Shown here: in pieces, positions 1-64,000 of the stretch
Layout: each line of letters begins with the position of its first letter
Numbering within the stretch: position 1 is the stretch's first letter
Source: Bugula neritina
Taxonomy: Eukaryota > Animalia > Bryozoa
Reading direction: 5' to 3'
Length of the DNA: 64,000 bases
Assembly: GCA_964035545.1 (NCBI GenBank)
Contig: OZ037769.1
Location: forward strand, 16,584,633-16,648,632
Translations under genes and position numbers: made by a program
Notes under the pieces: generated by a model
Told to the model about the DNA's origin: nothing
Seen by the model: only the letters and a program-made list of their open reading frames with translations
The model's database searches: none

Positions 1-371
1 ACAGTGTTGTTTGCTTGTCACCATTGCTACTCGGTAACCACACCCACAATAACAGTGGGTGTGGTTTAACAATAGTTGCCATATTTTAATCAAATTGGGA
101 ACCTCCATAGTGCGGCCATGTGTAGTATTTATTATAAGTACTGGTGACTATTAATGAATAATAAAATACTTAATGTTTATTGAATTTTGAAAATTATTTC
201 CACTGTAATATTTTACCTTTGGAGTATTTAAGCTCGAAGTAGAAAAAACTCTTAGAAATAAAATAAGTTATAAATTGTAATGAAAGATACAAAACATTGG
301 TTGTAGTATTATGAAAGAAGATGCTAGGATTGAGTTTATAAATTGTTGCTGGAAGTTGCCTTCTCATGCAT

Positions 372-3300
372 CTAATCAGTGAATTTGGTTTCCTTTTCTT
401 CAAGCTTTGTGAGATCAGCTTTCGAGTTTGTCGTGCTTTCACCATACTTGTCTCTGTCGTGACTGCAAAGTAATGTTTTAGCCGTCACGTCACATCATCT
501 CACATGCATGCATATTACACGCACATCACATATTTGCATCATGTCCCATAATTCTGTCACAAGTTAAATGTATATACCTCTCATACAGGTGTATATCCAA
601 CACATGTCACACGCATGCATCACATGTCCACTCATTGTATGCCTAGTATAATTGTAAACTAATATTATATAGAGTTGTGTTCTCTTACTTGGGAAATTTA
701 TTTGCCTCCTCGATATTCTCTGGCAATGATAGCCCAGAAGTTTCTGGTAAGAGGATAGACAGGAGACCTCCCACTATGACAGTAGCACCAAATATGGAGG
801 CTGGCAGCACTCTCTTGTACCTCTCCGGGACATACAGACCCTGGCAGCATGTTTATAACAATATATACTCTTTGGCTACTAGTATAACGTACAGTATATA
901 CTCTTTGGTTACTAGTATAATGTACAGTATATACTCTTTGGTTACTAGTATAATGTACAGTATATACTCTTTGACTATTAGTATAATATATCTACAAAAG
1001 TACATCAGACGTCAGCCTATATTACAATGCAGCACTACCTGCCGTAATATAACCCAAATTAGTATTTCTATCATTGAAAAATTCAGTTCTTTGTGATGAA
1101 GTTTTCTTTTAGAAGAAATAACAATACTGAACACTCCCGTCACTTACTAAGTCAGCTATGAAGGGTGCGGCTATCGACCCCACCCGGGCGAATGTTGAGC
1201 TCATACCCATAAGGCTATTACGTAGCGATGTGGGGTAAAGCTCCGCGGACCAGAGGTAGATGATACAGAAACCCATCGTCAATCCGAATTTTCCCACCAT
1301 GTTGAGCACCACAAAGTATGTTGTGAGAGTTGTCTCGCTTACACCTGCAAGTAGGAAAACATTTCCTGTGTGTGATTGTGACGTCTCAACACTAAAACTT
1401 GCAACTTCAGATTGTAATATTAAAGCTTGTGTGTGTGAATGTCAGGGAATACTAGTATTGTTGGCAGAAAATAACAATTGCACTTTATAAAATATTTAGT
1501 AAATTCGGATGAAAATGGCTTTTAACAAAATTTAGAAAGTATAATAGTTCGATAAAAATTTTTGATTAAAGTTTCTTATTGATAATTTTGCTATAAATAG
1601 CGCAAGGATATCTTCGACCACCTTTGACGTAGAGGTCAACAAAGACAGTGCCGAGACAGGCAAGACCTCCGACCATCATCCCGAACACGTGCATCCACTT
1701 CCTGCCGAGTTTGTTGCAGAGAGCGCACATGGCGTAGGCGGGGAACTCCACCAAACCTCCCAGCATGAAGTTTATGTAGATATCTCCCCCCAAGGAGCCG
1801 CTGTTTAGAGAGAGTCCATAGTAACCCATGGAGACTACACACCTGCATGCAACAATACGGGTTGTTAGTGAAATAGCCTGTAATACTGTCTTATTATTCA
1901 ATGGAATAGTTTGTGTATTACTACTTAAGTTTTCTCATGTCATACGGCACAATTCTGACTTAAAGTTATTTAATAGCAATTTATTCCTTATACGTTATGT
2001 TGTAGGCGTGGTCTATGCAATTTATATATATTATGGACATCGGATGGGAATAAGTAGGTCATGGTTTCAAATTCCAACAAAACCAAATTAAATATTTTCG
2101 GAAAGGCATTCTGTCATAATGGCTGCAGTGCAAACAAGTTCTTAGCCCCCTTAGAGACATCTTTTTCTCGTACCAGGGGTTCTGATGAGAATGGAACTTT
2201 ATAAACAAATTACATAATTTCTAGTAGAGCTATATGCGTATATCATGCAATGTACACGTTGCAGACGTCAAGTTCTGTGCCGTGACTCGAGTACGACGTA
2301 ACGTACTCACCAGTTAAGGAAGATGATCAGCGCCCTATTCCTCAAGGTTCTGGCTTTAATCACTCCTATCAGACTCTCACTAGTAGTGCTAGTGTTCTCC
2401 AGCGACTGTAAGACATTCTTAGGTAACTCTACTTTGTTCACTTTAGCTGCGTTCTGCACAATGACCTCTGCTTCCTCTACTCGACCTCTAGAGATGAGCC
2501 AACGAGCTGACTCTGGTATAAACCTGCAAGCCAAAGTTTCCAAGCCTAGACATCAAAGCTACGCTGCTAAACTCAAGAAAAAAGTAATTGCATTTCTAAA
2601 AAGTTTCTAAAGTAAAATTTAAATACTGTTTTAATTGGAGGTCCGTCGTTTCAAATCTAATCAGAATCTGTGGTGGAAAATTAACAAAAGCAGCCTAATA
2701 AGTTGCTGCAATAGAGATGAATTAAATAGCATATTTTCATATCACACAGTATTACATAAGTACAACAAACGTCAGAATTTTATTCCAAAGTCATGTGCCT
2801 AGATTTCAGTATTAAGATCTAACTCAGGCGAGATGCTCAATGGGAACACAACTTCTATGAGAATGTATAGCATATATACCTACCAGTAGTAAATCAGGAA
2901 AATGAAACTTGGCACAGACATGACTATCTCTATCCATCGCCATTCTCTCGCTACAAAGGCAATGGCCGTCAGAGCGACATAGCCAATAGCAAAGAAGCAT
3001 TGTATGACAATGCCAGCTACTAGTCTGTACTTTGGTCCAATCAGCTCCATTCCTGTTGAATCAAACAGGAAATAAATTCATGAAACTCACTTGTATAGTT
3101 GTTGTGTCTACAATAACAGAGTGCTTTCTCTGACGTCACCTAGACTAGATCTGGTATGGTTGAACTGCTTAACACAGACTACGAGTTATATATGGTCTGG
3201 GCAATTTGATAATATAGTTTTGAAAAGCTGCGCCATTATCATTTTTCTCTAGCTTTTAGCATAAACTTTGAGATAATTTTTGTTGGATTTAGTGCTTTAT

Positions 3301-5760
3301 GGAAAGTCTTACACACTTATTTCAGCTAACTTCTTAATCTAAATTTAACTCAAGTTCTTATATAGAAACATAGAGTTAGTCACATTAAACTAACCTTCAA
3401 CTACTATATTTGTCTAGTGTGATCGAAAAGCAAGTCAATAGTGAGTAAGATTGTTATTCAATGAACACCTCATTGCACTGCCTTGTTTTTAGAAAGTCTA
3501 GATTTCTATGCTAGATGTTGTGCTATTTAAGTCACTAGACAACTTAGAATGCGATGAAGTTTGTACAGAATGTGATGAAGTTTGTATAGAATGTGGTAAA
3601 GTTTCTTACCCAACACAAATTCCGTCATGAATAGCCCCATACTGGCAGCTCCAGTGACAAACCTCAGACTGACAAACACCTCATAACCTGGGGAAAATGC
3701 ACTACCCAGCCCGGACGCTCCTTGCAGGAATATACATAGGAGCATAGTCTTTTTCCTGCCAATACTGTTGAAAGAAGAGAAAAGCTTGAGTCATTCTTTC
3801 AGAATAGAGATGATCATACTATAATTTTTCACTTGTTTAGAATTTTTTTCAGAGTAAAAATATGTTTTAATAGGTGACTCATATGGTTAAACCTAAAAAT
3901 GAATCTAACTTCTTCAATATATGATATTCCTGCCACCCAATTAGAAAATAGTAAAGAAAGGTGAAAAAAAATATAATATGATATTGCATAATATTAGATG
4001 TAATACAATAATACAGTTTATATAATTACACAAATGTGTTTTAGCCTTTATAACTTACTAGTCAGAGAGAATGCCGAATACGAAGGCCCCTGTCAGAACC
4101 CCTGCCATGTAAACAGATGAACTAATCGTAGACTTGATCTGATCATTACATACCAGATCCCACTAAAATCACAAGTTACTAGAGAGTTGTCTCCCTTACA
4201 CATGTGAAGCTCTATGCAATATAATTGCGGGCAGTTGATACAAAATAGCCACATATTCAGCTTTGCTTTCTGCAGTTTGTAAGGGTGGGCAGAGGTGGCT
4301 AGAAGTGACTAGAGGTGGATAAAGGTGGGTAGAGGTGAGCAGTATAGTGGGTAGAGGTGAGCAGTATAGTGGGTAAAGGTGAGTAAAGGTGGGTAAAGGT
4401 GGGTAAGAGCAAAGAAGTGTTGTATAAGGAACTTGATGCACAAGGAAATAATTTTTTTTTATCTTTCAACAGAGTTTTCAAGTTATCTGAATTATATTAT
4501 TACTATCCGTTATCACTTTATTATCCTACAACTCATGTCAAAGCTGGCTCACAATATACAGTACTCCCTCCATGTATCTCTCAGCTCCAGTTCTAACAAA
4601 ATGCCATAGGTCACGAGATAGGCTTGGGCTTCGGTTTTGCATGGCATATGTATGTGTGTATAGAGACAAAATGGCCAAATTTAATGGATGGGCCAGTTAA
4701 ATCCGGTATTCTACATTCGCAGCTTAGTGAGCTACAGGGGGGAGGGGAGCACTGCATTTTACACACATTAGAAAAAAGGAATTCGCTACTAAGGAATCAT
4801 CTCCCCTACATCAAAAACTACTATATTATATACAGACTACTAATGATAGAGAAGTCGTCTTCTTACGTCTGTCACCACGCTGTTTCTGATTTCCTTTGTA
4901 GTGTACACATACGCCTCGCACTTATCTCCGTCCAGAAATTTACATTTGTCGTTAATCTTAAAGCCCAGGTCTGTTGAGTTGTCTACTGTCGTATTCAAGT
5001 ATGTCATAATCACAGACTTGTGAAAATCATTTTGAGGTTCGTAAACGTCTGCAGTTTCATTGTAGAGACTGACTGGTAGCTCACATCTACAATGACCTTG
5101 AAATATAGCCTCGGTTCTGTTAGCATAACATGAGTTTACTAATATCAGCTATAAGCAATATGACACAGCAAGTGTAGGGCTTTAAAATTATATATAATTT
5201 GAATTAAAATATCAATTGCTCATTTTTGCTAGGAGTTAAATATTTGCATAAGTTTATTTTTAATCTATGTACACTCTCACTGCTGTCACTACCATTCATT
5301 CACTGGCAGCAACCTGCATACTTGCTGCTGCCACTATAGGAGTGTAGCCAAGGAAATTTTTGGGAGGGGGAAGTGCATATAAAAGTTTTGCTCCCACTTG
5401 GATTTGAACCGGAGACCCACAGTTTGCAGGCACACGCCCTAACCATTACACCACATGGGCTACTGGGTATTTTCAACTTTACATGTAGATAGTTGTACAA
5501 TTAATCTTAGGAGATGTTAACTTCACACATTAGAACAGGCTGGAGACAGTCCAGGTGGAAACTTGCTAAACCTACCTGCGGACACAATACACTCACCTGT
5601 GGTCACAATACACTCACCTGTGGTCAGGTACTGCTGACAAGAAAACGGCAGCAAGTTGGTGGAAGGCGCAGAGAATTCCGGGAACACATAACAGGAAGTA
5701 CTGTATCCGCTGATACTTCCCAAACTGCCCCAGCTGTATCAACACGTCGTCAAACTGCAT
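372..5760 (-). CDS. SLC22 family organic cation transporter (MFS), paralogue A, 10 exons, ~554 aa
   Basis: Exons 5618-5760, 4867-5086, 4059-4162, 3610-3764, 2884-3052, 2311-2523, 1622-1842, 1148-1344, 689-840, 372-462 splice in frame (1665 nt). Motifs: MQFDDVLIQLGQFGKYQ, WDLVC, LSDYIGRKK, PESARWL, YLWSAELYPTSLR, LLPET. Confidence 0.93.
859..990. repeat. 33-bp minisatellite, ~4 copies, intronic
   Basis: Unit tatatactctttggttactagtataatgtacag repeated in tandem. Confidence 0.85.
5389..5462 (-). mobile_element. tRNA-derived SINE head or tRNA pseudogene (Cys-like)
   Basis: Minus strand has A-box TGGTGTAATGG, a CTGCAAA loop and B-box GGTTCAAATCC, but the anticodon and T stems do not pair. Confidence 0.6.
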
Positions 5761-7273
5761 CTTCCTCTAGAATGTTCCGTTGAAATAAGTTACTCCTACA
5801 AGTAAACCAGCGGGTTAGTGGAATCACCGCAGTATGAGACGATAAGTCTTCTTATCAGCTTATAGAAGTTTTCCATAACTTTATCAACAACTTGTGAATT
5901 GTTCAGATTTCAAGTATATTTTCAGCTATCATCATCTTAACTATATTAAGATAGCAGAGGTTAGCTTCCTTATCTGTTTAAATTGAGTGGGCTATTAGTG
6001 ATCTAACTGGCCTATTTGCTTAATAACATTTTATCTCCTTTACAGTTAAGAATAATTATTTTTACATCTTTGGTTACAGTAGAAGTTGCTAAGACGTTAA
6101 ATTTATACATGGTTTATCAATCATTGTTTTAACATTCATTGGTTCCATATAATTAGTTTCAGCTGTATGCAATGATATGGCGGTCAGGAATTCTAATTTG
6201 AGATATTGAGAGTAGAAGATGCAGGATAAAGAACATTTTCTATGAGTACCCAGAAAGGAACAGGCCGAAATGTAAAACAAACTCAAAAGACTAAATTTTA
6301 AACTCCAAACAGAACCTTGTAATAGTAAATATACCTGAATTCTAGTTCACAAGGAGGATCTTCAATAATGGAGATATAAAAATTCAAAATGCTTCCCTTT
6401 GAAGTAAAAAGGGCAGATAAATCTACATCAAATAATTGTAGGATTTATAAGAGAGGATAACTTCATATATGACTAATAGCTTTATATTGCAACTCAAGTA
6501 AGAAATAAGCAGATTTCACTCATTTCTATTGTAAAAGTGGATGAAAGTGGATATTTTTTTACTGCCTGAAAAGGAAAACACAAAGTTGAACCACCCCTGA
6601 GCTGGGTGGACCGGTTTCAATGTTTTATTTATTTAATCAAATTCTTTTGTCAAAAAACTAATACACGTCACTAAAGCCACTTCATTTACCTCGTATTTTT
6701 CATCGGCAACAAAATTGTGTCCTTTACACTGCGCCATGTACGTAATTAATATTATTATATCTACATAATCATATGAAAGTAGCTTAATTTGGCACAGTGA
6801 ATAAAGAGATAAAATGTGAGTGTATCACAAGTATCATCTGAACGGTAACGGTAACGGTAACGTATAAACTACTTGAAACTATGTGTTTAGTGTCTAAATC
6901 TACGGTGTTAAAACTTGCTCCTATCAATATACCAGCTTAGGATATTCATAAATGCAAAGCTTTCTTGCAAATACTAGGGAGGCTATTTATTTTAATGTGA
7001 TCTTTTGACCTTTTTCATTTTTTATCTATACTTATTTACTTTAGCTTTTACTACAGTCTATTTGGGTAAAAGCAATGTCACTAGTATTATAAAATAAGTA
7101 GGAGCGCTGATTTCACATGTCACTGTATTTAGAGCACTGGCAGCACATGTCACACTGTATTGAAAGCACTGAGAGCACGTGTCACTAGTTGAATTACTCT
7201 AGTTGACACTGTCAGAGCACCATAAGTTCACAAATCACTGTGATTGAAGACTAGGCAAAGAGTACTTGCAGAA

Positions 7274-10200
7274 ATGAAGTTTGATGAGGCGCTGGATGGA
7301 ATTGGAGGATTTGGAAAATACCAAAGGATCCAGTTTTTCCTAGCCTGTGTACCAGCAGTAGTGATAGCCTTACACCAGTTAGCCTCAGTGTTTATAGCTG
7401 CCACACCTGAATACAGGTGAGTTGTCTTATGCAACTGCATTATTTACTGATGTTCAGAGGTGATATAATTAAGTCAGGTAAAGGATTAATTAGTTGATTC
7501 ACAGTTTTGACAAAAACATCAAGTCAAGTTCAAGTCAATCAGTAGTTTGCAAGTACCTGATTTAGTCAACATATATATAAGGAAGTAACCGTGGTCTAGC
7601 GGTTAGAGCGTTTGCTTAGTAGGCTCGAAGTCATGGGTTCGAGTCCTGACAAAGGCCATTGGTGATGTTAAGAAGAGCATCCAGTCATAATTGCTCTTAT
7701 ATGCCCCATCTTAATAAGTTCTTAGAACGATTTAACAAAAACCCCTTCTGTCAGGAGTTTTATCGCAGGGATGGTGACTATAAACTTGCGTGTGAGTTTA
7801 TATATTATTATGTTAAAATTATAATTGCGGGCATAGTCACCTAAGAAACAAAGAGAAAAAGACCATAGCAATAGACTGAGCCACCATGAACAAAATATTT
7901 ATAACTGTATTTAACGAATCATAATGTGGTTATAAAGATTACTACCATAGAAATTGCTAAATGCTATATTAAAATACAATATAGTTATCGAATATCTATA
8001 ACATCATTCAAATTAAGTGGATTTCTAGAAGTTTAATTAAACTACAGTAAATATTTATAATTCAACATAATATTTGCCTAAATGCTTGTTATAAAAGTTT
8101 TTTGAGACTTTCAAGTTTCAAAGAATTGCAGTCAATGTGTTTAAGTCATGGCAATTAGTCAAGTAATTAGGTCATTTTTTGACTTTAGCAAGCTATCTCA
8201 AGCCAATATAAGCTTCCTTGTTATAACTTTGAAATTTGTGCCTCATTCAGACTATTTTAGTTTAAATGCAGACAATTTCTATTTTTACAAATAGCTGCTA
8301 TAAAACCTTAACATCAATGAAAAAACTGTTTGTAACACTTACCTTTAAGGCATCCACCTTTGAAGGACCCACTTTTGTTTTTGCTGCTAGATCAGTTTGA
8401 CAAGTGAAGTAATAACTGAATCCTAAAGAGTTGTGTAATAAATTGCACTATAATCAAATTAAATTTAAGTTCATCTGTTATTGGATTTGACTGTTAGCAA
8501 TTAGATATAACACATGGGGCATTGTGTAAAAGCTTCTTTTGGTGCTGCCGTAATCCATATTGACTGCAACTTATTTATTGAAGACCTAAATACAATGTCT
8601 GTAGGTAGCCTACTGTTGTTGTCTCCCTGATCGGGGAGAGTCGAAAACTTCCATAACAAAATGTTCTTCCATGGTGGCTAAGTCTCTTCAGATAACACTC
8701 CTAAAAACTCTTTAGATTTCACCTTGGAAACATTTTAATATCCATATAACATATTCTATAAACTGGCTTAAATATATAATGTATATTGTAGAAGTTGTGT
8801 AGAGTTCTTTGTAATTCTTTAAGGAATCTAAAGTTTTATGGAGTTATCATAACCTGGTAACACAGCTAATATTTTGTATATAAATACCTAATAGGGGACA
8901 CAACTCTATACCAGGCAGTGAAATAAAACTGCTAATATAACCAACAAACTTCAGCTAATTTTTATACTAAAACCCAGTTAGCTTTTAAAATAATTCAAAC
9001 ATACTTCCAAATATGTCTTGTTTTATTGCAGATGTGCCCACAACTCCGAAGATGAAACCTTTGACTTCAACGTATCTGCCCTACATTATAATCTCTCAGC
9101 TATTCAAGACTACAGTGGATGCCTAAATTACAGTGGCTCTGTGGGAAATGACATCATAGCGAAAAAATGTGAGAGATTCGTTTACTCCAGGGAGTTTTTC
9201 ACAAGAACGATTGTGACTGATGTAAGACGCTTACTAAATAGTTATTTTGTATATTACAACCTATTTAGAATAAATCATTCATTTTCTACTTTTCTGTTTT
9301 TATCTGAAAAACAACTGTAGATCACCATTGACTGTATTGTTTAGCTCAACGGGTAGAATAATACACTTCATAATTGTTGTATTACAATATATATTATTAT
9401 ATTACAGTTATTATTATGACAATATAAGGGTTTTTAACTTATATGCTTTCCAGTGGGACTTGCTGTGTGGTGAGAAGTTCAAGTCTACGTTAAGTACGAT
9501 GGTCTACATGGGCGGGAAACTGGTGGGCAACTTCCTGTTTGGTCTTCTTTCGGACATGTAAGTCACGTCACAGGGTATATAGTGCATCACAGAGTATATA
9601 GTGCGTCACAGAGTATATAGTGCGTCACAGAGTATATAGTGCGTCACAGAGTATATAGTGTGTCACAGAGTATATAGTGCGTCACAGAGTATATAGTGCG
9701 TCACAGAGTATATAGTGTGTCACAGAGTATATAGTGCGTCACAGAGTATATAGTGTGTCACAGAGTATATAGTGTGTCACAGAGTATATAGTGTGTCACA
9801 GGGTATATAGTGCGTCACAGGGTATATAGTGTGTCACAGAGTATAAAGTGTGTCACAGAGTATATAGTGTGTCACAGAGTATATAGTGTGTCACAGAGTA
9901 TATAGTGTGTCACAGGGTATATAGTGTGTCACAGAGTATAAAGTGTGTCACAGAGTATATAGTGTGTCACAGAGTATAAAGTGTGTCACAGAGTATATAG
10001 TGTGTCACAGAGTATATAGTGTGTCACAGAGTATATAGTGTGTCACAGGGTATATAGTGTGTCACAGAGTATATAGTGTGTCACAGAGTATATAGTGTGT
10101 CACAGGGTATATAGTGCATCCCAAACAGAGCAGCCGTGGTCCATGCCCTAGTGGTTAGAGCACTAGCTTAGTAAACCTGTATTAGAGGGTTCGACCTCGA

Positions 10201-12747
10201 CAAAGACCATTGGTGATGTTAGGAAGAGCATCCAGTCATAATTGTTCCTGTGCCCCATCTGAATAGGTCCTTAGCTGGCTTTAAAAACCTTTCCATTAGG
10301 GTTTCTCACAGGAATAGTGATTTTAAATTTGCATGAGTTTTTTATAATGTGTCACATAATGTATATAATGTGTCACATAATGTATATAATGTGTCACAGG
10401 GTATATCTAACTTAATTTAATTTTTGTTGCTGAATTTGCAGATTTGGTAGAAAGAAGACGTTACTACTAGCTGTGCTGCTGCTGACAGCGTTTGGCCTTG
10501 GCGCTGCCTTCTCTCCCAACTACTACGTCTTTGTTGTGCTGCGGATGGGGGTCGGTGCGTGTGCTAGTGGGCTATACATGTGTCTTTTCATCATCTGTAA
10601 GTCTCTATGAGTCATCTTCGACCTAGAAATCTGATTGGTTACTTGCATGTCGTCTGCAACAGGCCTTTACGCTATGAGGTATTAAGACATTGTGTGTTAC
10701 CACTGTGTTGGTGTTTCAGCCATGGAGCTGATCGGCAAGGAGTATAGACTAATGACGGGAGTCGTCATCTGCCTCTTCTTTTCCCTCGGCTACGTTCTGC
10801 TCTCGGGAATTGCCTTCCTTTCTAGAAACTGGATGCACACGCAAATGATTATCACATTCCCAATGTTACTTTTCCTTTCCTATTACTGGTACAGTGATAC
10901 TACTATTAAACAACATCTTATGACATGGTATATATGGGATTTTATAATCTATAAAAGCACTTGAACTTGTTTTTGTCTTGATGTAAATCTTACAACCATG
11001 TTACAGGCTGGTTCCGGAGTCGGCCCGCTGGTTATTGAGTAAAAACAGGGTAGCGGAGGCTAACGAAATAGTTCAAAGAGCGGCTAAGGTAAACAAAGTA
11101 AAACTGCCCAAAGACTTTACTCTGGAATATGACGAACCTCCTAAAGCAAAGTTCTCGGAGATGATCAGGAAAGCCGGGACATTATGCAGTCGCTTTGTGA
11201 TTATATGTTTGAATTGGTGAGTTTGTACAAGGTCACATCACTATAATATATATGTCATATGGCTGCATAATATATATCACATGGCTGCATAATATATATC
11301 ACATGGCTGCATAATATATATCACATGACTGCAGTACTGTATATAACATGACATGTTTAATTTTCTAATGTTTCGTATTTTGTTATTTTCTAAGATATAC
11401 TTTTACAAAAGCGAAGTTACCACTCAAACTTTAAAATTAACACAATTTAAAGTTATATAAAATCCTATAAACTATAAAGTAAAGTGGTGATACAGGTTTG
11501 CGGTGTCGATGGGTTACTACGGACTGTCTCTAAACAGTGGCAACATCGGAGGAAACATCTACGTCAACTTCATGCTGTCGGGGGCTGTGGAGTTCCTGGC
11601 TTATGGCGTTTGCTTCAGTATCAACAAGCTGGGCAGGAAGGGTCCTCACATCTTTGGCATGTTAGTAGGGGGCGTCGCCTGCATAGCCACGGTCTTAGTG
11701 GACCATTTTGTCAAAGGTGAACTCTCAGTCTAGTTTGTGTCTATGTCATGCTGTTTGTGTTTCCATTTCTTTAGTAGAAACATGTTTATGTTTACTTTTA
11801 TTTGAAAGTACAAAAAAATTTAATTTTGGGTGTGTTTTCAAGTAAGTTGAGAGTTGAATACTTATTCAGAGTATTTTTGTTGACTAAAACTTTAAAGTCA
11901 GCTAAGATTTGAATGATAATATAGTCTCTAGGAAAGCCGCATAGAGGCAACTCTTATGGCATGACACAGAGAGACAGAGATCTGTTAAATAGTTTCTAAA
12001 CCTTTGCAGGCGTACCGGAAGAGAAGATGAACGTATACTTTGTCAGTCTGAATGTGGTGGGAAAGTTCGGAATGACTGTAGCCTTCTGCGTTATATATCT
12101 CTGGTCGGCTGAGATGTACCCCACCTCACTGCGCACTAGCCTCATGGGGCTGAGTGCCATGGCTGGACGAGTTGGACAGATACTCTCCCCTCTTATTACA
12201 GACATAGTATGTAGAACTAAGGCTATTATGTAATAACATTGGGTATGCATTTATAACTTGTGCTCTTGTATTCCGGAGGTATAATAAAGTTATGCATGTT
12301 CTTTAGGGAAACTTTGTACCCAAGAAGTACTCCAGACTACTACCGGCAGTTATATTTGGGGTCTCTGTCATACTTTCTGGTCTGCTGACTTTCCTGCTGC
12401 CGGAAACAGCTGACAGAGAGCTGCCGGAGACTGTGGAGGAAGCTAACATCTTTCCAAGGTATGACAGCCACCTCTAATAGTGTGTACCTTCACAGCTCTA
12501 GTATAATAGCATGTACCTTTCTAGCTCTAGTATTAGCAAAGTACTTATTATATAAAATTAAGCATATTTCAAGTTTTTCATATAGTTGGTAATTATACCC
12601 CCTGTGTGTTTGGTTTCTAATAGCCTAAAATCTGAGAGACAACTCCAGTTTAGTATTTAGCATCGTGAGGGATAACTCCTATATATTTAAAGTCTCTCAA
12701 TTAGTTTTGTTGATTTAAGGACTAGAACAAATAATAGCCCGGACTAA
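7274..12747 (+). CDS. SLC22 family organic cation transporter (MFS), paralogue B, 10 exons, ~522 aa
   Basis: Exons 7274-7416, 9032-9221, 9454-9557, 10442-10596, 10720-10888, 11007-11216, 11496-11716, 12010-12206, 12307-12458 and probably 12720-12747 (last exon less certain). Motifs: MKFDEAL..IGGFGKYQ, WDLLC, FGRKK, PESARWL, SAEMYPTSLR, LLPET. Seven exon sizes are identical to paralogue A. Confidence 0.92.
7584..7800 (+). mobile_element. tRNA-derived SINE, copy 1 (central block resembles the V-domain)
   Basis: A-box tggtctagcgg and B-box ggttcgagtcc, followed by ccattggtgatgttaagaagagcatccagtcataattg, which is shared with copies at ~10128 and ~53960. Confidence 0.8.
9565..10120. repeat. 19-bp minisatellite, ~29 copies, in intron 3 of SLC22-B
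   Basis: Unit gtcacagagtatatagtgt/c, head-to-tail with no spacers. Confidence 0.95.
10128..10345 (+). mobile_element. tRNA-derived SINE, copy 2
   Basis: agcagccgtggtc...tggttagagc...gggttcgacc...ccattggtgatgttaggaagagcatccagtcataattg; colinear with the copy at 7584. Confidence 0.8.
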
Positions 12748-13311
12748 TTCAGACATCTCTACATCCTATATTTATTGATTAGCTGTTTAAATATCACCAG
12801 CTGATGCACTCAAGGATATTATGTATTGTGGATAAAACATAATATAAAATCTATATAGCACCGATTTCATAGTTATATTGAGTATAAAATAACAGCTAAG
12901 ATGATGTGTGGTAGAGACATGAGTATAAAGTGAAAACTAGTGCATAATATTGAACATGGTTTTAGTAAGCACCAACGTCTGGCATTTCACAATAAATGTA
13001 ATATGAATATAAACACCTATTAATATTATATACAAGCCTAAAAGTTGAAATTAAACTGTGAACTCACATGTGGTGAAAAGAAACTTTCATTATTGACTAA
13101 ATGCGGAGCAGTTTTGTTTCAGTTAACTCTCATTTTTGAAGTACCCCAGTATACATGAAGTTTTTGAAATACAATTAGGAAAAATAAATATTAAAATCAA
13201 CTGACTAAACCTTTGGCGGGAAAAATTAAATTAAGGCAAAATATAGATGAAGTCAGATAAATTGATAAAATGAAATTGATTTCAAGTTTCAACAAATTTA
13301 TATGTGAAAAA

Positions 13312-13728
13312 TTAGACCGGGAGCTTCTTGTAGGACAGAGGTTCAATATTTGATGACTTTGGTCGCCTCCCGAGCGTAGCGTAGAGAACTGGTGCCATTA
13401 GATTGTTGTTTACGTCTTTCCACACTCTCTCGTCTGCAACTGTACCCACCTTATCGATACAGTTCTCTGAGTAAGCTTTTCTGTATAGACTAAGAGTCTC
13501 ATTCAGGAAGTGATGTTTTCGTTTGGGTCCTGCATCGATGTGGTCAAACAGGAAACTGTAATGTCTTGTGTGATGAGAAAACTCGTGATTGCGAAGTTTA
13601 GTTTGAGTCAATTTATGGTTGGTGTGTGTAGTTAACCTGAGTTCTTTATCTGTTGAGACTGTAAGATGTTGAGAGCCGCATGTGCACCGTCTCCTAATGA
13701 CAGGCAAAGTTTCAACATTAGATCCCAT
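13312..13728 (-). CDS. Uncharacterised 138-aa basic protein, single coding exon (weak resemblance to TEX36/HDNR-type ciliary proteins)
   Basis: Open frame with coding-like composition inside AT-rich DNA; splice acceptor at 13770-13771 and an in-frame stop upstream of the ATG. The segment FSHHTRHYSF..HIDAGPKRK loosely recalls the HDNR motif. Confidence 0.6.
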   Translation of the reverse strand: MGSNVETLPVIRRRCTCGSQHLTVSTDKELRLTTHTNHKLTQTKLRNHEFSHHTRHYSFLFDHIDAGPKRKHHFLNETLSLYRKAYSENCIDKVGTVADERVWKDVNNNLMAPVLYATLGRRPKSSNIEPLSYKKLPV

Positions 13729-14854
13729 GCTATCTTGAATTAATACTCATTGCTTCTGAGAGAAGATTTCTACAAAATAACATACACAACTGATTTGTCA
13801 TATGAGTAGTAGTAGGCAGACTAGCAGCTGCAGGTAAATTACTGACAGTGGCAGGTAAACTTACAACTCAGTCAATTAATTAAAAGTTTTTTGAATATTT
13901 ACAGTGAAGCACTTAAAACTGTTGAGAACTCTTTTAATTTGGTTTAGAACCTGCTCTTTTAAAAACCAATGAGTGGTAACTAGTAACTAGTAACTATTAA
14001 CTAATAACCAACAACTGACTGGTGTTACCTGTAAACATAGAGATGGTATAGCATTGAAGTTTCCTACCTCAAATTATTATGAAATGTTACACGTGGAGTG
14101 ACGGAATTTACAATTATTTACTATATCTATATAATATTTAATTTCACCAAAACTTGCATTTGGATATCCACATTGTATAGTTTTATTACTAGATATGTTG
14201 GAATACTCTATCAAAGTGTATATAACAATCTAAACCTGATACTAATTGGTAACTGTGATTAACTATAACTGTACCTTATTGCTGACGCAGATAGACGCTG
14301 CCTTTGCTACTGCCGCCTTGTTCTCTCTCTATTGCCACCTTGTTAGGTCTCTACTGTCACCTTGTTCTCTCCCTACTTTCACCTTGTTATGTCTTTGCTT
14401 TCACCTAGTTGAGTCATCTCTAGTGTCCAAAAGCTATGGAAATTATTAGCTTGATATAGCTTACCCTAGTTCCTATCATTGTGCCCACAGCCCTTCCTAG
14501 GCGTTGTGTTTAAAATTGATTGTATATTAGTGATGGTAGCTAAGGCTACGCTGATAGTGCCCTGATAAGGGTACTATGCAAACATACCCTTGTTTATCAG
14601 GGCATTGTTTTGTGAACTAATATTATATAAGCTATACTCTCCCAATGTGTTATCTCTCTCTACAAGCCACTACAGTATGCTGTATATTACGTATTATAAT
14701 TATAGCAGTGTAATATATTACTCTATTACTATAACAGTGTAATATACTATTATATTACTATATAGCAGTGTATTGTATCAATATATTACTATATAACAGT
14801 GTAATATAGTAATATATGTGTACATTGGTGTTCTCACATTTGTGCTGCAATTTT

Positions 14855-14868
14855 GTTGCTATAGAAAC
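14855..14868. promoter_or_regulatory. RFX X-box
   Basis: GTTGCTATAGAAAC matches GTHNYYATRRNAAC exactly; lies between two divergent orphan genes. Confidence 0.55.
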
Positions 14869-16327
14869 AGTTTGTAAATACAAAAAATGAGAAAATAACA
14901 GCAGTTAGTTGCAATAGAAGGAATTGCCTTTTCACTAAAAAAGAAGTATTCTCAACAAGGTAAAAGTTTTAGGTTGAAAATAAAGAAACATCGCTGCTTC
15001 ATTTACCAGAAAATCATGTGATAAAATTTGTTTAACTTCCATGATATTTTCCCGGAATGAATTTCCATACCTTACTAGATATAGTAAACTAGTCACCTGT
15101 CATCTATAGTTTCTATTGGCTCTTTTCTCTTGTAGCAAACAGGATCATGTCTACATACCAACTCTGTTGTGATGTGAACCGTGAACACACTTTTTATTTA
15201 TATAACTGCATGTGGTTGATTTTAGAAAAGTTGAAGTGGATGAAACTAAATATCTAGAAAAGGAGGAGCATAATAATGATCAGACAAAGTTTTGAAGTTG
15301 TCATTCTAAAGAGAGTCCCGAGCTGCACTCGAATCCGAATTCCTAGAACTAGGCACAAGTATCAATGTGGTGAAATTCTATAACAAATTACCTAAAGTTA
15401 ATTTATAAGAAATATATTTTTACTGAATTAATAGCTGGATTTAGGAATTTTATATATATAAGTTTTCAGTTATTATGTACAACTGCTTTCAAATATACAG
15501 TAATAAATTAATAAAGCGCTTTTGGCATAATGGAATTTAAGCTTCTTTTTTTTTGTGAACAATTAGTAAATTGCATTGAAACCCTAAGCATTAAAGGATG
15601 TAATTTTTATGAACCTGTCAATTCAAATAAATTCTTTGTGGTAACTTTTTGGAACTACACAGCCGTGATACTGCCTAATAACACCAGTTCTGCGTAATAT
15701 ATATTATTGAATATTATCATTAGGTTTTATATTATAGTAATATATCTGTTTTATTGATACCCCATTGATGGTAATATATTTATATAATAACAACATTCAG
15801 GACAACATGGCTTGTAGAGTATAAAAGAAACAAGTCTATATTTAAGCTCACACATATTTTGCATATTTCTCTATAACTCACAGCCACAACTAACAATTCA
15901 ATTAATAACATTGACCCTACATCAATACACTGAACACTAATAAATTATTGTTATTTTAATTTCATGTAGACCGTGGAAATGCTTCAGCTAGGAATTGTAA
16001 ATATTACCGCCTACCCTTGAGACAATCTTTCTGCTATTTATTTAGATTTATTCGTTTTATAAAGCCACTTGATTTGGTTGCCCTATAAATACATACCTGG
16101 AGATTTTACCACTTTAATTTATTAGCTAACATTTTATTATCACCAACACACTTATTTGATAAGTAGTTTATAATGTACCGAGTAGGGCAGCAGGTATGTA
16201 ATGCTGCCGATAAGCTTGGCAGGTGGATTCAGTGCAAACTTATGGCAAACAGCTGATGGTTGCAGAAGGTGCTTGTTGCTTCGACTGTACTTCAGTTTGT
16301 TGAAGGAAGTGAAATCTTAGGGTGGAA

Positions 16328-19300
16328 ATGCCGAGGAGAAAAGAGCCTCCCAAACCAGAGTTTCTGCAGATGATGAGACGACCCTCCATGTCCGAGCTGA
16401 AGGAACCGGTGTTCAGAGTTCAAAGAAGAAATGACATCATATTTGAGAGACAAAACTCTTCAGTAGAGAAGGTAGCCAAGGTCAGCTGTAATCATGTCTT
16501 ACTAGTATGTTATTGTTTAGTTTATTCTATTCACCTGTTTTAAATTTATTTAAACTTAGGTTGTCAAAACAGTAGACTTTATATATTATAATAGATAAAA
16601 CTTGAAAATATTATTTTATTGTCTTGTAGCATTTTACTATTATGTTTCTATTGCAGTATGGATTATTGCATTATATTATTCTACTGTATTATACTATTGA
16701 GTTAAAATATTAGGTTGTATAACTACTAGCTTGTCATGACCCCATGAAACTGGAATAGATTTATTATAAAACATCCCCAGATTGGTAAATGACCGCTAAA
16801 CTGTCATATTTGTTGTATTATTTTAGTGAACTATTATTTATTTCATGTTCACACTAATTGGTTTATATCTTAGACACAGCACCACACTAACAAAATGTAC
16901 AATAAACTGATACTCATACATATAAACATAACTAGAGCTTCAAAGCAAATAAATCTTTATCACAAGTGAAAGGAAACATAGCATTATAATTAAATTCATC
17001 CAAAATTGCAATGTTAGAGAAAGTTATCATTTTGCTATATATAAGGGTAGCATAAGTGTAATAGTCCATATTTTGCCAAGTGGCTGTATTTAAGAGCTAA
17101 GACTACGTGCTGTATAAGCACAGCTTGTCTGCAAAAAAGCTGAAAGCTACAAGTATATCTAACGTTGCCAAAATTATTTTCCCCATAATAGAGGGATGTG
17201 CAAGCTAAGGTTTGACCTTTCTTTTGATCTTCAACCCTATGAACTGCGAGTTTAAGGAAACCACTGCTGCTGTACAAAGGAATGCTATGCTATGCTACAT
17301 CAACAGCATCTATCTGGAAGAGTAGAAGAAGAATGAGGAGATCAGAGACATTGCAGGAGTATAACCAGTGACGGTGTTGGTGAGGAAGAGAAGGTACTGG
17401 AATAGTATGGATATCTACTGTGTGCAGGAGAGACAGATAGGAGGATGTGTTAAAGACAAGAGAAAACGAGGAAAACTAAAGCATCGATGGATGAATGCCA
17501 TAAGATCACAAATGAAATTGAATAGAAAAGACACAATCAGTAAAGTTAGATGAAAACTTGGCTACCAAACCCCAAAAGAACTACAATGAATGCAGTGAGA
17601 ACACAACAATTTAGGTGACATCTGTGCCAACCATTAGCCAATCAGATTATTCTTCCCATTCATTGCAGGTTCAGATGACAGATCATACAAAAAAGCAGAA
17701 GGATTTCAAGAAGGTTCAGATGAGGAAATTTTCGGCTGGTGACGTTCCAGCGCTGGTGAAAGCTCGTAGAAGTTTGAGCAGCTCTTCTAGTATGGTGAGT
17801 CATCATAGAATAAATGCTCATGACAGCTAGTCAAGTTGTTCCATTTTACAGAACTTGAAAAATTATTTACTTTTTTTTGAGTTTATAAAATATCTGCTGT
17901 CATTAAAAATTTTTTAAGATCGTAGTCACTGAGCTTTTGAAAATTAAATTAAATTTTTTGTTTGAAAGTATAATAAATTTTTGAGAAAGTATAATTATTA
18001 GGATAGCTATTGATAGACTATAAGAAGTTGTCTTCTTTGCCTGCAGGATTTAAGGAATATTGATGATGTGTATAAGGAGAATTCTGCAGCTGAAAATGAA
18101 AGTCAGCAAAGAGGCAGCATTTCAACTTTTGCTGCCTTCTTCTTCCACAGAAATTCCTTACAGAATCAGCAGACAGTCCCAGTGAGTGCCATGTAGCAGA
18201 TTTGTTTACAAGTTGCTTAGCAACTCATGCCAGTCACGTGATTGTTTATAATGGACTCATGATTTCCTCATTAAATGAATGTGGAATTCTGATAGATTTT
18301 AGTTTTTTGTGTTATTCTTATATGTACTCTTGTAATGGAAATTCAAAATAATATAACCAATAAGACTATCAATTTTGATCTAATTTGGAAATGTAGCTAA
18401 TTTCAGTTTTACTAAGAAATTAGAAAAGTAACTTTCTATAGAAACTTGTGTTATAAAAAAAAAGAAAAAAACCGTATACATCTCAACTTTATTTTCAATT
18501 AACACTTTGATGGTTTGATTTGCCAGAAGCCCCCAGAGCGAAGGCGGAGTGTGTGGGCTGACCTGAGCGGGCCAAAAGAGTCTAACAGGGCGGTGGCCAT
18601 TAGACAGAGATTGTACAGAGAGTTTAACATGGATCAGAAACGGTCGAGTCACAGACCCTGGTCGCCATCTTACTACAGTGAGTCTGCTGACTCAGATATT
18701 CAGGGGGCGGAGCAGAAAAGACGACAAAGTGTTGCTATGATACAGGAAAGAGAAGGTTCTAGAAGAATGTCTGCACCAGCCTATTTGAAGCCTCTTTCAG
18801 GTGACGTATTCTACTACTAGCAACACTTCATCTCATCATATGGGAGTTGTCGATTTTTACTTGGATGTAGTATAGGAAGTATGTTATTCTTTTACTGAAA
18901 AGGAGTTGTCACACCTATGAATGAACATTTCCTGTGACTTAATGATTTCATAAATGTGTATGTACAACCACTATGGTATATGTTGATTTGTTATTATAAT
19001 AATCATCTGCCATATTGGAGTGAAATAAGAATATTTAAGTGTGACATCATCATTGTGTGACATCATCACAGCATGACATCATATAAGAGTTTTAGTACAT
19101 TTTCTAATGCTTTAATATAGCATAGTATTATATATGATTGTGAAGTATTGGATATTTAAACCTGCTGTGAGCGCCACTACATTTTTCAGGGCTTTTGCTA
19201 GCAAAATGTGGGTCACCCACCACTTCTCTGTGATTGATTCAGCTACTCGGTTACATACATGCTTAGTATAGCACTGCGTTCTTCTCTAACAGATAAACTT

Positions 19301-20265
19301 AGCCCGGAGATGGAAGAGAGAATGGCTTATATCACCGGGAAGGCACCTCGCAGCTCTGTGGTTTCCTCTACAACTGAGAATAGTGTGGAAGGTGACGAGG
19401 TAAGCAGTCCTATTCTATGACTCGTAGACAGGGAGTGAACCCTGAGAGTTGACAGCAAAACTTAGCAACTTTTGTTTTAGCAAATAAGTGTTGGATTGCA
19501 TTTGTAGCTGAAACAATATAGCGTTACATAGTTTATAGTGTTTGAACGAGTGTTTTAGGTAAAAAATAAAAAGCCGCGAGTATTAACCAAGTCAACACTT
19601 AAGTATGAACCAAGTTAATACTTGAGTTTCAACTAAGTCAATACTCATTCTAATGAATACCTAATCTTATCTACACTTAATGTCTGCAAAGTCGATACAC
19701 GTAACATAACTTTCTAATACTACGTGGTAGAATACGGACGTTGACCTATTTAGTCTGACTGACCAATCAGAAGCTACAGAGAGTTACACACAGGATACAG
19801 AAGGAGGGGGAAGGGAGCGAATGCTGACTAGAAGAAGACACTCACAGGCTATGGAGAGCTCAGTGGTAGTTGAGATGCTGCCGCAACGAAGACGCAAAAT
19901 GTCGGAATATTCTCTAAACAGAGTAAGTGTGGAAATTCTGCAGGATCTCTTTTAATGTGCCTAATTGATAGTTACCATAGAATTCTCTCTCAAAGTATTG
20001 TCTAAAACTGTTTCAGCTAGCTACAGGAAATGCTTTAGAGAGATAAAAACAACTGAAGTTTTCTCTGTTCAGCAAGCAGAGTGTGCATAGACACTGGATA
20101 TATATGAATATTTCCTTAAACTTAGAAATAACTATAGAGTTGTCTCCCTACAGCAGGAATTAGCCTCAGAGCCTTGAATACCTTTATCAGATATGTATTG
20201 CGGAAACCTACTTATACTTGCAGGCAGGGACAAGTATTTTACCTCCCCTAGTAGAGAAAACATAG
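16328..20265 (+). CDS. Uncharacterised Arg/Ser-rich disordered protein with many PKA consensus sites, 7 coding exons, ~321 aa
   Basis: Exons 16328-16480, 17669-17794, 18047-18181, 18527-18800, 19293-19399, 19794-19922, 20224-20265 have canonical GT-AG ends and join into one 966-nt frame ending AGTSILPPLVEKT*. Confidence 0.8.
17325..17575 (+). mobile_element. Degenerate 3' fragment of an RTE-clade LINE, intronic
   Basis: Translates with disruptions as NEEIRDIAGV..VLVRKRR..W...KRKRGKLKHRWMNAIRSQM, the typical RTE C-terminal R.RGRP..RW.D motif. Confidence 0.65.
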
Positions 20266-20875
20266 ACTAGGAGTCAACAGAAGGCAGTAACAGTATCTCA
20301 AGCTAAAAGCAAAGTGTCAATATTACTGTGTTGAGTAGCTAATCCAAGCCAGGCGTATATTACATAATGCATATGATACATATGCATTATGTAATATATA
20401 TATATATATTACATAATTTATATATATTTATATAATTATTATAAAGAGACAGTACTTTTTGTTTAAAAAAAAGTAACATGTTTATTTCTCAACTTTTGAA
20501 TGCGCCTATTTTTCTGTAGTTCAAAACAAAACTTAATATTATTAAATAAATCACAATCAAATTGAACAGGTAAAAGTATTTCACTCGACAGGTATATTAG
20601 TAAGTACATAGAGCGTTGAGAAAGAATTGCATAAAATTAAGTAATTTTTGAAAATATAAATAAAAAAATGTTAACTAAACGTCGAAAACAAAATATGAGC
20701 AGTTCAAAAGTTGTATCACAATAAAATTGATATAGTAACCAAAGTTTCAGGAGTTGTGTTCACTACATTTCTATTGATAAGTAGCATAACAGGAGGAGAT
20801 AAGTATATATTCTATAATATGCACAGAACCTCGTTATATAGAGAAGATAACCCCTATAGTATCACATTGTAGCCT

Positions 20876-22771
20876 TTACTCTGAAGGTACATCAACCTTA
20901 AGATCATCGGGGGCGTGTTGGTACCAATCAAACCACGCCCCATCATAGACTGGCACTTCGAGGTTACCCAGCATGTAGCTACTCAAAGCGATGAAACACG
21001 CCGTCACTCCTACAACAACATGAGTGTGTAGTTAGGATTGCTATTCTAGCTGCACATCTTATCACTAATTATTAGATGCGGGGAAATTCTAGTTAATTCA
21101 TAGCAAATCAAAACAGACTGGAAAATTCAAAACTGTTCTATGAATGAGTACAGCAGTTTGGGATTCTTGAGTTTGGAGTTAGGTCCCCCAACTCTAAACT
21201 TGAGAACCCTAAACTACTGCACTTAGTCACCCCCAACTTGGAGCTGCTTGTAGAACAGTTCAGGATATCAACACTAATATATTAGTTACAGATTCTACAC
21301 AATCTACACACAGGTTTTCGGGTTGAGACTAGCCAATGGATGATTAGATTTACAGCTATAATTCTATGTAAAGTCCATCTTGAAAACACCTAAACTTCTG
21401 GGAACTTGGTTATCAATTTTTCTGAGAACTGAAGTATGTGAATCTTAACCCTAGAACCTACCAGAACCACAGGTTGCGACATGGGGTGCCATTGGGTCCA
21501 AACCCGCCTCCTTATAAACTTGAGCGAGTTGTTCGGGAGACTTAAAATGACCGCCTTCAAGAAATTTCATCCAGAACATACACTTGGAATCAGGAATGTG
21601 TCCTGGCTTGATGTCTACAAAATAACATGTGTGTTGTGTACAGTTCCCTGCTAATTGATTTACTTAGCTTGCATTATTTAAAATATATTCCAACTGTGAT
21701 TGATCCTAGTTGTGTGATTTATTACTTCACATACTAACCTTTACGGGGTTCAGGTGCGACACCCTTGAATCTTCCTTCAGATCTGGCATCAACTAGCAAA
21801 AATTTTTTATCAGTAATGTTAGTTTTGATCTGATCTAAAGATTTCACAAGATTCCCGTTGTAGACAGGTTTGAAGTCTGAAAGCGCTTCTGAAGTCACAT
21901 CTCCGGATTCTACTGATCTACCTGCAACAACAAGAAAAGCAACTTCGACTTCAGTCTAATATCTTAGTCTAACTCAAAAATAATCTCTCAGTCGAAGCTT
22001 TTAGTTTAACTCACTTGTAATTAAACTCCTTTTAATTATTAGTATTAATATTTAGTAAATTATGAACTCAAAATGAAAAAATTCAAACCTGAAACTAAAA
22101 AAAAACGGAATGCATTTTATTATTTAAATTTCGGTCAAATGAAATTTAAAAAATATAAATCATACTGACTACTGAGAACAGTGCATGATTACTACAAGTA
22201 CATGCACTCGCAACAAGTTAACTGTAAACTTAAATTGAGTTAAAGTGTAAGCTAGCACAAACTACTAACTCTAAGTTGGAAAACACGACTATTTCTTACC
22301 TTCAGCAACCCATTTCTTCAATCCACCATCAAGAACAAAGACTTCATGAAACCCAAACACTTTGAACATATACCAAGCCCTGGGTGAACTGAACATTCCC
22401 ACTTTTTGGTTGGCATCGTAAACTACAACTTTAGACGATGACAAAACACCCAAACCATCGATACACTCCTGAAATCGGTCTGGTGTAGGAAGCATGTAAG
22501 CATTCGATGTGTTTTTCTCACAACATTCTTTTAAATCTAAGAATTTTGCTCCAGGGATGTGCTTTTCCTTAAATTCAGCCTTGCAATCTCTGGTTTCTCC
22601 AGGCATTGGAATACTGGCGTCTATCACAACTGGACGTGCATCGGAGTCCAACAAAGAAGCTAACTTTTCTGTTGTCATCAAATGAGTGGTAGGACGGCTA
22701 ACAGTTGCATAGTATGCCATCCTGGATTGCGAGATTAAACTTTTAACACCTAACGCTGAAATCCTGTGCAT
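20876..22771 (-). CDS. MPST: 3-mercaptopyruvate sulfurtransferase (tandem rhodanese, MPST/TUM1 type), 4 coding exons, ~313 aa
   Basis: Exons 22300-22771, 21739-21921, 21462-21614, 20876-21009 (942 nt). Motifs: HIPGA, VVVYD, SPRAWYMFKVFG, LDGGLKKW, LVDARSEGRFKGVAPEPR, GHIP, active-site loop CGSGVTAC (MPST-type, not the CRKGVT of TST), VYDGAWFDW. Confidence 0.93.
21131..21260. mobile_element. Small fold-back element (MITE-like) in the last MPST intron
   Basis: Outer inverted repeat aactgttcta/tagaacagtt and an inner 36-bp stem at 21148-21222; a related copy is at 53657-53764. Confidence 0.6.
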
Positions 22772-22899
22772 CTGGAAACATACACTGCTTTGTAATGAAT
22801 GGCATCATTCTTACATTGACAATATCATTTATACAATTACTTGTAAGCAATTCATATCAACACACGCATGCCTAATATTGTATTCCGGGTCACGAAAAC

Positions 22900-23010
22900 C
22901 TAGGCTCCTCCCTTGTATAAAAAAGACTGCTGTGATTAGCGTGTTGAGATGCTCCGCCTACTCATACTCCGCCCTAAACTACTCGTGGTTTGTGGCCTTG
23001 AACTTGCACA
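22900..23010. promoter_or_regulatory. Probable bidirectional promoter for MPST and DUS2
   Basis: Two GC-box-like ctccgcc motifs (~22952 and ~22967) in a locally GC-richer patch between two divergent ATGs ~0.9 kb apart; both ATGs sit just after splice acceptors. Confidence 0.5.
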
Positions 23011-23660
23011 TTTAAACTGAAGTCGCTAATTTTTTAATTATCACACTGATGGCCAACTAATAGTAATACTTATACTTATACTAATACTAAGTCTAATAAT
23101 ATTAAAATATTATGTTTATTTTGTAATATTTGTATTGTCTCAATTATATATTAAATAATATGGTTAATAATGATTTTGATGTTATTAGTCATTAACCGTT
23201 GGCATTACCGTCACGCGTATTCTAAATTAAATTAGAAATTGAAGTTTGAAAGATAAAATTTTATTTTAAATTAAAATTCAAATTGAAATGCAAATTGAAA
23301 ATAAATCAAATGGTTTAAGTTGCTCTTCCAAGTTTATTAGTTTATATAATATGCACTAATTACATAGTGACAGTCATATTTGCTATTTATATTAGCATTA
23401 CTATTACTGTATTAGTATTAACTATCAAGTATAGTATTACTATTAGTATTACTATTAGAGTAATAGTATAACTATTAATAGTACTTTAGTAGTATTAGTA
23501 TGAGTATTACTATTATAATTAGTCAAGGTTCTGTTTCTGTGACTACTGGTACTGGTACCAATTTCTTGTAAAACTAAGTCTTCAAATTCACCACTTTTTA
23601 CTAATCCATAGCTACTTTTAGAGGTTTATGTAAAAGCCTGTATCTCTTGCAGCTGATTGA

Positions 23661-31267
<7,607 letters not shown>

Positions 31268-32050
31268 CCTTAGATGACCTTTGACATGATAGAGAGGCTG
31301 ACCTTTGACATGATAGAGAGGCTGAAACAGCAAACATTGGACATTCCATAGCAGAGTGGCAAACACTTTGCAGGAGTTGTCTGTACAAAGTAACTCTCAG
31401 CAGAATATGATGAGAAAGAGAGTAACTCCTGTTGTGCATGTAGATTTTGTATATTTTTAATTTCTACTGACAGAGCAGAGCAGGTGGTGCGTTTAGCTGC
31501 TCTCTAGATGTATATGTGTATATACTTTTACTTCTGTGTAGATACACAGCTGGATTTACTAACGTAGTATTATGTTATGTACAGCCAAGTTTTATCTTTA
31601 ATATGTTTATTACAAATATAGCATACATGTGCATTTCCATGAATATGGTGTGCTATTTATAGACGATGTCTTCTGTATTGTTGATGTTGGTAATAAGCAT
31701 AGTTTAGCACTAATAAGCATATTCTGTAGTAAGCACTGTATAGCTGCAACTGAAAGAAATTGAATTGGAGTTCTCAATGAGAAGTCTCAATAGAAAGCTT
31801 GTTGAAGTAGTATACCAGATGGTTTATTTTACTATTGGCTATCATTCATACGACATGATTAATGTTATCATTTCAAAAAATTAAAATTCATTCTGACAGT
31901 ATAACCATAATTATGTAAAAATAGAATTTGCCCCTGGAAAGGGTTGTCTGCTGTATATCCAAAGGCCCGAGTTCTACGATAAACTAAGGTCATAGATAGG
32001 GAAGGCCTGCACCGTCTTCGTACTGAATATGTCTGATGTGTTCCCGCTAT

Positions 32051-34608
32051 TCATACAACGATATGGGGCGGTTCATGTCCGTGATGAGAGAGTCTAGATG
32101 CAGCATGGGCGCTAGCGTTACGCAATGCTGACTCACGCTGTCGCAGCAGCGTCCAGTCGTACACATAGTCATACTGAAAGTTGAGGGCTTTGAAGAGAAT
32201 GCGGAAGAGTTGTCTCAGGAAAATGTAATCTGGTTCCTCGTCAAACTGAAGGCCGCGGCAGTAGTTGAGATACATCCCGAACTCAGCTGGGTAACCCTAC
32301 AAACAGGTGGAACATAGTCTTAGTCGTTGGTACATAGTCTAAACAGTGGAACATAGTCTAAGTTTTTGGTACACAGTCTAAACAGTGGAACATAGTCTAA
32401 GTTGTTGGTACATAGTCTAAACAGTGGTAATGGGGTCTAAGCAGATATAACATGGTATAGGCTGTTGGAACACACTCTAAGTAGTTGAGAAACACTCTAC
32501 AGAGTTGTAACACAGTCTAAACCATATGACATGAAGCACTAAAGTTATTCTATAGGCAGCTCAAAGCTGGGGGTGAAGGATGTATTTAATTTCGAAGCTT
32601 CAAACTAAAATTACCCTTCCCCCAACTGGGTGCTACACTTGCTCATCAACTCTGACGTACAGCAAAGAGAAAATTTCTAGTTAATAAATTCTAAATGTTG
32701 GCATTTTGAAGACACGCCAGCCCTGTCACTCATCCTGGCACTGATGTGGGGTTAGCTGGAACTGGTAAACTGTGCAGGGCTCAGTATTGTAATTACTAGA
32801 CAGAGTGTTCAGTAACTGAACACAGAATTCGAGTAACTAAACACAAGATGAGAGGAAATACAACATCTGTTCTATTATTAGAATAAGCTGCTAGGTGTAA
32901 CGGCATGTGTTATTTTGCTGGCCACTCCCATCCATTATTTCTCAACCAACAGGAAATCAATCAAATTTATTATTAAGCCCAGACCATTAATTTTCCAATC
33001 AACTGCTACAGTCACGGTAAAGAAAGATGCAACAACCAACAGTGTATACGTGCTGAGGAATAACACAATAGTACTGCTCACTGTGGACTTAACAAATAAA
33101 TACTGAGGTATATTCATAAGATGTGTGATAATTTTTTTTATATAAATGCATAAATCAATAAGTTAGTGAAAATATCAAATAAACTTTAAAGGAGGTTGGA
33201 GAAAATGTTTTCAAACTATTTAACAATAAAAACAATAGCAGGGGCTTAGTTAGCGTGAAGTACAGTGAAAGACTGGAGTGAGGTACAGTGAAAGACTGGA
33301 GTGCATGTGAATGTACCAGTTGGGTGGTGCAATATTAGAGGTAATTAATTCTATATGTAATCCCCTTGGAAGAGATAGATTCAGTGCAGTGTGAGTAACT
33401 GTTTTATAGTTAATTGTGTAAGTAGCTGTATATATGAGACATGACTACATGCATGTACACTACTTAGGTGTATATACATACTTACACATGTAAGCATATT
33501 AGCAATCCCTATAGGTGTACACTACATACGTGGACATACACTACATACGTGGACATACACTACATACTTGGACTGCAACTTTTGCTGTGCACTAACCTCT
33601 TCAATAACCGAGGGCACTTAAAATCCTAAATTCATGTCTTATTAAAGATAAATATTTATAAATAAATAGTCTTTATGCTCTACTGACAGGAGAGAATAAT
33701 TATTCTGCAGTTACCATGTAGTTTATCTCTTTCTTTACAACTTTTTAATTACAAGCCACTTTTTTCCCCGGTTTTCAATTTGCACACCAAGCCAGGACAT
33801 ACTGTGTGAAGGAAAGATACCCTACAGTTAAACTCACCAACACACTCACCCTGCATAAGGTTTCCACACCTGTAGACAGCTTCTTCTCGCTAATCTTGTC
33901 GTATTTCTGTTTTTTAGTTCCCGCCTTTAGCCCCTGCCAGGGGAGGTTACCTTTACAGAAGTACATAAACACATAGCCTAAGGATTCCATATCGTCCCTA
34001 CGGCTTTGCTCAACCCCTAGATGAGTGTTGATACTGGCGTACCGCGCCGTCCCCGTCAGACTCTTGTCTTCCCGATACGGAATATGCTGATGAGTTCTCG
34101 AGTCTCGAAACTTCTTAGCTAAACCGAAGTCAACTGCAAACACTTTGTTACATTGCCTGCCGACCCCCATAAGGAAATTGTCTGGTTTGATGTCTCTATG
34201 GATAAACCCTTTTTTATGTATGTACTGTACTCTTTGTATTAGCTGATCAGCCAACATTAGTGTAGACTTCAGTGTTAACCTACGGGAACAGTAGTTAAAC
34301 AGGTCTTCCAGACTGGGTCCTAGCAGGTCCATTACTAACACGTTGTAGTCATTTTCCTGGCCGTAGTATCTCACCCTCGGGATACCTTGACCCCCCTGTA
34401 ACAGCTTGTACAGTTTACTTTCATAATGTAGCTGAGGGTGTCGCGTCAGACTAGACTCCATTTTGACTGCCACTTCCTCTCCGGTCTGTATGTTTACTGC
34501 CATGTATATCTCACCAAAGGATCCGGCTCCTAACTTCTTACAAATTCGGTATTTTTCAGCAATATAGAAGTTTGCTCTGGAACATTTTGCTCCTGGTGTG
34601 TCGGACAT
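32051..34608 (-). CDS. CSNK1A1: Casein kinase I alpha-like kinase, 2 coding exons, ~334 aa
   Basis: Exons 33850-34608 and 32051-32296 join in phase 0. Motifs: [122 protein letters not shown]; short alpha-type tail. Confidence 0.92.
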
Positions 34609-36039
34609 GTTGGATTATAGTTGCTTTTACTTCCTGAAACAGAAATACAATGCAATGTCCTGAACACATCAATGCAACACTTAGCATGAATTAATTACTG
34701 CACATTACAAATTCCCTCTAGCAAATGCAATCTGGTGCATCATGGTATAACATCTGTTGTGTAATTCCCTCACTGATATACTCAGTTTTATACTTTGTTG
34801 TGGTCATAGCTCTTACTTAGCCTTCAGTTACTAGTGACTTCCAAATTTTCATTATTCTTCCCACAAATAATTAAATGTCTAATTTTCTTCTCAAAATAAC
34901 AAAAGAAAGATCTTTAAGATTAACCTAGAAACATGCCAAGTGTTCTCAGTATATTGAGGGTTAATTGACAAATTATGTCCACAAATATATTGAATATCCT
35001 AGTTAGTTAATGAATTGTGAAGCCCATATCATGTTTAGAGAACGAATATATTGCATGATATAATCATGAAATGATATTACTAATTAATTATTAATGTGAG
35101 AATAATGCAGATTTTACTTACTGAAACATGAAGCAGATAGATACTCTCTTTCACTGCTGCCACTGCTGCTGCTGCTGTATCTACCAATATATACGTTATT
35201 CTCTTCTCACAGACTACTTGTGTTGCTTTGCCTCAGTGTCGGATACATCATCACTCAGTCTGTGTTATTTCTAGCAAAAAATCCAAACAATCTTATCCGT
35301 ATTTCTAGATTCCTTGCATTCATGGGATTCCTTTCAAAATGATTATTGAATAGTTGGTCAGTTAGTACTTCAGTTACTTAGTACTTAACTATTATACTTA
35401 TATTTATTATTAGTCACAGTAATAGTGAGTCATTTGTGAGTCTCACTATTTAATAGATAAGGTTATGGTCATAAAACATGCCTTATTTCTATCAGCCTTG
35501 GTATACTATCATATTGGTTTGTAGCACTACTTAAGAATGACTACAATTACTTTTATCTTATGACAAACGACATCCCTTGCAACAATCATTGGCTTGGCGT
35601 AAAAACATTTCTGGGTCCAATCTTTTTTGCAGCTATATATATATCAATAAATCCAGGTTATATTATTCTTATTTTTTATTAATTGTGTTTGAAATGTTTC
35701 CCATGAAAATATTTTGAGTTACAAATTTACCAAGATGAAATCTATGCAGAAAAACGAAAATGCATACTCACCCTTAATTTCTCAAATTTGATAGCTATTC
35801 CGTTCTTTGGTTCAGCAATTTTCGAAGAACAATCGAAAATGTTCAATTTGTACAACTCTGAAGGCTTGTAACTTAGGACTATGCTTAGATGTGCTGAAAT
35901 AAAGCAAACTCACATACTACGAGATAATCCTTGAATGTCGTATTCTTCTACCACACAACTGACACACCAACGAGAGATTAATCTACCAACCAACCTGCGG
36001 CCAGCTCTGCAATCACTATAACGTAGTGCGATAATCCTT

Positions 36040-36085
36040 GAAAGCTCCGCCCATTCCAGGCTAATCACTCCTGACGTCACTCAGC
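36040..36085. promoter_or_regulatory. Probable CK1 promoter elements (GC box and CRE)
   Basis: ctccgccc at ~36045 and palindromic TGACGTCA at 36072-36079, upstream of the minus-strand CK1 gene. Confidence 0.4.
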
Positions 36086-37991
36086 ACTCCATTAGCTACG
36101 TGTACGCTGGATATAATTATAGCATATAGTACAGCTATGCGTGGTTATAGACCGCTATATATTTGATGCAAACATGCTGGTCTATTGTATACAATACTTT
36201 AAACAATGGCTATTGTTTTACTTGCAGCTTTAACTTTTGTGCGATGCTTTCCTGTGACATATGTTGTGATCTCTACACCATTTCTACTTTGAGAGAGGTT
36301 AAGATGTATACTGTAGAGGTTGTTGTTAGACAAACTGAACTAGCATTCCAATTTATAATTAGCTCTTTATAATATACTCAGTACAAAGGACTAGAGTTTG
36401 CAATGGACTGAATAAACGTTTCATATTTGTTGTAATACTGAGATAAAATATTTGCTACAATTGCTACACCTGCAGGCAATCTTTCATCAACTATTATATT
36501 ATATAGAGTACATGTATTAAAATTTCCAATATTGCTAGTAGCCATGGGCTCACAGCAATAAGTAGCTATGTTGGCTCAAAACTCCGAACAAATCAATTAT
36601 TTTATATTATATTATGTTTTGTTGCAATGAGTGAAAGTTTAATTACATAAAATTGAAGAACTATAAAAGGAGAGAACACAACTCTAGTTCCCTTATATAT
36701 TCATTGTAGTAAAATATAATATGCAAAGCTATCAAGTTTAACAAGCAAGCTATGCCTATAGTAAATTTCCAGCTTTTAAATACAATCACTTTAAAGAAGC
36801 ATGTACTATAGTGAATAGGTTATGTTATATAGCAAAATAAGTAAAATTCTATAATATTCTCCTTTAATATATTAATCGAATGTATTTAATTATAATATGT
36901 TATTTTCTCACCAGCCACAAAATATTTATTTTGTTTAAAAGCGCCATGCTACGTTTTTAAGCATGAGTATTAGTTTAGTATATTTCCAACATGTATTTGG
37001 TAATTAGGTGTGTTATCAGTCTTAATTGACAGTTTTACAGGCTGTAAGCCAGGCCTAGAGATAGAACAAGTGTAGGCCAAGTAGAAATAGTAAATTGCCA
37101 GCTAAGACAGATAGAGAGAAACCTTTAACCTTAGGAGTTTAGGCAAAATTTCAGAGGTATTTTGCCTATCACTTGTTGAATAAATTTATGAACTACAGTC
37201 CTATATTGTATGCCTATTGTGTGGTAACAATCCATATGCTTGTGTTGTTATACAGCTGTTTGCTGACTGTTATGTTCAATATGGGTGGTCCCAACTAATG
37301 TGTCATCATCCATATTCCTCTTCACACTCGAGTGCACACTAACACAGCCTCTACACGATCAGCTGCTCCTAGGTAAAACTATTATCTTGACAGTGGCAGA
37401 ATGTGATAATTGTGATATTAAATGTTATATATTTTAGACTTTAAACGGAATTAGGAGAGCAGAATTTTTATAGGAATATGACTTGTGAATGTGTTTGCTC
37501 AAGCAATGAGAGTTATACGTGCATTTTTATTAGTTCAATTGTTAACTTAAATTATAATTAGCCATCATCTTGGTCTCAATGAAAAACTGAAAAGAATGAA
37601 AATGAGTAAAATAAAAGCTAGATATATATGGATGTATAAAAAAATTTAAAAATCTTTACAAAAAATCTGTTCATTTCACAAATGTAAATAAAAACAAGAG
37701 TTACTTTGAGTCAATCAGATTTACTACTAGGTGATTGATAAAACTAAGAGAGAAACAATTTATCACTAATTCAAAAAATTGAGGTTGAATATTATCTATA
37801 AATATAATATAATGAAAATACAAATATGGCATATGTCCCTTTGATTGCATGTTAATTGAACGTTATTCTAAACAAAAACTAGAAACAAAAAATGAGTGTA
37901 AGATGAGAGTTGATGGGAATAGAACATGACGAGAGAAAGCAAAATTTACGGAAATATTCTCTCAACTGTGAGAATCATTGAGCATGTGATT

Positions 37992-40900
37992 CTATGTTGA
38001 CTTATTTCCTGTGTTGACGTACACTTTTTCAGTGTTTTGAGAGCGTGTTGTGCGAGGAGAGGGTTTGGGAGTGCCATCCACCACTGTGGGTGCCGTGGCA
38101 GAGGGGAGTGGCGTTATGTAATAGTCATCACGCTCCAAGTTATCCGCGTATTCTTCCAACGCCAGGTAGTCATCTGGGATGTCTTTTGTAGTTAAACGTG
38201 TGTATGAGTAACCAGCATCATTGTCTGAGCCAGCACTGGGAGTTGTCGTACCATTCAGTAGTTGACCAACAAACTCGGAAATCTCAGAGAAAGCAGGTCT
38301 ATCTTCAGGATCTGTTTCCCAACATCGGCACATCATTTCATATCTAGGGTAGATGATGTCATTTGATTGTACTCAGAGGCAACAGGAAATGGCTAGTCGT
38401 ATATTGAGTCAGTCCCTCACTGAGTCATAGTCACTCACTGAGTCATAGTCACTCACTGAGTCATAGTCACTATGTTACAGTCAATCACTTAATAACAGTC
38501 ATTTACTAAAACACAGTCATTTACTAAGGCACAGTCAAATACTAGGTAACAATAAAAATAAGAACGCATTTCAAGTATTAGCATGAATAAATACATGCAA
38601 CTAATCTCTGTAAGCTTACATGATTGGAGGACAGATTTCAGGCTTGTCCAATCGTTTACCAGTGGAGACATATTCTTTAATATAGTAGTTGTTTACTCCT
38701 GGGTATGGTGAGCTACCACGGGTGAGTAACTCCCACATAGTTACTCCGAAAGACCACTAAATAGGAAAACATAGATAAAAACGTTCATAAACCAATGAGT
38801 GCAAACTGGTTAGAATAGCAATAGTTTGTGCCAACGTCAAAACTTAACTAACTTTTTACACTGCTATAAAAATGCCTATAGACCAAAGGGAAATTAAACC
38901 CGTACCACGTCAGACTTTGATGTGTATTTCCCTTCTTTCAGTGACTCCACTGCCATCCATTTCATTGGCAGAGGTTTGTTCATGTCTCCCATTCTGTAGT
39001 AATCTTGTGAGTAGACATCACGGGACATACCAAAGTCTGCTATCTTCACAAAGTAAGATCCGTCAACCCTATACAACCAACCAACAAAGACTAAACATTG
39101 ATATATAAAATAGGCGTTTGAAATAGAGTAAAATTTCAGTTAACTTAGTTAGATTTTAGAACATGTTTTTGTGATTTAATTACGTTTAAGTAAAAGAAAA
39201 ACAATTGAACTCATACAAAAACTGGTTAGAAAGAAAAGAGTAACTTTTTCAGTTAGACAGATCAGCATTGTTTTAATCAAGAAGAGATGGTGGAAAGATC
39301 CATTGAAAAGAAAGATTAGTTTGTATAAATAGACGGGTAGCTAATCGCTCAAGTGTAAAGGAACTGATGGTCCAAAGTAGTTAATATCAAAACCCAATCA
39401 TAACAAATCATTTAATAAGAAAAGTAGTGAATAAGAAGAGCAGGGGAAGAAACTCACATGCAGTTTCTGGCTGCCAAATCTCGATGAACAAATCTCTCCT
39501 TAGCTAAATAAGCCATTCCATTAGCTACCTGATAAGCAAAGTGGAGCAAATCAGCCAAGACTATTTCCTAAAATGAAATAATTCATGCATACAATAATAT
39601 ATACAATAAACTAAATTGTTATTAGCCTATATTCAACATATCATAGTAAAATAACTTCAAACTTTGTATATGTAATCTATATGATGTGTTGTAAGACTAT
39701 TGGCTATTGCAGCTTCAAACAAAAATAGTGCTAACTTAGAGTTTGGGGGTGGCATATAAAATGTTGAACAGTCCTTCGTTTATAGTAGACACACTACTAC
39801 CAGATATTATCAAAATATTTTCTGGTATCTACCAGCTCTTTGGCATCATCTGACAACTAACTATTTACTCACTTGGAAAATAATTAAACAAAATCAAATG
39901 CATGGTGTTGCCAATAGTTCCTATTTATGGATATATCCATGTTCATAAAACAGTTTTCTACGAAATAGTTCTGCTTTGTGTATCAGTAAATTCAGTATTC
40001 AGGCTGAGAAAGTTAAGTAAATCTACAGATTTTTATAGCTATTGGGATACTAGACATCAAATGACCTTCACAAAGGTCAGAACACGGTTTCCTTACCAAA
40101 TCATCTTTTTTCACAAAAGAGCAAAGGTCACCGTTCTCCATATAAGGAAGGACAACCAAAGGTCGTTCACCTGGCTCGTACACTACACCGACCAATGAAA
40201 GGACATTCTCGTGTTTAAAGTCAATCATCAACACGCCTTCCGCAAGAAAATTTTCCAAATCTTCAAACGACATTTCCTTATCCTCTGGTGAACAGAAGCA
40301 GATTATATAAGAGACATGCACCCTTCACTAACATTCACTATATCTGGGCTTAGATTGTTACAGTAGAGTCTATGAATACAGAATTATGCAGTATAGTTTA
40401 CAAAATGTAATATTGAAACTTATATCAACTAATTATTTACTATTATTATAACTGGAGAATAATATTCATTATACTATCGCAAAGTTCACTAAAAACTATA
40501 ATAGTTAATGATACAACAATTTCGATAATTTATAGTTTGTATTACTCAATACTTAAATACTAACCTTTAATACTTTTAACAGCTACAGTTCTCAAATTTC
40601 CAGCTGGTGTAGTTAATTGACTTTTATAGACAAGTCCAAAATGACCTTTCCCTAGCTGATTTCCTATACGCAGCCTTGAAGATGGTATTTTACAGCGATT
40701 TACTTTGGCTTGAATCTCAGCGTCAAGTTCTCGGTTGTTGAAGAGAGGAACAAGAGTCTCCATTTCCTTTGAACTGTCTGGAAAAATCAAAACAACCCAT
40801 CCATTGGTCAATTAAAGCAAATTTTCTGTTTAATACAGTTTAATTAACATTTATTTAGTTAGTAATTTACCAATTTACTCTGTAAAGATTACTCTTCAAT

Positions 40901-43900
40901 ACTGTGAGCTACACTTCCACACGGAAGTCCTCTACTCACCTTGCTTAACGTATCTAGCATGGCCTCCGCTGTTTTCAGCGTCAACTTCTAAGGTTTTCCC
41001 CAACCTCTCTTTTAGGTAGAACTTCTTAATCAGACAGTAGATTAGTACTGCTATGAGAGCCACACCCACTAGGACCATCAGCACAATCATTGAGATCCTA
41101 AAGGCAGGGTTAGTCTGCCAGATGTTAGTCTTATAGAAGACATACCCAACATTGACTCTCTTGTTACCAACCTTCACCTAGTAAATATACGAAACTCTGC
41201 ATTTCGATCCACCCAAATAGTTGCATGAAATAGGTTTTCAAACCCACTGGAAGAAAATAAAGATAAAAAGCTACATTATCGGCTAACAGAGACTAAATAC
41301 CCTTAATGGACAAACTTTGTATATTTAGTGAAGTTCAATATACGTGTGTTTTTACTATTTTAGTTATTAGGTTAAGAGTCAGTGTAACTTGGATCCCATT
41401 TGATTATAACTATTATTAGGTTAAAAAAGCTGGTGTAAGCTAAACTTCAAAATAAAAAGAGTAAAGCAAAGTTAAAATATGATTAAGTTTCAACAGCAGA
41501 TTGAGTTTCTAGAAATTAGTCTTGAGTGAATATGATTGGCTACTAACCTCAATATGGGGGATATCACGGTTCTTGTAAGTTACAGAGTTGTTAGGGTCAT
41601 GATCAGGGCTGGTGCTGGGAGGCTTACAACTCAGACGGTTTAGCAGCAAACTAGTGACTTCACACACTCCATCTACTCCTATGATGACGATGTAGTCTGA
41701 CAAAGTAGTAGCGTAGTCTAATTTATCCCCATCTATATGTATTAAATCACCAGCATCATATTCCTACAAATTTACAGACATTTTTTATAGCAGTAAAACA
41801 AAATTGAAGTTGAATCATATCACTTTAGCTATAACTTCAGAAGCATCAAATAATTACAGACAACCTTTCTTAAACACCACCCTTAAAGTTACAAACAAAA
41901 GGCTAGAAATGACTCATCTCACAATTTTACTGACTTTAGGCTCATATAATGTTTCTTAATGTACAATAACAGAAAACGTTCAATGTTCTAAACTCGTTGA
42001 TTATCTTTATGAATTTATTTGGATTAGACTTTAATATTTTAAATGAACATAACTTTTTCTGTCATATAATTATCATTTAGAACAAAATGTGCTTTCAAAG
42101 TCTTTTTCTTATACAGCTCCTAACTCTATTTTCATAATAGCACTTTGTAAAGTTACTGCGCTACCTTATAGATTTTCTAGATGAGTATAAAGCTTTTATC
42201 CAAGTGATCGAGATAGAAACTTGGAGCAAATGATTTAATCAACAATACAGAGTTAGTACAGGAGTTCTCCCCTCTCAGCTATAAACTTACCAAAACCTCA
42301 TTCCCGATACTCTCTTTGAAATCTTCTATTACAGGATCTTGGTAGACGTAGAGAGTAGCCAAGTCTCTGAGATCACTGTCTGTACTCTGTCTCAAGTCTT
42401 TGTACAATATGTGACCATCGAATACGAAACCCAAAGAAAACTGCACATTCGACTGTCCATTGAGAGCATTGGTTGTGTCTATTTCTACAAAACATATTTA
42501 TATTAGAAACAGTGTCTCTGTTTCTTGAAAATTATAGAAATATTGTATAGGCTGCTTAGTTCTATAGAAAATATAGCTGTAGTACAAAAATTGCATATCT
42601 CTAAAAAGTATATGTGATAGTAGAAAGTGTCAATTCTACAAAAAAATACACGTTACATAACTTTGATACAAATTAACTGAAAAACTTTGTAGATGATCTT
42701 CAGGGTAATGCGAGATTTTAAAAATGACAATTGGAAAGCACCTATTTGGAAAATGGACAATTAGAAAATGGACAATTGGAAAATAGACATTTGGAAAATG
42801 ACATCATGGAAAATGAAAAATCTTCAGCATGATCTAGTCCTGAGGGGTTGTTCAGTATCTGGTCAATTCCAAAATAGCTTTTAAAAATAAATATAATTGT
42901 CGAATCAGTTAGGCCATCATGGAAGTAGAATTAGTTACCAAGTAGTTCCAATTTAAAATTGTTCACATTTACAAAAAGCTTTTTGAACACGACTAGATAC
43001 TAAGCGCCCCTCTGGACTAGGCCATCTTAAATATTCTTCATTTTCCAAACGTTTATTATTCGATCTATAGTCAGTTGTTTATCACAGTGAGTGTGATTGT
43101 ACTTGACTCACTAGAGTATTAGTCCAAATCCTAAAAAAGCCTTTGTTATAAAACTGGGAATCAAATTAATTGTGTTACCCGTGCCTTTAAAATTTTAAAA
43201 AGAAATTATTCCTTGTGACTTTTTGTGATAGTTTTTGGATTTGTCATTCTTTAGCAGTTTTCTAGGGTATTTATATTTCATGTTATTGTTATTTCTTTTT
43301 CATTGTGTATACCGGTCTTCGACCGAAATCAGCATGTCAAAATGTCGGGCCTCCAGTTAGTCCGAATGTGTCCAAGATCGGTCATATTCGGACTTTTGCT
43401 GGCTCTGAAATTCCGAAAATGTCTGATCTTTGGCCGAAAATTGGTCGAAGTTTCTGGACGGAATGTTTTCGTAACTACATAAAGAGTTGAGCTTACAGTT
43501 TAGATTCAGTCTACAGCTGGAGCTCGCCGGACAAGGACTTTACTATTACTACAATAAAGCTATTTCTCGTGCACCTCATACACCTGTTTAGGTGTTCTAA
43601 ACCCATAGATCTACTACATTATATATTACTATTATAATCATATTTGGTAAATATATAATAATTATTATAGTCAAAATTGAACAAAGTAAAACGGATCCAT
43701 TAGCCGTACCAACATCATCCGAGTCAGCAGATGTAGTCACCTGTCTCTTTCTCCTAGCAACTCCCCCTACATATAAGATTATAAGTTAGTAACAGATAAT
43801 TTACACATTTTATATTCATGAATAAGTATACCAAATTGGAAAACTGTTTAATATCATTTCACTTCGCATGAAATATTATATTCCAATTGGCCGTTCTAAC

Positions 43901-46900
43901 CAGATACAGTGTTTACTGTGAGGCTATCAACTATTATATAATGTATAGTAGTGAGTTGATTATGGAAACACATTGATTACGTCCCTTACTAGAGTTAGGA
44001 TATGTAGACTAAATTAGCAAGACATCTAACCAATACTAACTCAGGGTATCAACTCACCTGTTGTAGAGGAAGTAGTGGATGACGAGCTGACAGGAAGTGA
44101 CACGTTCCCAGGAAGTGCTAAAAGAAAGTATATTCTAAGTTATGAACTTAAACATCACTAACTCAGCTTATATTCAAAGTGATAATGATATTCACCATGT
44201 TTGTCTAGTCTCCCACAATGATATCTCTAGTGTATAGAATAGCAAGTAGAGTGTATATTTATATTGATGCATATAGTATAAGAATGTAGGTGTTACCTTG
44301 TTTCACACCATTCAGATAAGGTATTGATATAGACAGATCTACTACTCTACACACCATCTCATCACTTTCTATGACATCACAGCGCTAAAAGTCAATCATG
44401 TACTAGATGAGAAAGTTGAAAGAAAAAAGTAACATGCTTGTCTTAAAACTTATAAAGCTCGTAGCCAATCAAATAAGAGATTTGACAACACCCTGTTTTC
44501 ATTGGGTGATATCTTCAGTTATATCAAGAAGATAAATATATTCCATTAGTATTTAGTATTATATAACCTTCTATTATTTATATGGACAGAACAAGGTATA
44601 GCTTTACACTTACCGTGAACAACTGGTCAATAGAAACAGCTCTTTGAGTCAAATAAACAATCATCTCAGGGTAGGCAATAGAATCTAAATGTTCTCCAAC
44701 TACCGTAAGATTTGTACCTCCACTGTCAAGAGAACAGCAAAATACAAGTACAAACGTTTATCATTTTTAACGCTAAAACTGCATAAATATGTGCATTTGA
44801 GAATAATTACAGCAAAAAAAAAGGTAATGATTATTGGATGATATATACTATAATCATCCCTCTTTGTTTGCAATAGAACTGATCACCCATAAAGTAGCAT
44901 ATGAATGTTTAGCAATATAATACAATTGCTATATTTAACTAATATCCTATATGATAATATATAGTTAATATATTCTCTGATAACATAAACTCCTACTAAA
45001 ATATCACACGTATATGCATAGTATAATGACTTAGATATAACAAGTTGTTGATATTTCGCACTGAAATACTTTTTTAAATTACTTAAAGATTTTTACTAGA
45101 GAAATGTATCAACAACTGGGCAAATTTCAAAATCTTGTGAAGTACCAGTAGTATTATATTAGGTTTACTATGAAATGTATGACCAGCTATGCTTGTAATA
45201 ATAGTAACAGTATATATAATACTCTGTATATATTGTGGGTATATGTGGTAGAAACTGGATTCTACCTGAGGATGGTGGTACGAGGGTAGATGTCCTCTAT
45301 GATAGGATTAGGTCTGTACTCAAAAGAATAGTACAAAGTTTCTGGACCAAGATCTGCAGTAGAGTTTACAAGTCTGCCGGTGAATCCAACAGCTGCAGTC
45401 TCATTTGGTAAGGCAACTCCAAGGTATGGCGTAGAGTTCAAAGTTCGTTCACTACCTCTATAAAAGATAATAAGTAGATTCAATATCTTGTGATATTATC
45501 TAGAGTGGGTAGTAGTGCAATGTTTTATAAGTCATGGGAATCTACGAAATAAGAGTAAGATATATTCTTAACGCACTTGAGACTCAATCTTTGTGTCACT
45601 CCGTTGATCTCAACCTCAAGATTCCCTTTGCCAAAGTATCCACCACTGAATGTGATTGCGGTGCCTCCAGCTTTCGGCCCATACTGTGGGTCAATGTCGT
45701 CAATGTACCAATGCTAAATAAAACATAATTATTCTGGAATAAAGAATCTAGAATAAACGTTTAAGCTTTTTTTCTGTTTTCTTTTCGAACTTTTTCGCCA
45801 AACAAACTTTAATTAATCAAAATTATGGTGATATTGGCATTCTATTATTATTTGATAATTTCATATAGGATACAAAATGGCTGCATTTAAACTAACAAAC
45901 ATGATGATGATTTATGGTAAATGCTAAATTAGTTCATTTTGTTACCAAACTGTCTACACACTACATGATAGTCAGTACAGGAAATGCTAAATTGTTACTA
46001 ATATCTCACACATTGGCGGCCAGCGAGTTCAACATCTACAGATCCTTCACAAGGACATTGACCAGTGAATGTATCACACTGTTTACTCATGGAGAGGTCA
46101 CTGCAGGCGCAGTCTGCACAGACGCCGAGTCTCTTGGTGTACCGGAAGACCCCCGCGGAGTTGGTGCACTGCTCACATTGATCTCCTGTGATACCCGGGG
46201 GACAAGTACACTCGTAGAACTTGTATCCTGGCTTCGTGAACTGGTAGTAGTTGGACATGTTAACAGCTGGCCCGGGAAGTAGCTGGTACGGATTCCCTCC
46301 GCAATGAGGTCTAGGAATACATTATCATTTATAGATTATGTTTTGTAATAGTAGTATTAATGTGAATATCATAACTCTTAGAATATAAAGAATATTTCAA
46401 GTTCTATAAAGGAACATGAATTTATACATATTCAGGATAAAAACAATCTAAACACTTTCAAACTTTTTATCAGCAAAAGACCAATATCATTAATTCCAGA
46501 AATTACAATTTACACAAAAATATTTTTTTTATGCAAATAGGATAAAACTGAGGGGAAAATAATAGATTAAGAGAACTTAATTGTCTTGTATTACTAAAGT
46601 AATATTTCAAAAATATAATATTTTTATAAAACATGTAGAGAACTCTTTAGAGATGAAGATAAAAATGGTATGAGAATGACGAACTGCTAAATGTGTATAT
46701 TGTGTATTCATTGTGAGTCATGAGTCATGTAGGTCTAGCAGATTGTAATCCCTGGAAGCTAGTCATGGAAGCGCCTTTGTTAATAAAAACTACTTTAATT
46801 TATAAAAAAAATATCTATGACGTTTATTTTTTTTGAACTATTAAGCAATTTTCATGATTTAGTAACACAATTTATACACTAAACTAAAATAACTTCAAAT

Positions 46901-49900
46901 AAACTTCAAAACAGCAAAATAATATGTATAAACTACTCAAAAACATTGGAAAGTTATTTTAACTATAACTGTGTCAACATGTACTTTCAAGAAGAGCTTT
47001 AAATCTTGCACAAAAATTATTTTGTTTATTTATAAAAGAAGAATTTTTCATTTATAAAACAAGACTGTTGGAAATATTAATGAAAGAATGCCCTCTGGTG
47101 AGTAGACAACTCCTGAATCCAACTCGGCAAACTTTCACCTCGTTTGAAGTTTCACATGCAAATGAGAGGGTTGTGCTGGTGAAGCACAAAAACTTGTTTT
47201 TATTTAGGAACTATCTTTTGGTAATTCTGTAAAGGTACTACGAATATGTATTTCAACAGCCAACAGAAATAAGTTTTTATATTTAAACAGTCCATAAAAC
47301 TAAATGTTCAATTTCAACAGCCAATAAAAACAAAGAGTAATAATTCAACATATATTTTTTAATTTAAGCATGCATGCATTTAAACTATATAAAATATCTG
47401 CTCCTACAGTTACAGTATCGCGTAGTTTTAGTGATCATTTACACAAGTAATGACTTTACGAGACGTGGTTATATAGATATAAAAAGGCAGGGCTTCTCAC
47501 CTTCCGTAGATTCCAAGGTTATTAATCGAGTACCAGTTTTCCTGTCTGGCAGCGTCCACAGCAGACGTGTGTCCAATAAGACGGATGTACAACTGTGTGC
47601 TGCTGTACGCATCATTTAGGTACTCTCCCTCTTCGGTGGGTGTCAGAATTGGAATGTAAAATCGACTAAAACATACCTCGAAGTGTACAATAATATTTAC
47701 ACACAACATAGTCCAAGGTTTAAACTCTAAGTTGACGCCAGATATAATTAGTCTCTAGACTATCTTGAGTTTACTTCACAGTTTAATCAAAATAGTTGGA
47801 GCTTCAGATTACAGCAAACTTATTCTCGTGTTTTAAACAATAGAAAACTGATTTCACTAAAAATGCCCATCGTACATTTAGGAGTTATCTCCCTTATTAT
47901 GAATCACCTCCATAATATAAATATATGGAAATTGCATCTAATACTTAATACTTTTTTAATAATTATTCATTCTGTTTTCACTTTTGTTCATAACTTTTTA
48001 GCAAAAGTCAAAAATCCTTTAGTTAACGCTGCAAAAAGCAAAAACTGAGTTAATGAAAAAAAATTATGATGTGACATGCAAATGGTGACATTGTTCAAAT
48101 ACCTGGTAAAGAGTTGAAAGACATCTTTCCAGTTGAAACATTTCGGTGTGATGTTTGTCTGTACCACAGCTCGTTTCTTTCTTTTCTGAGGAACTATTCT
48201 ATTCTTTTCTCCAAACACAGCGTTATAGTTGTATGGATCTATACCATAGTCTTCTAAACAGTCATCGCTCACATAAGATACAGCACCCTCTATAGCCGGG
48301 TTAGTACTGATTAGTTCAATCTCCATTCTAGCAGGGTGAAAAGGAGTTATCTCGTCATCTTCATCGAAAAAACCACCCAACAGAGTGGGGAAATAGCCCG
48401 TCAAAGCATACATCTGCGAGAAGACAATAGAAATACATTCATAGAAGGAAAGCTGGTGGTTCTTCAGTTATATGTGGTAAATCTGTAAAATGCTGCCATT
48501 TGTTGATCTTCGCTTGTTATGGTTACAAAAAGCATTGCAAAAATTACGGTATTCGGGGCTGAGTTATTTGCATACCCAAGTGATTACTGGGTAGCAGAGT
48601 TTTAGTAACTATCAACTATCAACAGATTTCATGTATCTTAAAGCCAACATGCAAACTAATTTAATTATATTTTTTGGAAAACAATTCCAGTCTAATATTG
48701 TGGTAAATTTTGGGCTATTTATATTGCTAATAGCTGGTAGATAAAGGCTATGTAATTAACTCCCTGGGCTTAGTAGCCTGACAATTATATGCTTTAATAA
48801 CGCTATCATTTGTAACTCTCTGGTAATCATGTAAATGGTTTCCTTAAATGGGGGGTAGAACACTGACTAACACTAATAGCTGCCTGGGCAAGTCTGGGAA
48901 ATTTCCATCTTCTAAGTAACAGTAATGCGTCGACTTGCCCAGAGAATTCTAGAACATTCGGAACTTCCGTTTGGATGAATACGTGGATGGACAATGATTG
49001 GCTGGCTGGTCCACAGTGTTATTTATAAGCTGAGGCTTATTGGCCAGCCTGAAAATGGGCATATCTCAGTATATAAGGAGGTGATCAAGCCAACCTAGAG
49101 AGTTGGAGAGCATTTAGCTACTGTTTCATTCTTAGATTGTGTACTGTTATTTTGCTACTTGTAATTATATTTTTGCTTGGTTAATAACAAAGGATGTATG
49201 TTTGACCTCTACAATAGGCCAACCTACAACACATGTCTACTCACAGAATACTCTCGTACCTTTCTCTTGAATAATAACAGTAAATTAGGTAATAGCATTG
49301 GTTCTTCTCAATAACCCAAAAAGTAGAATTTATATGCTCTGAAATTCCACAACAATACATCCCAAATACTCAAATCTTTAAACTTGAAGACACCAGAAAA
49401 ATTAAGGCACTATTGTTTCATGAAAAATGACATTTAGCTACAATTTTCGAAACAAAATTTAAACAGTTTATTCTATCCCTTGTTTACTATTCAGTTTGTA
49501 TCGAGACGTACCAGCATTGGTCTATTGAAAGTAATAGTTATCTCTGCCTCGTCAGTATAGTCAGACACCCAGCCATTGCCGTTGAAGATGGAAAGTTTCT
49601 CGTTGCTAATAAGGCCAGAAGATGTGTCAGTCCCGAACCTGCTAGTTGAATTCTGGTACGGATCAACACAGTCAAACTGGTTTTCATCTCCACCAATAAA
49701 GTTTAACGTGTCTGAATAATGACGAGGACATTCACACTCGGGTTGAATTCGGTAGAGAGCTAGTGGAGATCCAGAGTACATGGAGTAGATCTCACTGGAA
49801 GGAGAACAGAAATGGTGCTCAACAAAGAAGAACGTGACTCAACTAATCAGAGATCCACCAGAAATTAGTGATTCAGTACTAGCGTAAGAGAGAGCCAATT

Positions 49901-52223
49901 GCTCTAAACATTTGAACTGGTAATTTTACTAAAAAGAACACAAATACTGAACAGCAAATTCAAATACTCAAATAACTACTTTTAAAAATTCTGAAAGCTT
50001 AAAGTTATGCAAAAAACAAATGCATTCTATTTAATTATGTTAGTATTTAAAATCCAAAGACTAATAATTCTTATTGTTTATATTTTTGGTCTCGAGTTGA
50101 CAGCCTTCCAAGTGATCATTATTGAGCGAATTAGAATACAAGTGTAGTTAAGCTGTTAGTTGAGAAGTAAGATAAATCTCTTTAAATTAAACATGCCTAT
50201 ATATATTTTACAGGTTAAACAATTAACTCCTCTTGCTGTTTTGAGAAGTAAAATTGTACAAAATTTACTTTGTACTTAAGAAGTCAAGTAACAAAACAGT
50301 TACGTATTTAAACACTAAATAAGTGACTTACTTTGTGGAGGCCTGATTATTGTATAACTTGATGTTGGTAAACTCTCCTGTAATGTCAGACCCTCCAAAC
50401 CCAACAACGTACTCGGAAATAGTCTGGAATCTGCTTGAAAGTGGTAAATACCTGTGAGATACTTCTCCATCAACAAATACCAAGATTATGTCTTCAATAA
50501 ACTGCAAATTGTAAACAAATAAGATAAAAGATAACATACAGTGAATATGAAATAATTATCATCACTGAGCACTGGAATAATTGCAGTTCAGCTACCTGCA
50601 AAGTTATGTGTCGAGTTTGACTCGGCGTTGGATTTTGGTCAAAGACTGTCAAGTTGTGATCTGGTGAGTTACTAGCTTCCAGGTATCCACTTTCATTAAA
50701 CCAGAAACTAAGAGTCCAGAATATTCCAGATGAAGGGCTGTCAATAATGGGTCCATACCCAGAAATGTTGAGAAATGGAGCTCTAAAAGTTTCAGAAGGA
50801 AATTTGAATGGTAATTTGATTCATAAAACATTAGTCAAAATTACATGCTAGTATAGACCTACTCAGTCTATGTTAGTAGTTCACTCAGTCTATGTTAGTC
50901 TATGTTATTCAGTCTATGCTACTCGGTCAATGTTAGAGAACTTACGGTGCAGACGTATTCAGTGCTGTAAGCTGCTCAACTGTGAACATCAAAGTCCAGT
51001 TTTGTGAAGGAGTCTGTAAACTGGTATATATCTGTTGAGGAGGCGAGACAGTGTTACACTCTCCTGTAGCCTCAGTAATGATGATATTACTTCCTGTCAT
51101 AGTGATACCGCATTCTGGAAGAGAGGTGTTGAAGGGTAAGTATCCCCCATCTAGAGAGCCAACTTGATATTGGATCTCAGACACCAGATAGGTACTGAGA
51201 GAGTTGGATTTTGAGTGAGCACATGTTGGGTACAAACAACGTTGAGGAAAACAGTCTACTATTACAGAAGTTGAGGCATTAGTAGGAAAAGTGGAAGTGG
51301 TGATTCCTGCTGACTGAGATGGCAAACAGTACGACTGTAGAGGGTCACAGTTTTCACGATTTGAGTTCTCCAGTTCAATTTCAACCTCTACTGGAATATT
51401 AGGGAGAGAGTTAATAACGGTTGGATATGAATTCACATCTGGAATCCCGCTTAACTCCACCAGCCAAATAAAATAGTCATCTGCACCAGACTGGGCATCT
51501 GTCACATACAACAAGCATGGCAGCCATAGAAAAGCTCTTATAGCTCCTGGAAGTAACCTGTAACAAAATGATGAGCCGTTAGCATTCACCCCTTAAGGTC
51601 TTTAACATCTGGTTTGAAGTTAGAGTTGAAAAGTTTGCAAGAACATGCTCTCATACATACACTAAAATCACCAGTTGCATTACAAACAGCACCACAGACA
51701 GCTCTATAAGTCACAAATGTATCTGTTACAGAAGGAAACACTGCGAAACATTATCTTTCTTCAACTGAAGCAGTATTAACTCTTTCATCATGCCGTGACT
51801 CCCAAACAAACTTTATTACTCTCAATCATCACACTTCACACAACTGTTCTACCAGATTCTCCAAATCCAGCTCACACATTGCCTATCGAATTCAACTCGT
51901 GTTGCAGAGGGAGAGACTGGGTCTACACGTGGACTACGGAACCACTTGATGGCAAACTAATGCCTGTACTAGTTTTAACAGTAAATTTATATTTATGGAT
52001 TAATATAAAACCTTTGGACTGATAAAGTTGCTCTTTTTCAGCAAAGGTTACCACCTACTGTCAACTATAATTCATGGGTTGAGCCCCTTGACTTCATAAT
52101 TGAATTTGATTAGAACTTAGTTACTAATAGTAATTTGTCTCAGCAATCGGGAAGGAGGCAGATTGGATAGAAATGGCAGTAGATTAATATGGTGATCACT
52201 GAAGACAGAATTTACCTGACCAT
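37992..52223 (-). CDS. Chimeric receptor tyrosine kinase: signal peptide, Usherin-like LamG-like/LamNT/laminin-EGF head, 3 IPT domains, TM, MET/RON-like kinase; ~1,496 aa
   Basis: Exons (52216-52223 putative), 50946-51557, 50596-50782, 50332-50501, 49512-49794, 48103-48413, 47501-47665, 46010-46310, 45577-45713, 45266-45457, 44614-44722, 44297-44384, 44058-44117, 43710-43766, 42291-42484, 41548-41763, 40940-41177, 40565-40777, 40097-40284, 39458-39567, 38906-39068, 38620-38756, 37992-38343 give one 4491-nt frame. Kinase motifs: [104 protein letters not shown] motif: [20 protein letters not shown]: [21 protein letters not shown]. Confidence 0.88.
42730..43050. repeat. Degenerate fold-back element with ttggaaaatggaca sub-repeats, in an RTK intron
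   Basis: Arm ~42807-42863 is an imperfect reverse complement of ~42991-43048; a 14-bp unit is repeated ~5 times on the left. Confidence 0.55.
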
Positions 52224-52300
52224 TGGTGAGAGCATATATTAACTATAATTATAGCACAAATGGAGATGAGTGTTTGCATGGTCAATTCAGAATGGGTAAA
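50890..52300 (-). repeat. Left arm of an inverted segmental duplication (partner ~62350-64000)
   Basis: The exon and upstream intron align in reverse complement with the window end; similarity is high in the exon and decays towards ~52300/62350. Confidence 0.9.
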
Positions 52301-53656
52301 CAATTTGAATTAGCCATTCAGTATTCAATATTACATTTGGCATTGAATTTAACCAATGTATCAATAATACACTCATATAAAAATAGTATAGGTATTGTAA
52401 ACACCTTGCTTTTCTATGATAGCTTATATAGGCTGCTAATATGTTACTCATGGGTATCCAGTAATACTGGGTCAGTAAAGCCCTCATATATAGCTAGGAA
52501 CTATGAGCATGTAACCTACAGATGTTAGCAGGGGTGATTGTTGAGTTGGGAATGGAAGGACATACATCCTATCAACTATCAGAAACAAGACATAAATCAA
52601 CCATGCAGCTATTCATACAGTTAATAAACAGACAAACCAATAAACATAGAAGTCTGTGGATTGTTGCAGCAGACGCTGAACTTGTCCAATGACCTCTCCT
52701 GTTATCTATATACACTAAATAGAATGATTTAGTATTAAAAGACAGTTTCCCAAACAGATGTAAAGGGTGCTTAGTCAGTAGCCCCTGATGTAGAGAAGGT
52801 GCTGAGGCTATGAGGCCAGGATTTAGCAGTCAGTCAACTTTGAAGAGATTTAATCATGTATAACTGATGTGCTAGCAGTGAGCCAGGCATGCACTGATAC
52901 CAGTTCATGTTACAATTCATTCCACATTATTAGGAATAAAGGACTGAGGTGTCTGTTTGAATGCAGCACCTCTAAATAAATAAAAGATATAATCCATTTA
53001 TTAGTTATCTGGAAAGTTACATTAGCTTAGTTATAGAGTGAACAAGGCATCATACTAAACAAAGCAGTAACAGAGAAATTTCAAAGCTCAAGTTCTTTAG
53101 CTTTCCTAATAAGTTTTGGTTTGGGGCAGAAGTTGAAATTCTTATGAGAAAATTTTTTGTTGAGTTCTCTAACCTAAAACCCAAGCTTTTCTCAATTTTT
53201 CACTGCTGGCCCCATATCAGGTTTGCATGCCACTAAGGTAATTACATCACAATTACATCGTGAGAATTTCCGACTAGCCGTTTGTGTCTCTTGTTGTAGA
53301 AATAATTGAAGTTGAAGCAATTATTATTGCAGTTAAATCACTTAAAATAATGAAAAACTACCATATCACATCAGATGAATAGAGAGAAGCGAACAATTTT
53401 AGTGTAAGGTATTGAAGGTGTAATGTTTTGGCTCTCTTAGAAAGTGATGTCATAACCCGCACTTTCCCGTTCACTCCCACATAAACAGCAAGAGTGTATA
53501 TATGTACACCAGCAATATAAACATCTTGGGTTTTTCACAACCCATTGATCCACAAAAGTATAAATTTAGACTACAGGAGGCTAAACCATAATGTGATCTC
53601 AACTTTATATTAAAAAACCTAAGCAATGGGAGACTAGGCATATAAGCCTGAAAATT

Positions 53657-53764
53657 GCTAGAAGCAGCACCAAGTTGGAGATGACTAAGTGCAATGGTTG
53701 GTGTTGGTAGTATACGAATTTTTGAGTTGGGGTTCGGTTACCCTGAATCGGTGCTGCTTCTAGC
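53657..53764. mobile_element. Small MITE-like element with a perfect 15-bp inverted repeat
   Basis: gctagaagcagcacc...ggtgctgcttctagc; internal ccaagttggagatgactaagtgca matches the reverse complement of part of the 21131-21260 element. Confidence 0.6.
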
Positions 53765-53959
53765 CACATTCTACAAGTCTCTACAGTAATTTATTAACTA
53801 ATAACATAATATTTTAATGATTACCACAATTCATGGCATCAAGTAGATTTGAACGTTGTCTGACGATACCATTTTGAACCCGTGCCTTATCTTTCAAACC
53901 ACTAAAAACTATAGCTAAACTATAACAGTTACGCATTGCTATAAAACCTCACATAAGTT

Positions 53960-54163
53960 TATAGTCACTATCCCTGTAAAAAACCCCTGATAGGAAGGGT
54001 TTGTTTTTTACACTGGGCTAAGGACTTATCCAGATAGGATACAGGAGTAATTATAACTGGATCCTCTTTCTAACATCACCAATGGCAATGGCCTTAACAT
54101 TTGAACCTATATATGACTTTGTATTACTAGGAAAATGCTCAAACCCCTAGACCACGGCTGCTC
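53960..54163 (-). mobile_element. tRNA-derived SINE, copy 3
   Basis: Reverse complement reads agagcagccgtggtctaggggtttgagc...ggttcaaat...ccattggtgatgttagaaagaggatccagttataatt, as in copies 1 and 2. Confidence 0.78.
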
Positions 54164-55514
54164 TTAGCCGAAAGCTTTACTGCAGTACTCTTAAATACCT
54201 ACACTTACTGAAAACAATCGTGAATACTGAATGATATTAGTAATAAACAAGAGAACCACAATATAAATAATATTATCCTTGATAGTGAAATTGTGGGGAG
54301 AACCCGTACATGTAAAGATTTAAATACTTACATAATATTTTCCCAGACCAGATTGACAAATATATTCGTATAATTTTAAGTACAAGCACTATGATAGCTA
54401 AATTTCACTGCTAGTAATAGCCAGCAGTCTGTACGCCTGCGTCACTAATACACTATAGAATGAAAACCACTCGGTATACCACATCTTTCACAACTTTCTG
54501 CTTCATTGATTCAGATGAATGTCATACGTCACGTGTAGCTCGTATAGTATGACATGCCGTGTTTACTTGATAGTAACTATAATTCAGATGTGACAACTGA
54601 TGTAAATGTTCTTGCTTATTGTTTTGTAAAGCTGAGTAAGGGGTTGAGTTGCAAGATTTGACCTAATTACAAATGTAATAGCAGTACTGATGGAGAGAGA
54701 TGAGTGCATTAATGTTGATTCATATACATAATATGTAGAAACACACGGAAACAAAATTGAATAAAAACACATTACTGTGTGTAGAGCCTCCCTTTAAACC
54801 ATATTGTGTGATTTTCATTCGGATATTTCATCACAATGAGCTGATCTAAAAATAGAACATTAGGTCATATCAACCAATGCTAAGGGAATACCAGCAGCTC
54901 CAATTAATGCCACTGAATATGGTCACGTGACTGTAATGCTGGAATGGCTTATAATTTAGTTTAACTTCTGCTCAATCACAGTAAAAGAGTCATTATAAAA
55001 TTAGGTCAGCAATCTAAAAGTAAAATGTACTTCTACTAGTGATGACAAATGTGATCACAGGTAAACATATACCCATATGCCCACTTTGGTGAACATAGTA
55101 TTATGGAAAGTCATAACGTTACATAATATAATATATTCATAACTTCCGCTTCTTTTTATGCTGGTATATGTAACATCTCTCTCAGTTATAAATTATGTTT
55201 AGCAATCGGTTTATATCAGTGCTGCCTTATTCCACAGATGGCTGACTCCTGGTGCTGCCAACGAGGTCCAAAGGTTCTGTTATATCAACAGCACTATATC
55301 ACCACACAGCTATATAAAATTACACAGATACTGTATGCAAACAGTCTGTTGCAGTATTATATAACATCTCAAGTCTAGAGATTTTATGAAGAACTTTCTC
55401 ATTACATAATATATGTTGCTTCATGTCAATGACTCATCTCTCTGAGAGGTGCTGGCATGTACCTGCAGGTGTCCCTAGGACTGTGTAGTAACTAACTTCC
55501 TGTGTAGTTATAGC

Positions 55515-55528
55515 GTATCCATGGCAAC
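55515..55528. promoter_or_regulatory. RFX X-box upstream of RTK copy A
   Basis: GTATCCATGGCAAC matches GTHNYYATRRNAAC exactly; a minus-strand CAG|GT donor-like site lies ~55 bp away at ~55461. Confidence 0.5.
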
Positions 55529-56069
55529 ATAACACCCTAGCTCTATGACACAAGTTACTATTATTTCAACCTAGTAGCTTCCTAGTTATTATGCTTTACA
55601 TATTTAATATTCAATAAATAATCAATCACACTTTATTAACATTATTCCAGCATATGAAGTTTATAGTACAGCATAAACTCTTACAAAACATTATATCGGA
55701 TTGCAACCAAAATATTTTCACCAGAGTTATCCTCTCTTGTACACTAAGCTTAGTAATGAAAAGACAACTTCTTCTAAACACAAAGTAATATTATATTTTA
55801 TCTATTTTTATTTCATAATTATTATAATCAATATAGTATTATTATGATATATGCCTTTACTACTACTGAAATTTATATCTATACTATAATATACTATACT
55901 ATACTATACTATACTATAATAATCATCAATTCAAATACTATTTTGCTATATTATCATTTTCTATAATAATATTTAACTCATAGTCTATATATGATTACCA
56001 TAATGACATGTTTAATTTATATATCTTACTATAATAATTTTATATTATTTATATTTAATTTATATTTAT

Positions 56070-56257
56070 GGTCACCTTTCACCGCCGTGGTCCTGCGCGG
56101 CTGGCGGGTTTTCGCTTGATACCAAGTTCTACCAGACATCTCCATCGGACTCGATCCTTCAGCACGATCTGCGCCATCTAGATCAAGCCATCTAAAGTCT
56201 GAGTTTATTGTATCACACCATCTTCGCTTTGGTCTACTCCTAGGTCGAACTCCCTCA
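56070..56257 (-). mobile_element. 5'-truncated RTE-clade LINE insertion with a 17-bp TSD
   Basis: GC-rich island; minus strand encodes EGVRPRSRPKRRWCDTINSDFRWL...DRVRWRCLV; flanked by atttaatttatatttat at 56053-56069 and 56258-56274. Confidence 0.8.
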
Positions 56258-56319
56258 ATTTAATTTATATTTATAACAATATTAATTTATATATCTTACT
56301 ATAACAATTATATTTAATT

Positions 56320-56560
<241 letters not shown>

Positions 56561-59245
56561 TATTTGCCATGTTTTTGTATAAGTGATAATCAATTTGAAC
56601 TAATCAGCCTCAAGTCATTGCTGGATGAAATATCTATACTTAGCTCTGAAGCTAATGCAATCACATCAACAATTTTACTAATGAGTTTTCAATACATGTT
56701 TTAGTCAGTTGGACAAAATACAAAGGCTCTCTCCTAATAATTTGGAATGTTAGAATAAATGGTCATTAAACATTGGGCTTAAACATTTTTTCATATTGTG
56801 TGATGCAACATGATAGCTACAGAAAAAAATGCCAATTCCACGAAAAATGAAGGCGTTATATTTCAACACTGACTGCATACAATATTGATACTAACAGAAT
56901 ATTATCTACACATAAGTTAGCATTTTGTAGTATGAGTTTCACATCTGAGCTGCCATTTACTTTTACCCAAAATCCTTTTCAACAATCATTGAGGCAAGTA
57001 GATATGACAAAAGTATAATAATATAATATCAGAGTTTAACTTACAAAGCATAGTGGTATAGCACATACGTTATATACAATAACACATCAAGAAGAATATT
57101 ATTATAATAAAAGTGCTACACTTCATCGGTTACCAAGGGTGGCTGCAGAGAGCACAGCAGACTACCATTATCATATCTAAAAGAGGTGCCAACAGACCTG
57201 TTTTCAGAATTGGAAACAAAGCCTTTAGCTGCAGCAAATATATGCAGTGAAAATTAAAATACTGAGAGTAGGTCTTTCTTTGACAATGATGTAAACATAA
57301 AGCCTTTATTTTGGACGGAGGTTTTGCGTAACTGCCACTGATTCAACATAAATATATGCATATATTTTGTTTATATACATTAAAAATTTCATTTGTTTTG
57401 AAATATATTATTCTTATATATATCAAGCTTTATTTTAATAAATAAATAGGTAATACAAAACTAGGTCAAATATGATCTGAAGATATTATACAAATGTAAA
57501 TGGTTTTAATTTATAATATATAGATCTCAACAAAGGGAGCTGAAAGAAAGCTCTAGAACGTACACACACATAGATAGAAGTCTACATGCATTGTCTGTTG
57601 TTAACAACTGTTGACAAAACGCTAGCTAAAACATTTTTTTAAATAACTACGTACATTAAAGTAAACTGAAGCACGCAAAGTAACCGGGCTATAATAAGAA
57701 TGTATTTAGTAGTATATGCATTGATTTAAAACTAAATCATGAATTGATTATCATTGTTGCAACTTCTGTGCTTGGTAGACAGGATAGAGAGGAGTGGTGT
57801 GACTGCTGTAACTGTGCTACTGCTCTACATACTAACAAATACTAACCTAGTGTTTTTATGTGCCTTACATAAGATATTATAATAGAACTGATGAGTTTGG
57901 TGTAGCCACTGTCATTGCAGCTCAGTGACTCTGCTATAGTGTGCTATGCTCCCACTATAACTGCTTTACAATACAACCAAGTAACAGCACTGGTTGATTT
58001 GATGTTCTAAAAACCTTTGATGAAATCACCCTATAAATTATAACTGCCTACATAGTTGCTTACAAACTAAGTGAGAACAGATTTCGTAATAAATTATTAA
58101 TAATATCCTCATACACTGAAGTGTTGTAGATGACTACAGCATGATCAGACTATAAAACTTAACCAAAAAGGGCGTGTACCAACTATAAAATATCACCACT
58201 ATAACTTATATAAAACTCTACATTTTCAAATGCAAATGCATTATTAGGCCAATCAGATACAAACATCAACTGATTGTGTAAAATCCTGCCAATCAGAATT
58301 GGTGTAAAAGCTACTGGGGTTCAAGTCTACCCATCTGCCAAAAACAACCAGCCAATAAAAAAAACCTTGTACCTTTTATTTGCAATTTTAAAGCACTTAA
58401 ATTAAACATTTTAAAAAATGAACTCATGATTCATAACTTTAGGATATGAAATAAAATAATGCGCAAATAAAAGTTGCACAGCTATTTCCTAGAAGTATGC
58501 ATTTTGCATTTGAACTTGCAGAAGTTTATATAAGTTATAGTGGTGAGTATTCTAGAATTGGTACAAGGTAGTAAATGTACCAATTTTACATCGTCTATTT
58601 TATGTAATAAATCTTTCGCATTTATTGCAACAAAACATAATATATTATAAAATAAGCTTTCATAAATTTTGTTTCAAGGTTCAACATTAAATTGTAATCA
58701 GCTACTTATATAGCTATGAGCCCAACTTCTAGCAGTATAATTGAGAGAGGGAGAGTTTAATATTTAGTTAGTAGTTGAAGGATTATACCATGCAGGTGCA
58801 TGTAGACCAGTTATTTTATCTCAATGTTACAGTGTGTCCAGTCTCCAATATATTGAAACTATACTAATGTAGTTCACTTGTTTTAATGGTATATTTATTT
58901 AATCTATTATAACCTTGACTGTCATATGCAACTAAACTGTATGTCACATAATTTAATGCAACACACAGCATCATAATATACAGAACTATATCTTTTGAAT
59001 AGGTAGAAATGTTGTAATTGAGCTGAAATGAGCATATTTACAATTTAAATCCATATAAAAGATTCTGCTCTCTTAATAATTTGCAGTTAACTTTAGTAAT
59101 AATAAACTATATATAATATTTGTTACTACAATCCACATATCTTTTGTAGCCAAGATGCTTTACATAGGGACAACTGGTTATGTGTGCATGTAGTGCTAAA
59201 TTTACCTATAGGGCCTCACCTCCTTCCCTCTTCCCTGTGATTTAA

Positions 59246-59308
59246 TTGGTTAGCCCAGCTTGCTTGCAAGCGAGAGTCGTGTGGTTCGAATTTCAGTAGG
59301 GGCAACTA
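59246..59308 (+). mobile_element. tRNA-like SINE remnant
   Basis: tggttagc...cttgcaa...ggttcgaatt partial A/B boxes; stems broken. Confidence 0.4.
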
Positions 59309-59574
59309 TGCTAAAGTGCACATACAATATTGCTGTAGAGTTATGGACAAACTGCACTATGCTACTGCTAGACACTGTTGTGTTGGGGTTCAATATGTCT
59401 TATAATATGTATTAATTATTAGATAAATGTTGATCTACCAGGTTTGATTTCATCTGATTGATTTGGTTTGACATAGAATGTGAACCATAAAACCTAAAGT
59501 ATATTATACACCCTATTTAAAAAGTCCCAGCATGCAGCAGGTTAATACATTTATATTAATTATAGAAATATTCA

Positions 59575-59593
59575 TACATACATATACATATAC

Positions 59594-59630
<37 letters not shown>

Positions 59631-59706
59631 CATATATACATATATACATATATATACATACATATACATATATATATACATATATATATATACACACACA
59701 CACACA

Positions 59707-59758
<52 letters not shown>

Positions 59759-59785
59759 CACACGCACACACACACATATATATAT
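59575..59785. repeat. Compound (TA)/(CA)/(CACG) microsatellite
   Basis: Directly visible. Confidence 0.97.
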
Positions 59786-62700
59786 TTTCTAGTGATATTT
59801 ACAGACTGTTTGATGGCCTTGTGTAGTTCCAAAGAATTTTGTTTCATAAAAAAACTTTGTGCACCTCCTGAATGAGTCTAGAGTTTCTGGCGGCTGGCAG
59901 AGGGCGTGGTCCTCTCCCAGAGTCTCTGTATTCTAAAGCCAATACTTGTTATTGCTAACTTTTCTTGGAAATTATCGCTATCTGTTGCAACACTCATAAC
60001 CACTGAGCTGGTTTAATAGTTTAAACTTCAAACAAAAGCAATAGTAAGGCAATAAAACAGTAGAAAAACTGTTTGCATAATTATGTGTAGATATGGTGCC
60101 ATTCATTTAGCAGAAACTTTGGAAATGGTAGAGTCATTATGATCTGTCAGCAGTCTGTTAAATAAGACAAAACTGCTAAAAACCTTTTATCAAGTAACCC
60201 CATGGCATACTGTACCAGCTACACGTGATTTTGTTTGGGTCAATGAAGCAGATGGTTGTGATAGAGGTGGTGCCCAGTTTTCATTCTGCAGCGGATTAGT
60301 CACCCAGACAGACGTACAGACTGGTGGCTATTACTAGCAGTAAAGTTCAGTTATCATCGTGCTTGTACTTATAATTATATACGAATATATTTGTCAATCC
60401 GCTCTAAGACAGTATTATGTAAGTATTTAAATCTTTACCCGCTTTTGCAAAACTTTGTTATCGGTGTTTCAAATTCTTCTCTCAGTGTTTTTGAGAGCTA
60501 GCTTTGAGTTTGTTTTGCATGTGTTATGTTTTGTCAATGATCTTAATACATAGTGTAGATTTAGTTTGTTTAGTATGACTGCAAGAGTTATAAGTGTATT
60601 AATATAGTGAAACAGCATTAGATGGCAATGGAACAAGTGGAACAATGTAATAATTAAATACAAACACAATCACACCATGCTGACATTAGCATGTGGTACT
60701 ATAAATGATTATTAAACAGCCTTTCATTAGAATGCGTTTATAACATGAGAACAAGTGTGTTATACAGAATTAGGCTGAACGTTTGGTTATGTGATTATAA
60801 ATTTACATATATGACTTCTTCCACACAAAAGACCTTTTCCAATGTCTCTTATACTGAATTTATGATTATATGGAGTTATATAATACTCATTTTTAGACAT
60901 TTATACATGTAGCATAATCATATAGAAATGGATCATTCAAATCTCCGAAATTAACTGCTATATTATATAAAATACTAACCATCCAATAAAGAATTAATGT
61001 TTTAAGAGAAACTTAATGTGATAGTAACACATATCTGTAGTTCAGCAATAGTTTAGGAACAGTTTAGGAATATAGTAAATGAAAATATCAGTAACTAATA
61101 CAATCAGGCATGTACATATAAGCCAGCCTTTGCTTTTCTTAGTAAAGTTCTACTTTCAGAGATGTACTTTTAGCAGAAGCTATGTAATGCAGTCATAGCC
61201 AAAAAATGTAGCATCAAAACTGATATAATGTTATAATGATCAAAACATACACGTAAATCTATATGTCATTGCATAAAACATTACATACATGGTTTATAGC
61301 GCAGGCATGTGCTAAAGCTATTAACCTCAACCAACTAAAGTCTAGAATTTAAACTATTGCGTGGTTAGCCAGCAGAGTGTTGAGATGATAGACAGAACAT
61401 ATGATTAATGTGATTATACCCTAGCTGCTACTCAGCATTGCGCAACAAACAAGTGACCCGTGCGTTCAGTTTATTTTTTCAAACTTTACAATAAAAAAAT
61501 ACTTTTGAAAGAATTATTGAACTGCAGATATGTGTGCCACTATCAAAATAAATATCTCCAATTAAGATCGCCATTTTATTGCATAGTTTATAGTATTTTA
61601 TTGCATAGTTAGTATTTTATTGCATAGTTAGTATTTTATCTAGCAGATAATTTCTGAAATTTTAATGACTATAATATGATTTTGTTACGTGCAATACCTA
61701 AAAGGAGTACAACTCCTAATTATAAATTGGGTATAAAGGCTGTTACAAAAGGGGCTATATTCATGGCTCATGTATTTCTGAAGGCTTACTAATGCATTGT
61801 GGGTATCACTTAGTTGTAGAGTACTGGCTAGGCTTAAAGTTTGACTCAACAATTTCTTTTAACATTATTGTCGCTTAAACTATTTTTTATGACAAACTTT
61901 TGAAGAATCAACTTTAAAAAGCATTTTTGAGGCTTTTTTATCAAGAAATGCTGAGGTGGCAGTTAAAACAGCTGTCACCAGTCTGTATATAGCTGTTAAC
62001 CTTTGAGCCCAATTTGGATAATGAGCATGACAATAACTAGGCCACCCCAACATCTTTCAACAAGTCACACTTAGTCCTACTACTCACTGACACTCTCAGC
62101 CCGTATAGTAAACACCTCTAACTAAACAGCAAATGTTGTTATGGTTGAACCGTGTCTTGTTCCTCTTAGGTTTATACACTACATGATCGTTTTATTCTCA
62201 CTCTGTAATAATCATGTGTGGTGACATGTAAGTTATATACCCACAGTGTGTAGATATATATAACACCACTGAATATTCACATGGTATACATATTTACAAC
62301 ATATATATCTAAATTATATAATTGTTTACAAATAGTGAGACATCAGTGTTGCTCATTTAGTCTCAATTCACCATTCAATAACTCATTGCTTTGTGCTATT
62401 AATTAACATATACTATCTACTGTGACAAAAGGTCAGATAACTCCTATGTATAACAGCACTTGATTAATTTTACTGGACAGTCTTTTAAATAGAAAGCTGG
62501 TAATTGCTGAGAAAAACTCTTTGTAGAACACCACAAGGCTACTAGTAGCTGCCAAATACTAACCAAATGCAATTATGAAGTCACACACTTTATAGTTACT
62601 CCACAAACTCTAGATTACTAGTAACAATATTTGTTTAGTTTTTGTTCTATATATATTCAAAATAAAAAAAAGCAAATTTTAATTAAAACAGAAAATGTTG

Positions 62701-63361
62701 TTGACAAGGCTTTATGTGGAAGTATAGCACTGCAGCTATTCAAGGCTCACAAGCCATGGTATAATAATGACAGTAAATAGGTAGCAACCTTTGTGGAAAA
62801 GCCGTAACTTTAGCAGTCCAAATATACTGTATGTTTTATGTAACTCATCAATGCAAATTTGCTATTAAGTAGCAGTTGAATTCGGCACTGGAAATCAACT
62901 CTTCAATGGCAGTTGTTGATAAATGAAGAAATGTGCAGTGAGCTGGATTTGGAAAATCTGGTGAAATAGTTGTGTGTGTGGTGTGATGATAGTAGTAAAG
63001 TTTGTTTGGGAGTCATGGCTGTTTATTTCTAATTCTAGAACACAGGCTTTTCTCTATTTCTCCTTCAATTCACCTACCTCCAGCAATTTGGATTTCCGAA
63101 TAGGCATGATGGAAGAGTTAATACTGGTTCAGTTGAAGAGAGATAATGTTTTGCAGTGTTTTCTTCTGTAACAGATACATTTGTGACTGATAGAGCTGTC
63201 TGTGGTGCTGTTTGTAATGCAACTGGTGATTGTAGTGTATGTATGAGAGCATGTTCTTGCAAACTTTTCAACTCTCACTTTAACCAGATGTTAAAGACCT
63301 CAGACCTTAGGGGGTGAATATCAACAACTCAGTATTTTGTTGCAGGTTACTTACTGGAGCT

Positions 63362-63960
63362 ATGAGAGCTTTTCTATGGTTGCCATGTTTGTTGTATGTG
63401 ACGGATGCCCAGTCTATTGCAGAAGACTATATTTTTTGGCTGAGGAGGCTTAGTGGAATTCCAGATGTGAATACATATCCAACCGTTATTAACTCTCTTC
63501 TTGTTAATATTCCAGTAGAGGTTGAAATAGAACTGGAGAACTCAGATCGTGAGCACTGTGACCCTCTACAGTCGTACTGTGTTCCATCTCAGTCAGCAGG
63601 AATCACCACTTCCACTAGTTCTACTAATATCTCAACTCCTGTAATAGTAGACTGTTTGCCTCAACGTTGTTTTTACCCAACATGTGGTCACTCGAAACCC
63701 AACTCTCTCAGTACCTTTCTGGTGTCTGAGATCCAATATCAAGTTGGCTCTCTAGACGAGGGATACTTACCCTTCAACACCTCTCTTCCAGAGTGCGGTA
63801 TCACTATGACAGGAAGTGATATCATCATCACCGAAGCTACAGGAGAGTGTAACACTGTTTTGTCACCTCAACAGATATATACCAGTTTACAGACTCCTTC
63901 ACAAAACTGGACTTTGATGTTCACAGTTGAGCAGCTTACATCACTGAATACGTCTGCACC
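63362..63960 (+). CDS. First coding exon of a second, inverted copy of the Usherin-head receptor (gene continues beyond the window)
   Basis: Acceptor at 63344-63345, ATG at 63362, signal peptide [16 protein letters not shown], ~87% aa identity to exon 50946-51557 (hand count), all cysteines kept, same phase-2 donor at 63961. Confidence 0.85.
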
Positions 63961-64000
63961 GTGAGTCCTCTAACATAGACTGAGTCACATAGACTAACAT

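What the first reader, a model, noticed from the sequence alone, without database searches (positions are those of the whole stretch)
37992..51557. Usherin-headed MET/RON-type receptor tyrosine kinase: an apparently undescribed chimeric RTK
Seen: 22 phase-consistent exons form one frame running signal peptide, ~650-aa head, three IPT domains, TM, and an intact kinase. Established: MET/RON ectodomains are Sema-PSI-IPTx4. Here there is no Sema or PSI domain. The head instead follows the Usherin (USH2A) N-terminus block by block (human sequence from memory): YPTVINS..NC...SYC..DC...C..C ~ FPRLEN..VC...TFC..FC...C..C; NWTLMFTV ~ SFTLAVWL; RHITLQ|[12 protein letters not shown] ~ IHLSVQ|VHQTKISFFING; [26 protein letters not shown]...IQPECECP ~ FVGRMQDFRLYQVALTNREILEVFSG...AQSHCRCP; GWVS ~ SWVS; HPARMEI..SYVSDDC ~ QPTEIRI..QYFARNC; IPILTP...[12 protein letters not shown]...[12 protein letters not shown] ~ FSILTP...KATQIRFHFHGQ...YYAVDEITISGR; then laminin-EGF modules. 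Inference: the matrix/adhesion head of a sensory-cilium link protein has been grafted onto a MET signalling stalk, so the receptor cannot bind HGF through Sema and may respond to matrix, adhesion or mechanical ligands.
Basis: partly seen in the sequence, partly recalled or inferred. Interest (0 to 1): 0.96.

Follow-up and report, generated by a model that had tools for sequence, protein, structure and literature searches.

The report
Usherin-like head on MET-type kinase receptor
A bryozoan (Bugula) gene family encodes cell-surface tyrosine-kinase receptors that keep the stalk and kinase of the MET growth-factor receptor but carry, in place of MET's ligand-binding head, a very diverged copy of the front end of usherin; no description of this domain combination was found.

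Summary
On the minus strand, 51557-37992, 22 exons all have AG/GT borders, agree in phase and carry no stop (about 1,473 codons). Spliced RNA contigs from a sibling Bugula show seven junctions, including the head-to-stalk junction 46010|45713, though that one rests on a single thin contig.

The stalk and kinase are MET-like: a laminin-EGF exon, a TIG/IPT exon, a transmembrane segment, an intact Tyr kinase closest to MET/RON, twin activation-loop tyrosines and a C-terminal YVN site. There is no Sema or PSI domain.

Pfam does not recognise the head, but three lines tie it to usherin:
- A natural B. neritina fragment of it looks LamG-like by features and predicted fold.
- Exon profiles match, in order, the exons of this genome's own usherin gene and the laminin-N core (hhalign P 7e-5 to 0.014; combined about 3e-8).
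- The intron phases are the same series, with three or four introns at the same place.

The first 200 residues show no significant usherin match, and no start codon was found.

The family has four tandem copies, one 30-65% diverged copy with the same layout, and one fragment. dN/dS is 0.2-0.46. Nothing similar was found outside Bugula or in the papers searched. First readers of this scan flagged the same architecture on paralogous copies. Verdict: a real new variant of a MET-family receptor, with ligand unknown.

The parts
50946..51557 (-). Exon E2 (first exon found). It encodes a hydrophobic signal-like segment, a Cys-rich ~150 aa stretch and the first LamG-like strand. It has no ATG and enters in phase 2 from an unseen 5' exon.
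   Evidence: Only Bugula fragments match it among 1.84e9 proteins. No significant match to usherin U1 or to LN N-terminal segments.
50596..50782 (-). Exon E3, LamG-like domain, phase 2 to 0.
   Evidence: The splice to E2 and E4 is confirmed by the natural protein P0004. P0004 is Laminin_G_3-like by features and fold.
50332..50501 (-). Exon E4, LamG-like domain (last strands), phase 0 to 2.
   Evidence: Against usherin exon U4: shuffle p 0.002, hhalign P 0.0088. Both flanking introns sit at the same place and phase as in usherin.
49512..49794 (-). Exon E5: end of the LamG-like domain, a CxCP linker, and the first LN-like strands (GWxS, EITIT).
   Evidence: RNA joint 49512|48413. hhalign against usherin U5 P 0.014 and U6 P 0.0084.
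48103..48413 (-). Exon E6: LN-like core. It includes a KRKKR furin-type motif at 48171-48185.
   Evidence: RNA joints on both sides. hhalign against an LN-core profile: P 7e-5, probability 63%. Shuffle p 0.001-0.03 against several LN genes. No Pfam hit.
47501..47665 (-). Exon E7: LN-like C-terminal strands, ending in Gly-Arg with a phase-2 intron inside the Arg codon, as in usherin.
   Evidence: P 0.0088.
46010..46310 (-). Exon E8: about one and a half laminin-EGF modules. Its last codon (Cys) abuts the IPT exon.
   Evidence: Pfam EGF_laminin 2e-7. Its profile hits the usherin LE exons. Junction 46010|45713 seen in an X2 contig.
45577..45713 (-). Exon E9: start of IPT/TIG repeat 1.
   Evidence: Pfam TIG 8e-5. 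TIG hit at the same place in the whole-genome scan, also in paralogs B, C and E.
44297..45457 (-). Exons E10 (45457-45266), E11 (44722-44614) and E12 (44384-44297): rest of IPT1 and an IPT2-like repeat.
   Evidence: RNA joints 45577|45457, 45266|44722 and 44614|44384. Phases. The IPT2 assignment is by eye only.
44058..44117 (-). Exon E13: a 20-codon Ser/Thr-rich linker.
   Evidence: A loose end of an X2 contig at 44297 matches this exon. Paralog E has a 643-aa Thr/Pro/Ser exon at this place.
43741..43766 (-). Exon E14: a 26-nt micro-exon encoding an RRKR furin-type motif.
   Evidence: needed for phase closure. There is no RNA evidence for it.
41548..42452 (-). Exons E15 (42452-42291) and E16 (41763-41548): an IPT3-like repeat and the membrane-proximal stalk.
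   Evidence: Conserved in paralogs including E. No Pfam hit on their own.
40940..41177 (-). Exon E17: transmembrane helix and start of the juxtamembrane region.
   Evidence: A hydrophobic stretch of about 25 residues followed by basic residues.
37992..40777 (-). Exons E18-E23 (40777-40565, 40284-40097, 39567-39458, 39068-38906, 38756-38620, 38343-37992). They encode a Tyr kinase with GxGx[17 protein letters not shown], twin Tyr in the activation loop and SDVWSFG, plus a C-terminal tail with YVN before the stop codon.
   Evidence: Pfam PK_Tyr_Ser-Thr in every exon tested. Nearest solved kinases are MET/RON. Motifs read from the translations.

Best explanation
What it is: one member of a Bugula-restricted, tandemly expanded family of single-pass receptor tyrosine kinases. 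The family was built by exon shuffling.

The two halves:
- Membrane-proximal half: IPT repeats, a transmembrane helix, and a catalytically intact kinase with twin activation-loop tyrosines and a C-terminal YxN docking site. This half is MET-type.
- Distal half: MET's Sema-PSI module is replaced by the 5' module of an usherin-like gene, that is a LamG-like jelly roll, a laminin-N-like beta sandwich and about 1.5 laminin-EGF modules. This module has since diverged almost beyond sequence recognition.

Shown here: the exon structure, splicing across the fusion point, the domain content of the stalk and kinase, the LamG-like fold of part of the head, weak but collinear profile similarity and shared intron phases and sites with the same genome's usherin gene, purifying selection on all parts, and the multi-copy family.

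Inferred, not shown: the receptor is activated like other RTKs. A ligand bound by the LamG/LN/LE head would bring two receptors together, the kinases would trans-phosphorylate the YY loop, and the YVN tail would recruit Grb2-type adaptors. By analogy with LN and LE domains the ligand might be an extracellular-matrix or cell-surface partner, or a homophilic LN-LN contact. Furin-type sites (KRKKR in the LN-like loop, RRKR in the stalk) suggest proteolytic maturation.
For: Gene model:
- 22 AG/GT exons are phase-closed without stops.
- Spliced RNA contigs show seven junctions, including 46010|45713.
- The natural protein P0004 confirms the E2-E3-E4-E5 splices.
- The B. neritina annotation has a 1040-aa TIG+kinase model starting inside E6.

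Family:
- Paralogs B, C and D lie in tandem, and paralog E (30-65% identical) has the same collinear layout and the same LE|IPT junction.
- dN/dS is 0.37-0.46 for the head and 0.20-0.22 for TM plus kinase.

Stalk and kinase:
- Pfam finds EGF_laminin, TIG and PK_Tyr.
- Nearest solved kinases: exon K2 gives MET 1e-12, then RON 4e-10, then AXL. K5 gives MET on top. K3 gives RON, TrkC and MET close together.

Head:
- P0004 resembles Laminin_G_3 clusters, with feature score 0.96 and TM 0.57-0.67.
- hhalign results: E6 against the LN core P 7e-5; E7 against the LN C-terminus 0.0088; E4 against U4 0.0088; E5 against U6 0.0084 and against U5 0.014. Fisher combined: 3e-8.
- In the shuffle test, the best usherin exon in each of rows E4-E7 is the collinear one. 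E4 against the LN segments serves as a clean negative control.
- Intron phases are 2,0,2,0,2,2 in the receptor against 2,0,2,(2),0,2,2 in usherin. The sites are identical at E3|E4, E4|E5 and E7|E8, and within 0-3 residues at E5|E6.
- The comparator gene has the usherin architecture: LN 2-50, Laminin_G_3, LN 93-233, then LE repeats.
Against: - Pfam Laminin_N, Laminin_G_3 and every other family fail on the head exons.
- Sequence searches of the PDB find nothing.
- Genome-wide searches with the E5 and E7 exon profiles reach only paralogs, not usherin.
- A plain HMM ranking of usherin-locus ORFs is not significant.
- E2 (200 aa) has no significant usherin or LN match.
- E6 scores better against another LN gene (C8:8.955 Mb) than against usherin, so the LN part alone does not single out usherin.
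- Each individual P value except one is only around 0.01.
- The fusion junction rests on a single low-depth contig with 26 letters on its shorter side.
- The RNA comes from a 90-99% similar sibling or paralog, not demonstrably from this copy.
- No start codon has been found for this copy.
Confidence: 0.7

Rival explanations
1. The head is a generic LamG-like domain plus a lineage-specific beta-rich region and EGF modules. It was recruited from some other secreted protein (a laminin, netrin or pentraxin-type gene), and the usherin resemblance is chance or convergence. The receptor is still a chimeric MET-type RTK.
For: - No curated profile recognises the head.
- E2 is unmatched.
- E6 scores higher against a non-usherin LN gene.
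- The profile searches of the whole genome do not reach usherin.
Against: - The order LamG-like, CxCP linker, LN-like, LE is that of usherin only.
- E4 and the first half of E5 match the usherin exons specifically. The usherin-only pairs combine to P 1.6e-4.
- The intron phase series is the same, and three to four intron sites are shared with usherin.
Confidence: 0.2
2. These are two neighbouring genes, a secreted usherin-like protein and an N-terminally truncated MET-like kinase, wrongly joined by the model.
For: - The joining RNA evidence is one thin contig.
- The public B. neritina annotation splits the locus into three models.
Against: - The junction is phase 0 with good GT..AG sites 297 nt apart, and it is seen spliced.
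- There is no stop, start or signal peptide at the border.
- The same adjacency and junction residues are kept in five paralogs, including the 30-65% diverged copy.
- The B. neritina 1040-aa model itself starts inside head exon E6 and runs through to the kinase.
- Exon depths of head and stalk are alike in both RNA runs.
Confidence: 0.05
3. This particular copy (gene A) is a non-functional or decaying duplicate. The functional members are the paralogs.
For: - No in-frame ATG lies in or near the first exon, and the candidate 5' exon homologous to the B. neritina one gives no ATG in frame.
- Paralog D has a broken E5, and fragment F exists, so the family does shed copies.
Against: - All 22 exons are open with intact splice sites and kinase motifs.
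- dN/dS is well below 1 against B and C.
- All paralogs share the same acceptor with a conserved branch point, so an unseen 5' exon is the simpler reading.
Confidence: 0.1

Closest known systems
MET / RON receptor tyrosine kinases (Sema-PSI-IPTx4-TM-kinase)
   Same: IPT/TIG stalk, single transmembrane helix, kinase closest to MET/RON among solved structures, twin tyrosines in the activation loop, C-terminal YxN docking motif, and a basic furin-type site in the ectodomain.
   Different: No Sema and no PSI domain. The head is LamG-like plus LN-like plus laminin-EGF. There are fewer recognisable IPT repeats, a Ser/Thr-rich linker and a micro-exon inside the stalk. HGF/MSP-type binding through Sema is therefore not possible.
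Met-LP receptors of Lophotrochozoa and Echinodermata (full plexin ectodomain plus Tyr kinase; Junqueira Alves et al. 2019, PMC6374515)
   Same: They are another case of a MET-like kinase carrying a non-canonical ectodomain in lophotrochozoans, and they show that ectodomain swapping occurs in this family.
   Different: Met-LP keeps Sema and the PSI-IPT ring of plexins. This family has neither. That survey was seeded with Sema-domain proteins, so it could not have found this family.
Usherin (USH2A): LGL, LN, 10 LE, 2 LG, 32 FN3, TM, PDZ-binding tail (PMC7317166)
   Same: The order LamG-like, linker, LN-like, LE; collinear weak profile similarity; the same intron phase series and three to four shared intron sites with the Bugula usherin gene on C3.
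   Different: Only about 1.5 LE modules. No FN3 or LG domains and no PDZ-binding tail. The head is far too diverged for Pfam. The true usherin orthologue is a separate gene at C3:5.94-5.963 Mb.
Laminin and netrin LN-LE modules
   Same: The LN-like core of exon E6 aligns to the conserved LN core of several laminin- or netrin-type genes of this genome (P 7e-5).
   Different: Laminins and netrins have no LamG-like domain ahead of or within the LN domain, and they are secreted, not kinase-linked.

Membership tests
MET/RON receptor tyrosine kinase family | N-terminal Sema domain (seven-blade propeller) | tested here: not met
   PF01403 against the whole genome gives no hit in the window. There is no Sema hit in any exon translation.
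MET/RON receptor tyrosine kinase family | PSI domain after Sema | tested here: not met
   No PF01437 hit in any exon. As a positive control, PSI is found in another IPT-kinase gene at C4:9.49 Mb.
MET/RON receptor tyrosine kinase family | IPT/TIG repeats between the head and the membrane | tested here: met
   TIG at 45713-45577, E 8e-5, and in the genome scan at the same place in paralogs B, C and E. Further repeats are seen by eye only.
MET/RON receptor tyrosine kinase family | Kinase domain groups with MET/RON | tested here: inconclusive
   Nearest solved sequences, exon by exon: K2 gives MET 1.4e-12, RON 4e-10, AXL 1e-9. K5 has MET on top, just ahead of AXL/MER. K3 gives RON, TrkC and MET within a factor of 3. 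K4 has Trk and InsR on top. No tree was made, because exons were not joined.
MET/RON receptor tyrosine kinase family | Twin tyrosines in the activation loop and C-terminal multi-substrate docking tyrosines | tested here: met
   DFG followed by ..DYY.. in exon 39068-38906, and YVN four residues from the end of exon 38343-37992 (translations). The function of these motifs was not tested.
Usherin (USH2A) orthologue | LGL plus LN recognised by curated profiles, then 10 LE, FN3 and LG arrays, and a PDZ-binding tail | tested here: not met
   There are no Laminin_N or Laminin_G_3 hits in the head exons. Only one LE exon is present, followed by IPT and kinase. The real usherin gene is at C3.
Usherin-type N-terminal module (homology of the head, not orthology) | LamG-like domain followed by a CxCP linker, LN and LE, collinear with usherin and sharing its introns | tested here: met
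   LamG-like by features and fold. Collinear hhalign P values of 0.0088, 0.014, 0.0084, 7e-5 and 0.0088. Shuffle test. Intron phases and sites. The first 200 residues are not matched.
Laminin N-terminal (LN) domain, PF00055 | Score above Pfam's gathering threshold, or an LN fold | tested here: inconclusive
   Pfam: no hit. Profile-profile against the LN core of eight genes of this genome: probability 63%, P 7e-5. The fold was not testable, because a joined sequence may not be folded.
Met-LP (plexin-ectodomain MET-like RTK) | Complete plexin ectodomain (Sema, three PSI-IPT units, three IPT) | tested here: not met
   No Sema or PSI. Definition taken from PMC6374515.

The most novel reading that the evidence does not exclude
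The family is a new class of matrix- or contact-sensing receptor tyrosine kinase. Its LN/LE head would bind basement-membrane or cuticle components, or LN heads on neighbouring cells. Its rapid tandem diversification in a colonial, surface-settling animal would serve settlement-cue sensing or colony self/non-self recognition.
Probability: 0.12. Interest if true: 0.8.

Novelty: new variant of a known kind. Interest (0 to 1): 0.55.

Why it matters
It is a clean, datable example of how receptor tyrosine kinases gain new inputs. The ligand-binding module of a MET-type receptor was exchanged for the front of a matrix-link protein by exon shuffling at a phase-0 intron. The donor gene, a PSI-IPT-kinase gene of the usual MET type and the chimera are all still present in one genome.

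It widens the known repertoire of MET-family ectodomains beyond Met and Met-LP. Surveys seeded with Sema domains cannot see such receptors.

It also corrects the public B. neritina annotation, where the gene is split into three 'hypothetical proteins'.

Its reach is limited. So far it is seen only in Bugula, and the ligand, expression site and biological role are unknown.

Tried and rejected
- Pfam on every exon of the head gave nothing.
- Whole-genome scans with Laminin_N, Laminin_G_3 and Sema gave no hit in the window.
- phmmer with exon E2 against 1.84e9 proteins returned only Bugula fragments. Four further hits were repetitive, mostly bacterial-type surface proteins, rejected as spurious.
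- The search for homologous proteins with P0004 and with the E5 profile returned only Bugula-derived sequences. The search is length-limited, so the blank says little.
- PDB sequence searches with the E5 and E7 profiles and with P0004 found nothing.
- ESM Atlas on exon E6 alone gave no usable hit.
- tblastn and a plain HMM ranking of the head exons against the usherin locus were not significant.
- Genome-wide profile searches with E5 and E7 found paralogs only.
- The search for the 5' exon failed. The segment homologous to the B. neritina first exon gives no in-frame ATG in this copy, and a 32-nt mini-intron reading fails on phase.
- An alignment of P0004 with paralog exon fragments, meant for structure prediction, came out misaligned, so no AlphaFold job was sent.
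- The family profiles against the heads of two other IPT-kinase genes (C2:14.58 Mb, C4:9.49 Mb) showed no similarity.

All searches used single exons by reference, or natural database proteins. As a result there is no whole-protein domain scan, no kinase tree and no fold of the LN-like region.

Full report
Organism and locus. The window is G000:C5:16584633-16648632 of a 216-Mb animal genome. Protein fragments 84-100% identical to the head exons are named 'hypothetical protein EB796_001271 [Bugula neritina]' and come from assembly GCA_010799875.2. The genome is therefore B. neritina or a sibling species of that complex.

Gene model. Stop-to-stop frames on the minus strand, the sequence itself and a GT/AG phase search give 22 exons from 51557 to the stop at 37994-37992. 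A carry-over check, exon by exon, shows the following:
- every exon has an AG before it and a GT after it;
- the phases chain;
- no codon is a stop;
- the total is about 1,473 codons.

Two small exons are easy to miss. One is a 60-nt Ser/Thr-rich exon (44117-44058). The other is a 26-nt micro-exon (43766-43741) encoding an RRKR motif.

The first exon has no ATG. In all paralogs it is preceded by the same CTAAC branch point, pyrimidine tract and AG, so a 5' exon must supply the start. I could not find that exon.

Transcription and splicing. Two 'symbiont metagenome' RNA-Seq runs (X1, X2; contigs only, 90-99% identical to the window) hold the exons at depths of thousands and the introns at tens to hundreds. 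They show joints whose skipped parts begin CT and end AC on the plus strand, which is GT..AG for this gene. After refinement against the sequence these joints are:
- 49512|48413
- 48103|47665
- 47501|46310
- 46010|45713
- 45577|45457
- 45266|44722
- 44614|44384

A loose end at 44297 matches exon 44117-44058.

It rests on one X2 contig at depth 18 with 26 letters on the shorter side. The single 'extra' letter there is a synonymous TGT>TGC change of the last Cys codon. This is direct but thin evidence.

Independent support for one gene:
- The natural B. neritina protein P0004 reads straight through the E2|E3|E4|E5 junctions.
- The same public annotation has a 1040-aa model with TIG and kinase hits. 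It starts inside head exon E6 and spans E7 and E8.

Family. Exon E2 and E6 searches of the genome, and tblastn of all exons on fetched loci, show these members:
- Gene A, the one studied here.
- Gene B, head-to-head with A and starting at window 63347.
- Genes C and D, further along in tandem. D has a broken E5.
- Gene E, 0.8 Mb away. It is only 30-36% identical in the head and 50-65% in the kinase, yet has the same exon order and the same ...GRQC|HWYI... fusion junction. It also has a 643-aa Thr/Pro/Ser exon where A has its 20-codon linker.
- Fragment F on C4.

Nei-Gojobori estimates, summed over exons:

| Region | dN/dS, A vs B | dN/dS, A vs C |
|---|---|---|
| Head | 0.46 | 0.37 |
| IPT | 0.32 | 0.37 |
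| TM + kinase | 0.20 | 0.22 |

Both halves are under purifying selection, and the head evolves faster.

Stalk and kinase. Exon-wise Pfam gives EGF_laminin (two stretches) in E8, TIG in E9 and PK_Tyr_Ser-Thr in all kinase exons tested. The translations show GxGx[17 protein letters not shown], a DYY activation loop, SDVWSFG and a YVN motif near the C-terminus.

Nearest solved kinases by exon:

| Exon | Nearest solved kinases |
|---|---|
| K2 | MET 1.4e-12, RON 4e-10, AXL 1e-9 |
| K5 | MET on top |
| K3 | RON, TrkC and MET close together |
| K4 | Trk, InsR and IGF1R marginally ahead of MET |

Together with the IPT stalk this makes the body MET-type. No tree was made.

Sema and PSI are absent. A PSI-IPT-kinase gene exists elsewhere in the genome at C4:9.48-9.49 Mb, so the chimera is an addition, not a replacement.

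The head: negative results. No head exon hits any Pfam family. The other searches also came back blank:
- Whole-genome scans with Laminin_N and Laminin_G_3 miss the window.
- E2 finds only Bugula fragments among 1.84 billion proteins.
- PDB sequence searches are blank.
- Profiles of E5 and E7 searched over the genome reach paralogs only.

The head: positive results.

(a) P0004 covers the end of E2 through the start of E5. The ESM Atlas places it among Laminin_G_3 / concanavalin-like clusters by language-model features (0.96, all ten best agreeing) and by its own predicted structure (TM 0.57-0.67).

(b) I located this genome's real usherin gene on C3 (minus strand, about 5.94-5.963 Mb) from adjacent Laminin_G_3 and Laminin_N hits. 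Its exons give Laminin_N 2-50, Laminin_G_3, Laminin_N 93-154 and 159-233, then LE repeats. That is the LGL/LN/LE front of usherin as described in PMC7317166.

(c) Before scoring, each receptor exon was paired with the usherin exon in the same ordinal place.
- With profiles that include the diverged paralog E, and 1000 shuffles of each usherin exon, the collinear pairs score p 0.002 (E4/U4), 0.009 and 0.03 (E5/U6, U5), 0.019 (E6/U7) and 0.027 (E7/U8).
- In rows E4-E7 the best column is the collinear one.
- E2 and E3 are not significant.
- E4 against sixteen LN segments is flat (p 0.14-0.9), a clean control. E6 scores against the LN core of several laminin- or netrin-type genes, p 0.001-0.05.

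(d) hhalign profile-profile comparisons:

| Pair | P value |
|---|---|
| E6 vs an eight-gene LN-core alignment | 7e-5 (probability 63%) |
| E7 vs LN C-terminus | 0.0088 |
| E4 vs U4 | 0.0088 |
| E5 vs U6 | 0.0084 |
| E5 vs U5 | 0.014 |
| E2 vs U1 | 0.21 |
| E2 vs LN N-terminus | 0.16 |

Fisher combination of the six pre-assigned pairs gives 3e-8, and the usherin-only pairs give 1.6e-4.

(e) Introns. The receptor's head introns have phases 2,0,2,0,2,2. Usherin's have 2,0,2,(2),0,2,2, the bracketed one being an extra intron inside the E5 equivalent.

| Receptor intron | Agreement with usherin |
|---|---|
| E3/E4 | Same site: after H-x-x-x-Q, with Asp-Gly eleven residues on |
| E4/E5 | Same site: in the codon just before a conserved Glu |
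| E7/E8 | Same site: in the Arg codon of the final Gly-Arg of LN |
| E5/E6 | Within 0-3 residues, depending on where an indel is placed |
| E2/E3 | Same phase, displaced |
| E6/E7 | Same phase, displaced |

I take (a)-(e) together as good evidence that the head descends from an usherin-type LGL-LN-LE module. It is not evidence that the first 200 residues do, and the LN fold itself remains unverified.

Known or new. The survey of plexins, semaphorins and Met receptors (PMC6374515) describes Met and Met-LP in lophotrochozoans. It was seeded with Sema-domain proteins. Full-text searches for usherin, laminin N-terminal or Bugula together with receptor tyrosine kinase found no paper with this architecture. 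No protein holding an E2-like region together with a kinase exists among the 1.84e9 representatives. Other first readers of this scan flagged the same architecture on paralogs B and another copy, and an 'exon-shuffling footprint'. I tested those points here, against Bugula's own usherin.

Mechanism. Shown: a spliced, selected, catalytically competent single-pass RTK with a LamG-like/LN-like/LE head. Inferred:
- ligand-induced dimerisation, YY-loop trans-phosphorylation and YxN adaptor docking as in MET;
- matrix, cell-surface or homophilic ligands, by analogy with LN and LE domains (usherin LE repeats bind collagen IV and fibronectin in vitro, PMC7317166);
- furin maturation at KRKKR (conserved in A, B and the B. 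neritina copy) and at RRKR.

None of this was tested.

Limits. Everything was done exon by exon by reference, or with natural database proteins. That is why there is no whole-protein domain scan, kinase tree or LN-region model.

Noticed in passing
window 63347-64000 (+), continuing in L008-L010: Paralog B of the receptor lies head-to-head with gene A, about 11.8 kb away. It is 86% identical in exon E2 and about 95% in the kinase exons. Copies C and D follow in tandem (C5:16.67-16.71 Mb).
   Followed up: yes
window 48171-48185 (-) and 43741-43766 (-): There are two furin-type basic motifs in the ectodomain. KRKKR sits in a loop of the LN-like exon and is conserved in paralog B and a B. neritina copy, but absent in paralog E. 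RRKR is encoded by a 26-nt micro-exon in the stalk. MET itself is matured at a similar basic site.
   Followed up: partly
L003 17-1945 (G000:C5:17457016-17458944, +): The diverged paralog E carries a 643-aa open exon of Thr/Pro/Ser repeats (mucin-like) between IPT2 and IPT3. This is exactly where gene A has a 20-codon Ser/Thr linker exon (window 44117-44058).
   Followed up: partly
window 51558-52130 (-): No start codon was found for gene A. Exon E2 begins at a conserved branch point plus acceptor. The segment homologous to the annotated first exon of the B. neritina copy (about 52088-52126) gives no in-frame ATG. Paralog B and the B. neritina copy have an in-frame ATG five codons into E2, where A has ATA.
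   Followed up: partly
G000:C3:5942000-5963000 (-), loci L005-L007: This is the genome's true usherin gene. Its first coding exon matches Laminin_N positions 2-50, and the Laminin_G_3 domain follows before LN positions 93-233. In this gene, therefore, the LamG-like domain lies between two parts of the LN domain.
   Followed up: partly
G000:C4:9481993-9492205 (-), locus L035: This is a PSI-IPT-kinase gene of the usual MET type. Its 394-aa first exon looks Sema-like by eye but gets no Pfam hit.
   Followed up: partly
G000:C2:14577000-14586800 (+), locus L034: This is another gene with a weak laminin-EGF exon directly before a TIG exon and a MET-like kinase (52% identical in exon K2). Its head shows no similarity to the family studied here. 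Further TIG-plus-kinase pairs lie at C2:14.12 Mb and C3:6.25 Mb, the latter 0.3 Mb from usherin.
   Followed up: partly
L012 3813-4096 (G000:C5:16690812-16691095) and G000:C4:12794603-12795871: Decaying family members. Paralog D has a frame break and a TAA in exon E5. A fragment on C4 holds only E5-E7-like pieces close to paralog E, with a stop and no kinase within 20 kb.
   Followed up: partly
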